Assembly (NCBI GenBank): GCA_963813715.1
Contig: CAWFAK010000012.1
Coordinates: forward strand, 96,001 to 160,000
DNA length: 64,000 nucleotides
DNA from: an uncultured Planctomycetaceae bacterium
Lineage (GTDB): Bacteria > Planctomycetota > Planctomycetia > Planctomycetales > Planctomycetaceae
Direction of reading: 5' to 3'
In this document: in pieces, positions 1 to 64,000 of the stretch
Position numbering within the stretch: position 1 is the stretch's first letter
Layout of the letters: the number at the start of each line of letters is the position of its first letter
Position numbers and translations under genes: made by a program
Notes under the pieces: generated by a model
Told to the model about the DNA's origin: nothing
What the model saw: only the letters and a program-made list of their open reading frames with translations
Database searches by the model: none

Positions 1-1
1 G

Positions 2-1880
2 CCGACGGGCCGCGTGATGCTCGTCAACGGCTGCGACGCGTGGATCGACACGGGGACCGAGCGGCTCGCGCTCTCGAGCCAGCGTTACCTGCCCGACGTC
101 GTCGCACCGGATGCCCGCCCGTCGCTGCGGTCGCTCACCTGCGATCCGTGGCCCACGTGGTTGTGGTCGCACGATTCGCTCAGTGTGTCATGCGAGCTGT
201 TCGTGCCACACGGAATCTCGGCCTGCTTGCTCCGTTGGCAACTGGCGGCGGGGTCAACCGTTCCCGGCGGCCGCCGTCTGCGAGTTGTCGTCCGCCCATT
301 TCTGTCGAGCCGCGACTATCACGGCACGCAACACGAGAATCCGGCCTTTCGCTTCGCCGCCACGCCGCATCCGCTGGGCGTCACCTGGCAACCGTACCAG
401 GGCCTGCCGGCCGTGACCGCCCTCACGAACGGCACGTACCAGGCCGAGTCGTACTGGTATCGCAACTTTCTCTACACGTGTGAGCGGGAGCGGGGCCTCG
501 ATTTCGCCGAGGACCTGGCGTCGCCCGGCACGTTCACGATGGATCTCGAACCGGGGGCCGTGCTGATCTTTGCGGCCGAAGGACACGTCGAGGCGCTGAC
601 CCGTCTTGGAGCCAGCGCGAATGAAATTGCCGGCAATCTGGTCGACAGCGAGCGGCAGCGCCGGGCCGCCTTTGCGAACCGGCTCGCGCGCTCGGCCGAC
701 GCCTACCTGGTGCGGCGCGACGGCCCGGCAACTTCCACCGGTTCGACCGGGAAAACCAAAGCGGATGCGCCCGCCGCCGGCCGCACGATCATCGCCGGCT
801 ACCCCTGGTTTACCGACTGGGGCCGCGACACGTTTATCGCGCTGCGCGGTCTGTGCCTGGCGGGCCGCCGCCTCACCGACGCCGCCGACATTCTCGGCGC
901 ATGGGCGGGCACGATCTCGGAAGGAATGCTGCCCAACCGGTTTCCCGACCTGGGCGCCGCGGCGGAGTACAACTCGGTCGACGCGTCGCTTTGGTACATC
1001 GTCGCGGTCGACGATTTTCTCCAGCGATCGAAGAGCGAGGGTCCCGCCGCGTCGCCCGCGCTTGTCCAACGGCTGCACGACGGCCGTCGGTGCGATCCTC
1101 AACGGCTACCACGACGGCACGCGCTACGGCATTCGCTGCGACGCTGACGGCCTGTTGCGCGCCGGCGTGCCGGGCGAGCAGCTCACCTGGATGGACGTGA
1201 AGATCGGCGACTGGGTCGTCACGCCGCGCATCGGCAAGCCGGTCGAGGTCGCCGCACTGTGGCTAGCCGCACTTAAGATCGGCGCTCAATTCGACAGCCG
1301 CTGGGGCGACGTGTACACACGGGGCCGACAATCGTTCCGCGCACGGTTTTGGAACGAATCGCAAGGCGCGCTCTACGACGTCGTCGACGCCGATCATCAG
1401 GCAGGCACGCTCGACGCGTCGATCCGACCCAATCAGCTCTTCGCGGTCGGCGGTCTGCCCGAAAATCTGCTCGACGCCGGCCAGGCGCGGCGCGTGGTCG
1501 ACCTCGTCGAACAGCGGTTGTGGACGCCGCTCGGGCCGCGGTCGCTCGACCCGGCCGATCCTCGCTACGCACCGCATTACGACGGCCCGCCGAGTCAGCG
1601 CGATCCGGCTTATCATCAGGGAACGGTTTGGCCCTGGTTGGCCGGCGCATTCATCGAAGCCTGGGTCCGCGTTCGCGGCAACTCACCCGAAGCCCGAGCC
1701 CTCGCGCGGACAAAATTCCTCGAACCGCTCCTGCAGCAGCTCGACTCGGCCGGTTTGGGGCACTTGCCCGAAGTCGCGGACGGCGAGCCGCCGCACACGC
1801 CGCGCGGCTGCCCGTTTCAGGCCTGGTCGCTCGGCGAGCTGCTGCGCGTGCAGACGCTGCTCGCGTCGAGCACTCGCTGA
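2..1880 (+). CDS. Glycogen debranching enzyme / amylo-alpha-1,6-glucosidase (5' end outside window; frameshift near 1080)
   Basis: TIIAGYPWFTDWGRDTFI, YNSVDASLW, QLTWMD, RPNQL, AYHQGTVWPW and GCPFQAWS motifs across ORFs 14..1147 and 606..1880. Confidence 0.9.
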
Positions 1881-2130
1881 ACGCCGGCTCGCACCTGCGA
1901 CTGGGTCTCAACGCCCGGCCGAAGGCATGGCTAGTGCCGGTGGCGGCTTCGTGCAAGCTCGCGAGTCGGAGGGCGGGCAAGTCCGCCAGGCGATGTAGCC
2001 CACGTCGAGCGCAGTCTTTGCAAAAAACCACCGGCCGGGTTGCAATGACGCCTTGTCGCATTGCCATGGCGGGTGCGTCGTGGCCGACTTCGTGCAAGTG
2101 CTCGAGTTCACTCGCGGCGGAGGACAGACA

Positions 2131-3026
2131 ATGGAATTGCGACAATTCGGCCGGACCGACATGCGGGTCAGCGTGCTGGGATTCGGCGGCGCCGAGATCG
2201 GGTTCGAGTCGGCCACGCCGGACGACGTGACTGCCATTCTGACGCCGGCCTTCGAGACCGGCCTCAACGTGATCGACACGGCCGAGTGCTATATGGCCAG
2301 CGAGGAACTGATCGGGCAAACCGTCAGCGATCGGCGGAAGCGGTATTACCTGTTCACGAAGTGCGGCCATCCGGAAACCCCGAGCGTCGGCGATTGGCGC
2401 AAGAAATCGCTGCTCGACAGCATCGTCCGCAGCCTGCTGCGACTCAAAACCGATCGCGTGGACTTGATTCACCTGCACACCTGCTCCGAAGACGAACTGC
2501 GCAAGGGTGAAGTCATCGAGGCGCTGCAAGAGGCCCGCGAAAAGGGTTACACGCGCTACATCGGTTACAGCGGCGACAGCTCGGCCGCCCGCTACGCGAT
2601 CGAGAGCGGCGTCTTCGATTCGCTGCAGACCTCGGTCAATATCGCCGACCAGGAGGCCCTCGAGCTGACGTTGCCGCTCGCCCAGCAGAAAAACATGGCG
2701 GTGATCGCCAAGCGGCCGATTGCCAACGCGGCCTGGCGGTATGCCGATAAGCCCCCCAACTCGTATCACGTCGCCTATTGGGAACGGCTGCAAAAGCTGA
2801 ACTATGACTTCTTGAAAGGCGACCCGAAGCAGGCGGCGTCGATCGCCCTGCGGTTCACGCTCAGCGTGCCGGGCGTTCACACGGCCATCGTCGGCACCAA
2901 GAACCCGACGCGCTGGCGGGAGAACGCCGATCTGCTCAACGCCGGCCCGCTGCCTAAAGAGCAATTCGACGCGATTCGCGCCGATGGAAGCAGGTCGCCG
3001 AAAAATCGTGGATCGGGCAGACCTGA
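2131..3026 (+). CDS. Aldo/keto reductase (frameshift near 2980; true end probably ...WKQVAEKSWIGQT*)
   Basis: MELRQFGRTDMRVSVLGFG, IDTAECY..SEELIG, SLLRLKTDRVDLIHLH; GGAGG RBS upstream of ATG 2131. Confidence 0.88.
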
Positions 3027-3169
3027 TCAGAACGTTGGTCGCCAGCCACCCGAAAATTCAGCGAACGCTCCAAGAACCGGCGACTCCAGGCGAATAACAG
3101 CCCGCGGCCCGATTTCCACGGAGGGAAACTCGCGCGCCGCGGCACGCTCCCCTTCACGGAGTCCAGGTG

Positions 3170-3837
3170 ATGGCCACGACCACAACGAAAAAAGGCTACC
3201 GCGGCATGGGCATGGAAGGCCCGGTCGCCCGCTGGTATACGCGGATTACGCGTCCTTCCCTCCCCGAGTTCCAAGCGCTGGCCCGCCGCATCGCCGAGCA
3301 GGTGCCAGCCGGCGGCAGCGTGCTGGAGGTCGCTCCCGGGCCCGGTTATTTCGCGATTGAGCTGGCCAAAATCGGCGGCCGACACGTGACGGGCCTGGAT
3401 ATCAGCCAGACGTTCGTCGAAATCGCGAAAAAGGAAGCCGCTGCTGCGGGCGTCGAGGTCGAGTTTCGCCAGGGCAACGTCTCGGCCATGCCGTTCCCGG
3501 CCGACAGTTTCGACTATTTGCTGTGCCGCGCAGCCTTCAAGAATTTTTCGGACGCGCCGGGGCGCTGGCCGAAATGCATCGAGTGCTCAAGCCGGGCGGC
3601 CGCGCGCTGATCATCGACCTCCGCCGCGACGTCACCCCCGCGGCCATCCGCCGCGAAGTCGAAGGCCTGAAGCTCGGCCGCCTCAACACCTTCATGGTGC
3701 GACAAACGTTTCGCTTCATGCTCATCAAGCGCGCCTACACGAAAGGCGAATTCCGCGAGCTGATCGCCAACAGCCCGTTCCAATCCGGCGACGTGAAAGA
3801 GTCACTGATCGGCGTGGAAATCACGCTGACGAAGTGA
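3170..3837 (+). CDS. Class I SAM-dependent methyltransferase (frameshift near 3555)
   Basis: VLEVAPGPG, GLDIS, MPFPADSFD, then ALAEMHRVLKPGG in the next frame. Confidence 0.85.
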
Positions 3838-3905
3838 GCACACAGGTCGGCCGTCCCTCAGTGGCAGGAGCCGGACAGAAGCGCATCCCGCTCTCCCAGC
3901 GTAAT

Positions 3906-4370
3906 TTACTGCACCGCGTCGAGTTTCCGCCGCTCGAAGCACCGCGATCGGTCGATCAATTCCTGGGCCAGCGGGTGCGTCCCGAGCATGAGGAACCGGA
4001 ACGGCGCCTCGAAGCGAATCGTCTTGCCGAATCGGCACGACGGCTTTAGCCACAGGCCGATGGATTCTGGGTTCGACATGTAGGAGGCGTCCACGTCGAC
4101 GATATTCGCGATCGGAAAGCGATCCTCTTCGCCGCGATGGCGGACGATCAGTTCGTCGCCGTCAATCCAGACTTCATCGACCAGCGGGAAGATAAGCCAC
4201 CACATCAGTACGGCTCCGAATGCCGCCATGCCTGGCGGAATCAAGAGCACCTCCGGCGACACTTTTCCCTCGAACATCAAAGTCGCCATGAGGAGGGCCA
4301 GGAAGCCGAACCAAAACGCGGGGAACGCCTTCTTGTACCACCACGTCATTTTCGACGAGATCAAGCGCAT
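3906..4370 (-). CDS. Hypothetical membrane protein (2 TM plus soluble domain)
   Basis: 154-aa ORF with two hydrophobic helices. Confidence 0.7.
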   Translation of the reverse strand: MRLISSKMTWWYKKAFPAFWFGFLALLMATLMFEGKVSPEVLLIPPGMAAFGAVLMWWLIFPLVDEVWIDGDELIVRHRGEEDRFPIANIVDVDASYMSNPESIGLWLKPSCRFGKTIRFEAPFRFLMLGTHPLAQELIDRSRCFERRKLDAVQ

Positions 4371-4478
4371 CGGCAGCTCTCAGTGCTCATCGTTCCGATG
4401 CGTTGAGCGTGTCACCGCTCGAATCACCCCGCGAGGGGCATCCCGGCAAACGTCCCAAGACCGCCGGCGGTCACTCGA

Positions 4479-5363
4479 CTAGTACAGCGCCGTCGCCAGC
4501 TTGCGGCGGTAGGTGCCGACGAGTTCGGAGCCGGCGCCCAGCGTGTCGAAGATGCGGATCATGGTGTTCTTCGCCTCGACGCCGACGCCCGCTTTGTCCT
4601 TGTGGATGATGTCCAGCAGGATCTGCAGCGCCTCTTCGTGGCGGTTGGCGACGGCCAGCGCGTCGGACAGCTTGAGTTGTAAATTGAGGTCCGAGGGCGC
4701 GGCGGCGGCCGACTTGCGGGCTTCGTCGAGCGGGCCGGCTTCGGCCGCAGCAGCCCGCAGCTCCAGCTGGGACTTCACCTTCTCGGCCTCGGGCTCGAGG
4801 TAGCCGCGCGATTCGAGGTCGGCGATGATCTTCCGCGATTCGTCATCGAGATTGAGCTTGAGCAGCACGCGGGCCAGCGCGATCTTGATGAACGCGTTCT
4901 CCGGATCGAGCGCGGACGCCTCGCGATAGGCGGCCATCGCGGCCTTTGCGTCAGTTGCTTCCAGCTCCTGACCCTTTTTGAGCAGCTCCTCCGCCTTCGA
5001 CGGCAGGAGTGAATTGAGCCATTCGCGGAGTTTTTCCTCCGGGTGGACGCCCATGAACTCGCTGACCACCTGCTGATCGCGCAGGGCGACCACGTAGGGG
5101 ATCGACTGCACCTGGAACGCTTGCGCCACCTCCGGGTTCTCGTCGATGTTGATCTTCACCAGCTGAAAGCGGCCGGCGAATTCGTTCGTCAGCTTTTCCA
5201 GGATGGGCGTCAGCTGTCGGCACGGAGCGCACCAGGGAGCCCAGAAATCGACGACCACGGGCCGCTGATCCGACGCGCGAATCACGTCGGCCTCGAATTT
5301 CGGCGTCGTCGTTTCGGAAATCCACGGTGACGATGCGGCCACGGCTGTGCGCTCCCGAATCAT
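4479..5363 (-). CDS. ybbN: Thioredoxin-TPR co-chaperone (YbbN/CnoX family)
   Basis: VDFWAPWCAPC thioredoxin domain, TPR-like helices, C-terminal YRRKLATALY. Confidence 0.88.
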   Translation of the reverse strand: MIRERTAVAASSPWISETTTPKFEADVIRASDQRPVVVDFWAPWCAPCRQLTPILEKLTNEFAGRFQLVKINIDENPEVAQAFQVQSIPYVVALRDQQVVSEFMGVHPEEKLREWLNSLLPSKAEELLKKGQELEATDAKAAMAAYREASALDPENAFIKIALARVLLKLNLDDESRKIIADLESRGYLEPEAEKVKSQLELRAAAAEAGPLDEARKSAAAAPSDLNLQLKLSDALAVANRHEEALQILLDIIHKDKAGVGVEAKNTMIRIFDTLGAGSELVGTYRRKLATALY

Positions 5364-5732
5364 TGCCGAGCAGGCGATGTTGAACGTCAGACTCGAAAGT
5401 CAGTGTAGAGAATGCCGCGTCGCCCCCGCCACTGCGAAGCCTCGTCGGGTGTGACCAGCTCGCGAAGCGAGCGCCGGCACACCATCTTTTCAACCGACGC
5501 TGCCGCGCAGGCTCGATGTTGCCAAAAGGCAACACGGCACCCCAATTGATTTTTCGCGAACAATGCGCCGCCCGGCGCGACCGACGTCGGGCCGTCCTTG
5601 CCCTACAACCGGCCAGAACGCTTCGCGATCGGCAATCTGCCGACGGCCGAACCCCTGCCGCGAACGGCAACCGACGGGCCATGCCGCCGCGCCCCATACT
5701 TGGACCTAAGACTCGGGACACGCACGCGCTGC

Positions 5733-6447
5733 GTGACCTGTCCCGTGCTCGTCTGTTTCATTCTGCTCGGTTGTTTCACTCTGACTGTGGCGAAGAGCCG
5801 TGCGCATTGCACCGATTGGCGCCGGCATGGAGGCGTGGCACTCGCAACCCTTGTTTGAGCTGCGGCCGGCCGCAATCCGCGAGCGGGCCCTGCCGCCGCC
5901 GTTCGCCTGCGCCCCGTGCCAGCCATGGGCCCGCGATTTCTTCCGCGGTCTCCCCCGCTTCTGCTTGTTGCCCTTGTCCGGCCCATTTGAATGCCGTTGC
6001 GGCCTCTTAGGCTGCCGCTGCTTCCCGTTTGTGTGCTGCTTTCCGTTCGATCGGTGCTTTCCGATCGAGCGCTGCTTTCCGTTTGGCCCCTGTTTTCCGT
6101 TCGGTCCGGGGGAATGCTGCGGTCCGTTCAGCTGGTGGTGCGGGCCGTTCTGGTGGGGCGAGCGCTGCTGCGGACCGTTCGAGTCCTGCTGCGGGCCGCT
6201 TGACTTCTGGTGTGCCGAGTGCTGTCGCGGCCCGTTTGCCTGTTGCGGTCCCTGCTGGTGCGGGCCGTGTGCTTGCGGCGGCGGCTATTGCTGCTTGGAC
6301 GGCTGCCCGTCGATCGAAACGATCCTGCTCGAGCGGGCCAAAGCCGGTGTGCTGACGCGGATGCTCCACTTCGACTGGCAGCTCAAGCATGGCAATCGCG
6401 TGTCGCACGGGCTGAACGCGGGAGTCGTGCTCGACGTCAGAGCGTAG
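5733..6447 (+). CDS. Cys/Pro/Phe/Trp-rich repeat protein, possibly secreted (probable frameshift near 5805 joining a signal-like peptide to ORF 5800..6447)
   Basis: 31 Cys in ORF 5800..6447; high GC at third codon positions on +; hydrophobic VTCPVLVCFILLGCFTLTVAKSRA in the adjacent frame. Confidence 0.6.
6016..6105 (+). repeat. Five imperfect 18-bp tandem repeats encoding x-C-F-P-F/I-x
   Basis: cgctgcttcccgtttgtg / tgctgctttccgttcgat / cggtgctttccgatcgag / cgctgctttccgtttggc / ccctgttttccgttcggt. Confidence 0.85.
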
Positions 6448-6492
6448 CGCGGGGCGTGAAGGGCCAGCTGGCGCTCTACGATGCGCAGCCGG

Positions 6493-6936
6493 TTACGAGC
6501 TCGACGAGTCGTCCGACAACAGCCGCACGTCGCTGCTGCTCTGGGCCGAGTCGACCGGCTCGAAATCTTCCGCCGACAGCTCCTGCGGGTTGATTTCGAC
6601 GGTTTCCTCGTCGACCCCAATGCTCTCATCATCGTCCTCGCCGGGGATGCTCGGCCCCAGGTGGACGCGGAACTTGATGCTGGCGAAGGCCAGCTCGTCG
6701 CCCGGCAGCAAAGCGCCACGGGTGACTCGTTGGCCGTTGACCTTGGTGCCGTTGGTGCTGGCCAGATCGCGGATGAAGAGCAGCCCGTCGGTCTTGGAGA
6801 TCAGGCACTGCAGCTTGGAGACGCTCGCCGATTCGATGGCCAGATCGCACAGCTCGCGGCTGCGCCCGACGATGGTAACGTCCCGCGTGATGGTATAGGC
6901 TGCCCCGCCGTCGACTGGGATCAATTTGGCTTGCAT
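6493..6936 (-). CDS. FHA domain protein with acidic tail
   Basis: IVGRS...VSKLQC...DLASTNGTKVNG...LLPGDELAF. Confidence 0.9.
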   Translation of the reverse strand: MQAKLIPVDGGAAYTITRDVTIVGRSRELCDLAIESASVSKLQCLISKTDGLLFIRDLASTNGTKVNGQRVTRGALLPGDELAFASIKFRVHLGPSIPGEDDDESIGVDEETVEINPQELSAEDFEPVDSAQSSSDVRLLSDDSSSS

Positions 6937-7222
6937 GCACTCCACATCCGCTCGGTACGAAATCCGCAGCGTCCGAACCTGCAGCGTCTGAATCTGCAAT
7001 CGGGGCGTCCGGCTGCCCGCGCAACACTCCTTATTCGGCAATCAAAGGGAGGGCGTCCAGTCGATTTCGCGCGTGAGATGGGCGCTGGTTGCGCGGCCTC
7101 ATCTTCGATTGTCCGCAACCGGGAGTCGAAGTCAAGCCGGCCCCCAGCGGGCTTTTCGTAAAACCTTGTAATTAAAAAGCTTGCGATGTTCCCGCCGGGC
7201 GAGAACGGGGCCGGCCCGTGCC

Positions 7223-7251
7223 TTGACGACCGCGCGCGGCGCTGCTAGGTT
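7223..7251 (+). promoter_or_regulatory. Putative sigma-70 promoter for ppdK
   Basis: TTGACG-17 nt-TAGGTT, preceded by TG (extended -10). Confidence 0.5.
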
Positions 7252-7479
7252 TCGTCCCGGCACAACCGACGGGAGCCAGGTTCGTCGGCCTCGCTGCGGA
7301 CCCCTGCTCGGGCTTCCTGAGCTCGAGTCTTCGCATCCGGTCGCAAGCTGCGCACTGCGCCCAGGACCGACGCCGAACAGACGGCCTCCGACCGCCGCCC
7401 TCGGACGCGGCCCCGTCGCTGAACCTGCCGGGGCTGGCCCGTCGACGGGCGCCCCACGACGAGCCACAAAGGTTGCAAC

Positions 7480-10232
<2,753 letters not shown>

Positions 10233-10281
10233 TTGAGCGCGAGCTTCTTGCTGAAAGCCATCGTGCGACGCGGAGAGCCTG

Positions 10282-10536
10282 TCAAGATCTCTGCCTGGAG
10301 GCCAAGCACAACGTGGCGAAGACTCCCGAGCCGAAAATCAGCACGAGGCCGATCGCCGTCGGCTTGAAGTGTTCGTTTGCGATGCCGTAGATCGAGATCG
10401 CGATCCCGCAAAGTGCCAATGCGGCGGCAGTACAAACGATGTAGTCGACAACGGTTTTCCCCCGCCAACTAAGACGGGTATCGCCTCCCGATTATTCCGG
10501 TCAGCCTCTGGGATTTCTTGGTTCCGGTCCGCCCAT
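10282..10536 (-). pseudogene. Small 2-TM membrane protein gene with a disrupted 5' end (not in the ORF track)
   Basis: Reverse strand reads RLSWRGKTVVDYIVCTAAALALCGIAISIYGIANEHFKPTAIGLVLIFGSGVFATLCLASRQRS*; ATG at 10536 is in frame but followed by two stops. Confidence 0.5.
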
Positions 10537-10540
10537 GGGT

Positions 10541-10649
10541 TTGCGCTGAGACCTACGGTTCGCCTTCGAACAGCTCCTGCCGCTGCTTGTTCTCTTGCTC
10601 GCCGAGCTCTTTGGCGTTGATGGCGCCGGCGCGTTGGAGCATTTGCCAC
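10541..10649 (-). repeat. 109-bp direct copy of the 3' end and stop region of the Ser/Thr kinase gene (15071..15179)
   Basis: 105/109 identical; encodes WQMLQRAGAINAKELGEQENKQRQELFEGEP*. Confidence 0.95.
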
Positions 10650-10733
10650 TGCTCGGAAACAATTTGCGATTCGCCTCGCCGCGCGGCACAATTCCTCAAT
10701 CTGTCGAAGTTCCTCGCGGAGTTGAGCGAAACC

Positions 10734-11998
10734 ATGGTCGCGCCCTCTCAGAGCCCGGCGGAACCGACCGCATCCGACAACATCGAGCTCCCCGAAGAGC
10801 TGCGGGCCCCGCCTCCGCGCGAAATCCCCGAGGCGATCAAACAGGGGCGGCTCTATCTCAAAAATCGAGCCATGAGTTGGACCCTGGCGGTGTTGGGGAT
10901 GGCCTGCGTGCTTGGCGATGGATTGCCGTTTATCCAAACATTGGCGCTTTATTTTTTGCCGCTTGAGTATTTGCTTTGGATTGGAATCGGACTGTGCGCT
11001 TGTGCGGCCTACGCTTATCTCGGGCCGCGTGAACTGAGGCGGGCGAAACAGTACATCGAGCAAGGCGAGGCGGCGTTCGGCCGGGTGACCAGCCTCGTCA
11101 AGACGCCGACAATGGTGCAGCACGGCCGGGCCGTATCCTTCGCCATCGTCGCCAACGTGCGACTGCGGAACCCCGAGAGCGGCGTCGACTGCCTGCGCGA
11201 GATGAAAAGCCGCAGCTTCGTGAACAAAGCGAAGCAGGTGCGATTTCGAGTGGGAGACCTCGTTCCGGTGGTTTGGTTCCCGGGAAAGTTCGAGCGCACG
11301 GCCCAGATCTATGATTTCCTGGAAGTTATGCCGGGACATGATCTTCGCGATGAGTCCACGCCGAAGCCCCTTTGGATGTTGATTGGGATAGCCGTCCTGT
11401 TGCCGCTCTTTTTCTTCGTTCTTGCCTGGAACGCCTATGCGATGGGGCGCATGAACCGATCGAGTTCACCGTGCGGCAGGGGATTTTGCCGTTTGGCGTC
11501 GGAGGCAGCGTCGCCTTTGCAATCATGGTTTGGATCGGCGTCGTTCAGCTCGCCAAGCGGAGGGAAATGAGGCGGCGAAACGCCGAGGCGGTCGCCACCG
11601 GCGGGATCGTGGAAGTCGAGGCCAAGCGAGGCGTGCGCACCAAAGCCGTGCAGTGGGTGCTCCTGCCGATCGGCGCCGTTTTGATTGGCGGCATGTCGTC
11701 ACTCAGCCTCTGCTACGGCGCCAACGCCCTCTTCGACAAGTCAGCGGCCAGGCCTGTTTCGATCTTCGTCACCGAAATGATTCAGGAAACGCACGAAGGG
11801 ATCTTCCGCGAGTACAAATTGAAATATCGTCGCGCCCAAGACCCAGAAGTGCATACTTTGATGACGACGCCCCAGCACCTTTCGGAGTTCAAGGTGCCAT
11901 TCGGGGTTGCGCAGGTGCGTTCCGGCTGGCTGGGGTGGCCTTGGGTCGAGACGGTTGACCCAGCGGCAGTCGCGCCGCCGGGACCAGGACAGAAGTGA
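10734..11998 (+). CDS. Hypothetical multi-pass membrane protein (frameshift near 11450)
   Basis: ORFs 10518..11570 and 11372..11998 with several hydrophobic helices; looks lower in GC than flanking genes. Confidence 0.7.
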
Positions 11999-12075
11999 AC
12001 AAGGCTGTCGGGCAGGCCGTGAGTCTGCCGGAGGGTTGGGTCGGTGGTCGCTGTTGCCCGGGTAAACCACAGCCT

Positions 12076-12105
12076 GCCGCAGCGCAAGCGGCGCTCGCGA
12101 AGTAA
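12076..12105 (+). repeat. 30-bp relic copy of the ppdK 3' end (10203..10232)
   Basis: gcc gca gcg caa gcg gcg ctc gcg aag taa vs gcg gcg gcg cag gcg gcg ctc gcg aag tga; both encode AAAQAALAK*, all 4 differences synonymous. Confidence 0.8.
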
Positions 12106-12129
12106 CGATAGCGCCGTTCGCGAACCAAC

Positions 12130-12166
12130 CCCGGCGAGCCGCCCGCGTGAGCTGGCGGGTGCTTCG
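12130..12166 (+). repeat. REP-like element (left arm of an inverted pair)
   Basis: cccggcgagccgcccgcgtgagctggcgggtgcttcg; 35/37 match to the reverse complement of 13420..13456. Confidence 0.85.
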
Positions 12167-12179
12167 TTCTGCCTCCTGC

Positions 12180-13373
12180 TCAGTGCGTGACTTTCAAATT
12201 GGGCACGGCGCGGATGAGCGATTTGACCCCGGCCACCGTCACGTCGGTGCCCTTGAGCGTCAGTTTCCGCAGCGCGGTCAAACCGGCCAGCGCCGCCAGG
12301 CCCCGATCCGTGATGGAAGAATTGGTTAGATCAACTGCGCGGAGCGTGGTCTTCCAGACCTCCAAGTGGTTCTGTAGCCCAAGCAGCTGAAAGTCGCTCA
12401 ACCGATGCGTGAAAAGAATCTCGATCAGCTTTCCGTTGTCGTCGAAAAACAGGGCACCGCCAGCATTCGTGATTGCCAACTGGGACAGGCTCTCGGCATG
12501 AGACAGATGGGTCACCTGCAGCTGAGGCAAAGCCTTCCTAAGGCTGGCGACGCCCGCGTCCGTGACGTCGGTGTCCGAGACCACCAAGAGCGCCAGGTGA
12601 GTCATGTTTTTCAAATGCATGAGCCCGGCATCGGTAATCGCGGTCCCCTTGAGGTTGATTTGCTCGATATTGTTGATTCCTTGCAGCGAGGCCAGACCCC
12701 CGTCAGTCACCTTGGGGCCACGCAGATGCAAGCCGGTCACCGAGCTCAGAACTTTGATCTTTGGGGCGATCTTCGTCAGCAGCGCATCGCCCTTTGATTC
12801 GTCCACTTTGACATAATTCCTGGCCGGTCCCGGTTGCGTCTCATCGGAATCCGCTTCTCCGCCCAGGTCCCGAATCGCCAAAATCGCTCGGGCATCTCGG
12901 ACTCTCGTGAGCGCGGCGGCGGACGTGTCACGGTCCAGGGTGAACACGCAGTACCATCCACCCGCGCCAGCTTTGGCCGAAAAGTCTCTGCCCCGCGCTC
13001 CTTGGTCGATCCGCAACCTGAGCCGATTCTCGTCGAACGCGTAAATGCCGCGAAAAATCAGTTGAACCGGCCGGTTTTGACCGGCGCCTCCCATCACAAC
13101 CGTCCGAGATAGATCGATTTGCTTGGGATCCTTCGCAGAATCAACCGTGTAGGAGAACTCAACGCCCGGGTCTGGCACCGACAGGAACAAAACCTTGTCC
13201 CCCTCGAACGCCAGTTGCACGCGCAGCATGGCGACGCGGGACTCGGCGGGGCAATCCACGTTGGTGACGCGCCAGATGCCCTGCAGCCGCTTTGGGTCCT
13301 CAGCAACCCGCGTCGTCTGCGCCCAGGCTGACGCACTGCTCAGAAGTAGGATGGCGGCAATCGTCCGGAACAC
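12180..13373 (-). CDS. Secreted TIGR03067-like domain plus leucine-rich-repeat protein
   Basis: Signal peptide, LQGIWRV...KDPKQIDL...GIYAFDENRLRL, LRR units VTDGGLASL / ITDAGLMHL / VTDAGVASL / ITDRGLAAL. Confidence 0.8.
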   Translation of the reverse strand: MFRTIAAILLLSSASAWAQTTRVAEDPKRLQGIWRVTNVDCPAESRVAMLRVQLAFEGDKVLFLSVPDPGVEFSYTVDSAKDPKQIDLSRTVVMGGAGQNRPVQLIFRGIYAFDENRLRLRIDQGARGRDFSAKAGAGGWYCVFTLDRDTSAAALTRVRDARAILAIRDLGGEADSDETQPGPARNYVKVDESKGDALLTKIAPKIKVLSSVTGLHLRGPKVTDGGLASLQGINNIEQINLKGTAITDAGLMHLKNMTHLALLVVSDTDVTDAGVASLRKALPQLQVTHLSHAESLSQLAITNAGGALFFDDNGKLIEILFTHRLSDFQLLGLQNHLEVWKTTLRAVDLTNSSITDRGLAALAGLTALRKLTLKGTDVTVAGVKSLIRAVPNLKVTH

Positions 13374-13419
13374 TACCGATCCTTTACGCGCCACGCAGTC
13401 GCCGGACCGCACGAAAGCT

Positions 13420-13456
13420 CGAAGCACCCGCCAGTTCACGCTGGCGGCTCGCCGGG
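13420..13456 (-). repeat. REP-like element (right arm of the inverted pair)
   Basis: cgaagcacccgccagttcacgctggcggctcgccggg. Confidence 0.85.
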
Positions 13457-13469
13457 CGAACACCGTAGG

Positions 13470-15016
13470 TTACTCCGGCCACAACGCTGAAGTTCGGTCC
13501 CGGTGTGGTACCAGGAAAAAATTGCTGCGCTCCAGGCGGCCGCTTAAACCGCCGGTTACTACAAAATCGACGAGGTAGACTGGCTGAGCCCCAGACTTGA
13601 TCTTCTCGATCACACCCGTCATGCCGATCGAAACTTTTGGAGAGTACTCCGAGGGAACGACCCGGACGACCACCAAGTCGCGGTACTGCGGTTCGTCGCC
13701 GCAGAGCGAGCAGGCCTTGGGAACCAGGTCGCCGATGCGAAGTTGGGGCCGATTCTTCTGATACCACTCGTCGGTCGCGTCGCGGCCCAATTCGTAGATC
13801 GCGTTGCAAACGGGACACTTGCCGAACGGGAGCGCCGCCGCGGGGGTGAGATTCGCATCGGTTGGCTCGATGAGTCCTAACCGGCGCAGGATCTCGGCGA
13901 CGTGGCGGGTGACGTCCGCGACCGTCTCGCGCAGCACGATGTCGAAGTCCGCGAAGGTCGTCGGTCGCCAGTCCGCGATCAGGCGTGCGATTACTTTGGT
14001 CTGGTCGTCATCCCTAAGATGCCACCACTTGTCTTTCCCGTCGACGAGCCCTCCGATCCGGTAGATTCCTTCGGAAGATTGCCGAGCGAAGTCCTCTTTG
14101 GGCGGATCCCATTGGGCTGGCGGCGAATTGGGATCGGCGCAGAGGATGACGTTGAGGGTGAAATCGTCGATTTTCGAGGCTTGGTCCGACTGCTGAAACC
14201 AGAGATAAACGTGCCACCCCGACGGCCGCGCCGTTCCGGCGTCGAATGTGCTCTCCCCGGGCGGGAGTCGCCCAGCGGGCTCTGTTAACGAGCGCACGAA
14301 TGGGAAGGACAGCTCCCATTGTTTCTTGAGCGCCGTGATCAAGGCGAGAAATGAGCCACTTTCCGGCGCCGGCGTCGACGAACCCTCCGGCAGCGAATTC
14401 GAGACCACCATTCGTCGCATCAGCGCGCGGCGCGATTCGGCTTTCAGCTCTTCGTCTGAGATCCTGCTGTCGACAGAGGCCTGGGCCGGCGTCGGCTGTT
14501 TGGTCTGCAAAGCCTGCATCCGCCACTGGAATTGGAGGTCGTCTTCGCGCGACGCGGTTCGCGTCACGCTCAAACCGGGGCGAGCCGCAAGCGCCGCGCC
14601 CAATCGCTCGCGATGATCGCGCAGAAGTTCGTCCGGCGGGGTTGCGGCGGGGTGCCTTTTGCAGTCGATCCCGGGATTGGTCGCGCCGGCGCGCTCTCCA
14701 GCGTGTTGGTTGTCGTCAAAAAAGTTCCATCGTTCAGCTCGGACCCCAGCTCGATCGTCTGGATGTTGAGAGTCCGCTTCGGGGTGATCGATTGGAGGTG
14801 ATAGTGATAACTCGAGATTGTCCCATCCGCGCTCACCATCGCTCGAACGAACGTCCGCAGCTTGGGAAATGCGCGGGTCAACGTCAGGTTCTCCCGGTCA
14901 CCGAGCAACCGAAAGCCGAGCGACTCGATCGCAGCCTGAGTCTCGTCGTAGAAGTCGTGATCCGCCGTTAGAAACTTTGCCGGATCGACCCATTGATACT
15001 CATAGCGATCGGGCAT
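13470..15016 (-). CDS. Hypothetical multidomain protein with a C-terminal CPVC..CSLC zinc-ribbon-like motif (frameshift near 14620)
   Basis: ORFs 14570..15016 and 13470..14603 overlap; GAGG RBS before ATG 15016. Confidence 0.6.
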
Positions 15017-15034
15017 GGCGATTCCTCGGTCGAC

Positions 15035-15058
15035 GCTGACGCTGGCGGCTCGCCGGGG
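15035..15058 (-). repeat. Partial third copy of the same REP-like element
   Basis: acgctggcggctcgccggg is identical to part of 13420..13456. Confidence 0.65.
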
Positions 15059-15082
15059 TCGACTCGCGCCTTGCGCTGGGAC

Positions 15083-16729
15083 CTACGGCTCGCCTTCGAA
15101 CAGCTCCTGCAGCTGCTTGTTCTCTTGCTCGCCCAGCTCTTTGGCGTTGATGGCGCCGGCGCGTTGGAGCATTTGCCACAGGTCGGTGCTGAGCTGGGTG
15201 CGGCGTTGCGTGAGGTCGCCCAGGTCGTAGATCAGGGACTGCGACTTGCGGTAGTCCTTTTGCAGCGTGGCGATGACCGCTTCGCCCGCGACACCGATCG
15301 AATGTTCCTTCGGGTTCTCGCGGCCCATGCCGTCCAGCTCGCTGAAGAGTTTGCCCGCTTCTTTGAGGCGCAAGGTCCGCAGGTAGAGCACGGCCAAGCG
15401 TTCCTTCGCCTGCACGGTGTAAACGCGGTCGTCCGGGAAGTAATCGAGGACGGCCTTCCAAGCGTCGGGGTCGGAACGGAGCTGCCTCGCCCGCTCGAAT
15501 TGTTTTTGCGCGTTGATCTCGCGGGGCGCGTTTTGCTTGATCGTCGGCGTCTGTAGCGGATCGGTCGGCCGCAGCCACCAGCCGACCGCGGCCGACGCGC
15601 TGCCTAGAATCAAGGCCGCGATGCCAAGCGCCGTCAGGTGCCGGGAGAGGGGCCAGTCGAGGAAGCGTTCGCGCCACGTCGGCGGGCCGCTCGGCGCCGC
15701 GACGGTGGCTGCGCTCGGGCTCGACGCAGGCGTGGAGGCGGCCGTCGGAGTGGTGATTTCCGAAAGCCGCACGGCGCCGGCCGCGTTCGGATCCTCTTTG
15801 ATCATCCGTCCGACTTTTTTGAGATCCTGCGTGATCTCGCGGGCGTGCTGGTAACGGTCGGCCGGGGCGCGGGCCATCATCTTGTGGACGATTTCCGAAA
15901 TCACCGGCGGCAAGTCGGGCCGCAGCGTCGCGAGATCGTCGGGCGTGTGCGTCATGTGCTGCATCGCCAGCGTCAGCGTCGTGTCGCCGCGGAACGGCGG
16001 ACGGCCCGACAGCATGCGATAGCACGTCACGCCGAAGGAATAGATGTCGCTGCGGTGATCGACGCTCTCGCCGTTGATCTGCTCGGGGCTCATGTAGAGC
16101 GGCGTGCCCATCGTCATGCCGACCTGCGTCAGCTGCTGCACGCGATGCTCCGATTCGGCCAACTGAGCCAGACCGAAGTCGGCGACCTTCGCCTCTCCTT
16201 TGCGGGTGATGAGAATGTTCTCGGGCTTGATGTCGCGATGGACGATGCCCGCCTCGGCGGCGGCCGTCAGCGCCGAGGCGACTTGCCGCATGATGTGGTA
16301 GGCGACCAACAGCTCGGGGGGACCGCGGCGATTGAGCAGTTGCCGCAGGTTCATCCCCTGCACGTATTCCTGGGCGATGTAATATAGGCCGTCCTGCTGG
16401 CCGAACGAATACACCTGCACGATGTTGGCGTGCATCAATCCGGCGGCCGACTTGGCCTCCAGTTCGAACCGTTTGAGGATCGTGACGTCCGACAGCAGCT
16501 CGGGCCGCAACACCTTGACGGCGACCTGCCGATGCAGCGAGGTCTGCTCGGCCAGGTAGACTTCCGACATGCCGCCGCGACCCAAGGGCCGCAGGATGCG
16601 GAACTCGCCGAGCTGTTTGATCCCGTCTTCGGAGATTTCCTCGAAGAGCTCGGGCGCAGTCGCGTCGGAGCGGCCAGAAGCGAGATCGGCCCCACTCGGT
16701 GGCGATTCGTCATCCGGCGACGCTGGCAT
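15083..16729 (-). CDS. Membrane-anchored Hanks-type Ser/Thr protein kinase
   Basis: LGRGGMSEVY, VAVK, HRDIKPENIL, DFGLA, GTPLYMSPEQ, TM helix. Confidence 0.95.
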   Translation of the reverse strand: MPASPDDESPPSGADLASGRSDATAPELFEEISEDGIKQLGEFRILRPLGRGGMSEVYLAEQTSLHRQVAVKVLRPELLSDVTILKRFELEAKSAAGLMHANIVQVYSFGQQDGLYYIAQEYVQGMNLRQLLNRRGPPELLVAYHIMRQVASALTAAAEAGIVHRDIKPENILITRKGEAKVADFGLAQLAESEHRVQQLTQVGMTMGTPLYMSPEQINGESVDHRSDIYSFGVTCYRMLSGRPPFRGDTTLTLAMQHMTHTPDDLATLRPDLPPVISEIVHKMMARAPADRYQHAREITQDLKKVGRMIKEDPNAAGAVRLSEITTPTAASTPASSPSAATVAAPSGPPTWRERFLDWPLSRHLTALGIAALILGSASAAVGWWLRPTDPLQTPTIKQNAPREINAQKQFERARQLRSDPDAWKAVLDYFPDDRVYTVQAKERLAVLYLRTLRLKEAGKLFSELDGMGRENPKEHSIGVAGEAVIATLQKDYRKSQSLIYDLGDLTQRRTQLSTDLWQMLQRAGAINAKELGEQENKQLQELFEGEP

Positions 16730-16936
16730 GCTCGATCGATCCTCAAAAACAGGCGGCACTTACAGTTGTACAAAGGCGCGGGAACGAGCCGCAAGCTGTC
16801 CCGGCGGCCCCGTGACTTTACCCCGGTTGCCGGGGTCTTGTATCATGGTTTGTCGATGCGTTATTGGTGAGCGCTCGCTTGGGCCGCTCCCATCTGCGTC
16901 GACTTCCTTGGGTCGAACTGCTGAAGAGGAACGCGC

Positions 16937-18503
16937 GTGCCGATTCAAAGCCCGAACGCCTTGCGCCGTTGCCAGTGGCGGGCTTTTGCGGCGATCGCAG
17001 CGTTCACCCTTCTGACGAGCGGCGTCCTGACGAGCGTCTCTGGCGCCGCCGAAAAACCGGCCGAGACAAAGAAAGCCGACCCGCCTGCCAAGGCATCCGC
17101 CGCGGCCAAGATCGCCAAAGCCGCCGACAAAGCTAAGCCAGCCGCCAAGTCGCCAGCCGGCGAAGTCGACCGCGGCAAAATCACTCGGTCCGGTGAGCTA
17201 CTACCGCCAGGTACGGCCCATCCTGCAGCGCTCGTGCAGCGGCTGTCATCAGCCGGCCAAAAAAGGGGGCGGGCTGCAGCTCACCTCTTATGAAGAGCTC
17301 AAACACGGGGGCGAAAGCGGAGCCGGCTTTACGCCCGGCAAGCCTGACGAAAGCCCCGTCGTCCAATACATTTCCGGCGACAAGCCGGAAATGCCCAAGA
17401 GTGGCGACAAGCTCAAGCCAGTCCAGGTTGAGCTGATCCGTCAATGGGTGGCTCAAGGCGGCAAGGACGATACGCCGGCCGGCGTCAAAGACCCGGTGAC
17501 CGCGGAGAATCCGCCGAAGTACGCGAGCCCGCCGGTGATCGCAGCGCTGGCGTATTCGCCCGACAGTAGCCTGCTGGCCGTCTCGGGCTTTCACGAAATC
17601 CTGCTTCATCAGGCCGACGGTTCGAAGCTCGTGGGACGGCTCATCGGCCGCGCCCAGCGGATCGAGTCGCTCGCCTTCTCGCCGGACGGCAAGATCCTGG
17701 GAGCCGTCGGCGGCACGCCGGCCCTCCTGGGCGAGGCCCAGTTCTGGAACGTCGCCGACAAAAAGCTCACGCTGGCCCTGCCCGTCACCTACGACTCGCT
17801 TTATGGGGCCTCGTTCAGCGGTGACGGCAAGCTCTTCGCCTTCGGCGGGGCCGACAACCGGGCGCGGATCGTCCGCGTGCCGGACGGAAAAGAAGTGATG
17901 CGGTTTGACGCCCACTCCGACTATGTGCTGGGGACGACGTTCTCACTCAAGAACGATTACCTGATCACCGTCAGCCGCGACATGTCGATGAAGCTGATCA
18001 TCGTCGAGAACGCCCAGTTCGTCGACAACATCACCAGCATCACGCCCGGCGCGCTCAAGGGCGGCCTGGCCGTCGTCGAGCGGCATCCGACCCGCGAGCA
18101 GGTGATCTGCGGCGGTTCCGACGGCGAGCCCAAGCTCTATCAGATCTTCCGCACGAAGACGCGGGTCATCGGCGACGACTTTAACCGCATCCGCGGTTAC
18201 GAAGCGTTACCCGGCCGCATCTTCAGCGTGCAGTTCAATAAGGACGGCAGCCAATTCGTGGTCGGCGCCAGCACGGCTACCTCCGGCACCGCCCGCATCT
18301 ATAGCACCGACGACGGCAAGCTGCTCCACGATCTACCCAACATCGCCGGCCCCGTGTACGCCGTGGCCTTCCGGCCAGACGGCAAGCAAGTGGCCGTAGC
18401 CGGCTTTGAGGGGAAAGTCCGCCTGTACGACACGGCCAGCGGCAAGCTGGTCAAAGAATTCCTGCCAGTTGAAATCACGCCTGTTCAGACCGCCGCCCGC
18501 TGA
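16937..18503 (+). CDS. Planctomycete cytochrome c domain plus WD40 repeat protein (frameshift near 17185)
   Basis: Signal peptide; SYYRQVRPILQRSCSGCH..MP..LIRQWVAQGG; WD repeats (LAFSPDGK, VAFRPDGKQ). Confidence 0.88.
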
Positions 18504-18654
18504 AGCCTCCCACGTGCTCCCGCGCCGAAGACATCCGGACTGGGGGGCGACCTGCCTTGCAAAGTAGTTTCCGTTCCCTGATAAGACGAATCGGATGCCG
18601 GAGATTGGACCGCTCGGACGCGGCGCCTGCGCCGGCCAGCGAGGAGAACGAAAT

Positions 18655-21124
18655 ATGAAAACACGAACCGCAATCGCGATGGCCGCGCTGGCTGTCGCAC
18701 TGGGCGCGAGCGCTCAGGCGGCCAACGCGGGCGCCTCCGCCCCGCCGGCCAAGACGGCGGCCCCCGCCAAGTTCACCACGCTGGAAGTCTTCCCCAACAA
18801 GCTCGAACTCAGCTCGGTCCGCGATACCCGCCACGTGCTGGTGACCGCCGTCGGGCCGAACGGACTGCACCGGGACGTCACCGCCGACGCCCACTTCAAG
18901 CCGCTCTCTCCGAACATCACCGTCGACGCGGACGGCTTCGTCGTCCCGAAGGCAAAGGGCGATGCCGAGCTGTCGATCTCCGCGGCCGGGCTCGAGACGA
19001 AGATTCACGTGCACGTGGCCGATGCCGCGGAGCAGCCCGTCGATTTCGTTCGCGAAGTCATCCCCGTGTTGGGCAAGGTTGGCTGCAACCAGGGGACGTG
19101 CCACGGTTCGCAGGCCGGCCGCGCCGGATTCAAGTTGTCGCTCCGTGGCTACGATCCGCTGTTCGACTATCGCGCGCTCGTTGACGACGTGTCGGGCCGC
19201 CGCTTCAACCGCGCCATGCCCGCTCAGAGCCTGATGCTGCTCAAGCCGACACAGGGCGTCCCCCACGAAGGGGGCTACCTGTTCAGCGAAGACTCGCGCT
19301 ACTACAAACTCTTGCACGAGTGGATTGCCGAGGGCTGCGTCTATAAAGACAGCACGCGCGTCACCAAGATCGACGTCTTTCCGGACGCGCCGGTGCTCCA
19401 GAACCCCAAGGAGACGCAGCAGCTGGTCGTCATCGCGCATTATCCGGACGGCACCTCGCGCGACGTCACCCGCGACGCCATCTTCGACACCAGCAACTTC
19501 GAGGTCGCCGTCGTCGGCAAGTCGGGACAGGTGGAAGCCGTCCGCCGTGGCGAGGCGGCCGCCCTCGTCCGCTATGAAGGGCAGTACGCCGTCGCTCCGG
19601 TCACCGTCATCGGCAGCCGCGATGGTTACGCCTGGAAGGCGAGCCCGCAGTTCAACTTCGTCGACAAGCACGTCGACGCCAAGCTCGAAAAGATGAAGCT
19701 CTGGGCCTCCGACCTCTGCTCGGACGCCGAATTCCTCCGCCGCATCTCGCTCGACCTGGTCGGCCTGCCGCCGACGCTCGAGCAAACGCGAGCCTTCCTG
19801 GCCGACCCCCGCGACTCGCAGGCGAAGCGACAGGCAAAAGTCGAAGAGTTCTTGGCCAGCTCCGGCTACGTCGATCACTGGACGCTCAAGTGGAGCGACT
19901 TGCTCCTCAATAGGCGGAAATACGTCACCGAAAAAGGGGTCTGGGCCTTCCGCAACTGGATCCGCCAGTCGCTTGCGGCCGACAAGCCCTACGACCAGTT
20001 CGTCTACGACCTGATGACGGCGAGCGGCCATTCGCTCGAGAGCCCCGCCTCCAACTATTACCGCATCGCGCGCGAGCCGAGCATCGTCATGGAGAACATG
20101 ACGCAGGTCTTCCTGGGCATCCGCTTCAACTGCAACAAGTGCCACGACCATCCGTTCGAGCGTTGGACCCAGCAGCAGTATTACGAGCTGTCGGCCTATT
20201 TCTCGGCGGTCGGCCGCGCGCCGGCGCCTCGGCCGATGACGAGATCGTCTACACGCTGCGGGCACCCGAAGCCGTCGTCAATCCGCGGACCAACACGGCC
20301 GTCAACGCGTCGTTCCCCTTCCACTACACGGGGATGGACGTCGGCACGAAAGACCGTCGCACGGAACTGGCTCGCTGGCTGACGTCGAAGGACAACCCCT
20401 ACTTCGCCAAGAGCCTGGTCAACCGCTATTGGAGCTACTTCCTCGGCCGCGGGATTATCGATCCGGTCGACGACATTCGCGCCGGGAACCCGGCGTGCAA
20501 TTCCGAGCTGCTCGACGCGCTGACGGCCGACTTCGTGGCTCACAACTTCGACCTCAAGCATCTGATTCGCTCGATCGTCAGTTCCCACACCTATCAGCGG
20601 ACCTACCGCACGAACGAGTGGAACACCGACGACGCGACCAACTTTTCGCACGCTTATCCGCGACGCCTGACGGCCGAAGAGTTGTTCGACGGGCTGATGG
20701 TGGCCAGCGGCTCGCCGTTCAACATTCCCGGCGCGCCCCCGGCTTCCGCGCCGCCCAGCTCCCCGACCCGCAGATCGACGTCGGCTTCTTGGACATGTTC
20801 GGCCGCGCCCCCCGCGAGTCGCCCTGCGAGTGCGAACGCACGAGCGCCGTCAGCCTGGGCCAAACGCTCAGCCTGATCAACGGCCCGACCATCTCCGACG
20901 CCATCGCCAACCCCAACGGCCTGATCGCCCGCCGCGTGGCCGAAGGAGCCAAGCCGAAGGCCCTCGTCGAGGACATTTACTTATCAGTCCTCTGCCGCCT
21001 GCCGACGCCGGACGAATCGAAGAAGGCCGAGGCGTACCTGGCCGAAATCAAAAAACCGACCGAAGCCGCCCAAGACCTGATGTGGGCCCTGATCAACAGC
21101 CCGGGGTTCTTGTTCAACCGGTAA
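18655..21124 (+). CDS. DUF1549/DUF1553 (PSD1) protein with Ig-like domains (frameshifts near 20225 and 20735)
   Basis: GCNQGTCHG, FLRRISLDLVGLPP, FLGIRFNCNKCHDHPFERW, NPYFAKSLVNRYW, RRLTAEEL, DLMWALINSPGFLFNR. Confidence 0.92.
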
Positions 21125-21149
21125 GGTGCGCGGGATTTTCGTAGCTTCC

Positions 21150-21191
21150 GTAGGGTGTGTCGAGTCCGCCATCGGCGGACGCTGGCACACC
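21150..21191 (+). repeat. GTAG-type REP-like hairpin
   Basis: GTAG followed by the palindrome ggtgtgtc..gtccgcc-atc-ggcggac..ggcacacc. Confidence 0.45.
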
Positions 21192-21293
21192 ATCCCGCGC
21201 CGCGATTCAAAGTGCGCGCCGGAATGAAGCAAGACGATCCTCGGTCCAACGCCTCCGCTTGGACCGAGGGAAATCAGCGCGAACAAGAAATCA

Positions 21294-21322
21294 TTGACAA
21301 GCGGACGCCCGCATCCCATCCT
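21294..21322 (+). promoter_or_regulatory. Putative sigma-70 promoter of the pqq operon
   Basis: TTGACA-17 nt-CATCCT. Confidence 0.45.
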
Positions 21323-21387
21323 GAGTGCTGCCGAGTCGCGGCGAGCGCTCGTCCGACCGGCAAGCCGTCATCAACAAGGTGAAGCGA

Positions 21388-21525
21388 ATGCAAGACGCCT
21401 GGATCAAACCGGCTGCGGAAGAGTGCTCGGTCAACGGCGAATGCACGGCCTATGCCGGCGTCGATGCCGCCCAGATGATGGCTCAGGAAGCACCGGCCGT
21501 CGCGGCGACCTCGGAAGCGGACTAG
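21388..21525 (+). CDS. pqqA: PQQ precursor peptide PqqA, 45 aa, C-terminally extended
   Basis: MQDAWIKPAAEECSVNGECTAY...: W-x-K-P and E-x-x-x-Y motifs, immediately upstream of pqqB. Confidence 0.88.
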   Translation: MQDAWIKPAAEECSVNGECTAYAGVDAAQMMAQEAPAVAATSEAD

Positions 21526-21534
21526 TCCGCCGCC

Positions 21535-22484
21535 GTGAAAGTCCGTCTTCTCGGCACGGCCGCCGGCGGTGGCTTCCCGCAGTGGAATTGTGCCTGCCCC
21601 AATTGTGATGGACTGCGCCAAGGGACGCTCCGCGCGCGTCCGCGTCGCGAGCTGTGCGTTGCGATCTCGGGGAACGACAGCGACTGGTTCCTGATCAACG
21701 CTCCGCCCGACCTGCACGCGCAAATCGCCTCATTCCCGCCCTTGGCCCCGCGCGGCGACGTGCGATCGACTTCGATCGCCGGCGTGCTGCTCACCAGTGC
21801 CGATCTCGACAATGTGCTCGGCCTGATGGTGCTGCGGGAAGGGCCGCCGGTGCACGTGTATGCGACGCCGGGCGTGCAGCGGCGCTGGAAGTCGGCGGAC
21901 TCGCGTTCTCGCAGCTCTTGGCGAATTACGCCCCGCCGGTGTGGCACGAACCCGCCACGTCGCGCTCGCCGCTGCTCCCGCAAAGCGGCCGGACGAGCGG
22001 ACTGGAGTACCAGGTCTTCGAGGTCGACTCGCACCAACCGCGCTACCTGGGCTCTGAGGATTCCAGCGTGCGCGAGGTCGTCGCCGATCGCAGTGGTTAT
22101 GAGTTTTGGGTCACCGCCAGCGGCAAGCGGCTGGTTGTGCTGACCGGAGTGTTGTCTCTCACTCCCGACGTGCACACGCCGACGGTCGACCATCGCGAGC
22201 GGATTCGCGATTGCGATCTCTTGCTGCTCGACGGTTCGTTCTGGAGCGAAGACGAGCTGCGGACGAAAACTTACAGCGGGCGAACGGCGTCGCAAATGGG
22301 CCACCTTCGCGTGGGAGGCCCGGGCGGCAGCCTCGACTTGATCAAAGACCTGAAACCCCGCCGCGCGATTTACATCCACATCAACAATACAAACCCGATG
22401 TTGAACGAGGACTCAGCCGAACACAAAGCGGTGCGCGCGGCGGGCGTCGAAGTCGGCTATGATGGGCTGGAAATCGAGTTGTGA
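21535..22484 (+). CDS. pqqB: PQQ biosynthesis protein PqqB (frameshift near 21885)
   Basis: LGTAAGGGFPQWNCACPNC, DGSFWSEDE, MGH, IHINNTNP. Confidence 0.92.
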
Positions 22485-22520
22485 TTGCGCTCACGGCAAG
22501 CAGCGATGGGGCAAAGGGCG

Positions 22521-23249
22521 ATGGCCGACGACAACGGCGAACTCTGGGACGAGGCGACGTTCACGGGGCGGCTGCGAGCCGTCGGCGAGAAAAGCTATCA
22601 CGATCGCCATCCCTTCCATCGGCTGATGAATGAAGGGCGGCTCAGTCCGCCGCAAATTCGCTGCTGGGTCGCCAACCGCTTTCATTATCAGCGGCACCTG
22701 CCAATGAAGGACGGGGCGATCATCGCGAACTGCCCCGAGCCCGACGTACGTCGCGCCTGGCGGCAACGCCTCGTGGACCAGGACGGAGCCGCGGCCGGCG
22801 AAGGCGGCATCGAGGCCTGGCTGCGGCTGGCAGAAGCGACCGGATTGACGCGCGAGGAAACGTGGGACGCGCGGCACGTCGTTGCTGGTGTGCGCGATGC
22901 GGTGGCCGATTACGTCGAACTGGCGCGGACGAGTCCTTGGCCGGTGGCGGTGGCGTCATCGCTCACGGAGCTCTTCGCCCCCGATTTGATGAAGACTCGC
23001 GCGGCTGCGTTCCGAGAGCACTACACGTGGATTCCCGCCTGGGGCCTGGCCTACTTCGAATCGCGGATCACGATCGCCCGCAAAGACTCCGAATTCGGCC
23101 TGGCCACCACGCTCGCCTACTGCAACACGCCGGATTTGCAACGGGGCGCGGTCGCCGCTCTGGCCGAAAAGTGCCGGATCCTCTGGACGCTCTTGGACGC
23201 CATCGCCGAGGCTTGCCACGCTGCCGCCGCGGAACCCATCGATGTCTAG
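22521..23249 (+). CDS. pqqC: Pyrroloquinoline-quinone synthase PqqC
   Basis: YHDRHPFH, WVANRFHYQ, GGIEAWLRL, SSLTELFAP. Confidence 0.92.
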   Translation: MADDNGELWDEATFTGRLRAVGEKSYHDRHPFHRLMNEGRLSPPQIRCWVANRFHYQRHLPMKDGAIIANCPEPDVRRAWRQRLVDQDGAAAGEGGIEAWLRLAEATGLTREETWDARHVVAGVRDAVADYVELARTSPWPVAVASSLTELFAPDLMKTRAAAFREHYTWIPAWGLAYFESRITIARKDSEFGLATTLAYCNTPDLQRGAVAALAEKCRILWTLLDAIAEACHAAAAEPIDV

Positions 23250-24804
23250 CCGCGGCGACGATCGACCGGCGCTGGCCGGCAAAACACGCGTCCGCCGCGA
23301 TCCGGTCACGGGCGAACCGCTGCTGCTCTACCCGGAGGGACTGTTGCGACTCAACCGCTCGGGTGCCGCCATCGTCGCCTTGTGCGATGGGCGGCGGAGC
23401 GTGCCGCAGATCATCGCCGAACTCTCTGAGAAGTTTCGGCCGGGTTCCCGCGAAATCGGCGCCGAAATAGGCCCCGATGAAATCACCGACGACGTCGGCA
23501 CGTTCCTCGAGGAGTTGGATGCCAAGGGATTACTCGCCTGGAACGTCGAGCCGGCGACCGACCTCGACGGCCTGCCCGATCTTGTGTCGCGGGCGGTCGC
23601 GCCCGACCCTCGGTCGCAGACCGACGCGCCCCACAAGATCGCTGGCGATCGCCCGCTCGGGTTGCTCGCCGAGTTGACCTATCGTTGTCCGCTCGGTTGC
23701 CCGTATTGCTCGAATCCGACCAGCCTGCGTCACGACGGGGCCGAATTGACGACGGACGAATGGCAACGCGTGATCGACGAGGCGGCCGAACTGGGCGTGC
23801 TGCACGTCCACTTTTCCGGCGGCGAGCCCCTGTTGCATCCGGGATTAGTCGAGCTCGTCGCCACGGCGCGGGCGGCCGGCCTCTATACGAACCTGCTGAC
23901 GAGCGGGATTCCGTTCTCTCGCACCGCGGCGGAATCGCTGCGAGCAGCCGGCCTCGACCACGTGCAGCTCAGTCTGCAGTCCGACGAAGCGCCTCTGGCC
24001 GACACAATCGCCGGCCGCCGTTCGCACGCGGACAAGCTCGCTGCCGCCCGACTGATTCGCGAGCTGGGCTGGCCACTGACGCTGAACGTCGTGCTGCATC
24101 GCCCGAATGTCGCTCGAATTCCGCAACTGGTTGCCCTGGCGGAAGAACTCGACGCCGACCGCTTGGAGCTGGCGAACGTGCAGTTTTACGGCTGGGCCCA
24201 TCGCAATCGAGACGCGCTGTTGCCGAGCATTGCTGAACTGCGCGAGGCGGCCGCCTGTGTCGCAGAAGCGCGGACGAAACTGCGAGGACGATTGCGCATC
24301 GATTACGTGCTGCCCGACGCGCTGGCCGATCGGCCCAAACCGTGCATGGAAGGCTGGGGGCGTCGCTACCTCACCGTCAATCCGCAGGGAGACGTGCTCC
24401 CCTGCCCGACCGCGTCGTGCATCGAGTCGCTGCGGTTCGACAATGTCCGCCAGCATTCGCTCGGCTGGATTTGGCGTGAGTCGCCGGCGTTCAACCACTT
24501 TCGCGGCACGGCCTGGATGCCCGAGCCGTGTCGGAGTTGCGACTGGCGGCACACCGATTTCGGCGGCTGCCGCTGCCAGGCCGCCCTGCTGACGGGCGAC
24601 GCCGCCAACACCGATCCGGCCTGCGCGCTCTCCCCGCACCGCGCCCGGTTGATCGAGGCGTTTCAGCTCACCAGGGACGCGCCCGCCGCCGACCCGCTCG
24701 CCACCAACACTCCGGCGAATACGCCGTTCGAATACCGCCGCAATCCTCGCAACGGTTTCGTGGCCGCCGTCTCGATCGCCGAACGCGGCCCCTCTCGCGA
24801 CTAG
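23242..24804 (+). CDS. pqqE: PqqD-PqqE fusion (peptide chaperone plus radical SAM/SPASM cyclase)
   Basis: N-terminal LLLYPEGLLRLNRSGAAIVALCDG (PqqD); LLAELTYRCPLGCPYCSNP, KPCMEGWG, DFGGCRCQA (PqqE), in one frame. Confidence 0.9.
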   Translation: MSSRGDDRPALAGKTRVRRDPVTGEPLLLYPEGLLRLNRSGAAIVALCDGRRSVPQIIAELSEKFRPGSREIGAEIGPDEITDDVGTFLEELDAKGLLAWNVEPATDLDGLPDLVSRAVAPDPRSQTDAPHKIAGDRPLGLLAELTYRCPLGCPYCSNPTSLRHDGAELTTDEWQRVIDEAAELGVLHVHFSGGEPLLHPGLVELVATARAAGLYTNLLTSGIPFSRTAAESLRAAGLDHVQLSLQSDEAPLADTIAGRRSHADKLAAARLIRELGWPLTLNVVLHRPNVARIPQLVALAEELDADRLELANVQFYGWAHRNRDALLPSIAELREAAACVAEARTKLRGRLRIDYVLPDALADRPKPCMEGWGRRYLTVNPQGDVLPCPTASCIESLRFDNVRQHSLGWIWRESPAFNHFRGTAWMPEPCRSCDWRHTDFGGCRCQAALLTGDAANTDPACALSPHRARLIEAFQLTRDAPAADPLATNTPANTPFEYRRNPRNGFVAAVSIAERGPSRD

Positions 24805-24829
24805 CTGTTTGCTTTCCCTTGTTGCGAGC

Positions 24830-26020
24830 TCAGTTAGCGATCCGCATCAAATCGCCAATTCGCTGTTCCAATCTCTCCTCATGGAGAAGCTTGGCGACGA
24901 TTATGCCGCGCTCATCGAGGAGGTAGGTGGCCGGTGACGTCATCACGTTCCATTCGCGGGCAATGGGCCCATTTTCGCCGTCAAACAGACAGGGCCAGTT
25001 CATCCCCTTAATGGTGGCCGTCTTTTTCGCTTTTTCCAGCGACTCGTCAGTGCAGACGCTCACCATAGCAAACGGCCGGCCCTTGTACTTTTCGAGCAGG
25101 CGTTGATGGCAGGGAATCTCGTGCATGCAACCGGGACAGCCGGTGAACCAAAATGACACCATCACGACGCGGCCCCGGTTTTGGATGAGGTCGAACGGGT
25201 TTCCCCCCAGGTCAGTGCCGACAAGCTGGGGCGCCGCCGCTCCAATCGTGAGGTGCTCCCACGCATGAAGGCTCTTCTTGGCCTTCTCGCCCAGATTGGC
25301 AACGCCCTCGAAATAGTCCGCGGTCGCCGTGACGGGAATGTCGGCATAATCCCCCAACACTTCGCGAAACAGGCGGATGCTCTCGGCCTTGAACCGCGGC
25401 GCGTTGGCGGGAACCAGGTCCTTTCCCCAATCGGGTGACCGCTGCCGGAAAAGATGGAGCACAAACTCGTCGCGCCTGGCGTAGGGCTGGGCAAGCTCAA
25501 TCCATTCGTAATTCTGGGCAAGTAATTCTGCGAGCGCGGCAATCGCATAGCCCCGTTGCTGACGCGGCAAATCACCGCGTTTTAGCAAACCGCGCAGAAA
25601 CCGTTCCTGTGCCGGTCCGCGACGATCAACCGCCTCGAGGCACATCAAGGGAAGCTCCGGCCGGTGCGTGTGAAAGGCCCCGAGGATTTCCCAGGCCTTT
25701 TGCTCGGCCGCGAAGATCCGCCGGTCCTCGTTGCTCCGCCGCGCGATCACCCATTGGCAGCAACGGTACGCGACCTCGTCGTCGGGCTTTTCTGCGGCTA
25801 ACTGGATGAAGAGTGGAATGTAGCGCAGGCCCGGCCAAACTTCGTAGCGGTGGATCTTCTCTGCCGCCGTGGACTCGTTGGTCGAGGGAATTTTGCGGAA
25901 CTCTTTTGCTTCCGCTTCGTAGTCGCGAAGCAGCGTATCGCACTGGGCGGCCCGGTCTGCCCCCAGCGCCATCGGAGACGTCGCGCACAGCGTTCCCACA
26001 ACAGCAACGAGCCAACGCAT
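24830..26020 (-). CDS. Secreted TlpA/redoxin-domain protein
   Basis: Signal peptide; C-terminal GRVVMVSFWFTGCPGCMHEIP thioredoxin-like domain; AGGAG RBS. Confidence 0.85.
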   Translation of the reverse strand: MRWLVAVVGTLCATSPMALGADRAAQCDTLLRDYEAEAKEFRKIPSTNESTAAEKIHRYEVWPGLRYIPLFIQLAAEKPDDEVAYRCCQWVIARRSNEDRRIFAAEQKAWEILGAFHTHRPELPLMCLEAVDRRGPAQERFLRGLLKRGDLPRQQRGYAIAALAELLAQNYEWIELAQPYARRDEFVLHLFRQRSPDWGKDLVPANAPRFKAESIRLFREVLGDYADIPVTATADYFEGVANLGEKAKKSLHAWEHLTIGAAAPQLVGTDLGGNPFDLIQNRGRVVMVSFWFTGCPGCMHEIPCHQRLLEKYKGRPFAMVSVCTDESLEKAKKTATIKGMNWPCLFDGENGPIAREWNVMTSPATYLLDERGIIVAKLLHEERLEQRIGDLMRIAN

Positions 26021-26651
26021 GGCGTTCTCCTGCGCGTGGAACATCGAATTGAAGTTCTCAGCGGGCTTTTACCATTGGGGGTCCCCGCGGTCCAGCCTTG
26101 CTCAGCCTGCGCGTCGCGCCCAGCAATGCGGCCGGCAACCACAGGTCGAACAGAAAAACTGATCTTGGCCGAATTGCGATTTTATGGCTGAATGAAAAGA
26201 AGCGGTTGCGCGCGAGCGCATCTTTGCGCGCGGTGGACGTCCGTGTGCGTCCTGGCGAAGGACCTGACCGGAGCGGTGCGCGGTGGGACCAGTTTCGACT
26301 CACGGGTGCTCGCAGCAATCGAGGGCAACGAATTCGTCGTTAGTTTCCCAGATCGAACCGCCTGTGCGACGGAAAAACATCAGCGAACGGAAGTTAGGTC
26401 GCGGCGGCCGGTCAGAACACAGGGAGCGGAATACGTATTTGGACGGTGGGTCCAGTTGTCCCGGCGGGTCAACCTGAAGTGGACCCGGCGTGACGGGTCT
26501 CTCACATTTAATATAAGGGGGGCGCGGAAAAGTGGTCCCACCGCGCGGCGACCAGGGTTAGGAAAATTAGTGGTCATTCGTAGTGTGCCGGCGGCCCGTA
26601 TGCGGGGTTGGTCACATCCTATGAACACCGTCACACCGGACGGACGCGAAT

Positions 26652-26683
26652 AAAAAAGTCCCTGGCCGGTTGGGCCAGGGACT
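26652..26683 (-). terminator. Intrinsic terminator of the Cys-rich protein gene
   Basis: 11-bp stem agtccctggcc/ggccagggact followed by a U-run on the minus strand. Confidence 0.8.
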
Positions 26684-26718
26684 CGTGGTAAAAACTCGCG
26701 TTCGCGAAGTTGTATTTC

Positions 26719-27192
26719 TCAGCAGGTGCCGCAGCAGCAGGGCGTGTTGTTGAAGCAGACGTAGCAGCAGCAACCCTGCTCGAGGCAGGTGTGCAGCGTC
26801 GCGCAGCAGGACTGCAGAATCGCAGAGCACGCCTTATCGCCGCTGGTGCAGGTGATCGTGCAGCCGTCCTTCGTGTTTTCACACTTGCAGATGCCGCAGG
26901 TCAGGTTGCACTGGCAGACGCAGAGGCCGTTAAGCGTGCAGCAGCAGGAGCACAGGCCGCCGGCCAGGGCGTCGCACAGGTGGTGCAGCGTGTGGCAGGC
27001 GACGTCGTCCGGGCAGTGGCAGTGAATCTTGAAGCCGCCGGTGCACTTTTCCACCTTCATCGTGCAGCGGGGGACGACGCACCACCCTGCGGCGGGGCCG
27101 CCGGCCGACAGGCCGGCCGGCGAGGGCGAAACGGCCGAAGCACCGGCCGCACCGAAGAACAATCCCCGCTCCAAAACCATCGTACTGGACAT
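26719..27192 (-). CDS. Cysteine-rich protein (31 Cys in 157 aa) with a two-fold internal repeat
   Basis: AAAGGAG RBS, GC-rich third codon positions, own promoter and terminator. Confidence 0.85.
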   Translation of the reverse strand: MSSTMVLERGLFFGAAGASAVSPSPAGLSAGGPAAGWCVVPRCTMKVEKCTGGFKIHCHCPDDVACHTLHHLCDALAGGLCSCCCTLNGLCVCQCNLTCGICKCENTKDGCTITCTSGDKACSAILQSCCATLHTCLEQGCCCYVCFNNTPCCCGTC

Positions 27193-27384
27193 GGACTCGA
27201 CTCCTTTCAAGAGCCGGCCGCACGTGGGCTGCGTCTCTGGGACGCAGCTCGCCAGCCGGCAGGGAACGTCGACGCGCTCCGGCCGACGCTCGGTCGGCAG
27301 CGCCGAGGCCCGACAGTGCCAGCCCCGAAAGCGGGGGCGGCAAAAAACTCCTTTTAGTCACCCCAACGATGGTAGACCGTAGGA

Positions 27385-27413
27385 CTTATAGCTTTTGAAA
27401 CGGCGACTTGCAA
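27385..27413 (-). promoter_or_regulatory. Sigma-70-like promoter of the Cys-rich protein gene
   Basis: TTGCAA-17 nt-TATAAG on the minus strand. Confidence 0.6.
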
Positions 27414-27488
27414 TTGAGTTGGCCGTAACTCTGGCCGCGGCAACGCCAAGACTGCGCCACGACTTGGGCCGCGGACGAATCAATCCTT

Positions 27489-27563
27489 ATGGACTGCTCC
27501 CTCGCGAACGCATGCTCATGTCGCTGTCCCCAGAACATCTCCGGGGCTCTCGCGGCGCGGTAA
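27489..27563 (+). CDS. Putative Cys-rich attenuator leader peptide MDCSLANACSCRCPQNISGALAAR
   Basis: ATG 27489 to TAA 27563; Cys codons at positions 3, 9, 11, 13; overlaps the antiterminator strand. Confidence 0.5.
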   Translation: MDCSLANACSCRCPQNISGALAAR

Positions 27564-27623
27564 CGCTTCGCACTCGACCGCAATGAACATCGAGAGCCCG
27601 GACGCCGTCCGCGGCTCTTTTTT
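27528..27623 (+). promoter_or_regulatory. Candidate transcription attenuator (antiterminator plus intrinsic terminator)
   Basis: gggctctcg (27544-27552) is complementary to cgagagccc (27591-27599), which overlaps the terminator agagcc-cggac-gcc-gtccg-c-ggctct-ttttt. Confidence 0.65.
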
Positions 27624-27695
27624 CGTCTCGACGCGCGGACACGGCCGCTCGCACGATCGGCCGGTCCGCCGCCCTTGGGCCGCAGGAGTCATTCG

Positions 27696-27953
27696 ATGAC
27701 GACCAATCGCATCACCGCCTATCTGTCGGCCGACGCAGACACCACGCTCGCGGAGAACGCCATGCCGCAGAACTCGCCCAGTTTCCACAACCCGCTCGCG
27801 CCGCCGGCCAATTTCGCACCGGTGCCCGAAGCGCTACTGCAGAACGTCTCGCCGCCGCAGCTCGCCTGGCAGCAAGAGCTGTATCGGGCGGCCTACCAGT
27901 CGGCGCTGGCGGCGATCGCGGCCGAAGCAACGCGACGCGCGCAGCGGAACTGA
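27696..27953 (+). CDS. Small hypothetical protein (85 aa, no Cys, WQQELYRAAYQSA helix)
   Basis: AGGAG RBS upstream of ATG 27696; coding-like codon usage. Confidence 0.7.
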   Translation: MTTNRITAYLSADADTTLAENAMPQNSPSFHNPLAPPANFAPVPEALLQNVSPPQLAWQQELYRAAYQSALAAIAAEATRRAQRN

Positions 27954-28015
27954 ACGGAGCTGACGGGTCAGCCATCGCAGTGCGGGGCGCGAATTCAAAC
28001 CGAGTCGAGCCGCGC

Positions 28016-31000
28016 TCAGAACCCGTGCACCAACCACCACACGCTGGCCAGCAGGGCCGCGGCTGCCGCCACGCCTCCCGAGATGATCGCCAGGCGCTTT
28101 TTCGATTTGCCGACGATCGGCGCGGCGGGCGGTTCTCCCACCCGCTCGGTGCCGGAGACTTCGACGGCCGGCGCCAACTCCAGAATCAGCGAGTCTTCCC
28201 GCTCGAACTTGCGGCGGAGATCTTCGATCCGCTGCAACTGCTGGTTGATGGCGTCGACCGACGCTTCCTTGACGGCCCCTTTGTCCGCGGCGGCGTTGGC
28301 GTTCGCGGCGGACTCGATCGCCTTGGGCTTGCGGCTCGCGCGGACAGCGGCGTCGGCCGCCAGCACGTACGACGGATGTTCCCGCGACGCGGTGTCAGCC
28401 AAATCGAAGTATTTCGCCTGGCCCGCGTCGAGTCGCAAGACCATGAACAGGCTCGCGCTGAAGCGGTCCCAGTGCGAGGCGCTGGCTTTCGCGGCGCCCT
28501 CGCCGGCCGTGAGCTTCTGCGGCATCGCATAGATCTCGACAAATGAGCGGTCTTGAGCGGCTGATGCGTTGGGATCGGGTCGCGCGGCCGGCTGACCGGC
28601 GGCCGTTCGAGCGGCCAAGGCCGAAGGTTGCCAGGTGCGGCACTCGCGCGCGATGAACTCGACGCCCGGTCCGCCCAACTGCCGATCGAGCACAGAGAGT
28701 TCGGTCAGGAGGTCGGACAACTTCGACGACGAGGCCGAGCCCGGTTCGACGATCATCCGCAGCCGCGGACCCTCGACCCGCGGTCCGGCATCGGCAGCGG
28801 CCGCGGTTTTTCCAGTCCGCGCTCCTGCGAGTCCCCCCGCCCGGCTGATCAGCGAAAAGACTTCCGCCAGCTCTTCTCGCTCGATTTTGAGCCGCGTCCG
28901 CTCCTCGTGCAGGCGGCCGAGCAGGACCTGCAGGTCGGCGACGGTTTCCTTGGGCGTTTGCGTGAGGCTCCAGGTGTGGAGCGAGTCCTCGCCCGGCTGC
29001 AGCCGCTTCCGCTCGTCGCGGAGCTGCTTGAGCGCCTTGTGGATGTCGGCCTCTTTCTTGGCGACCTGGGCCCGCTCTTCCATGTACGCGACCCGCGACG
29101 CCTCGAACTTTTCATTCTGCTGCCGCAGCTCCGAGCGGGCCGCTTCCAGCTCTTCGCGGGCGATTTTGAGCAGCCGCTGGTCGGCCTCGTATTGGGTCCG
29201 CAGCTCGGCGTATTTCTTCTTGTCGCGCTCGACGTCCTTTGCCTGCTCGCGGGCCTTGGTTCGGTCGTGCTCGAGGTGCTGGCGGGCCGACTCGACGGCC
29301 GCCTTCTGGTCGCGGATGTCGTCGTGCGCCGCCTGCAATTCGTCCCGCTCGGCCTGGATGCGGGCCGACTCCGACTGGACGTGGGCGATCTGGACCTTGA
29401 ACTCGGCCAGCTCTTTGTCGAGTTGCCGCCGCCGCTCGTCAACGTCTCGCCGCAGCTTCTCGGTTTCTGCCCGCTCCTTCGCGGAGGCCGCCTCGCGGGT
29501 CGTCACGCTTTCGACCGCGTGGTCGAGCTGCTTTTGCCGCTCGGTCAGCGACGACTCGCGCGTGTCAAACTCCCGCAGACGGCTTTGCAGTTGCTGCTCG
29601 CGGAGAGCGAAGTCGGCTCGTGTCGCCTCGGCTTTGGCGACTTCGGCCCGGAACTTCTCCACCTCCGTCTTGAGCGTTTCCCGCTCGTCGGCCAGCGACT
29701 GCTCGGCAGTCGACAGCTCGTCGCGACGGGCCCGGAGTTCGTTCTGCTGCGTGCGGAGCTGCTGCTTCTCTTGCTTGAGTTTTTCCGCCGCCTCGCGCAG
29801 GTCGATGGCCGCCCGCTCGGCCTGCTCGGCTTTGACCACGAGCGTCGTCCGCTCTTCGTCGAGCCGCGTCTGCAGGGCACGCAGGTGCCCTTCCCGTTCA
29901 GCCAACTCCTTCGACCGATCGGTCAACTGCTCGGTATCGGCTTGGAGCCTTTCGAGTTGGCCAGCCAGCCGCTCGCGCTCGTCTTCGAGGGCGTCCTTCT
30001 GGCGATCAAGCTCGGCCTGCACGCTCGCGGCCTGCGCCGCCTTTTGGCCGAGCGACTCGCGCTCCTTTTCGATGTTCCCCTTCTCGCCCTGCAGCCGTTC
30101 GATCTCGGCCAGCAATTTTTCGCGTTCGGCGGAGACGCGGGCCCGCTCCTCCTCGATCGATTCCTTTTGCCGCTGCAGGTTGGCCTCGTCCGACTCGCTT
30201 TGGGCGGCCCGATGGCCGAGCGATTCGCGCTCTTTTTCGAGCTGCGCCTTCTCGCTTTGCAGCCGCTCGATCTCCGCCAAGAAGTTCGAGCGTTCTTCGC
30301 CCAGACGGGCCCGTTCGGCCTCGAGCTGCGCCTGCGTTTGCTCCAAGTCCTTTTGCCGCTGCTCCACCCGCGCCGCGGCTTCGGCGGCCGCTTCTGCCGC
30401 CTGGGCATCGTTGATGCCCGCGCGCGGTCGAGGTCGAGTTCGGCGGCTTGGCGGTCCAGATCGGCCTGCTGCGTTTCGAGTTCGCTCTGCTTCGTCTTCA
30501 GCGCCTCGCGATCGGCTTCGAGCGCCTGCCGCTCTTCCTCGAGTTTCGCTTCGAAGGCGCACAGGTCGTCCTGCCGGGCCCGCAACAGCTCGGCCGCCTC
30601 GCGCAGCTTGAACGTGGCTGCCAGGTCGTCGGACGGGGTGACCTGCGGCTTTGCCGGCTCGGCCGTTTTCGCAGGCTCGTCGCCGCCAGCAGCCGCGGGC
30701 TTCGCGGGCTTCTTCTTGGCACCGGCCGCACCCTTACGAAACAGTGCGCCCAGGATGCCGGTCTCTGCCGGGTTTACTTTCTCGCCGATGGCCGGGAACT
30801 TGCCCAGATGCATCCGGTGAAGCATCTCCCAGTCGAGGCGGGCCGCGCGGGGAACATCGTCCCGAATGGCAGCCGCCGCATCGTAAGCGATGGCAGCCGC
30901 GTCGGCGACTTTATCGCCCACGGCGTTGAGATCCTCACCGTCGGCGACCGAGCGTACGGCGGAGGCCGCGTCGATCGCCGCATAGGCCGCGTTGGCAGCG

Positions 31001-31293
31001 TAGGCAGCGGACGAGTTCCCGTTCTCCTCGCCGCTGACCAGGATCATCGCCTTGACGGCGGCTTCCTCGGCCTGGGCGAAGAGGTCGGCGTCGGGCTCTT
31101 CGTCGGCCGCGACTTGTTCGGCGATGCGGATCGCGTTTTCGATCGCCTCGACGCATGCGGCCGACTCGGGATTCGCGGGGTCGGGTGCATATTCGGATTG
31201 CACCCGCCGGGCGCAGCGGGCCGCATAAGCGACCAGCGCTCGCAAAGGAAGTTGTTTGAGATCGGTGGCGGTCTCGACGGCGGGCGAACCCAT
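28016..31293 (-). CDS. Large coiled-coil protein with an Ala-rich N-terminal domain and C-terminal TM anchor (frameshift near 30425)
   Basis: ORFs 29923..31371 and 28016..30562; long E/K/R/Q/L heptads; terminal LAIISGGVAAAAALLASVWWLVHGF. Confidence 0.8.
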
Positions 31294-31563
31294 CCTCATC
31301 CTCGACTTCGGCAAGCAAACGGGAGGCTGCGCACTCCCGGCGCAGCCGATGCGGTTGGCCCGTCCCCGCACGACAAACCTAGCTCACATCCGCCAATTCG
31401 CCCGACCGGCGAGCCAGCCGCGTCCGCGAAATCTGGACGTCGTAACAGTAGGAGCGGCCGGCAGACGCGGCGCCAGCCGTCAGCACCGTTGAAATCGGCA
31501 CAGCTGCGCCGAAGCGTTCGCGAGGCGGCCACTGCACGAGCAAGGCCCACCGGGCGACGCGGG

Positions 31564-32487
31564 CTAGATCTTCTTGTGCTCGAGCAGGCTGCGGGCTTCG
31601 TCGAACTGCTTGCGGAGGCCTTTTTCGACCTTTGGATAATGGAGAGCCAGCTTGTGGATTTCCCGCGTGATGATTTCGGCCACGAGGGCCCGCGTCACCC
31701 ATTTGTGGTCGGCCGGAATGACGTACCACGGGGCCCACGCGGTGCTCGTGCGGCTCAAGCACTCTTCGTACGCGGCCATATAGTCGCCCCAGTAGCGGCG
31801 TTCGTGCACGTCGCCGGGAGCGAACTTCCAAAATTTGTTCGGCTGCGAGAGACGCTTGAGAAACCGCTTGCCTTGCTCCGCTTTGGAGACGTGCAGAAAG
31901 AACTTTACGATCCGTGTGCCGTTGCGGTCGAGGTGCCGCTCGAAATTGTTGATGTCGTCGTAACGGGCCTCCCAGAAATCCTTCTGCGGCTTACCCTTCG
32001 GAATGTGCTGCGACTGCAACAACGCCGGATGCACCTTGACGACGAGCACGTCCTCGTAGTGCGAACGGTTAAAGATGCCGATGCGACCGCGCTCGGGAAG
32101 GGCCTGGGTGCAGCGCCACAAGAACGTGTGCTTGAGCTCCTCTCCCGACGGCGGCTTGAACGAATAGACCTGGCAACCCGTCGGATTCACTCCCGACATC
32201 ACGTGCTTGATCGTGCTGTCCTTGCCGGCCGCGTCCATTGCCTGAAAGACGATGAGCAGCGCTCGAGAGGCATCCGCGTAAAGCAGGTCCTGGGCCCTGG
32301 CGAGCCGGCCGACGTCCTGCGTCAGCAACGATTCGAGCTCTCGCTTGGTCCAGCGATCCCGCAGATCACCGCCGCCCCATTCGGTGTCGAAGTGAGACAG
32401 CCGAACCTTTTGCCCGGGGGTAATTCGGCACCCGTCGATCCGCTGCCGGATCGCCTTTTCGCCGTTGGTTTCTTTCCGTCGCGCCAC
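31564..32487 (-). CDS. ppk2: Polyphosphate kinase 2 family protein
   Basis: FQAMDAAGKDSTIKHV, FNRSHYEDVLVV, APWYVIPADHKW. Confidence 0.93.
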   Translation of the reverse strand: MARRKETNGEKAIRQRIDGCRITPGQKVRLSHFDTEWGGGDLRDRWTKRELESLLTQDVGRLARAQDLLYADASRALLIVFQAMDAAGKDSTIKHVMSGVNPTGCQVYSFKPPSGEELKHTFLWRCTQALPERGRIGIFNRSHYEDVLVVKVHPALLQSQHIPKGKPQKDFWEARYDDINNFERHLDRNGTRIVKFFLHVSKAEQGKRFLKRLSQPNKFWKFAPGDVHERRYWGDYMAAYEECLSRTSTAWAPWYVIPADHKWVTRALVAEIITREIHKLALHYPKVEKGLRKQFDEARSLLEHKKI

Positions 32488-32662
32488 GTCGGCCACCCTC
32501 TCCCGATTCAGCATAACGGACGGCTTGTCCGGGCGGGGGCGGCTCCGCAATCTTCGCGCCCGAGCTCTCCGATGGTATCCTATTAACATTGGCTGATGCG
32601 TTCGCGCCGACCCGCCTGCACACCCGCCCCGCCCTCCATTTTCTCTCACCACGCTCGAACGG

Positions 32663-34111
32663 ATGCATGAAATGACGGCGACCTTTCCAGCCTCAAATAT
32701 GCAGCCCAGCGCGGGTTTGACCGGTCCAACACTGTCGGTCAGCCAGACACCGTCGGTTAGCCGGCGGGGATTTCTGCAGACGGGGGCCGCGGCAACGCTC
32801 GGTCTCAGCCTGCCGTCGCTGTTGCTGCGGGCCGAATCCGCCGGCGCCCGCGTCGCCGCTCGGCCCGGAGAGCCCGGCCGCTCGCCGATCCGCTCGTGCA
32901 TTTTTGTCTACTTCTATGGCGGTCCCAGCCACATCGATAGCTGGGACATGAAGCCGGCGGCCCCGAAGGAGGTCCGCGGGGAATTCTCGCCCATCGCGAC
33001 GTCGGCCCCGGGCATCACGGTCTGCGAGCACCTGCCGCATCTGGCGCGGATGGCCCACAAGTGGTCGATCATCCGCAGCATGCACCACCCGATGACGAAC
33101 CATAACGCGGCCGCCGTCGAGGCGATGTGTGGGCGGACGCCATTGCGGGGCGATCTCGAGCTTTTGGACGACGACGCGCTGAGCTTCCCCAGCTACGGGG
33201 CCGCGGTGAGCTATTTGATGCCCGACTCGCCCCTCGGTCTGCCGCACGTGTCTCTGCCGCACGTGATGTTCAACGTGGTGCAACTGCCGGGGCAAACGGC
33301 CGGATTTCTCGGCCCGTCGTACGAGCGCTTCCAGATCACCGACGACCCGAACGCCGCCCAATTCGACGTGTCGAGCCTCAAGCTGCCGGCCGACGTCTCT
33401 GCCGATCGGCTCAAGACTCGCAATAAACTGATGTCGGTGATCGATCGGCAGGCGGCCAGCCCGCCGACGACCCGCAGCCGCAGATCGGTCGAGGAGTATT
33501 ACGGCAAGGCGTTCGCCCTCTTGCGTTCGGAGGCCGTCCGTCACAGCCTGGATATCGCCAAGGAGCCGGCCCCGCTCCGCGATCGCTATGGCCGCAACAC
33601 GCTGGGGCAGAGCATGCTCTTGGCCCGCCGGCTGGTCGAGTCAGGCGTGCGATTCGTGAACGTGAACGACCGCATTCACAACGGACAGGAGGCCAACTGG
33701 GACAGCCACCAGAGCGTCTTCCCGCGGCATCGCGATCACCTGCTACCGCCGGCCGACCAGGCACTTTCCGCCCTGCTCGAGGATCTCGACGCGCGAGGCT
33801 TGCTGGACAGCACGCTCGTCGTCGCCCAAGGCGAATTCGGACGCAGCCCGCGGATCAACTCGAGCGCCGGCCGCGACCATTGGCCCCATGTCTACTCGGT
33901 GATTCTGGCCGGCGGCGGCATCCAAGGAGGCCGCGTGGTGGGAAGCAGCGACAAAATCGGCGCGTACCCGGCGACCGATCCGGTCTCGCCCGGCGACCTG
34001 GCCGCGACAATCTTCTCGTCGTTCGGGCTCGACCCGCTGCACGAAATCCGCGACATCACAGGCCGCCCCTGGCGACTGGCCGAAGGCCGTCGGCTGGCGG
34101 CTCTCTTCTAA
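32663..34111 (+). CDS. DUF1501 domain protein
   Basis: SRRGFLQ, GGPSHIDSWDMKP, ARRLVESGVRFV, GEFGRSPRIN, GRDHWP. Confidence 0.93.
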   Translation: MHEMTATFPASNMQPSAGLTGPTLSVSQTPSVSRRGFLQTGAAATLGLSLPSLLLRAESAGARVAARPGEPGRSPIRSCIFVYFYGGPSHIDSWDMKPAAPKEVRGEFSPIATSAPGITVCEHLPHLARMAHKWSIIRSMHHPMTNHNAAAVEAMCGRTPLRGDLELLDDDALSFPSYGAAVSYLMPDSPLGLPHVSLPHVMFNVVQLPGQTAGFLGPSYERFQITDDPNAAQFDVSSLKLPADVSADRLKTRNKLMSVIDRQAASPPTTRSRRSVEEYYGKAFALLRSEAVRHSLDIAKEPAPLRDRYGRNTLGQSMLLARRLVESGVRFVNVNDRIHNGQEANWDSHQSVFPRHRDHLLPPADQALSALLEDLDARGLLDSTLVVAQGEFGRSPRINSSAGRDHWPHVYSVILAGGGIQGGRVVGSSDKIGAYPATDPVSPGDLAATIFSSFGLDPLHEIRDITGRPWRLAEGRRLAALF

Positions 34112-34262
34112 ATTGCACCGTCAAATTGCGACGTTAATTGCACCGGGGACAGGGCCGTACGAGCGGGCGTGGCGGCGACTGATCCCCCGCTCGAACCGGC
34201 GCAGCTTGTCCGACCGCGTCGTTTTCTATAGCGTGCGGCGAAACAACTGAGGTCGAACACGC

Positions 34263-34727
34263 ATGCATTTCTCGCTCCCCTGGTTTCGGATCGGCGCCAT
34301 TCTCGGCGGCCTGGCCGTCGCGTTCGGCGCCTTTGCCGCGCACGGCCTAGATCAATACTTTCCGCAGAAGTACGCCGACGCGCCGGCGAAGAAAGTGGCC
34401 GGGCTGGAAGTCCCCGCGTCGTGGAAATATCTGCAGGACTTCAAGACGGGGGCGGAGTACCAGATGTATCACTCGCTGGCATTGCTGGCCGTTGGCTTGG
34501 CGGCCGTTCGCGCGACTCGGCGGCGAGCGCTCGACGTGGCGGGCTGGTGCTTTCTCCTCGGCATCGTGCTTTTCTCCGGCAGCCTCTACGTGCTGACGTT
34601 GACGGGGGACAAGTATTGGGGGGCGGTGACGCCGTTCGGCGGCGTGTTGTTCCTGGTCGGCTGGGCGGCTCTGGTGGCTGCCGGTGTTGACCAGCTCGTC
34701 GCGACGCGGAATGGCGGCGCGGAATAG
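34263..34727 (+). CDS. DUF423 (YgdD/TMEM256-like) membrane protein
   Basis: AFGAFAAHGL, YQMYHSLAL, FSGSLY, AVTPFGG. Confidence 0.9.
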   Translation: MHFSLPWFRIGAILGGLAVAFGAFAAHGLDQYFPQKYADAPAKKVAGLEVPASWKYLQDFKTGAEYQMYHSLALLAVGLAAVRATRRRALDVAGWCFLLGIVLFSGSLYVLTLTGDKYWGAVTPFGGVLFLVGWAALVAAGVDQLVATRNGGAE

Positions 34728-34793
34728 AGAAGAAGCAAGAGAAAGACAAAGACACCGCTTACTGCGTGCGTGGCTCTGGGAGACTTGCCGACG

Positions 34794-35881
34794 ATGATCT
34801 TCGACGCCCATCTGGACATGGCCTGGAACGCCTGCGACTACAATCGCAACCTGATGTTGCCGGTGGCCGAAATTCGGCAATTTGAAAAGCATCTCGCCGG
34901 CGCGTTTCCCGGGCCAAACACCGTTTCGTGGCCCGAGCTGCGGCGTGGCGGCGTGGGTACCGTCGTAGCGACGCTGTTGCCGCGGCTGCACCGCACGAAC
35001 AAGGCGCTCACCTTTTACCAGTCGCGCGAGGCGGCATTCGCAGCGAGCTGCGGGCAGTTGGCTTACTACCGGGCGATGGTCGCGGCCGGACATTTGCGGG
35101 AACTTTCGGATCGCGAAACGCTCGAGGATCACGTGCGAGCCTGGCAGAAGGATTCCGCGCGTGCCCGATCGGCTTCATCCTCAGCATGGAGGGGAGCTGG
35201 TCGATCCTGCGGCCCGAGCACGTCGCCGAGTGGTTCGCGGCCGGCCTCCGCGCCCTCGGTCCGGCCCATTACGGCCCCGATTATTACTGTCACGGCACGG
35301 GGAGCGACGGCGGACTGAAAGAACAGGGGCCCGCGCTGCTCAAAGAAATGGACAAAGTCGGCCTGATCCTCGACGCGACGCACCTCGCCGACAAATCGTT
35401 CTGGCAGGCACTCGACATCTTCGGCGGGCCCGTGCTCGCCAGTCATCACAACTGCCGCACGCTGGTCCCCGGCGATCGCCAGCTCGCCGATGATCAGATC
35501 AAGGCGCTCGTCGCCCGCGGCGCCGTGATCGGAGCTTCGTTCGACAACTGGATGCTCAAGCCCGATTGGATCCGCGGCGTCACCTCGGCCGAGACCGTGT
35601 CGCTCGAGGACGTCGTCAATCACACCGACTACATCTGCCAGCTCGTCGGCAACGCCAAACACTGCGGACTGGGGACCGATCTCGACGGCGGCTTCGGCAC
35701 CGAGCAATCGCCGCACGACCTCGACACGATCGCCAACCTGCCCAAGATCGGCGAGATCCTGGCCCGCCGCGGCTACTCGCAGGACGATATCGACGGCATC
35801 CTCTGGCGGAACTTCTACGACTTCTTCCGGCGTTCGCTGCCGAGCCACCGGCCCCCGGCTAAGCCGTGTCCCGCGCCCTAG
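34794..35881 (+). CDS. Membrane dipeptidase (peptidase M19; frameshift near 35160)
   Basis: IFDAHLDMAWN, ILSMEG, ILDATHL, ASHHNCR, GLGTDLDGGFG. Confidence 0.88.
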
Positions 35882-35907
35882 TTGCGACGAATCCATTTTT
35901 TGCGTGC

Positions 35908-35954
35908 TTGCCCCGTGATCCAATCGACCCTATATTTCGTTAGTTAGCGAAATA
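35908..35954 (+). promoter_or_regulatory. Promoter with overlapping palindromic operator for sdpR-sdpI
   Basis: TTGCCC-17 nt-TATATT; inverted repeat TATTTCG-N8-CGAAATA (35933-35954) over the -10/+1 region. Confidence 0.7.
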
Positions 35955-35980
35955 CAGAACTACATGCCCGGTTCTGACAC

Positions 35981-36268
35981 ATGAACGAAGTCTTTCAGGC
36001 CCTGAGCGACCCCACGCGCCGCGAGATCCTGCGGCTCCTGCAAAGCTCCGACATGACGGCGGGCGAAATCGCGGAGCGGTTCCCGCTGGCCAAGTCGACC
36101 CTCTCGGGCCACTTCAACGTGCTCAAACACGCCGGGCTGATCGTCGCGGAGAAGACCGGCACGACCGTCGTCTACAGCTTGAACGTCTCGGCTGTCGAGC
36201 AGACGCTCACCGCCGTGATGAACCTGCTGGCCGTTGGCAAGAAGACCGCTGCAAAGGCCAAAACATGA
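35981..36268 (+). CDS. sdpR: ArsR-family autorepressor, SdpR-like
   Basis: FQALSDPTRREILRLL..MTAGEIAERF..STLSGHFNVLK; coupled to sdpI. Confidence 0.85.
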   Translation: MNEVFQALSDPTRREILRLLQSSDMTAGEIAERFPLAKSTLSGHFNVLKHAGLIVAEKTGTTVVYSLNVSAVEQTLTAVMNLLAVGKKTAAKAKT

Positions 36269-36948
36269 AGCCCAACTGGCGGATGGAAGTCATTCAGCTT
36301 TTGCCCATTGCGGCGATGTTTCTCGCCGGCGTGCTCTGCTGGCCGTATGCCCCCGATCACATTCCCGCGCACTGGAATTTCCAGGGCCAAGTCGATCGCT
36401 ACGGCGGCAAGTTCGAGGGTTTGTTGCTGTTGCCGCTGGTGGCGCTCGGCCTCTACGGCCTGCTGCGGGTGCTGCCGGCCTTCGATCCGGGGAAGGAGAA
36501 CTATCGCACGTTCCTCGGCGCGTACGACGCGATTCGTCTGACGGTCACGCTGTTCCTGGCCGCCATCTATACGGTCGGCGTGCTGACGGCGTTCGGCTAT
36601 CACGTCAACATGACCACGGTGGTGGGCCTGGCGATGGGCGTGCTGTTCCTCGTCTTGGGCAACGTGATGGGGAAAATTCGGCCCAACTGGTTCGTCGGCG
36701 TGCGGACCCCGTGGACTCTCTCGAGCAAGCTGTCCTGGACGAAGACGCATCGGCTGGCGGGCTGGCTTTTCATCCTGATGGGCCTCTTTGCGATCGCCTG
36801 GGGAATCACGCAGAACGTGTGGGTCTTCGGCACGATGCTGGCCGTCGACGGGGTGTGCGCGGTCACGATCATGGTCTATTCGTATTTGGTCTATCGTAAA
36901 GATCCCGCGCGGATGTCTCCGGCCGACACGCGGCCCGTCGCGGAATAG
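36265..36948 (+). CDS. sdpI: SdpI-family immunity membrane protein (DUF1648 plus SdpI)
   Basis: IPAHWNFQGQVDRYG, RPNWFVGVRTPWTL..WTKTHRLAG. Confidence 0.9.
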   Translation: MKPNWRMEVIQLLPIAAMFLAGVLCWPYAPDHIPAHWNFQGQVDRYGGKFEGLLLLPLVALGLYGLLRVLPAFDPGKENYRTFLGAYDAIRLTVTLFLAAIYTVGVLTAFGYHVNMTTVVGLAMGVLFLVLGNVMGKIRPNWFVGVRTPWTLSSKLSWTKTHRLAGWLFILMGLFAIAWGITQNVWVFGTMLAVDGVCAVTIMVYSYLVYRKDPARMSPADTRPVAE

Positions 36949-37166
36949 ACGGCAATCCTTCGCGCGCGGAGTGCATCCGCGCGGGTCGCAGTTCGGAGCG
37001 CCGATCCGCGCCGGCACCGATTGCCTAATCCGCAGAGCTTGCGCGACCGATACAGGATAAGTACGAGCGCGGCCTGCGTCAGGGGGCGCATTGCGGGTCG
37101 GGGGGTCGTCTCATCTCCGCCGTCGGCTGAACGCTCGACAATTCTTCATGGGCGGAAGGGAATCCG

Positions 37167-40100
37167 ATGGCTGCGGTCTCGGAGTCGTTGCATCGCGCGA
37201 TCAAGCATCACGAAGCGGGCGAAATCGAGCAGGCCGAGGCCCTTTATCGCGAGATCGTTCGCGTCGACCCGGGACATGCCGACGCCCTGCACCTCTTGGG
37301 CGTGGCCGCTCATCAGAAGTCCGATCACCCGAAGGGCGTGCATTTCATTCGCCAGGCGATCGCCAAGAGCGGCGGCTCGGCGTTGTACTACAGCAACCTG
37401 GGCGCGTGTTACCGCGCGCTCAACCGGATTGATGCCGCCATCGACGCCTTTCGCGAAGCCGTTCGGCTGCAGCCCGGCTTCTTCGGCGCACGGTACAACC
37501 TGGCGATGGCCCTCGAAGCGGCCGGCCGTCCCTATGAAGCCCTGCAAGCGTACGACGAAGTCCTCCGCATCAATTCCGGCTACGTGGAAGCGCTCAACAA
37601 CCGCGGAGCCCTGCTCTCCTCGTTGGGACGTGCGGAAGAGGCTGTTGCAAGTTATCGCCGCGCCGTCGAGTGCCGTCCGCGCTCAGCCAGCCTGCACTAC
37701 AACCTGGCCAACGCCCTTTCGCGGTGCGGGCAGTTCGAGCCGGCCGTCGCCGCCTATCGCGAAGCTCTGCGACTCGACGGGTCCGTTCCTGAGGCCTACA
37801 ACAACCTGGCCACCGCGCTCGACGCGCTGGGCCGTAGCGAAGAAGCCCTGCAGGCGATCGATCAGGCCCTGGCTTTGCGCCCGGATTACTCCGAAGCCCG
37901 GCTCAATCAGTCGACCATTCAACAGGCGATCCGCGAACGGGAAGTGGCCAGTGTGATCGACCCGGACACGCCGGCGCTTGCCAGTGTGCCGGTCGCGTCG
38001 AATCCCGCACAGTGGTGCGCCCGCGGCGGGCAGTTGCAGGCCATCGGTCAATTTGAAGAGGCCGACGCGCTCTTCCGGCATGCGCTCGAGGTCGATGCGA
38101 ACTGCGCGGCCGCCTACTTCGGCTTGGGTTTCAGCCTGCTGGCCGTCGAGCAGCACGAAGAATCGGCCGCCTATTACGAACAGGGGCTGTTGATCGACGA
38201 CACCGACGGGACCGCCTGGAACAACCTGGGCTCGGCCTACACTTCGCTCGAAAAGTACGAAGAGGCCATCGCCTGCTACGAGAGCGCGCTGCAGATCGAC
38301 GCAGCCAACGCTAAGGCACACTTCAACCTAGGCAACGTCTACAAGGATCTCGGGCAGCCGACCGAGGCCTCAGCTTGTTATCGGCGGGCGCTCTACGTCG
38401 AGCCTGGTCTGACCGAAGCGCACATCAACCTGGGCGTCGTCCTGCAGCAGCTGGGCCGTTTGGATGACGCGCTGGCGAGCCACGATCGGGCCGTCGAGCA
38501 GCGCCGCGAAGATGCCGAGGCTCACTTCCACCGCGCGGGTACGCTACTGATGAAGGGCGATTACGCCCGCGGCTGGGACGAATACGAGTGGCGATGGCGC
38601 TACGACCTGACGCCCCGCACGTTCGCCGCTCCGGCCTGGAACGGCGAGGACCTGGCCGACCAGACGCTTTTGATTCACGGCGAACAGGGAGTTGGCGATG
38701 AAATTTTCTTCGCCTCGTGCGTTCCCGACGTGCTGGCCTTGTCGCGGCAATGCCTGATCGAATGCGATCCGCGCCTGGTCCCTCTCTTTGCCCGTTCGTT
38801 CCCGCTCGCCGAAGTCGTTGCGCGACCCCTCTCGAATGACGAGGCCGATCTAGCCGGTATCACCGCCCATTCTCCGGCAGGCAGCTTGCCGCGATTCCTG
38901 CGGCGTACGTCAGCCGATTTCCCCAAGCGGCTGCGGTACCTGGCGGCTTGCCCCAAGCAGCGGCGAGACTGGAGCCGCCGCCTGGCCGAGCTGGGTCACG
39001 GTCTGAAGGTCGGCATTTCGTGGCGCGGCGGCGGCAAAGCCATTCAGCTGCGTCGCCGCTCGACGGCCCTCGCGCAGTGGCAGCCGGTCTTTGCCGTCCC
39101 GGGCGTCAAGTTCGTCGACTTGCAGTACGGCACCACGCCGGCGGAGCTGGTGGAAGCGGCCGGCCTGCTCGACGCTCCGCTGCAGCATTGGGACCACCTG
39201 GATCCACTCAAGGATCTCGACGGCTTCGCCGCGCTTGTCGCCGAATTGGATCTCGTGATCTCGGTCGACAATGCGACGGTCCACATGGCGGGCGCTCTGG
39301 GCGTTCCCGTTTGGAACTTGCTGCCCTTCGCGCCGACGTGGCGGTGGCAGCTCGGACGCGACGAGACTTCGTGGTATCCGTCGATGCGGCTCGTGCGGCA
39401 GCCCAAGCACGGCGACTGGAGTCCCGTTTTCCAGGAAGTGACCGGCCACCTGCGCCTGCTGGCCACGTCTCGCGGCTCGAAGACCGATGCCGGCGCAGTC
39501 GCTATGACACAGCCGGCCAAAGCGGCGCCAGGCTCGACGCCGCCGCCGAGTCTTACGATCTTCGACGCACAGGCCGCCGAGGAGCGGGCGAAGTACGAAC
39601 AGGTCTGGAAGTTCGATCGCTACCGCGACTTCTCGCCCGGAGCAGACGCTCTCGAGCGGCTGCCGTTGCTCGACGCGCTCCGCAATCACAGCGTGCGAAC
39701 AATTCTGGATGCGGGCTGCGGCTCGGGCAAGCTGATGTGGCGGCTGATTAACGAGCACGCCGGCGAATTCGACGTGCACGGCTTCGACATCACCGACAAC
39801 TGCCTCGACCCCTGCTTCGCCGAGATCAAAGAGCAGGTGTTGACGGTGGGCTGCTTGTGGAATCCGGACGATTTCCGCCGCTTGTACGACGCGGTCATCT
39901 GCTGCGACGTAATGGAGCACATCCCCACCGAGCGAGTGCCGGCCGTGCTGGCCAATTTGCATCACAGCAGTCGACGGTTCGCTTTCTTTTCGATCGCCGT
40001 CATCAAGGACGTGTTCGGTCCCCAAATCCTGGGCGAAGCGCTGCACCTGACGGTGCAAAAGCCCGAATGGTGGCTGGCGCGACTCACAGAGGCTGGCTTC

Positions 40101-40175
40101 AAAATCAGCTCGCACGCGCTGGGCATCTCCGGCGACGGCACCGAGGCCCAACTCTACGTCTTCGCCACGCCGTAA
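37167..40175 (+). CDS. TPR-repeat protein with a GT9-like glycosyltransferase domain and C-terminal SAM methyltransferase
   Basis: Many TPRs; GWDEYEWRW, EQGVGDEI, LDLVISVDNATVHMAGALG, WYPSMRL; ILDAGCGSG. Confidence 0.85.
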   Translation: MAAVSESLHRAIKHHEAGEIEQAEALYREIVRVDPGHADALHLLGVAAHQKSDHPKGVHFIRQAIAKSGGSALYYSNLGACYRALNRIDAAIDAFREAVRLQPGFFGARYNLAMALEAAGRPYEALQAYDEVLRINSGYVEALNNRGALLSSLGRAEEAVASYRRAVECRPRSASLHYNLANALSRCGQFEPAVAAYREALRLDGSVPEAYNNLATALDALGRSEEALQAIDQALALRPDYSEARLNQSTIQQAIREREVASVIDPDTPALASVPVASNPAQWCARGGQLQAIGQFEEADALFRHALEVDANCAAAYFGLGFSLLAVEQHEESAAYYEQGLLIDDTDGTAWNNLGSAYTSLEKYEEAIACYESALQIDAANAKAHFNLGNVYKDLGQPTEASACYRRALYVEPGLTEAHINLGVVLQQLGRLDDALASHDRAVEQRREDAEAHFHRAGTLLMKGDYARGWDEYEWRWRYDLTPRTFAAPAWNGEDLADQTLLIHGEQGVGDEIFFASCVPDVLALSRQCLIECDPRLVPLFARSFPLAEVVARPLSNDEADLAGITAHSPAGSLPRFLRRTSADFPKRLRYLAACPKQRRDWSRRLAELGHGLKVGISWRGGGKAIQLRRRSTALAQWQPVFAVPGVKFVDLQYGTTPAELVEAAGLLDAPLQHWDHLDPLKDLDGFAALVAELDLVISVDNATVHMAGALGVPVWNLLPFAPTWRWQLGRDETSWYPSMRLVRQPKHGDWSPVFQEVTGHLRLLATSRGSKTDAGAVAMTQPAKAAPGSTPPPSLTIFDAQAAEERAKYEQVWKFDRYRDFSPGADALERLPLLDALRNHSVRTILDAGCGSGKLMWRLINEHAGEFDVHGFDITDNCLDPCFAEIKEQVLTVGCLWNPDDFRRLYDAVICCDVMEHIPTERVPAVLANLHHSSRRFAFFSIAVIKDVFGPQILGEALHLTVQKPEWWLARLTEAGFKISSHALGISGDGTEAQLYVFATP

Positions 40176-40407
40176 CGAACGATGCCTCGAAAGACTTTGC
40201 CTTCGCAAATTCCTTCGCTCCCGAAGCAATTTTTCCCCTTCTTTCGAGCGCCGCGCATCCGCTGCCACGAAGGTCACTTCATTCGCCGGAGGCTTTAACG
40301 CCGATACAGATTAAGCCGTTTCGTCGACCGGACTTTGGCGTGTCAGGGCCGGCCTGCGAGCGGATGTTCGCTGACCGTCGCGCACGTGAACTATCGCGGG
40401 AACAAAT

Positions 40408-43004
40408 ATGGCGGTTGCCGCTTCCGATCTTCTGCAGACCGCGTTTGAGCACCATCGCGACGGCGACCTGTCCGGAGCGGAGGCCGCCTGCCGCGAGACG
40501 CTCCGCGTCCATCCGCGTCATGCCGACGCGCTGCACCTCTTGGGCGTGATCGCCTTTCAGAAGCAAGAGCACGTGACGGCCGTCGATCGCATCGGCCAGG
40601 CCATCGACGCGGATCCGGGGCGAGCCGAGCTCTACAACAGCCTTGGAAACGTTTATCGCGCGCTCGACTGCCCGGTCGAAGCGCTAGCTGCGTTTCGTCG
40701 GGCCCTGCAGCTCCGACCCGATTTTTCGATCGCCTATTTCAACCTGGGGGTCGTGCTGAGTGAGCAAGGCCAGCAAACGGGCGCGATCGACTGCTTCGAG
40801 CGGGCCGCACAGCTCGACCCCAAGAATCTTCCCGCCTGGATGAACCTGGGCTCGGCCCTGCTGGAACGCGGCGAACTCGACGACGCGGCGGCCTGCTTCG
40901 AGTGCCTGTTGGAACTTGATGCGAATCATCCTGCGGCACTGGCTCAACTCGGCCGTTGCCGCGCCCGCGGCGGGCACACTGCTGAGGCGATTTCAGCCTA
41001 CGAACGGGCTCTTGCCCAGGGCAACGATACGGACGAGCTGCTCAAGAGCCTCGCGGAGTGTTACCTGCAGAACGAACGCTCGGCCGATGCGGAAGGCGTC
41101 TATCGACGGGCCCTCGAGCGCAGCCCGCGAGAGGCCAACCTGCTGTTGAACCTGGCGCAAGCGCTCAAGGACCAGAAGAAGTTCGACGAAGCCATCGACT
41201 GCTATCGTCGCGGCCTGAGCCTCGATCCGCAAAATGCCAACGCCCATTATGCGCACGCCCGCGCGCTGCATCTGAGCGAGCGCTTCGAGGAAGCGATTAG
41301 CAGCTATCGCCAGGCGATCGCCCTAGGCTCGAAGGAGCGGCAGGCGCTCTACCATCTGGGGAACGCCTGTAAATCGGTGAAGCGGTTGAGCGAAGCTGTT
41401 GAAGCGTATCTGGCCACGCTCGAGCGCGACGCCGACTTCCTCCCCGCGATGTATCAACTGGGGAACGCCTACCGGCAGCTGTTCGATCTCGACAGTGCTC
41501 GGCGGTGCTACGAAAAGGTCCTCGCGAAAAAGCCCGACGATCTCACGGTGCTGGTGGCGCTGGGCAACGTGCTGAAAGAGCAGGACGACCAGGTCGGGGC
41601 CGCGGCCGCTTATCGCAAGGTGATTCGCCACGTGCAGGGCGAACCGCTCTGGGAGCTGTGGCTGGACACGTTGTGCCCGGTGGTCTTTCACAGCACAGTT
41701 GGCATCGACCAGTATCGGGCGCGGCTGCTGGCTCGCTTCGAGGAATTTGCGACGAAAAACCTGGCGATCACGCCGTCTGTCATCGCCGGCCAGGGCTGCC
41801 CGCCGTCGTACACGCTGCAGTTCCATGGTCGTGACAATCGTCCGCTCAAAGAGGCCTACGCCCGGATCTTCGGTGGGCTGGCCGAAGCGGGCGGGGGCTA
41901 CGATCGTTGGTGGCTGCGCAGGCAAGCCGCGCGTCGGCTTCGTCGTCACCGACGGGCACGAAGGAGTTTTTCTTCGCTATTTGCAGGGCGTGTTGGAGCG
42001 GCTCGATCGCCGCGAATTTGAGCCGGTCGTGATCTGCTCGGCCGGCGGGCAGCGGCGGATCGAGGCACAGGTTCCAACCGGAGCGTTCGAGACGTTCGTC
42101 ATCCCCAGTCGCTTCGACCGGATCGTGGACCGCATCCGCGAGGGCCGGTTTGCGGTCCTCTACCATTGGGAGATCGGCTCGGACGTCACCAATTATTTTC
42201 TGCCGCTCTGCCGCCTCGCGCCGGTGCAATGCACGGGAGCCGGGCTGCCCGACACGTCGGGGATTCCGCCGGTTGATTACTTCCTGACGAGCAGCGTCTG
42301 CGAGCCGCCGCGCGCCGGAGCGCGCTTACAGCGAACGCGTCATCACCTCCACCTCGCTGCTCACCTGGCAGACGCGGCTCGGCGTCGGCGACAACTCGCG
42401 GACGCCGGTACTCAGGCCGAGCGCCACCGAGCACGTTTATCTCTGCCCGCACAAGATTGAAAAATTCCATCCCGACTTCGACGGCTTGCTCGGCGAAATC
42501 CTCGAGCGCGATCCGCGCGGCACGATCGTCATTCCCCAGGACCGTCACGGCTACGCGGCTCGCAAGCTGCAAAATCGGCTGCGGCTCGCGTTGCGGCACG
42601 TTGCCGAGCGAATCCGCTTTGTGCCCTACCAGTCGATGGACGGATACCTGGGTCTGATCGACGCGGCCGACGTGCTACTCGACCCGATTCATTACGGCGG
42701 CGGACTGACCTCGTTCGACGGTCTGTCGCTCAACAAGCCGATCGTGACGCTGCCCGGTCAGTTCCTCCGCGGCCGCTTCACGGCCGGTTTTTACAACACG
42801 ATGGGTGTGAACGAGTGCATTGCCACGGGCCCGGACGACTATGTTGCGCGGGCGGTGCGACTCGGCACCGATAGCGAATGGCGCCGCCACGTCGTCGAGC
42901 GAATTCAGCAGACGAGCGACGCGCTGTTTGAAACGCCGAGCGCCGTCGCCGAATACAACCGCATCCTCTCACAGCTCGTCGAGGAGGCGGTCCGCCGCGG
43001 CTAG
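40408..43004 (+). CDS. TPR-repeat O-GlcNAc transferase-like protein (GT41/SPINDLY type; frameshifts near 41900 and 42310)
   Basis: TPRs; RLAPVQC..G.PDTSGIP.VDYF; ADVLLDPIHYGGGLT..PIVTLPGQFLRGR. Confidence 0.85.
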
Positions 43005-43027
43005 CGAACCGAAGCCAAGGAATCGGC

Positions 43028-44706
43028 ATGACACCAGCGGTCCGACTTTCGCCCCAGTTGTCTATCCCGGCCGCCTGCGAAACCGCCTCTGCGGACCGTT
43101 GCCGAAAGTCGGCGATTGCCCTGCAAAAGCAGGGGCGTCTCGACGACGCGATCCGTCTCTATCTCCGCGGCTTGGCGCTCGATCCTCGCGACGCGGCCGG
43201 CTACCGCTGCCTGGGAACGGCGTATAAGCAGCAGGCCAAGCTCGATCTGGCGGCGGCTTGTTTTCGTCGGGCCGTCGAGCTCTGTCCGGCCTTTCCCGAA
43301 GCTTGGAACAACCTGGGCAACACGCGACTCGAGCAGGGCGACCCGGCTCAAGCCGCCGAGTGCTTTGCCCGCGCGTGCCACATCCAGCCCGATTTTGCCG
43401 GGGCGCACTTCAACAGCGTGCAAGCGCTCGACGCGTTGGGCCGGTTCGACGCGGCGATTGCTGCCGGCCGCCGGGCGCTTGAGTTGCGCCGCGCAGCGCC
43501 GAATTCTGCAACGGCCTGGGGATAGCGCTCTTCGGCGCCCAGCGCGTCGACGAAGCAATCGTCTATTACGATCAGGCGTTGGCCCTGCGGCCCGGCTATG
43601 CGGCCGCCCACTACAACCGCAGTCTGGCTTGGCTGACAAAGGGAGACTTCGCTCGCGGTTGGAGCGAGTACGAATGGCGCTGGCAGCTGCCCGGAGTGAC
43701 GCATACGCCGCATCGCCAGCCCCGTTGGGACGGCAGCGTCGCGCCCCACGCCACCATCCTGCTCGACGCCGAACAGGGTTTAGGCGACACGATTCAATTC
43801 GCGCGCTACGCTCCGCTGGTGAAGTCGCGAGTTGGGCGAGTGATCCTGCGTTGCCAGAAGCCGCTAGTCGGACTCTTGCGTTCGCTGGCAGGCGTCGACG
43901 TGTTGCTCACGCAGGAGGATGCATTGCCGGAGTTCGACGCGTGGCTGCCGCTCCTGAGCGTGCCGCAGTTCTTCACGCCGTCGACCGAGTCAATTCCCGG
44001 CACCGTTCCGTATCTTTCGCCCGACGAATCGCACGTTCGTTTCTGGCAGGCGCGGATCGAGGGCTACGCCGGTTTGCGCGTCGGCATTCACTGGCAGGGG
44101 AATCCGGCCTTTCCGAAGGACCGCTTTCGTTCGATGCCCCTGTCCTGCTTCGAACCCTTGGCTAAGCTGCCCGGTGTGCGGCTCTTCAGCCTGCAGAAAG
44201 GAACTGGAACCGAGCAGCTCGCGCAGCGCTCGGCGACTTTTCCGGTCGTCGATTTCGGCCTCACGCTTAGTGAAATTCACGGTCCATTTCTCGATACGGC
44301 CGCGATCTTGCGCTGCCTGGACGCGGTGGTCACGTCCGACACGTCGCTCGCCCATTTGGCCGGCGCTTTGGGAGTTGAGACCTGGCTGGCCGTGCCGCAC
44401 GTTCCCGAATGGCGCTGGCTGTTGGAGCGCGAGAACACGCCCTGGTATCCGTCGCTGCATCTGGTGCGGCAGCCGGAAGTCGGCCAGTGGGGCGGCGTGT
44501 TCACGCGAATTACAGCCGCCATTCGTCAGCGCGGTGCACTCGCCGCGGAAAAGTCTCGCTGCTTCCCGGAATCTGCCCGACTTGCCCACTCGGTAAAACC
44601 CAAAATTCAAGCCAGACTTGCGCCCGGCCGATACCATCCGATGCGGCTGCGTCTCGGCCGCAGACGGGCCGCATTGCGCCGCGACCGTATTCCAGGGTGG
44701 CTTTGA
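43028..44706 (+). CDS. TPR-repeat protein with a GT9-like glycosyltransferase domain (frameshift near 43520; 3' end uncertain)
   Basis: TPRs; GWSEYEWRW, EQGLGDTIQFARY, DTSLAHLAGALG, PWYPSL. Confidence 0.82.
44607..44634 (+). promoter_or_regulatory. Sigma-28 (FliA)-like promoter for fliD
   Basis: TCAA-16 nt-GCCGATAC upstream of fliD. Confidence 0.55.
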
Positions 44707-47554
44707 ATGTCGACGATTTCAAGTAGCTCCAGCACCTCCTCGCCAACGACGATCGTCAACACCAACGGAACGGTGGCGCCGGTCACGTCGTCGGTCGGGC
44801 CCGTCAGCGGTATCAACTACCAGGCGCTGATCACCGCGCTCGAGGCGAGCCAGCAAGCACAGGTCACCGACCTGCAGAACGACATCACGAAAGTGCAGGG
44901 GCAGGAGACCGGCTACCAGACGCTGGAGGCGAATCTCGCGCCGGCGACAACGGCACTACAATCACTCGCGCAGCCATCGACCTTTGAGGATTACCAGGTC
45001 CAGTTGTCCGACCCGACGCAGCTCAACGTGACGGCTGGCACCAGCGCGGCCCCGGGTTCGTACCAGTTCCAGGCGCTGCAGCTGGCTTCGAACCAGACCG
45101 ACCTGTCGACCGGTTTCGTTAATGAAAACTCGCAGGCCGTCGGGGCCGGAACGCTGACCATCGCAGCTGGCGGGGGACTGGCGCCTCCCACGCTACTGGC
45201 CGCGCTCAACGGCAACTCGGGCGTGCAGGCGGGGACGATCAGCATCACGGACGGCGCGGGACACTCGACGACGGTCAATCTGTCGAACGCCTACTCCGTC
45301 AACGACGTCGTCAACGCGATCAACGACAACGGCGTGGCGGATGTCACGGCCTCAGTCTCCGGCGGACACCTCGTCATCACCGATACCTCGGGCGGCTCGG
45401 GCACGCTCAGCGTGGCCAACGTCGACGGCGACCAGACGGCAACCGACCTGGGCATCGCCCAAACGAGCACCACCGGCACCATCACCGGGCAGGACGTTTA
45501 CCAGACCACGGACAACACGCTTCTCTCGCAGATCAACGACGGCAACGGCCTCTATACGGTGTCCGGCGTGTCCGACATGGAAGTCACGCTCTCCAACGGC
45601 ACGCAGCTGCAAGTGAACCTGGGCGGTGCCGAAACCGTCGGCGATGTCCTGAACGACATCAATAACGCCACCGGTAACAACGGGCTGCTGGTCGCCTCGC
45701 TGTCCAACGGCGGGATTCAACTCACCGACAACAGCGGCGGCTCGGGCACGCTTTCCGTCAGCAACCAGAACTCGGCGTCGGTCGTCAGCGAGCTGGGATT
45801 GAACGTGGCCGCGAACGGCAACACGATTTCCGGCACGCCTCTCTTGGCCGGCATGAACTCGGTGCTGTTGTCGAACTTGAACGGCGGCCAAGGCATCACG
45901 CAGACGGGCGAGATCGAGCTGCAGGACCGCACCGGCCAAACCGCGACGATCAACCTCGCCGGGGCGACCTCGCTTAGCCAGGTCATCGATGCCATCAACT
46001 CGGCCACGACTACCGGCGGGCAGAAGCTCGATCTCACCGCAAGCATCGATCAGGCCGGCAACGGCATCGAGGTCACCGACACGTCGGGCTCGACGGCCGA
46101 CAACCTCGTGATTCAGGACGTCGGCGGCAGCACGCTCGCGACACAGCTGGGGATTTCGGTCAACGCGGCTACCAGCTCGGTCGATTCGGGACCGCTCGAC
46201 TTGCAGTACGTCAACGGGTCGACCAGCCTGTCGACTTACGCGCCGGGCGGAACCGCCGTGCCGAACGGAGACTTCACGATCACCAACTCCGCCGGCAAAA
46301 CTGCCACGATTGCCCTCACTAGCTCGGATAAGACGTTGGGCGACGTGATGGGCCTGATTAACACGTCCGGACTCAACGTCACCGCTGCAGCTCAATAGCA
46401 CCGGCGACGGCATCGTGCTGACGGACAATGCCGGCGGAAGCGGGGCCCTGTCGGTCAAGGACGATAACGGGGGCACGACGGCGACCGACCTGCGGATTGC
46501 CGGGACGGGCACCTTGAACTCGGACAATCAATCGCAGATCGACGGACGCTCCGCCACCGTCATCACCATCTCTTCGACCGACACGCTGCAGAATCTCGTC
46601 AATGCCATCGGCCAGTCGGGCAGCGTTAGCGCCTCGATCGTCAACGACGGATCGGCGTTCGACCCGTACCACCTGGCACTGACGTCCAACACCAACGGCG
46701 CGGCCGGGCAGTTTTTCGTCACCGAGACGGGGGGCAACCTGGGCTTTCAGACGACGACGCAGGCTTCCAACGGGCTGTTGCGCGTCGGTTCGGGTTCGTC
46801 CGGATTCATCCAGACGTCGAGCACCAACGAGTTCACAAACGCGCTGCCCGGCCTCAACGTGCAGCTGTTGGCGACGGGCCAGAGTCCGGATACGGCAACG
46901 GTGACGCAGGACACCTCGGGCATCGTGACGGCGTTGCAGAACTTCGTGTCGAACTACAACAACTTCGTGTCGGAATCGCAGACGCTGACGTCGTTCAACA
47001 CGACGACCGATACGGGCGGCGCGCTCGAAGGCTCGCCGACCGTGATGGAGGCACAAAGCCAGCTCGCCCAGCTGGTTACGCAAACCTTCGGTTCGGGCTC
47101 GAGCGGCATCTCCAGTCTGGTCGACTTGGGGATCACCATCGGGTCCAACGACCAGCTGGCCTTTAACGAAACGACGCTGCAAAACGCGCTGCAGGCTAAT
47201 CCAGCGAGCGTGGCCAGCTTCTTCACGACGGCAAAGACGGGTTTCGCGACCGTCGCCCAAACCACGCTCAACGCCATCACGGCCCCGCAAACGGGCTCCT
47301 TCAGCGTGGCGAGCGACACGCTGAACGACTCGATCACCAACTACCAGAACCGCATCACCGAACTCAACCAGATTCTCACCGACCAGGAAAACCAGCTCTC
47401 GCAGACGTTTGCCAACCTCGAGACGAACCTGGCGAAAATGCAGGCCCAGCAGCAATACGTGGGGCTGATCGCCCAGGATAGCCCTAGCAACAGCAACAGC
47501 AGCTCATCCAGCTCGAGCAGTAGCAGCAGTAGTAGCAGCAGCAAGGTCGCCTAG
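44707..47554 (+). CDS. fliD: Flagellar filament cap protein FliD, long form (frameshift near 46390)
   Basis: GPVSGINYQALITAL N-terminal domain; LQNFVSNYN..LVDLGITI..LSQTFANLE C-terminal domain; followed by fliS. Confidence 0.9.
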
Positions 47555-47622
47555 GCCAACCCAGCCTGACCGCCCGCGCGGTCGAGCGATTGCCGCCGCA
47601 TTCCACGGAGAGAATCGAAGCG

Positions 47623-48047
47623 ATGTCCTTTTCCACCGAGTATCTCGAAACCAAAGTCCTGACCGCGACCCCGCACCAGTTGCACTTGTTGGTCATCGAC
47701 GGAGCGATTCGCCACGCCACCTCGGCCGAAGCAGCCCTACTTGCCGGCGACTTCGCCCGGGCCGACGCTCAGCTCGAGCGCTCGAACCAATGCGTCTCTG
47801 AGCTGATGGCCGGCCTCAAATCGAATCGACAGCCACAGCTCGTCGAGCAGTTGAAGGCGGTCTTCGTCTTCGTGCAGCGGACCCTGGGGCAAGCCCAACT
47901 CCGGCACGACCCGCGCGCCTGGCCGACGCACTGCCGGTCCTGCGCCTCCATCGCGAGACGTGGGTGGCGCTGGGCAAGAAGCTGGCCCAAGAATCGGCAG
48001 CGGACGTCCCGGCGGAGGCAGGGTCCGGCTACTCCTGGTCTTCGTAA
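47623..48047 (+). CDS. fliS: Flagellar chaperone FliS (frameshift near 47915)
   Basis: EYLETKVLTATPHQLHLLVIDGAIR; next frame ..LRLHRETW.. Confidence 0.88.
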
Positions 48048-48235
48048 TCGCGAGCGACCGGCGAGCTGCCGCGTTTTCACCTGCCGGGTTATCACCCGAA
48101 CCGGCGGCGGTCTCACTGGTGCAGCCGCCGTTTCGTCCGGTCGTCAGGCCGAGTATCATCGCGGTGCAAGAGCGCCAGCCGATCGGCGGCGGTGCCGCGC
48201 GCTTCGACTCCCTCGCTCCCGGACTGCCAGCGGCA

Positions 48236-48892
48236 ATGATCCCACGCGTTCTCGAACCGGAGGTCATGGACACCGACGAAGAGGCCATCGACTACAACAC
48301 GATGGATCATTCGCAGGTGAACCGCGTCTTCGTCGACGACCTGATGCGCTTAAACGGCCCGACCCGCGTGCTCGACGTCGGCACGGGCACGGCGCTCATC
48401 CCGATCGAGCTTTGCCGCCGGGGCGATCAATGGCGCGTGGTCGCCGTCGATTTGGCCCGGTCGATGCTCGACGTCGGCGGTAAAAACGTTGCGGAGGCGG
48501 GGCTTGCGCATGCGATCGAGCTGAAACTGGTCGACGCCAAGCGGCTGCCGTTCGACGACGGCGCGTTCCCCGTAGTGATGTCCAACAGCATCATCCACCA
48601 CATCCCTCATCCGGCCGACTGCCTGGCCGAGATGATCCGCGTCGTCGCGCCGCAGGGGCTGCTGTTCGTCCGCGATCTCTTGCGGCCGGACACTGAGTCA
48701 CATCTCAAGCACCTGGTCCAAACCTACGCCGGCGACTCGGACGCCCATCAGCAAAAGATGTTCGCCGAGTCGCTGCACGCCGCGCTCACGCTCGAAGAGA
48801 TCCGCGGCCTGGCCGGCAAATTCGGCATCGCCCCCATCTGCGTTCAGCAGACCACCGACCGCCACTGGACGCTGGCCTGGAAGCGCGGCTAA
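48236..48892 (+). CDS. Class I SAM-dependent methyltransferase
   Basis: RVLEPEVMD, VLDVGTGTALIP, SNSIIHHIP. Confidence 0.9.
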   Translation: MIPRVLEPEVMDTDEEAIDYNTMDHSQVNRVFVDDLMRLNGPTRVLDVGTGTALIPIELCRRGDQWRVVAVDLARSMLDVGGKNVAEAGLAHAIELKLVDAKRLPFDDGAFPVVMSNSIIHHIPHPADCLAEMIRVVAPQGLLFVRDLLRPDTESHLKHLVQTYAGDSDAHQQKMFAESLHAALTLEEIRGLAGKFGIAPICVQQTTDRHWTLAWKRG

Positions 48893-49160
48893 ATCGACGT
48901 GCTCCCTGACGGCCGCACGCGCGCGACATCCGGAAGAGTCACGCGGGAACGATTGCGCGGGTCCTGACCGGCGAGCCGCCAGGCAAGGGTCTGCCCACCC
49001 GAAGGTGACGGTTGCCCGCAGAGAGTGCTGTCGTCCACCGGCCGGGAGCCCGCAAAGCTTCGCTGTTCGCTCAAGTCCCCGCGAAGAGCGGACGATTAAG
49101 TCTACGCATTTTGACTCGTTTCACCTGGCAAACCCTCCGAAACCGCCGCCGGAGCCCTCC

Positions 49161-49484
49161 ATGCCGACGATCCCGCTGGATGCCCGACCGACTCGATTGC
49201 GGACCCGTCTCGAAGATTCGCTCATCCGCTTGCAGACCGTACTCCGCCGGGGCATCCAGCGGGAAGCCGACGATGAAACGCTCTACGCACAGTGGCAGAG
49301 CCGTTGGGCCGGTCGCCGCGAGGAGCTGTCCCGACGGCTGACCGCCATCGACAGCCAACTCGAGTCGTGGGCGCCCGAGAGCCGGTCCACGCCCCGCCTG
49401 GCCGTCCTCGGCGACTGCGAGGAGACGGCGATGTTCGGATTCTGCGACGAGTCGGGATTTGGGCCTTTGATCGAAGTAAGGTGA
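49161..49484 (+). CDS. Small hypothetical protein (107 aa)
   Basis: GGAG RBS; helical, charged sequence; sigma-28-like motif upstream. Confidence 0.6.
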   Translation: MPTIPLDARPTRLRTRLEDSLIRLQTVLRRGIQREADDETLYAQWQSRWAGRREELSRRLTAIDSQLESWAPESRSTPRLAVLGDCEETAMFGFCDESGFGPLIEVR

Positions 49485-49534
49485 GCGGTCGGCCGTCCCG
49501 GCATCAAAGAAACGGCGGCTGACCTTACCTGTGC

Positions 49535-50548
49535 TTAGCGGGCAATCGCGCCGCGTCCGCCCGCGGCTTGCGGCTCGCGGAAGAGCTGCTCGGAAAGTCC
49601 GTGGTCGCTGGCCATGCCGAGCGTCTTGTGCCCCGACTTCACGATGCCGTAGGCCGCTCCCTGCGCGCGTAGCGTCAGCAGGGCTTCCAGCTTGCTGGCG
49701 CTCGCGTCGATGACGGGCATGGCGCGGGCCAGCGCCGTCAGCGGCCGCTGCGTTAGCGAGACGTCCGCCACGCGGACGTAGGCAAACCAGGCGTCGGCCC
49801 CGGTGGTGCGGCGGAGGGCCACGTTGGTCAATCCGTATCGGCGGGCGAAACTCAACACGTCGTCCCGGCTCGCGTTCTCCGCCAGGCCCAGAATCCGGTT
49901 GGTCGGGGTGACCGACGACTGGACCGATTGCACGGCCAGATGCGTCATTCCCTCGATCAGCTTGCGTTGCACGTCCAACAGCAGCCCCTCTTGGTGCCCC
50001 TGGCTGAGCACTTGCACCAGCCGCGCCCGCCCGAGGAGTTGTCCGGGCCGATTCGCGGCCGTGCGGCTGAAGCGCTGCAGCACGCTGGTGAGCGCCATCA
50101 AGGGAAAACTGATCGGCAGGAACAAGCGATAAAACAGCGCGAACCAGCCGACGTTCCGTCGCAAGAGCCAGAGCGGCGCCCGATAATACAGGTTCTTGGG
50201 AATCAGCTCGCCGAAGGTGAAGACGAACGGCGCGATGAGCAGCGTCGCGACGACCTCGACCGCCATTCCCTCGGACAGCCCCGCCTCGACCGCGGCAATT
50301 CCCACCGCGACCGTCAGCAGATAGTGCGCGACGTTGTTGCCGATGAGCGCAGTCACGACGAAATTCGTCGGATTCTGGCAGAACCAGAGGATGCGTTTGG
50401 CGATTGGATCGCCGGCCTGCGCATCGATGCTCACTCGCAAATAGCTCGCACGGTAAAAACCCGTTTCGGCGCCGCTGAAAAAGGCAGCCAGCCGCAGCCC
50501 GAAGACGAACAGCGCGAGGGCCCCCAGGTAGGGCAACATGCCGCTCAT
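49535..50548 (-). CDS. CNNM/DUF21 domain membrane protein
   Basis: FFSGAETGFY, LIGNNVA, FGELIPK. Confidence 0.88.
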   Translation of the reverse strand: MSGMLPYLGALALFVFGLRLAAFFSGAETGFYRASYLRVSIDAQAGDPIAKRILWFCQNPTNFVVTALIGNNVAHYLLTVAVGIAAVEAGLSEGMAVEVVATLLIAPFVFTFGELIPKNLYYRAPLWLLRRNVGWFALFYRLFLPISFPLMALTSVLQRFSRTAANRPGQLLGRARLVQVLSQGHQEGLLLDVQRKLIEGMTHLAVQSVQSSVTPTNRILGLAENASRDDVLSFARRYGLTNVALRRTTGADAWFAYVRVADVSLTQRPLTALARAMPVIDASASKLEALLTLRAQGAAYGIVKSGHKTLGMASDHGLSEQLFREPQAAGGRGAIAR

Positions 50549-51834
50549 GCCGGCGCCTCCGGGGCGGGTTGGTCGCGGGTGAGCATGGCCCGCAGCCGGC
50601 CGCGCTTCGAGACTTCGATCACGCGGATGCGGAAGTCGTGCCAAAAGCACTCGTCGCCGACGGCGGGCAAGTGCTCCAGCTTTTCCTGCAGCAAGCCGGC
50701 GAGCGTCACGAGTGCGTCGGCGTCAGCGTCGTAATCGATGCCCAGCCGGCCGGCCAGGTGCCGCAGCGAAGTAATTCCCTCGGCGTGATAGCAGCCGGGA
50801 GCGACTTCGAGCACAGGGGGCCGCGACAACACGCGGGCCGCCCGATCGGGCTCGGGGATCAATACGGTGTTGAGGATGTCGTCGTAAGTGAGCATCCCGA
50901 TGGTCTCGCCAAACTCGTTAACCACCGACGCGACGCTGACCACTTGCTCTCGCAAGAGCGTCAGCACGGCGCCCAACTTGGCGCACCAGGGCACATGCAC
51001 CACGTCCTCCGCCCCCTCCGCCAGGTGCTCCCCAGAAATCATCGAATAGCTCGACAGGGCGATGGCCGACTCGACGTCATCGCTCCCTTCGCGGACGACG
51101 GCCACGTAGTCGCTGTCCGGCATCCGCGACGGCCAGATCCAGCACGCGGACCGGCGTCCGGCACGTCGGATACGTGCCCCGCGGCCGCATCACTTCCTCC
51201 GCCGTGATGTCCGACAGGTCGAGGATGTTGTGCAGGATCTGTTTTTCCTGGCGGATCATTTCCTCGCTCAAGTCGGAAACGTTGACCGCGTTCTCAAGAT
51301 CTTCGGGGCTGAGATAGGGCTCTTGATGGATGTGCGGCAGAAACGTCCGCCGGGCAATCCGCGTCAGCCCGCGAAAGAAGGGGAGCGCGGGGTCGAGCAG
51401 CCGAATCATGGCGACGATCGGCAGTGTGACCAACGGCGCCACGCGCCGTCGAAAGAGCGCGGCCGCCACCTTCGGCACAACCTCGCCGAAGAGCAAGAGC
51501 GCGATCAGCGACACGAAACCGAACACGGCGGCCGCCGTTCGCAAGCTCGGCCGTCAACAGCCGCTCGGAAACGACGATGCTGACTGCGAAATAGAGCAGG
51601 TTGACGACCAGGTTCCAGAAGAGGATGCCGGTGAGCACCCGGTCGGGGTCGGCCAAGAGGGCGGCGGCCGCCCGTTCGCGGGGGCGTCCCACGCGGAAGG
51701 CGCGGATTTCGTCATGCGAGAGAAAGAAGAGGGCCGTCTCGCTGGCGGACAGAAACGCACTCAGGGCCATCAAGCGCCAGCATGGCCACCAGGCCTGCGA
51801 GCCAACGGTCCGTCGAATGCAGGAATTCGCTCAT
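50545..51834 (-). CDS. CNNM/DUF21-CBS-CorC protein (several frameshifts)
   Basis: FLSASETALF, FGEVVPK, EEVMRPR, VVNEFGETIG, TLAGLLQEKLEHLP. Confidence 0.85.
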
Positions 51835-52082
51835 CGCGAGTGGCGAACCGTACCTTCCAGTTCGGGATCCGGGCTGGCAGCGCCGGCCGCCGGCAGGCGC
51901 GGTGCCGCCGCCAAGGGGCTGCCCGCCGCGCGAATCAACCCATTATCAAAGCAGTGTCCGCCCATTATCAAAACAGTGTCCGCGAGAAACAACAGGCGGA
52001 CGAAGAATGGCCGATGAGGGACGCCAAATCAACGCTCGGGCATCGCAAAGTCGCCCATCGGCCAACTGCGTCTGTCTGCGCG

Positions 52083-53844
52083 TCACGTATTGTTGAGCGT
52101 CGTGCGACCCAGCGAGGCATCGAACTCGCTGACGGCGGGGACCAGCATCGCCAGCGTCGTAAAGCCGTAGGCGGTGGCGATGGCGAAACAGACGCCCAGC
52201 GATCCCTGCAGCAGGAATTCGGTGATGGCGTAGAACGTCAGAAACGGAAGCGCGCCGGCCGCCAGCATCAGCGCTGCCGACGGATTGCGATGCGACAACG
52301 ATGCGTACAGGGCAATACTGCCGGCCAGAATGAACACCAGGAAGCTGGCGAACTGCTGGGCGAACGACGAGCGGGCCTCCACCAACAACAGCATGAAGAT
52401 GAAGATGCCGATGAACAGGAAGAAGATCGTCCCCAGGCTGTTGGCGATCGCCGTCCGCGACCGGTCAAAGCTCAACCCGGAATGCAGGCCGAGCATGGCC
52501 GCGAACAGCACCAGCACGGCAAAGCCGATCACCACGTACAGAAACGTCTCGACGGTGACCGTTCCCCCCAGCCAGGCGACGTAGCCGGCCAGGGCCAGCG
52601 GAATAAGGATCAGCTCCTTGGTGTTGTAGAGAATGCCGCCCAGCTTGCCGTAAATGAACTCCTTCGCGGAGACGTCGGTCATCAGCAACAGCTCGAGCGT
52701 CTTGCCGTCGCGTTCGGAAGTGAAGGCGGTGACGGCCTGAGCATTGATGATGATCAGGCTGATCAGGCACAGGCCGACGAAGGCCACGCCGCTGGGCGTA
52801 ATCATCCCCAGCACGAGCTCGCCGGAGGCCGGGTGACGGCTCACCAGATAGCCGATCATCACCGCCATCACCACGTAAGCCGCCTTGATCGCCAGGATCT
52901 TGCGGCCGTAGGCCTTCGTGCAGATTTCCCGCCACACGACCGGGTTGGCCCAGATTCGCCGCGTCTGTGCCACCGGACGCGCGGTGACGACCTTGCCGTC
53001 GGCCGTGAGGGCTTCGTCCTCGGGCATCATGGCTGCGGCGAAGAAGGTGCGCGACGGATTCCAAACACGGAGCCGCAGCAGAGTGATGCCGTTGATCACA
53101 ACCGCCACAATTGCCATCACGAGCAAGAAGTCCCACGAGGCGACGTGGGCGGTCGTCAACCCGTGATGGGCGCTCGAGCGGATCAAGGATCGAAAAGAGG
53201 ACGCGATACGGATCGAGCAGACCGATCCAATGGGCAGCCGCCGAACCGGCGGGCAGCGCGGCCACGATGCCTTCGACCAACCCCAGGAAAATGACAAACC
53301 CTAGCACGGTTACGGCCAGCGTCTGGAACGTTTTCTCGCGCCAATAGGCCACGAGCAGTCCCCAGCTGCCGGCCGGCAGCGCCGACGCGACGCAGATCAC
53401 GAGCGCCCAAATCACCTGGTCGGTGCCCGTGCCCCCCAACAGCGAGACGAAAAACAGCACGGGGATCGACACGACGATCAGCGCCATCACCATCAGCAGG
53501 CTGGCGAACAGTTTGCCAAAGACAAGCTCGTAATCGCGGAGGTCGGTCATCAAGAGCAGGATCAGCGTCTGCCGGTCCTTCTCCTGAGCCACGCCGCTCG
53601 CCGCAAACAAGAGCGCGAAGAACAAAACGAGCGAGAGCTGCACAATGCAGAAGATCTGAAAGACGAGACTGCCGAAGCGGGCCACGTCGCCAAAGCTGCG
53701 GACCTGCTGCCAGCCGAACATCGCCTGCATGGCGGTGTACATCAGCACAAACAGGGCGGCCACATAGCCGGAGCGGATGAGAAAATGCTTCAGCTGACGC
53801 GGCGAAGTCAGCGCCTCACGGCTGAAAATCGGACCGGCAAACAA
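52083..53844 (-). CDS. ABC-2 type transporter permease with two permease halves (frameshift near 53170)
   Basis: EKDRQTLILLLMTDL..GKL and ERDGKTLELLLMTD..GKL, NPVVWRE. Confidence 0.85.
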
Positions 53845-54125
53845 CGAAACTCTCCCGACTCGCGGATCGCGGGTGACAGAACGGCCCGCAAAAAAGAACT
53901 CTTAGGCCAACCGTATCCGAGGCGGACAGACCATTCAAGCCGGCCCCCCCGGCGGCTCTGCAATGCCAGTTTGGCCGTCAGCCGGTCGCGTCGGCCGAAT
54001 TTCTCCCGCTGGTGGCGATCGGCTTGAGAGAAAAGTGGCCTTTCTGGGATTCGGCCGGGAAATCCCTCGATTCAGCCCGTACAGCTCGCCGATAACACCT
54101 TAAACGCCCCCCAGGAAATGTCCCC

Positions 54126-54380
54126 ATGCGCTTCGCAACTCGGGCGGCAGCCGCCCTGCTCGTGACGGCAGCCCTCTTCGTGGACGAATCGGCGACCCTC
54201 GCCCGGGCGCCGGTCCTGCCCATCCCGACGCGCCGCCCGTCCCCGTCCGCGATCTCGCCCAAAACGGGCGGCCAGGGCTCGATCATGACCCCCAACTCCA
54301 AGGGGGGCCAGAAGAAGGGCTGGTCGCCGTTCGGCGGCAAGAAGAAAGTCGGCTCGCGACACCTCAACTCGCTGAAGTAG
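54126..54380 (+). CDS. Small, probably secreted, Lys/Gly/Pro-rich protein
   Basis: Signal-like N-terminus MRFATRAAAALLVTAALF; AGGA RBS. Confidence 0.5.
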   Translation: MRFATRAAAALLVTAALFVDESATLARAPVLPIPTRRPSPSAISPKTGGQGSIMTPNSKGGQKKGWSPFGGKKKVGSRHLNSLK

Positions 54381-54408
54381 GCCAGTTCGCTCAAGTGAGT
54401 CGCGATCG

Positions 54409-55194
54409 CTAGCGGTAGCCCGCGCGACGAAATCGCTCCGCCGGGTCCTGGTGGAAGAAGTTGCGAAACAGCTCGTAGAGCTGCGGGTGCTCTTGCTGCA
54501 TGGCGAGCGGCTGCTCGAAGAACGACTCGGTCACCACCGCGAAGAACTCGGCCTCGCTCACCGTGCCGTACGGATCGAGCAGCGTCGGCCGACCGTGACT
54601 CGTCCGATGGATCAGGCGGTGGTACTCCGCCGTCATGATTTGGGACCACGTCTGATACTGGGCGCGGCTCTCCAGCAGCGGCGCCCCGTCGAATCCGTGT
54701 CCCTGCAGGTCGAGCGCGTGGGCGAACTCGTGGAACACGACGTTCACGCCGTCGTCGGGAACGCGGCCGCTGCGGAGCACGTCGGGCCAGGAGAGCACGA
54801 TTGCCCCGACCGACGACGCTTCACCCAGCCGCGGAGAATCGCTCTCGATCACCACGCCGCCGGGCTGCACTTCGGTCTGCTTTGCCACGTAGCTGCTGGG
54901 GTAGACCAGCACCGAATAGATCGACTCGAAGTATTCTTCGTGGAGTCCGATTGCCAAGAGACCGGCCTGCGCGGCGATCGTGACCTTGATCTCCTCGCTC
55001 ATCGCCAGGCCGTTGCAGCCTTCCCAGTTCTTTTCGGCGACGAGGATCTGCGTGAGCGCGTCGAGGCGTGCGCGGTCCTCCGCGGCGAGCCACGCGTACT
55101 GGGCGAAGTTAGCGGCCAGGAACGGCCGCCATGCCGGCGGTAGCGGCCGGGCCCCAAGGCGACGTCTGCGGCGGCGACGGAGCCAGCCGATCAT
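54409..55194 (-). CDS. Zinc peptidase, M90 / MtfA family
   Basis: NVVFHEFAHALD, LDPYG...AEFFAVVTESFFEQP. Confidence 0.9.
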   Translation of the reverse strand: MIGWLRRRRRRRLGARPLPPAWRPFLAANFAQYAWLAAEDRARLDALTQILVAEKNWEGCNGLAMSEEIKVTIAAQAGLLAIGLHEEYFESIYSVLVYPSSYVAKQTEVQPGGVVIESDSPRLGEASSVGAIVLSWPDVLRSGRVPDDGVNVVFHEFAHALDLQGHGFDGAPLLESRAQYQTWSQIMTAEYHRLIHRTSHGRPTLLDPYGTVSEAEFFAVVTESFFEQPLAMQQEHPQLYELFRNFFHQDPAERFRRAGYR

Positions 55195-55971
55195 CCGGGA
55201 AAGTACTTTGCGAACTGCGATCGAAAGCCGTCGAGCCCCGCGTTGATCAGCCGGACGTCATTCGTCGGCGTGATCAGCCGGCAGCCCTTGCCGACGAGCA
55301 GGTCGCAATGCTCGAGGTTGGCGGTCACCGCCCCCCAGTGCTTGCCATGCTTCGCGCAGGCGGCCGCCACTCGATCGATGGCCGCGATGCACTTGGGATG
55401 AAAGAACTCGCCCGTGACGCCCAGGCTCTGGCTCAGGTCGACGGGGCCGATGAACAACAGGTCAACTCCGTCGATGGCGGCAATCGCGTCGCACTCTTCC
55501 ACCGACTGCAGCGTCTCGATCTGGATGGCCAGAAACGTGTCGCGATTGGCCTTCTTTGTGAACTCGGCAGGCGGAATCCGGCCGAAGTTGGCGTCGAAGC
55601 CACCGTTGTTGAGACCGCGCGAGCCGCGCGGCGCGAACTTGGTCCAGCGGGTGAACTGTTCGGCCTGCTCGGCCGTGAAGATTTGCGCGGCCATCACGCC
55701 GCCGCCCCCCGCCTCCAGGCAGCGGGTGACCATCGCGTAGTCGGTCGGGGCAATGCGGACGAACGTGTCCATCCCGTAGCTGCGGGCGGCCAGCGTGCCC
55801 ACTTCGAGCTGTTCGATCGTCAGCCCGCAGTGCTCGTGATCGAACCACAGCGCGTGAAAATTGCCGGTGAGACCCAGCATCTGCACGATGTTGTGATGCG
55901 GGATGCGGCCGACGCGCGGCCGTCATCACGATCTCGTTGCGGGCCAGCCGCTCTTTAATCGTGGCAAACAT
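55191..55971 (-). CDS. HpcH/HpaI aldolase family protein (frameshift near 55920)
   Basis: WFDHEH, PRGSRG, QIET, FIGPVDLSQSLG. Confidence 0.88.
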
Positions 55972-55977
55972 GGCAGG

Positions 55978-56820
55978 CTATCCGATGAATTCCAATTCGA
56001 CGGGCCGCGGGATGATTCCCTCCTCGAAGCCGCGCCGCAACAGCACGGCGACCGCTTCGCGTCCGCGGGGGCCGAAATCGAGCGTCCAGTCGTTGACATA
56101 CATGCCGACAAACGAATCGGTCTTCTCCAGGTCGAGGTGCCGGCCGTATTTCCGGGCGTGGGCCAGCGCCTCGCTGCGATGGTCCAGACCGTATTGAATG
56201 CTCTGCTTGAGCAGCGCGGTGACTTCCTGCATCCCTTGCGGACCCAGGTCCTTGCGAATGGCATTGCCGCCCAGCGGCAGCGGCAGTCCGGTTTCGTCGT
56301 GCCACCACTTGCCCAAATCGACGATCAGCGACAGTCCCTGGTCTTTGTAGGTCAGTTGCCCTTCGTGGATGATCAGCCCGGCGTCGAACTTTTTCTGCTC
56401 GACCAGGTCGAGGATCTGATCGAAGGGCTGCACCTCGTAAGTAAAGTGATCGCCCAACAAAAGCCGGAACGTGAGGAATGCGGTCGTCAACTCGCCGGGG
56501 ATGGCGATGTGCCGGTCGCGGAGCCAATTGATATCGGCCGCGTTGCGGGCGACGACCATCGGCCCGTAGTTGTCTCCCATGCTGGCGCCGCAGGCGCACA
56601 AGGCATACTGCTCGGTGACGTAGGCGTAGCCGTGCAGGCTCACGGCCGTCAGCTCCAATTCGCCTTCGAGTGCGCGGCGATTGAGCGTCTCGATATCCTG
56701 CAGCTCGTGCGTGAAGCGGTAGCGGCCCGTATCGATCTTGTCGTTGGCCAGCGCGTGAAACATGAACGCGTCGTCCGGATCGGGACTGTGGCCGACGCGG
56801 ATAAGAATTTGTTCGGACAT
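55978..56820 (-). CDS. mqnD: 1,4-dihydroxy-6-naphthoate synthase (futalosine pathway)
   Basis: GHSPDPDDAFMF, GLIIHEGQLTY, TGLPLPLGGN, MYVN. Confidence 0.9.
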   Translation of the reverse strand: MSEQILIRVGHSPDPDDAFMFHALANDKIDTGRYRFTHELQDIETLNRRALEGELELTAVSLHGYAYVTEQYALCACGASMGDNYGPMVVARNAADINWLRDRHIAIPGELTTAFLTFRLLLGDHFTYEVQPFDQILDLVEQKKFDAGLIIHEGQLTYKDQGLSLIVDLGKWWHDETGLPLPLGGNAIRKDLGPQGMQEVTALLKQSIQYGLDHRSEALAHARKYGRHLDLEKTDSFVGMYVNDWTLDFGPRGREAVAVLLRRGFEEGIIPRPVELEFIG

Positions 56821-57030
56821 GGCTTGAGACTAATGACCGGCATGGATGGCCGCAACCTTCGTGCTGCGGGCTTTAGTGCCGCTTTCGTCATTCGGGCTTC
56901 GTGCTTGCCCTTGCACCCCTTCCGTCTTGTCGGAACGTTCTAAAGAGCATATACCAAAGCGCGAATTTGCCGGCGGCCGTCGATGATTTTACGCGACGGC
57001 GGCTCGAACGCTCCAAAGGGAATTGGCGCC

Positions 57031-58277
57031 ATGAAATTTCTCGCCGCATGTCTCGTCTCTTCGGTGCTGGGCGGACTGTTCGTCGTGTGGCTGATCGATC
57101 CGGCTCGAGGTCATCAGGCCTCGGCCCAGGAGGCGTTTCCCCACCGAACGGACCGCGCTTCCCCGTGCCCGACAATCGCCAGCCCCCCGTCGCACCCGTC
57201 GTCCCCGAAGCCCGCCGTAGCGGCGAACTCATCTTCAACTCCGAGGGACTCTCGCCCGAAGAAGCGATCGGCGTAGCCGTTTACGATCACGTCAACAAGT
57301 CGGTCGTCAACGTCACCACCAAGAGCACCAACACCGTGATGATGGTCGTCGACGTGTCGTCGGAAGGCTCGGGCTCCGGCTCCGTGCTCGACCAGGAAGG
57401 CCACATCCTCACGAACTATCACGTGATCGAAGACGCGCAAAAGATCGACGTGATGCTCTTCGACGGCAACAGCTATGAAGCCAAACCGGTGGGTGCCGAC
57501 CCGATCAACGACATCGCCGTCATCAAGATCGACGCGCCGCGCGATGCCCTCTTCCCGATTCACCTGGGCGACTCGGCCGAAATGAAAGTCGGCATGCGAG
57601 TCTTCGCCATCGGCAACCCGTTCGGCCTCGAGCGGACCATGACCACGGGCATCATCTCCAGCCTCAATCGCACGCTGCAGGTCGCGGCCAACCGTTCGAT
57701 CAAGTCGATCATCCAGATCGACGCGGCCGTTAATCCGGGCAACTCGGGCGGACCACTCCTCAATTCGCACGGCCGACTGATCGGCATGAACACGGCCATC
57801 GCCAGCCGCACGGGGCAGAGCGCGGGGGTCGGCTTCGCCATTCCCAGCAGCCTGATTGCCCGCGTGGTGCCGCAGCTCATCGCGCACGGCCGCGTGATCC
57901 GCCCCGAGATCGGCATTCAAATGGTGAAGGTGACCGAGAAAGGCATGCTGCTCGCCAAGCTCACGCCCGACGGTCCGGCCGCCCGCGCCGGACTGCGCGG
58001 CCCGCAGGTGGTCCGCAAACGGCGCGGCCCCCTCTCCTGGGATACGGTCGATTTCGCCTCGGCCGACTTGATCACCGCCATCGACGGTGAACCGATCAAG
58101 AACGCGGACGACTTTTTGACGGCGATCGAAAGCAAGCGGCCGGGCGACCGCGTCGAACTCGCCGTCGTCCGCGATGGGCAGGAGTTCAAGGTGCCGGTTA
58201 TCCTGGGCAACGGCGAACGCACGCCCTTCCGCGATCGGCAGGACCCGCGGCTGCCTAACCCAGCCATCGGCCGCTGA
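57031..58277 (+). CDS. HtrA/DegP-like S1C serine protease with PDZ domain (frameshift near 57135)
   Basis: ILTNYHVI, DIAVIK, AVNPGNSGGPLL. Confidence 0.92.
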
Positions 58278-58288
58278 CGGCTGCCTTG

Positions 58289-58373
58289 GGCGAGCGGCGG
58301 GTGTCAGCCCGCCGGTTTTGGTTTTGTCGAATCACCGAATGCAGAACCGGCGGGCTGACACCCGCCGCTCGCC
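58289..58373. repeat. REPIN-like element: perfect 29-bp inverted repeat with 27-bp spacer
   Basis: ggcgagcggcgggtgtcagcccgccggtt (58289-58317) / aaccggcgggctgacacccgccgctcgcc (58345-58373). Confidence 0.88.
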
Positions 58374-58413
58374 AGAACACGCCTTTCCAGTCCGTCTCCT
58401 GAGGAACACCCCT

Positions 58414-58893
58414 GTGGCGTTTGACCCCAAAGAGCAGCGGCGGATTTTCGGACGGTTTGCCACCGGCGTCACGGTGCTCAGCACGATCGCCGACAAGGAA
58501 ACGTGGGGTATGACAGCCAACGCGGTGACCTCGCTGTCGCTCGAGCCGCCGCTGGTGCTGGTCGCCGTCGTCCGCAACAGCGCGACGGACGGCTATCTCA
58601 AAACGAGCCGCTGCTTCGCGCTCAATATCCTGAGCGCCGAGCAAAAGAACCTGTCCACCCGCTTCTCCGGCCCCGGGCCACGCGATTTCTCGGACCTGGA
58701 AACGAAGACGGCCGTGACCGGCTGTCCGGTCCTGGTGGAAGCGCTCGGCTGGGTCGATTGCCGCGTGGTCGACGTTTTTTCCGGCGGCGACCACGAGATC
58801 TTCATCGGCGAAATCGTGGCCGGTGACGCCCACGCCGGCGACAAGAAGCCTCTGCTCTTCTACAGCGGGCAGTACGCCCAACTCGCCGACTAA
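58414..58893 (+). CDS. Flavin reductase family protein
   Basis: GRFATGVTV, GMTANAVTSLSLEPPL, GGDHEIFIGEI. Confidence 0.92.
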   Translation: MAFDPKEQRRIFGRFATGVTVLSTIADKETWGMTANAVTSLSLEPPLVLVAVVRNSATDGYLKTSRCFALNILSAEQKNLSTRFSGPGPRDFSDLETKTAVTGCPVLVEALGWVDCRVVDVFSGGDHEIFIGEIVAGDAHAGDKKPLLFYSGQYAQLAD

Positions 58894-59101
58894 AGGCGCA
58901 GCCGGTCGAGCGGCACCGATCCCTGTTGGGCTGATTTCAAGCGTCCACCTTTCCCAAGCCGACGGCTCGCCGTCGGTTCCGGAACGACAGCAAGCTGTCG
59001 GCTTCGGAAGGGTGGAAGGCTCAACCTGACGCGATCGCTGACTGGTGCCGCTCGGCCCGCGCTTAGAGTGATTGCCAGAAAATTGGGCTCACCCCAACCG
59101 G

Positions 59102-60502
59102 TCACATATTCGTCTTCGTATCGCCGGCGTCGCCCAGGAGTGCACCGAGCGATTGGATGATCGCCGCGTCGTGCCGGTGGTCCTTCGTGTAGACGCGAAA
59201 GATTGCAAAGCTGGTCGGTAAGCCGCGGAACAGCTCGTCATCGTTGAGTTCCTGCACGCCGTCCTCGCCGGGATTGAGCAGGAAGTTCTGACCACCGGCC
59301 GGGCGACGCGCGCTGGGGCGATGGTAGTGGCGGGCCACGTCGACGCGGAGCGGAATCGATTGCAGGCCGGCGGGCAGGCCGCTCCGCACCCGCTGCTCGA
59401 CCAAGTCCGGCTCGGAATAGATGGTCGTTCGCTCGGCCGCGCCGCTGTGAAAATTGATCGTACGCTCGCAGGCCATTTTCCAACCGACGTTCCGCGACAG
59501 GATGGCCGCCCACCGCTGGCCCAGATCGCGGAGCTCAGGCTCGCTGCTCTCTTCCCAACGGCCGACGTCGACGAGGAACGATGACTCGGTGAACCGGCGG
59601 TAAGCGTCCAGGTGCTCGAGCGGATTGCCGGGGAAGAGCCGCGGCATCGTGTCGGGAAAGACGTCTTCGAGCGCCAAGTCGAGGGCCCGGACCGTGCGGT
59701 GGAAATAGATCGTGCGGAACAGGTTTGCCCGCGTCTCGATGAAGTTGATCAACGTCGGCAGGCCGCGGGCGTGAATCGTCAGGCCGGCGTCGGTGAAAAA
59801 GGTGTAGTGCAGCAGGCGCCACAGGTCGAAGGCCCGCAGGTTGTAGCCCGACATGTAGGCGTCGCGGAGCACGAAGTCCATGTTGTCGACGGTGTAGATG
59901 CCGCTGAACAGGGCCCGCAGCTTGCGGAGCCATTCGGGCTGCCCCTCCGCGCCGTCGCCCCGTGGACGCCGAATCAGCCAGGCGACCTGTCGCGGCTCGA
60001 GTTCTTCGAGCGGCTGCAGCTGTCCGCGGGGATTCCGCCGCACGCGCCTCAACAGTTCGCCCAGCTCGCCCTCGATGATTCGCGAGCCGACGTCTTCGTG
60101 CGTGATGCCGAACTGGTCGAGATAGTGATCGTCGAAGAAGTGGCCAAACGGTCCGTGCCCCACGTCGTGGAGCAAGCCGGCCATCCGCAACAGGCTCTCG
60201 ACATAGGCCCGTGAAGGGACGTTCGCGCAGGTGTCGCGAAGCGACTCGTACCAGTGGTCGATCGCCACCGACGCCAAGTGCATCACGCCCAGCACGTGCT
60301 GAAACCGCATGTGCTCGGCCGACGGAAAGACCCACCAGGCGGTCTGCAGCTGGTGGATTTGCCGCAGCCGCTGCACCCAGGGGTGGTCGATGATTTCCTG
60401 CTCGGCCACTTCGCCTGCCGGCAGTCCGCTCTTGGAGATGAAGGGGATGTACCCGTGGACGGGGTCGTGCGACAGGCTTTCCGTCGAGAAATCACGCGCC
60501 AT
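59102..60502 (-). CDS. HD-domain phosphohydrolase (SAMHD1/dNTPase-like)
   Basis: DPVHG, QRLRQIHQ, FPSAEHMRFQH, LLHDVGHGPFGH, DNMDFVLRD. Confidence 0.9.
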   Translation of the reverse strand: MARDFSTESLSHDPVHGYIPFISKSGLPAGEVAEQEIIDHPWVQRLRQIHQLQTAWWVFPSAEHMRFQHVLGVMHLASVAIDHWYESLRDTCANVPSRAYVESLLRMAGLLHDVGHGPFGHFFDDHYLDQFGITHEDVGSRIIEGELGELLRRVRRNPRGQLQPLEELEPRQVAWLIRRPRGDGAEGQPEWLRKLRALFSGIYTVDNMDFVLRDAYMSGYNLRAFDLWRLLHYTFFTDAGLTIHARGLPTLINFIETRANLFRTIYFHRTVRALDLALEDVFPDTMPRLFPGNPLEHLDAYRRFTESSFLVDVGRWEESSEPELRDLGQRWAAILSRNVGWKMACERTINFHSGAAERTTIYSEPDLVEQRVRSGLPAGLQSIPLRVDVARHYHRPSARRPAGGQNFLLNPGEDGVQELNDDELFRGLPTSFAIFRVYTKDHRHDAAIIQSLGALLGDAGDTKTNM

Positions 60503-60672
60503 GGAAGGGCCATTGTAGAAGGCTCATCCGCATCAGGCGAGCACGCCGAGTACCCACGAGCCAATCGCCCCGCAGAATGCCCGTCTTACGGATTTTCGGC
60601 CCCTCGACTATGATCCGGCCGCGGCAACACGGTGCCAATTTCCAACTCGGTGCCAATCTCCCCGGCCAGCGC

Positions 60673-61494
60673 ATGTCCACGAGCGAATATCGCGTTGCTC
60701 TCGAGCTCTTCGGCGGGCCGATGGACCTGCTGCTCTACCTCGTCCGCCGCGACGAGCTCGACATTCTCGATCTGCCGCTGGCCAGAATTGCCACGCAGTT
60801 CCTGGAATTCATCGAGGTGCTCGAGCTACTGGACGTGTCGCAGGCGGCCGACTTCGTCTCCACGGCAAGCACGTTGGCCGAGATCAAGAGCCGCACCGTC
60901 CTCCCCCGGCAGGAGGAAGAGGCGCCGACCGAGGAGCCGCTCGATGACGAGCCGCAGAACGATCTGGTCCACAAACTCCTCGAGTTCAAGCGGCTGCGGG
61001 AAGCCTCGCAGGCGCTCGAGGCGCAAGCCGCGCTCTGGCAGGAGCGCTATCCGCGGCTGAGCGACGAGCGGCCGCGGCAGGGGCGCGACTTGGCCGACGA
61101 CCTGATCAAGGAAGTCGAGCTGTGGGACCTGGTGAGCGCGCTGGCCCGCGTGCTCCGCCGTCGGACGGTCGAGCACGAAGCCAGCGTCCGCTACGACGAC
61201 ACGCCGATTTCGGTTTACATTGAGCGCGTGGGGGAGCGCGTCCGTCGCGAAGGGCGCGTCGCGTTCAGCGCACTCTTCGACGCGGCTACCAAGCGGGGCG
61301 TCGTCGTCGGACTGTTTTTAGCCATTCTCGAATTGCTCCGGCACCATGCCTTTCGGGCAGAGCAGCCGGTCGACTATGGTGAGATCTGGATTCTGCCGCC
61401 GGTCACAGAGCTGGCCGGCACAGAGACGGCCCATTCGGGAACGGTCGATCCGTCGGCCGCGCCCCCGGCCGACGCGAGTCCAGCCGCACCTTGA
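60673..61494 (+). CDS. scpA: Segregation and condensation protein A (kleisin)
   Basis: FGGPMDLLLYLV, EIKSRTVLP, FLAILEL. Confidence 0.92.
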   Translation: MSTSEYRVALELFGGPMDLLLYLVRRDELDILDLPLARIATQFLEFIEVLELLDVSQAADFVSTASTLAEIKSRTVLPRQEEEAPTEEPLDDEPQNDLVHKLLEFKRLREASQALEAQAALWQERYPRLSDERPRQGRDLADDLIKEVELWDLVSALARVLRRRTVEHEASVRYDDTPISVYIERVGERVRREGRVAFSALFDAATKRGVVVGLFLAILELLRHHAFRAEQPVDYGEIWILPPVTELAGTETAHSGTVDPSAAPPADASPAAP

Positions 61495-61520
61495 GCGACC
61501 CGACAGCCAGACCGGTCCGC

Positions 61521-62711
61521 ATGAGCGATTCGCAGCACGTAGCGACAGAGCAGTCAGCGATAGCGTCGAAAACGATTGTCTTCGCTGGCGGAGGCTCGGG
61601 AGGACATCTCTTTCCGGGCATCGCCGTCGCGCAGATTCTGGCGGCCTGCGGGTGGCCGGTCAAATGCGTGTTCGTCGGCTCGTCCCGCAACGTCGAGCGA
61701 CAGATTGTGTCCGACCACGGGTTCGAGCACGTCGCCCTGCCCGTCGAGCCCTCGTCAACATTCTTGACGCGGCCGGTGCGCTTCGCAAATCGGCTCTGGC
61801 AAAGCGCTCAGACGGCCAGCGATTTCTTGCCGTCCTGCGGCGCCTCCCTCGTCGTCGGACTCGGGGGCTTTGCCAGCGTGCCCGTCGTCTGGGCGGCCCG
61901 CCTGGCCGGAGTGCCGCTCGTGCTGCTGGAGCAAAACGCCGTACCGGGCCGCGCGACGTCGTGGCTCTGTCGCCGGGCGAACCTCACCTGCCTGGGCTTT
62001 TCCGACGCCGCGCGGCGACTGCCCCGAACGGCCACACATCTGGTGACGGGCAACCCGGTCCGCGCCCCGATCGCGGCGCTTGCCTCGGAGCCGGCCATCA
62101 ATGGTGAGAAGCGTTCGATTGTAGTCCTGGGAGGCAGCCAAGGGTCGCTCGCCCTCAACGAAGCCTTTGTCGGCTGCGTGGAGCAGCTTCACGACCATTT
62201 CGCCGATTGGAACATCGTCCACCAAACCGGGGCCCGCGACGTCGAGCAGGTCAAACGGCGTTACGCGGCGGCGGGTGTGAACGCCCAGGTCGCGGCTTTC
62301 TTCGATGACCCGGTCACGCTCTATCGCTCGGCCGCCTTGGCGGTCTCGCGGGCCGGCGCACTCACGCTGTCGGAGCTGGCGTGCGCCGGTGTGCCGGCCG
62401 TGTTGATTCCCTACCCCAAGGCGATCCGCAATCACCAGCGACTGAACGCTTACACCTTCGAGCACGTGGGAGCCGCCCGCGTCGTTCGTCAATCGAGCGA
62501 TCCGGACAAGACCCGCCTGCACCTGCAGGACGAGCTAGCCGCCCTCTTGCCTAACGCCGATTTGCGAAACCGCATGGCCCGCGCAATGCGCTCACTCGCC
62601 CGACCGGACGCCGCCGCCGTCGTGGCCGAGGAAGTCTGCAAATTCCTCTTCGGCTCAGAGGCGGCCGCGCAGGCCGCAATCAGTACGGAATCCCCAAGCG
62701 GCGATAGATAA
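61521..62711 (+). CDS. murG: Undecaprenyl-PP-MurNAc-pentapeptide GlcNAc transferase
   Basis: AGGGSGGHLFPG, GLGGFAS, EQNAVPG, TGNPVR, GGSQGS, SRAGALT, HQRLNA. Confidence 0.92.
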   Translation: MSDSQHVATEQSAIASKTIVFAGGGSGGHLFPGIAVAQILAACGWPVKCVFVGSSRNVERQIVSDHGFEHVALPVEPSSTFLTRPVRFANRLWQSAQTASDFLPSCGASLVVGLGGFASVPVVWAARLAGVPLVLLEQNAVPGRATSWLCRRANLTCLGFSDAARRLPRTATHLVTGNPVRAPIAALASEPAINGEKRSIVVLGGSQGSLALNEAFVGCVEQLHDHFADWNIVHQTGARDVEQVKRRYAAAGVNAQVAAFFDDPVTLYRSAALAVSRAGALTLSELACAGVPAVLIPYPKAIRNHQRLNAYTFEHVGAARVVRQSSDPDKTRLHLQDELAALLPNADLRNRMARAMRSLARPDAAAVVAEEVCKFLFGSEAAAQAAISTESPSGDR

Positions 62712-63153
62712 AGCCCAACAGCCAGATCGGGCCAATCAGCAGGAACTGGATGTCCTCGAAGAACGCGGGCTTCTTGCCTTCGAGCTTGTGACCGACGAAT
62801 TGCAGGATCCAGGCCACGACAAAGATGCCCAAGGCCACGGCCCAGACCGGCCACCAGGCGAGCTTGCTGAAACCGACGATGAGCGCGAAAAAGAGCGCCG
62901 CCAGCACAAACATGCCGATCGCCAGCGGCGGCGAGAGCCGCAGGTAAAACAGTATCGCCGCCACGACGAACAGCGACGCCAGGTTCACGTAGAGAGCCGC
63001 CCCACCCAGCGCAGCGGGCATCGGCACCGACCACAGCAGCCCCAACAGGCTGAGCGTGATCGCCGGAATGCAGATCCAGTGGATCACTTCGTTGACCGTG
63101 TTGTGATGGCACTCGCCGTATTCGGCAAACCACTGATCGGCCGATTTTTTCAT
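62680..63153 (-). CDS. DUF962 / Mpo1-like membrane protein
   Basis: YGECH.N.VN..IHWICIP, QFVGHKLEGKKPAF, LLIGP. Confidence 0.9.
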   Translation of the reverse strand: MKKSADQWFAEYGECHHNTVNEVIHWICIPAITLSLLGLLWSVPMPAALGGAALYVNLASLFVVAAILFYLRLSPPLAIGMFVLAALFFALIVGFSKLAWWPVWAVALGIFVVAWILQFVGHKLEGKKPAFFEDIQFLLIGPIWLLGFIYRRLGIPY

Positions 63154-63580
63154 CGCTCTGCCTTTCGGAATGCGCTCATCTCAATTTTAACGCGAACGGC
63201 CCCGCGATGCAGCGAATTACGGCGGGTCGCAAAGTGCATCGGCCAGAGAGGGAATCCGACGGGTGGGGCCGTTACGACAGGCGGCAGCCGATGTCGCGCA
63301 GGCGGCTGAGCTGCCGCACGAGCACGGGCAGGCTCAGAACTCCCGACAGGGACATTTGCACGTAGCCGAATGTCGTCAGGATTTGGCCCGGATCGTGCGG
63401 AGCGGACCGGCACGTTCGGACCAGCGCGCCGCCGAGCAAGCAGAGCGTGCACTCGTCGAGCAGGCTGAAGTTGAGGGCTTCCGAGTTGGCTAGGCGGACG
63501 TTCCAACCTGCCACGCGGGCCTTTGCAGGCCGGCCGGGGGCGGCAGCCGCCGATAGCCGCCACGATTCGTCGCCCGCTCG

Positions 63581-63823
63581 CTAAGAGTCAATCGCCTCGA
63601 GTTCCTCGGCCGCGAAATCAGCCAACCACACTGTCACGCCGTTTGAACCCGAGTTCTCGACCACGTAGCGTTCCGGCAGGCCGGCGGCGTTGAGAATGTC
63701 GACGATGGTGCCGACGTCGCCGACTTGGGGCGGACGGAGATTCGTTTGCCAACCGTCGTACGCGTCGGCGGGACGAAGCAGTCGCCGGACGCGAACCTGC
63801 CGATAGCGCTCGAAGCCGGGCAT
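63581..63823 (-). CDS. Small hypothetical protein, DUF4926-like
   Basis: GDVGTIVDIL...YVVE...GVTVWLADF..EEL; GGAGG RBS. Confidence 0.65.
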   Translation of the reverse strand: MPGFERYRQVRVRRLLRPADAYDGWQTNLRPPQVGDVGTIVDILNAAGLPERYVVENSGSNGVTVWLADFAAEELEAIDS

Positions 63824-63916
63824 CGCAGCCTACCTCCGAACCGGCAATCTCTTGTCGGCTTGACCGCGACCCGCCGCCGCTGGCTCGTCAACGAGGGGCG
63901 CGGTGGACGAGCGGCG

Positions 63917-64000
63917 TTAGATGCGGCCCTTCTCTAATTCTTGGCGAATCCAGGGAATGACCTCGTCGAGGGCCTTTTCCAGCGAGGTCTCGGCCCGAAA
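63917..64000 (-). CDS. C-terminal end of a gene entering from the right, probably an NAD-dependent epimerase/dehydratase
   Basis: Reverse strand reads FRAETSLEKALDEVIPWIRQELEKGRI*. Confidence 0.5.
   Translation of the reverse strand, partial: FRAETSLEKALDEVIPWIRQELEKGRI

Follow-up and report, generated by a model that had tools for sequence, protein, structure and literature searches.

Transcription attenuators of the classical kind are represented by the leader regions trpL, hisL, leuL, thrL and pheL of Escherichia coli and Salmonella. For cysteine, Brewer et al. (2021, PMC8632094) predict uORFC-8-2, which lies before cysS in Rhodobacterales; its upstream open reading frame (uORF) carries Cys codons in tandem, an intrinsic terminator is present, and read-through is proposed to occur on shortage of Cys-tRNA. 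Cys leaders without terminators have been predicted in Actinobacteria (PMC1262725), and in mycobacteria such leaders were shown to act on translation (10.1101/834739; PMC13236596). Ms5788A and the other members of the 'Cys ribulon' are polycysteine leaderless small ORFs (sORFs) with a proven cysteine response and several loci per genome (Canestrari et al., 10.1101/834739). The same authors report that the studied mycobacterial locus hides the downstream ribosome-binding site and that no conserved terminators were seen.

A 64,000-nucleotide stretch of DNA from an uncultured Planctomycetaceae bacterium (the window) contains a leader ORF with clustered Cys codons, followed by an intrinsic terminator and a gene for an 85-aa protein (Table 1). 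Very probably, this arrangement is a ribosome-mediated transcription attenuator responsive to charged cysteine tRNA, and the 85-aa protein under its control likely has a part in the response of planctomycetes to sulfur shortage. The locus shares with the trpL/hisL class a short leader ORF bearing a cluster of codons for one amino acid, an antiterminator in the 3' half of the leader and an intrinsic terminator, and a weak 1:2 hairpin is predicted in the window. It differs from that class in that Cys would be sensed, no Shine-Dalgarno sequence precedes the leader, and the target is a small protein rather than a biosynthetic operon. Compared with uORFC-8-2, also a prediction, the design is the same in its Cys uORF, intrinsic terminator and proposed read-through, whereas the phylum, the target (cysS there, an 85-aa protein here) and the dominant codon (UGC there, UGU here) are different (PMC8632094). 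The mycobacterial sORFs resemble the present leader as Cys-codon sensor ORFs without a Shine-Dalgarno sequence, but here an intrinsic terminator is present, the leader pairs with the terminator arm, and one locus was found per genome (10.1101/834739). The trp/his-type geometry recognised in the initial annotation is supported; the nearest precedent in print is the predicted Rhodobacterales cysS leader (PMC8632094) rather than the mycobacterial elements, which act on translation. No description of a planctomycete Cys attenuator with a terminator was found in the open-access literature, in line with what the initial annotation had supposed. The mechanism would be classical, and the lineage, the likely leaderless start and the target appear new. 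Cys-codon attenuation with an intrinsic terminator would thereby extend to planctomycetes. The usual attenuator targets are enzymes, transporters and synthetases, and a small protein of likely regulatory function would be an unusual one.

Table 1. Features of the attenuator locus and its divergent neighbour (window coordinates)
Feature	Position	Strand	Details
Divergent partner gene	26719..27192	-	157 aa, 31 Cys (30 TGC, 1 TGT), no known family
Sigma70-like promoter of divergent gene, TTGCAA-17-TATAAG	27385..27413	-	from sequence
Conserved upstream element CTGC ... GACGAAT, putative promoter	27452..27480	+	from leader comparison
Leader ORF, 24 codons, Cys codons 3/9/11/13	27489..27563	+	from sequence; likely leaderless or nearly so
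Weak 1:2 hairpin	27526..27547	+	starts in last Cys codon; -7.4 kcal/mol
Antiterminator 5' strand	27540..27552	+	starts 15 nt past first base of last Cys codon
Small hairpin around leader stop codon	27553..27573	+	enclosed by antiterminator
Predicted intrinsic terminator	27591..27623	+	stem 27593-27618, six U's; 5' arm 27591-27602 is antiterminator 3' strand
Shine-Dalgarno (27682-27688) and regulated gene (27696-27953)	27682..27953	+	85 aa, no Cys

The uORF of the initial annotation, with its 24 codons and four Cys positions, is present as described; 27489-27563 translates to MDCSLANACSCRCPQNISGALAAR, with Cys3 and Cys9 encoded by TGC and Cys11 and Cys13 by TGT. Its Cys pattern is C-x-C-x-C with no consecutive Cys, which do occur in 12 of the 16 other leaders. 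When the sequence was resampled 5000 times under a Markov model, a uORF with CC or CxC at such a distance from a terminator arose by chance in 2.4% of cases, and one with at least four Cys in 0.34%. No Rfam family matched the window, the region even at an E-value of 10, or the leaders of 20 related loci. Two other reading frames were considered and rejected. The overlapping Cys-free uORF 27512..27586, named in the initial annotation as the frame that might prove to be the translated one, is unconserved in length, with 23-29 codons in three of nine loci and at least 54 codons or an open end in the other six, the latter being so even in a 96%-identical relative (overall range 23 to >70 codons). 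The ORF at 27583-27699 was ruled out, its ATG being missing in the nearest relative. The RNA data were assembled contigs from 8 of the 22 RNA runs listed. Only one of the eight, a run that covers everything and may be DNA, reaches the leader, and a single RNA contig differs from the window at 27518 without altering the peptide in the Cys frame. These contigs showed no 3' end at the terminator, a result of no weight given that gaps in their coverage carry no information. The window's 83%-complete genome yielded no 'Cys ribulon': a Cys-cluster ORF accompanied 4 of its 843 terminator-like sites, with the present locus as the sole convincing case, nor was a Cys leader found before cysK there.

The terminator proposed at 27593-27623, about 70 nt before the gene, was confirmed, with a predicted stem energy of -17.6 kcal/mol for 27593-27618, six U's to 27623 and a spacing of 72 nt to the ATG at 27696. 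A leader segment complementary to the terminator had likewise been placed correctly; the pairing, between 27540-27552 and 27591-27602, comprises 12 bp with one bulged G rather than the 9 bp first described. The duplex has a predicted energy of -22.3 kcal/mol, a value equalled by 1 of 300 shuffles, and the whole unit with the enclosed stop-codon hairpin reaches -24.8. A weak 1:2 hairpin lies where it had been proposed, but it is not dominant everywhere; ribosome-free RNA favours the antiterminator at equilibrium in 7 of 17 leaders, so that the 1:2 hairpin is no general feature. The folding energy of the region is no better than that of shuffles (z -1.38) and terminator-like sites within 26500-29000 are not enriched (3 vs 2.3 expected). 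Given that both measures are unremarkable when taken alone, the case rests on comparison between loci.

The switch was modelled by equilibrium folding, with the ribosome represented as a mask of all RNA up to 12 nt beyond the A-site codon. Two alternative folds are predicted in this way. With the ribosome on Cys11 or Cys13, the modelled probability of the antiterminator in the window's leader was 0.68 or 0.71, respectively, and with the ribosome at the stop codon or absent, that of the terminator was 1.00 and that of the antiterminator 0.00. The model thereby reproduces the behaviour proposed in the initial annotation, in which a stall on the Cys codons frees the antiterminator and a ribosome at the stop leads to termination, although the preference for the terminator with the ribosome at the stop is partly built into the model because more RNA is masked. 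Among the 17 leaders, the modelled antiterminator exceeded 0.5 from at least one Cys stall in 12 and did not in five (L025, L058, L078, L101 and L106, with L058 modelled with a shortened terminator). Nine of the antiterminator duplexes beat their own shuffles at p 0.05 and eight do not. All 17 leaders have an antiterminator helix 9-24 nt past the Cys cluster and a predicted terminator, the U run of which lies about 40-190 nt upstream of the gene start. The helices are mostly invariant within the genus, with the lengths of the G-run and C-run varying together; no clean two-sided substitution was found in them within the genus, and a register shift distorted the column-wise covariation count.

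The upstream regions of homologues, in which the initial annotation had suggested looking for conserved Cys uORFs and terminators, retain both features in 11 of the first 16 loci; two are cut by contig ends and three (L007, L009 and L016) are without both. Over 72 target-gene loci, 17 have the uORF and the terminator, 49 have neither, three have a terminator only and three a uORF only. Same-genome duplicates, the near copies L010/L012, the truncated L013/L014/L016 and the mis-parsed L071/L108 were left out of this count. As the loci are relatives, the Fisher p was not taken at face value, and the 17/49 split may reflect few events. Eight of the 17 attenuated loci fall outside the window's genus (L036, L043, L058, L063, L078, L101, L105 and L106). 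Leaders from distant genera are unrelated in sequence and have in common only the start codon, a run of CC to CCCC and a terminator-competing helix. The leader peptide varies freely over its first half, and neither its sequence nor its Cys spacing is conserved across genera. Insertions within the uORF measure +6 or +12 nt and keep the frame, whereas those outside the leader are of any length, and the nucleotides around the antiterminator are near invariant within the genus. L022 and L023/L024 have no terminator and no intact Cys uORF. In a tree of the divergently encoded Cys-rich protein, constructed without L063, L078 and L106, they are nested in the attenuated clade and are therefore read as joint losses of uORF and terminator. 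In L016 the whole leader is gone, and the deletion joins the upstream element, which is kept, to the gene. The sources of all 17 leaders are records labelled Planctomycetaceae or assigned to the same family, or closely related metagenome sequences; in Pirellulales, Gemmataceae and other families the gene pair is kept without the leader. One attenuator locus was found per genome. A different Cys-cluster ORF (CC-x-x-C-x-C) is present in L104, 61 nt before the start of the small gene and overlapping it out of frame, with no terminator; this is a possible translation-level variant, seen once.

In all 17 leaders, the end of the CGA in the conserved upstream element lies 10-13 nt upstream of the start codon, against a background of 9.7%, and no Shine-Dalgarno sequence was found before the leader ORF in any of the 17. 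Because the element is kept where the leader is lost, it is read as part of a promoter and the leader as likely leaderless or nearly so. The spaced form CTGC-N17-GACGAAT showed no enrichment at such spacing in the genome. In L058, TTGACA-17-TATACT lies 6 nt upstream of the leader ATG, and a sigma54-type spacing was seen by eye in four distant leaders and is absent here. On the opposite strand, RNA contigs over the divergent gene end at 27341-27382 in five of the eight runs, near its predicted start site, which hints weakly at that site. In families that lack the attenuator leader (L151, L163-L168 and L157-L159), a sigma70-like promoter precedes the small gene and has CCGA/TCGA immediately upstream of its -10 box, as noted by eye; this motif is perhaps part of an operator.

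We infer the start site, the translation of the leader, the direction of the response and the role of the small protein. Transcription would start at or just upstream of the leader ATG. With ample cysteine, the ribosome would reach the leader stop and cover the antiterminator strand, and the terminator would form. On shortage of Cys-tRNA, it would pause at TGT codons 11 and 13 and leave 27540-27552 free to capture the 5' arm of the terminator, with polymerase then reading into 27696. The choice of Cys codons bears on this scheme. Across the 17 leaders, 43 of 66 Cys codons are TGT (23 TGC), as are 27 of 34 in 10 picked lineages. The TGT share of Cys codons in the genome is 17.5%; it amounts to 1 of 31 in the divergent Cys-rich gene, and six related Cys-rich genes have 2-8 of about 30 each, with 3 of 12 in one partly read gene. 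TGT is decoded by wobble from the single Cys tRNA. Such a preference, combined with wobble decoding, is expected from selection for a sensitive pause and not from selection on the peptide.

This last point weighs on the alternative that the attenuator senses metal or oxidation, with the nascent Cys-rich peptide itself stalling the ribosome. CxC and CC motifs bind metals, and the neighbouring gene, with its 31 Cys, would then fit a metal-binding role. The alternative is nonetheless improbable, given that the peptide sequence and the Cys spacing are unconserved across genera, that the rare codon TGT has been selected, which is relevant to decoding and not to the peptide, and that sulfur genes, not metal pumps, are found nearby. 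The poor conservation of the peptide argues equally against the Cys peptide being the product in its own right, either as a thiol peptide or with the transcript as a small RNA, where the terminator would be fixed and the 85-aa gene expressed through leakage or from a promoter of its own. Although the terminator is the favoured equilibrium fold in several leaders and 49 of 72 loci have the target gene without the leader, this second alternative is very unlikely, since an antiterminator helix follows the Cys cluster at close range in 17 of 17 leaders and the leader separates the upstream element from the gene, two parts that the L016 deletion unites. That a protein or ligand binding the RNA throws the switch, as an antiterminator protein or a riboswitch would, with the ORF incidental, agrees with the near-invariant nucleotides around the antiterminator within the genus but is hardly credible, considering the lack of an Rfam match, the restriction of features common across genera to the start codon, the Cys codons and the helix geometry, and the frame-keeping insertions.

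An attenuator that senses charged cysteine tRNA, the preferred reading, labels its target, so that induction under cysteine shortage is predicted for the small-protein family (53 of 301 genomes). The small protein is not a cysteine-pathway enzyme. It has the motifs M-x-x-N-R-I, P-x-x-F-x-x-x-P and Q-x-x-L-Y-R-x-A-Y, and no match among Pfam, NCBIfam, PDB or Atlas families was found. In its structural model (pTM 0.42), a poorly ordered N-terminal half is followed by a single long C-terminal helix; this resembles a binding partner more than an enzyme, and a binding partner is the most likely role. The gene is genuine, with 24 close homologues, and 8 of the 11 other genomes in the genus have it. 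The family as a whole has 22 Cys in 4160 residues, with 40 of 55 members free of Cys. The absence of Cys from the target had been taken as fitting induction under cysteine limitation; this argument is weak, as Cys makes up 1.2% of residues in the genome and simple arithmetic at that rate leaves about one third of 85-aa proteins without any. Class-wide, with a profile trained on neighbours of the Cys-rich gene, the small gene was found in 53 of 301 genomes and the Cys-rich gene in 66, and 52 of the 53 have both. In 20 further loci picked from 57 matches, the small gene directly precedes an Rrf2 gene in five and a cysteine dioxygenase-family gene in one, and elsewhere it is also placed before CBS genes. 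For the one Rrf2 protein scored, CymR was the best among named NCBIfam models, but under the cut-off. As a raw count, sulfur or cysteine genes account for 12 of 93 scanned neighbours (156 listed).

The divergently encoded protein consists of about 20% Cys and is a candidate cysteine or sulfur reserve. Its structural model shows a confident fold from residue 34 on, with two similar beta-beta-alpha-beta-beta halves; Foldseek gave no match at an E-value of 0.001, and the best VIA hit had a Z of 5.6, with nothing clear. The gene has the same position in the 12 loci where it was matched. Relatives are encoded on 222 genome stretches, and in the best 80 of these 222 a divergent small gene was found at 61 loci with an iterated profile; 3 of the 19 misses had less than 600 bases of flank. 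The Cys-rich gene is present in 30 of 398 genomes of the order. Twenty of the 30 lie outside the genus; the small gene adjoins it in 15 of them, and 8 of these 15 have a Cys leader and terminator. The protein is widespread and present in soil RNA data sets, and contigs covered the window's gene at least partly in all eight RNA runs.

The predicted induction of the small protein makes a sulfur-reserve role of its 20%-Cys partner directly testable. It is conceivable, though doubtful, that the small protein acts on one of two partners, the Cys-rich reserve protein or an Rrf2 repressor resembling CymR. More broadly, and equally tentatively, the attenuator could serve a sulfur-reserve system of planctomycetes as its cysteine sensor, with shortage inducing a mostly unfolded, trans-acting small protein. 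This protein might mark its 20%-Cys neighbour for sulfur release, block its synthesis via a tandem-hairpin leader RNA, or tune a CymR-like Rrf2 repressor. If true, one leader peptide would control a whole sulfur regulon through a single small protein, and the locus would open the first way into the study of a bacterial protein that stores cysteine.

The tandem hairpin concerned, GCYGAC-YYG(loop)CRR-GAGG, occurs twice in succession in 5' leaders of the Cys-rich gene at 25 of 80 loci under a strict pattern (for example, L036:2388-2456 and L044:2818-2889). Its loops are variable, it has no match in Rfam, and it is a candidate protein-binding RNA element. The version in the window (27270-27345, minus strand) is diverged and degenerate, and the RNA model built for the element misses it. 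This genome yielded no copy under that model, and within the genus only the leader of the Cys-rich gene and chance matches were recovered, so that binding of the small protein to tandem-hairpin RNA is without support in this genus.

Several further features of the genome and the window were observed. Downstream of the Cys-rich gene, 26480-26550 is matched by many unrelated RNA contigs, which suggests a repeated palindromic element. At G000:C9:21570-23196 (L132), a gene for a sulfate-binding protein follows an Rrf2 gene, as in most genomes of the genus that were read, and a palindrome, TAATCAC...GTCGTGATTA, is conserved between the two genes; the sulfate-binding protein gene is in two frames here, possibly through an assembly error. 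Genes for PQQ synthesis lie at 21535-24804 of the window, comprising pqqC and a fused pqqD-pqqE, as assigned with Pfam, together with a gene that we take to be pqqB-like and that is apparently split over two frames, possibly again an assembly error. On the minus strand, 28016-31371 encodes a long coiled-coil protein that has a membrane anchor at its C-terminus. Its gene is divided here between two frames that overlap, whereas in L012 it is a single frame of at least 983 codons.
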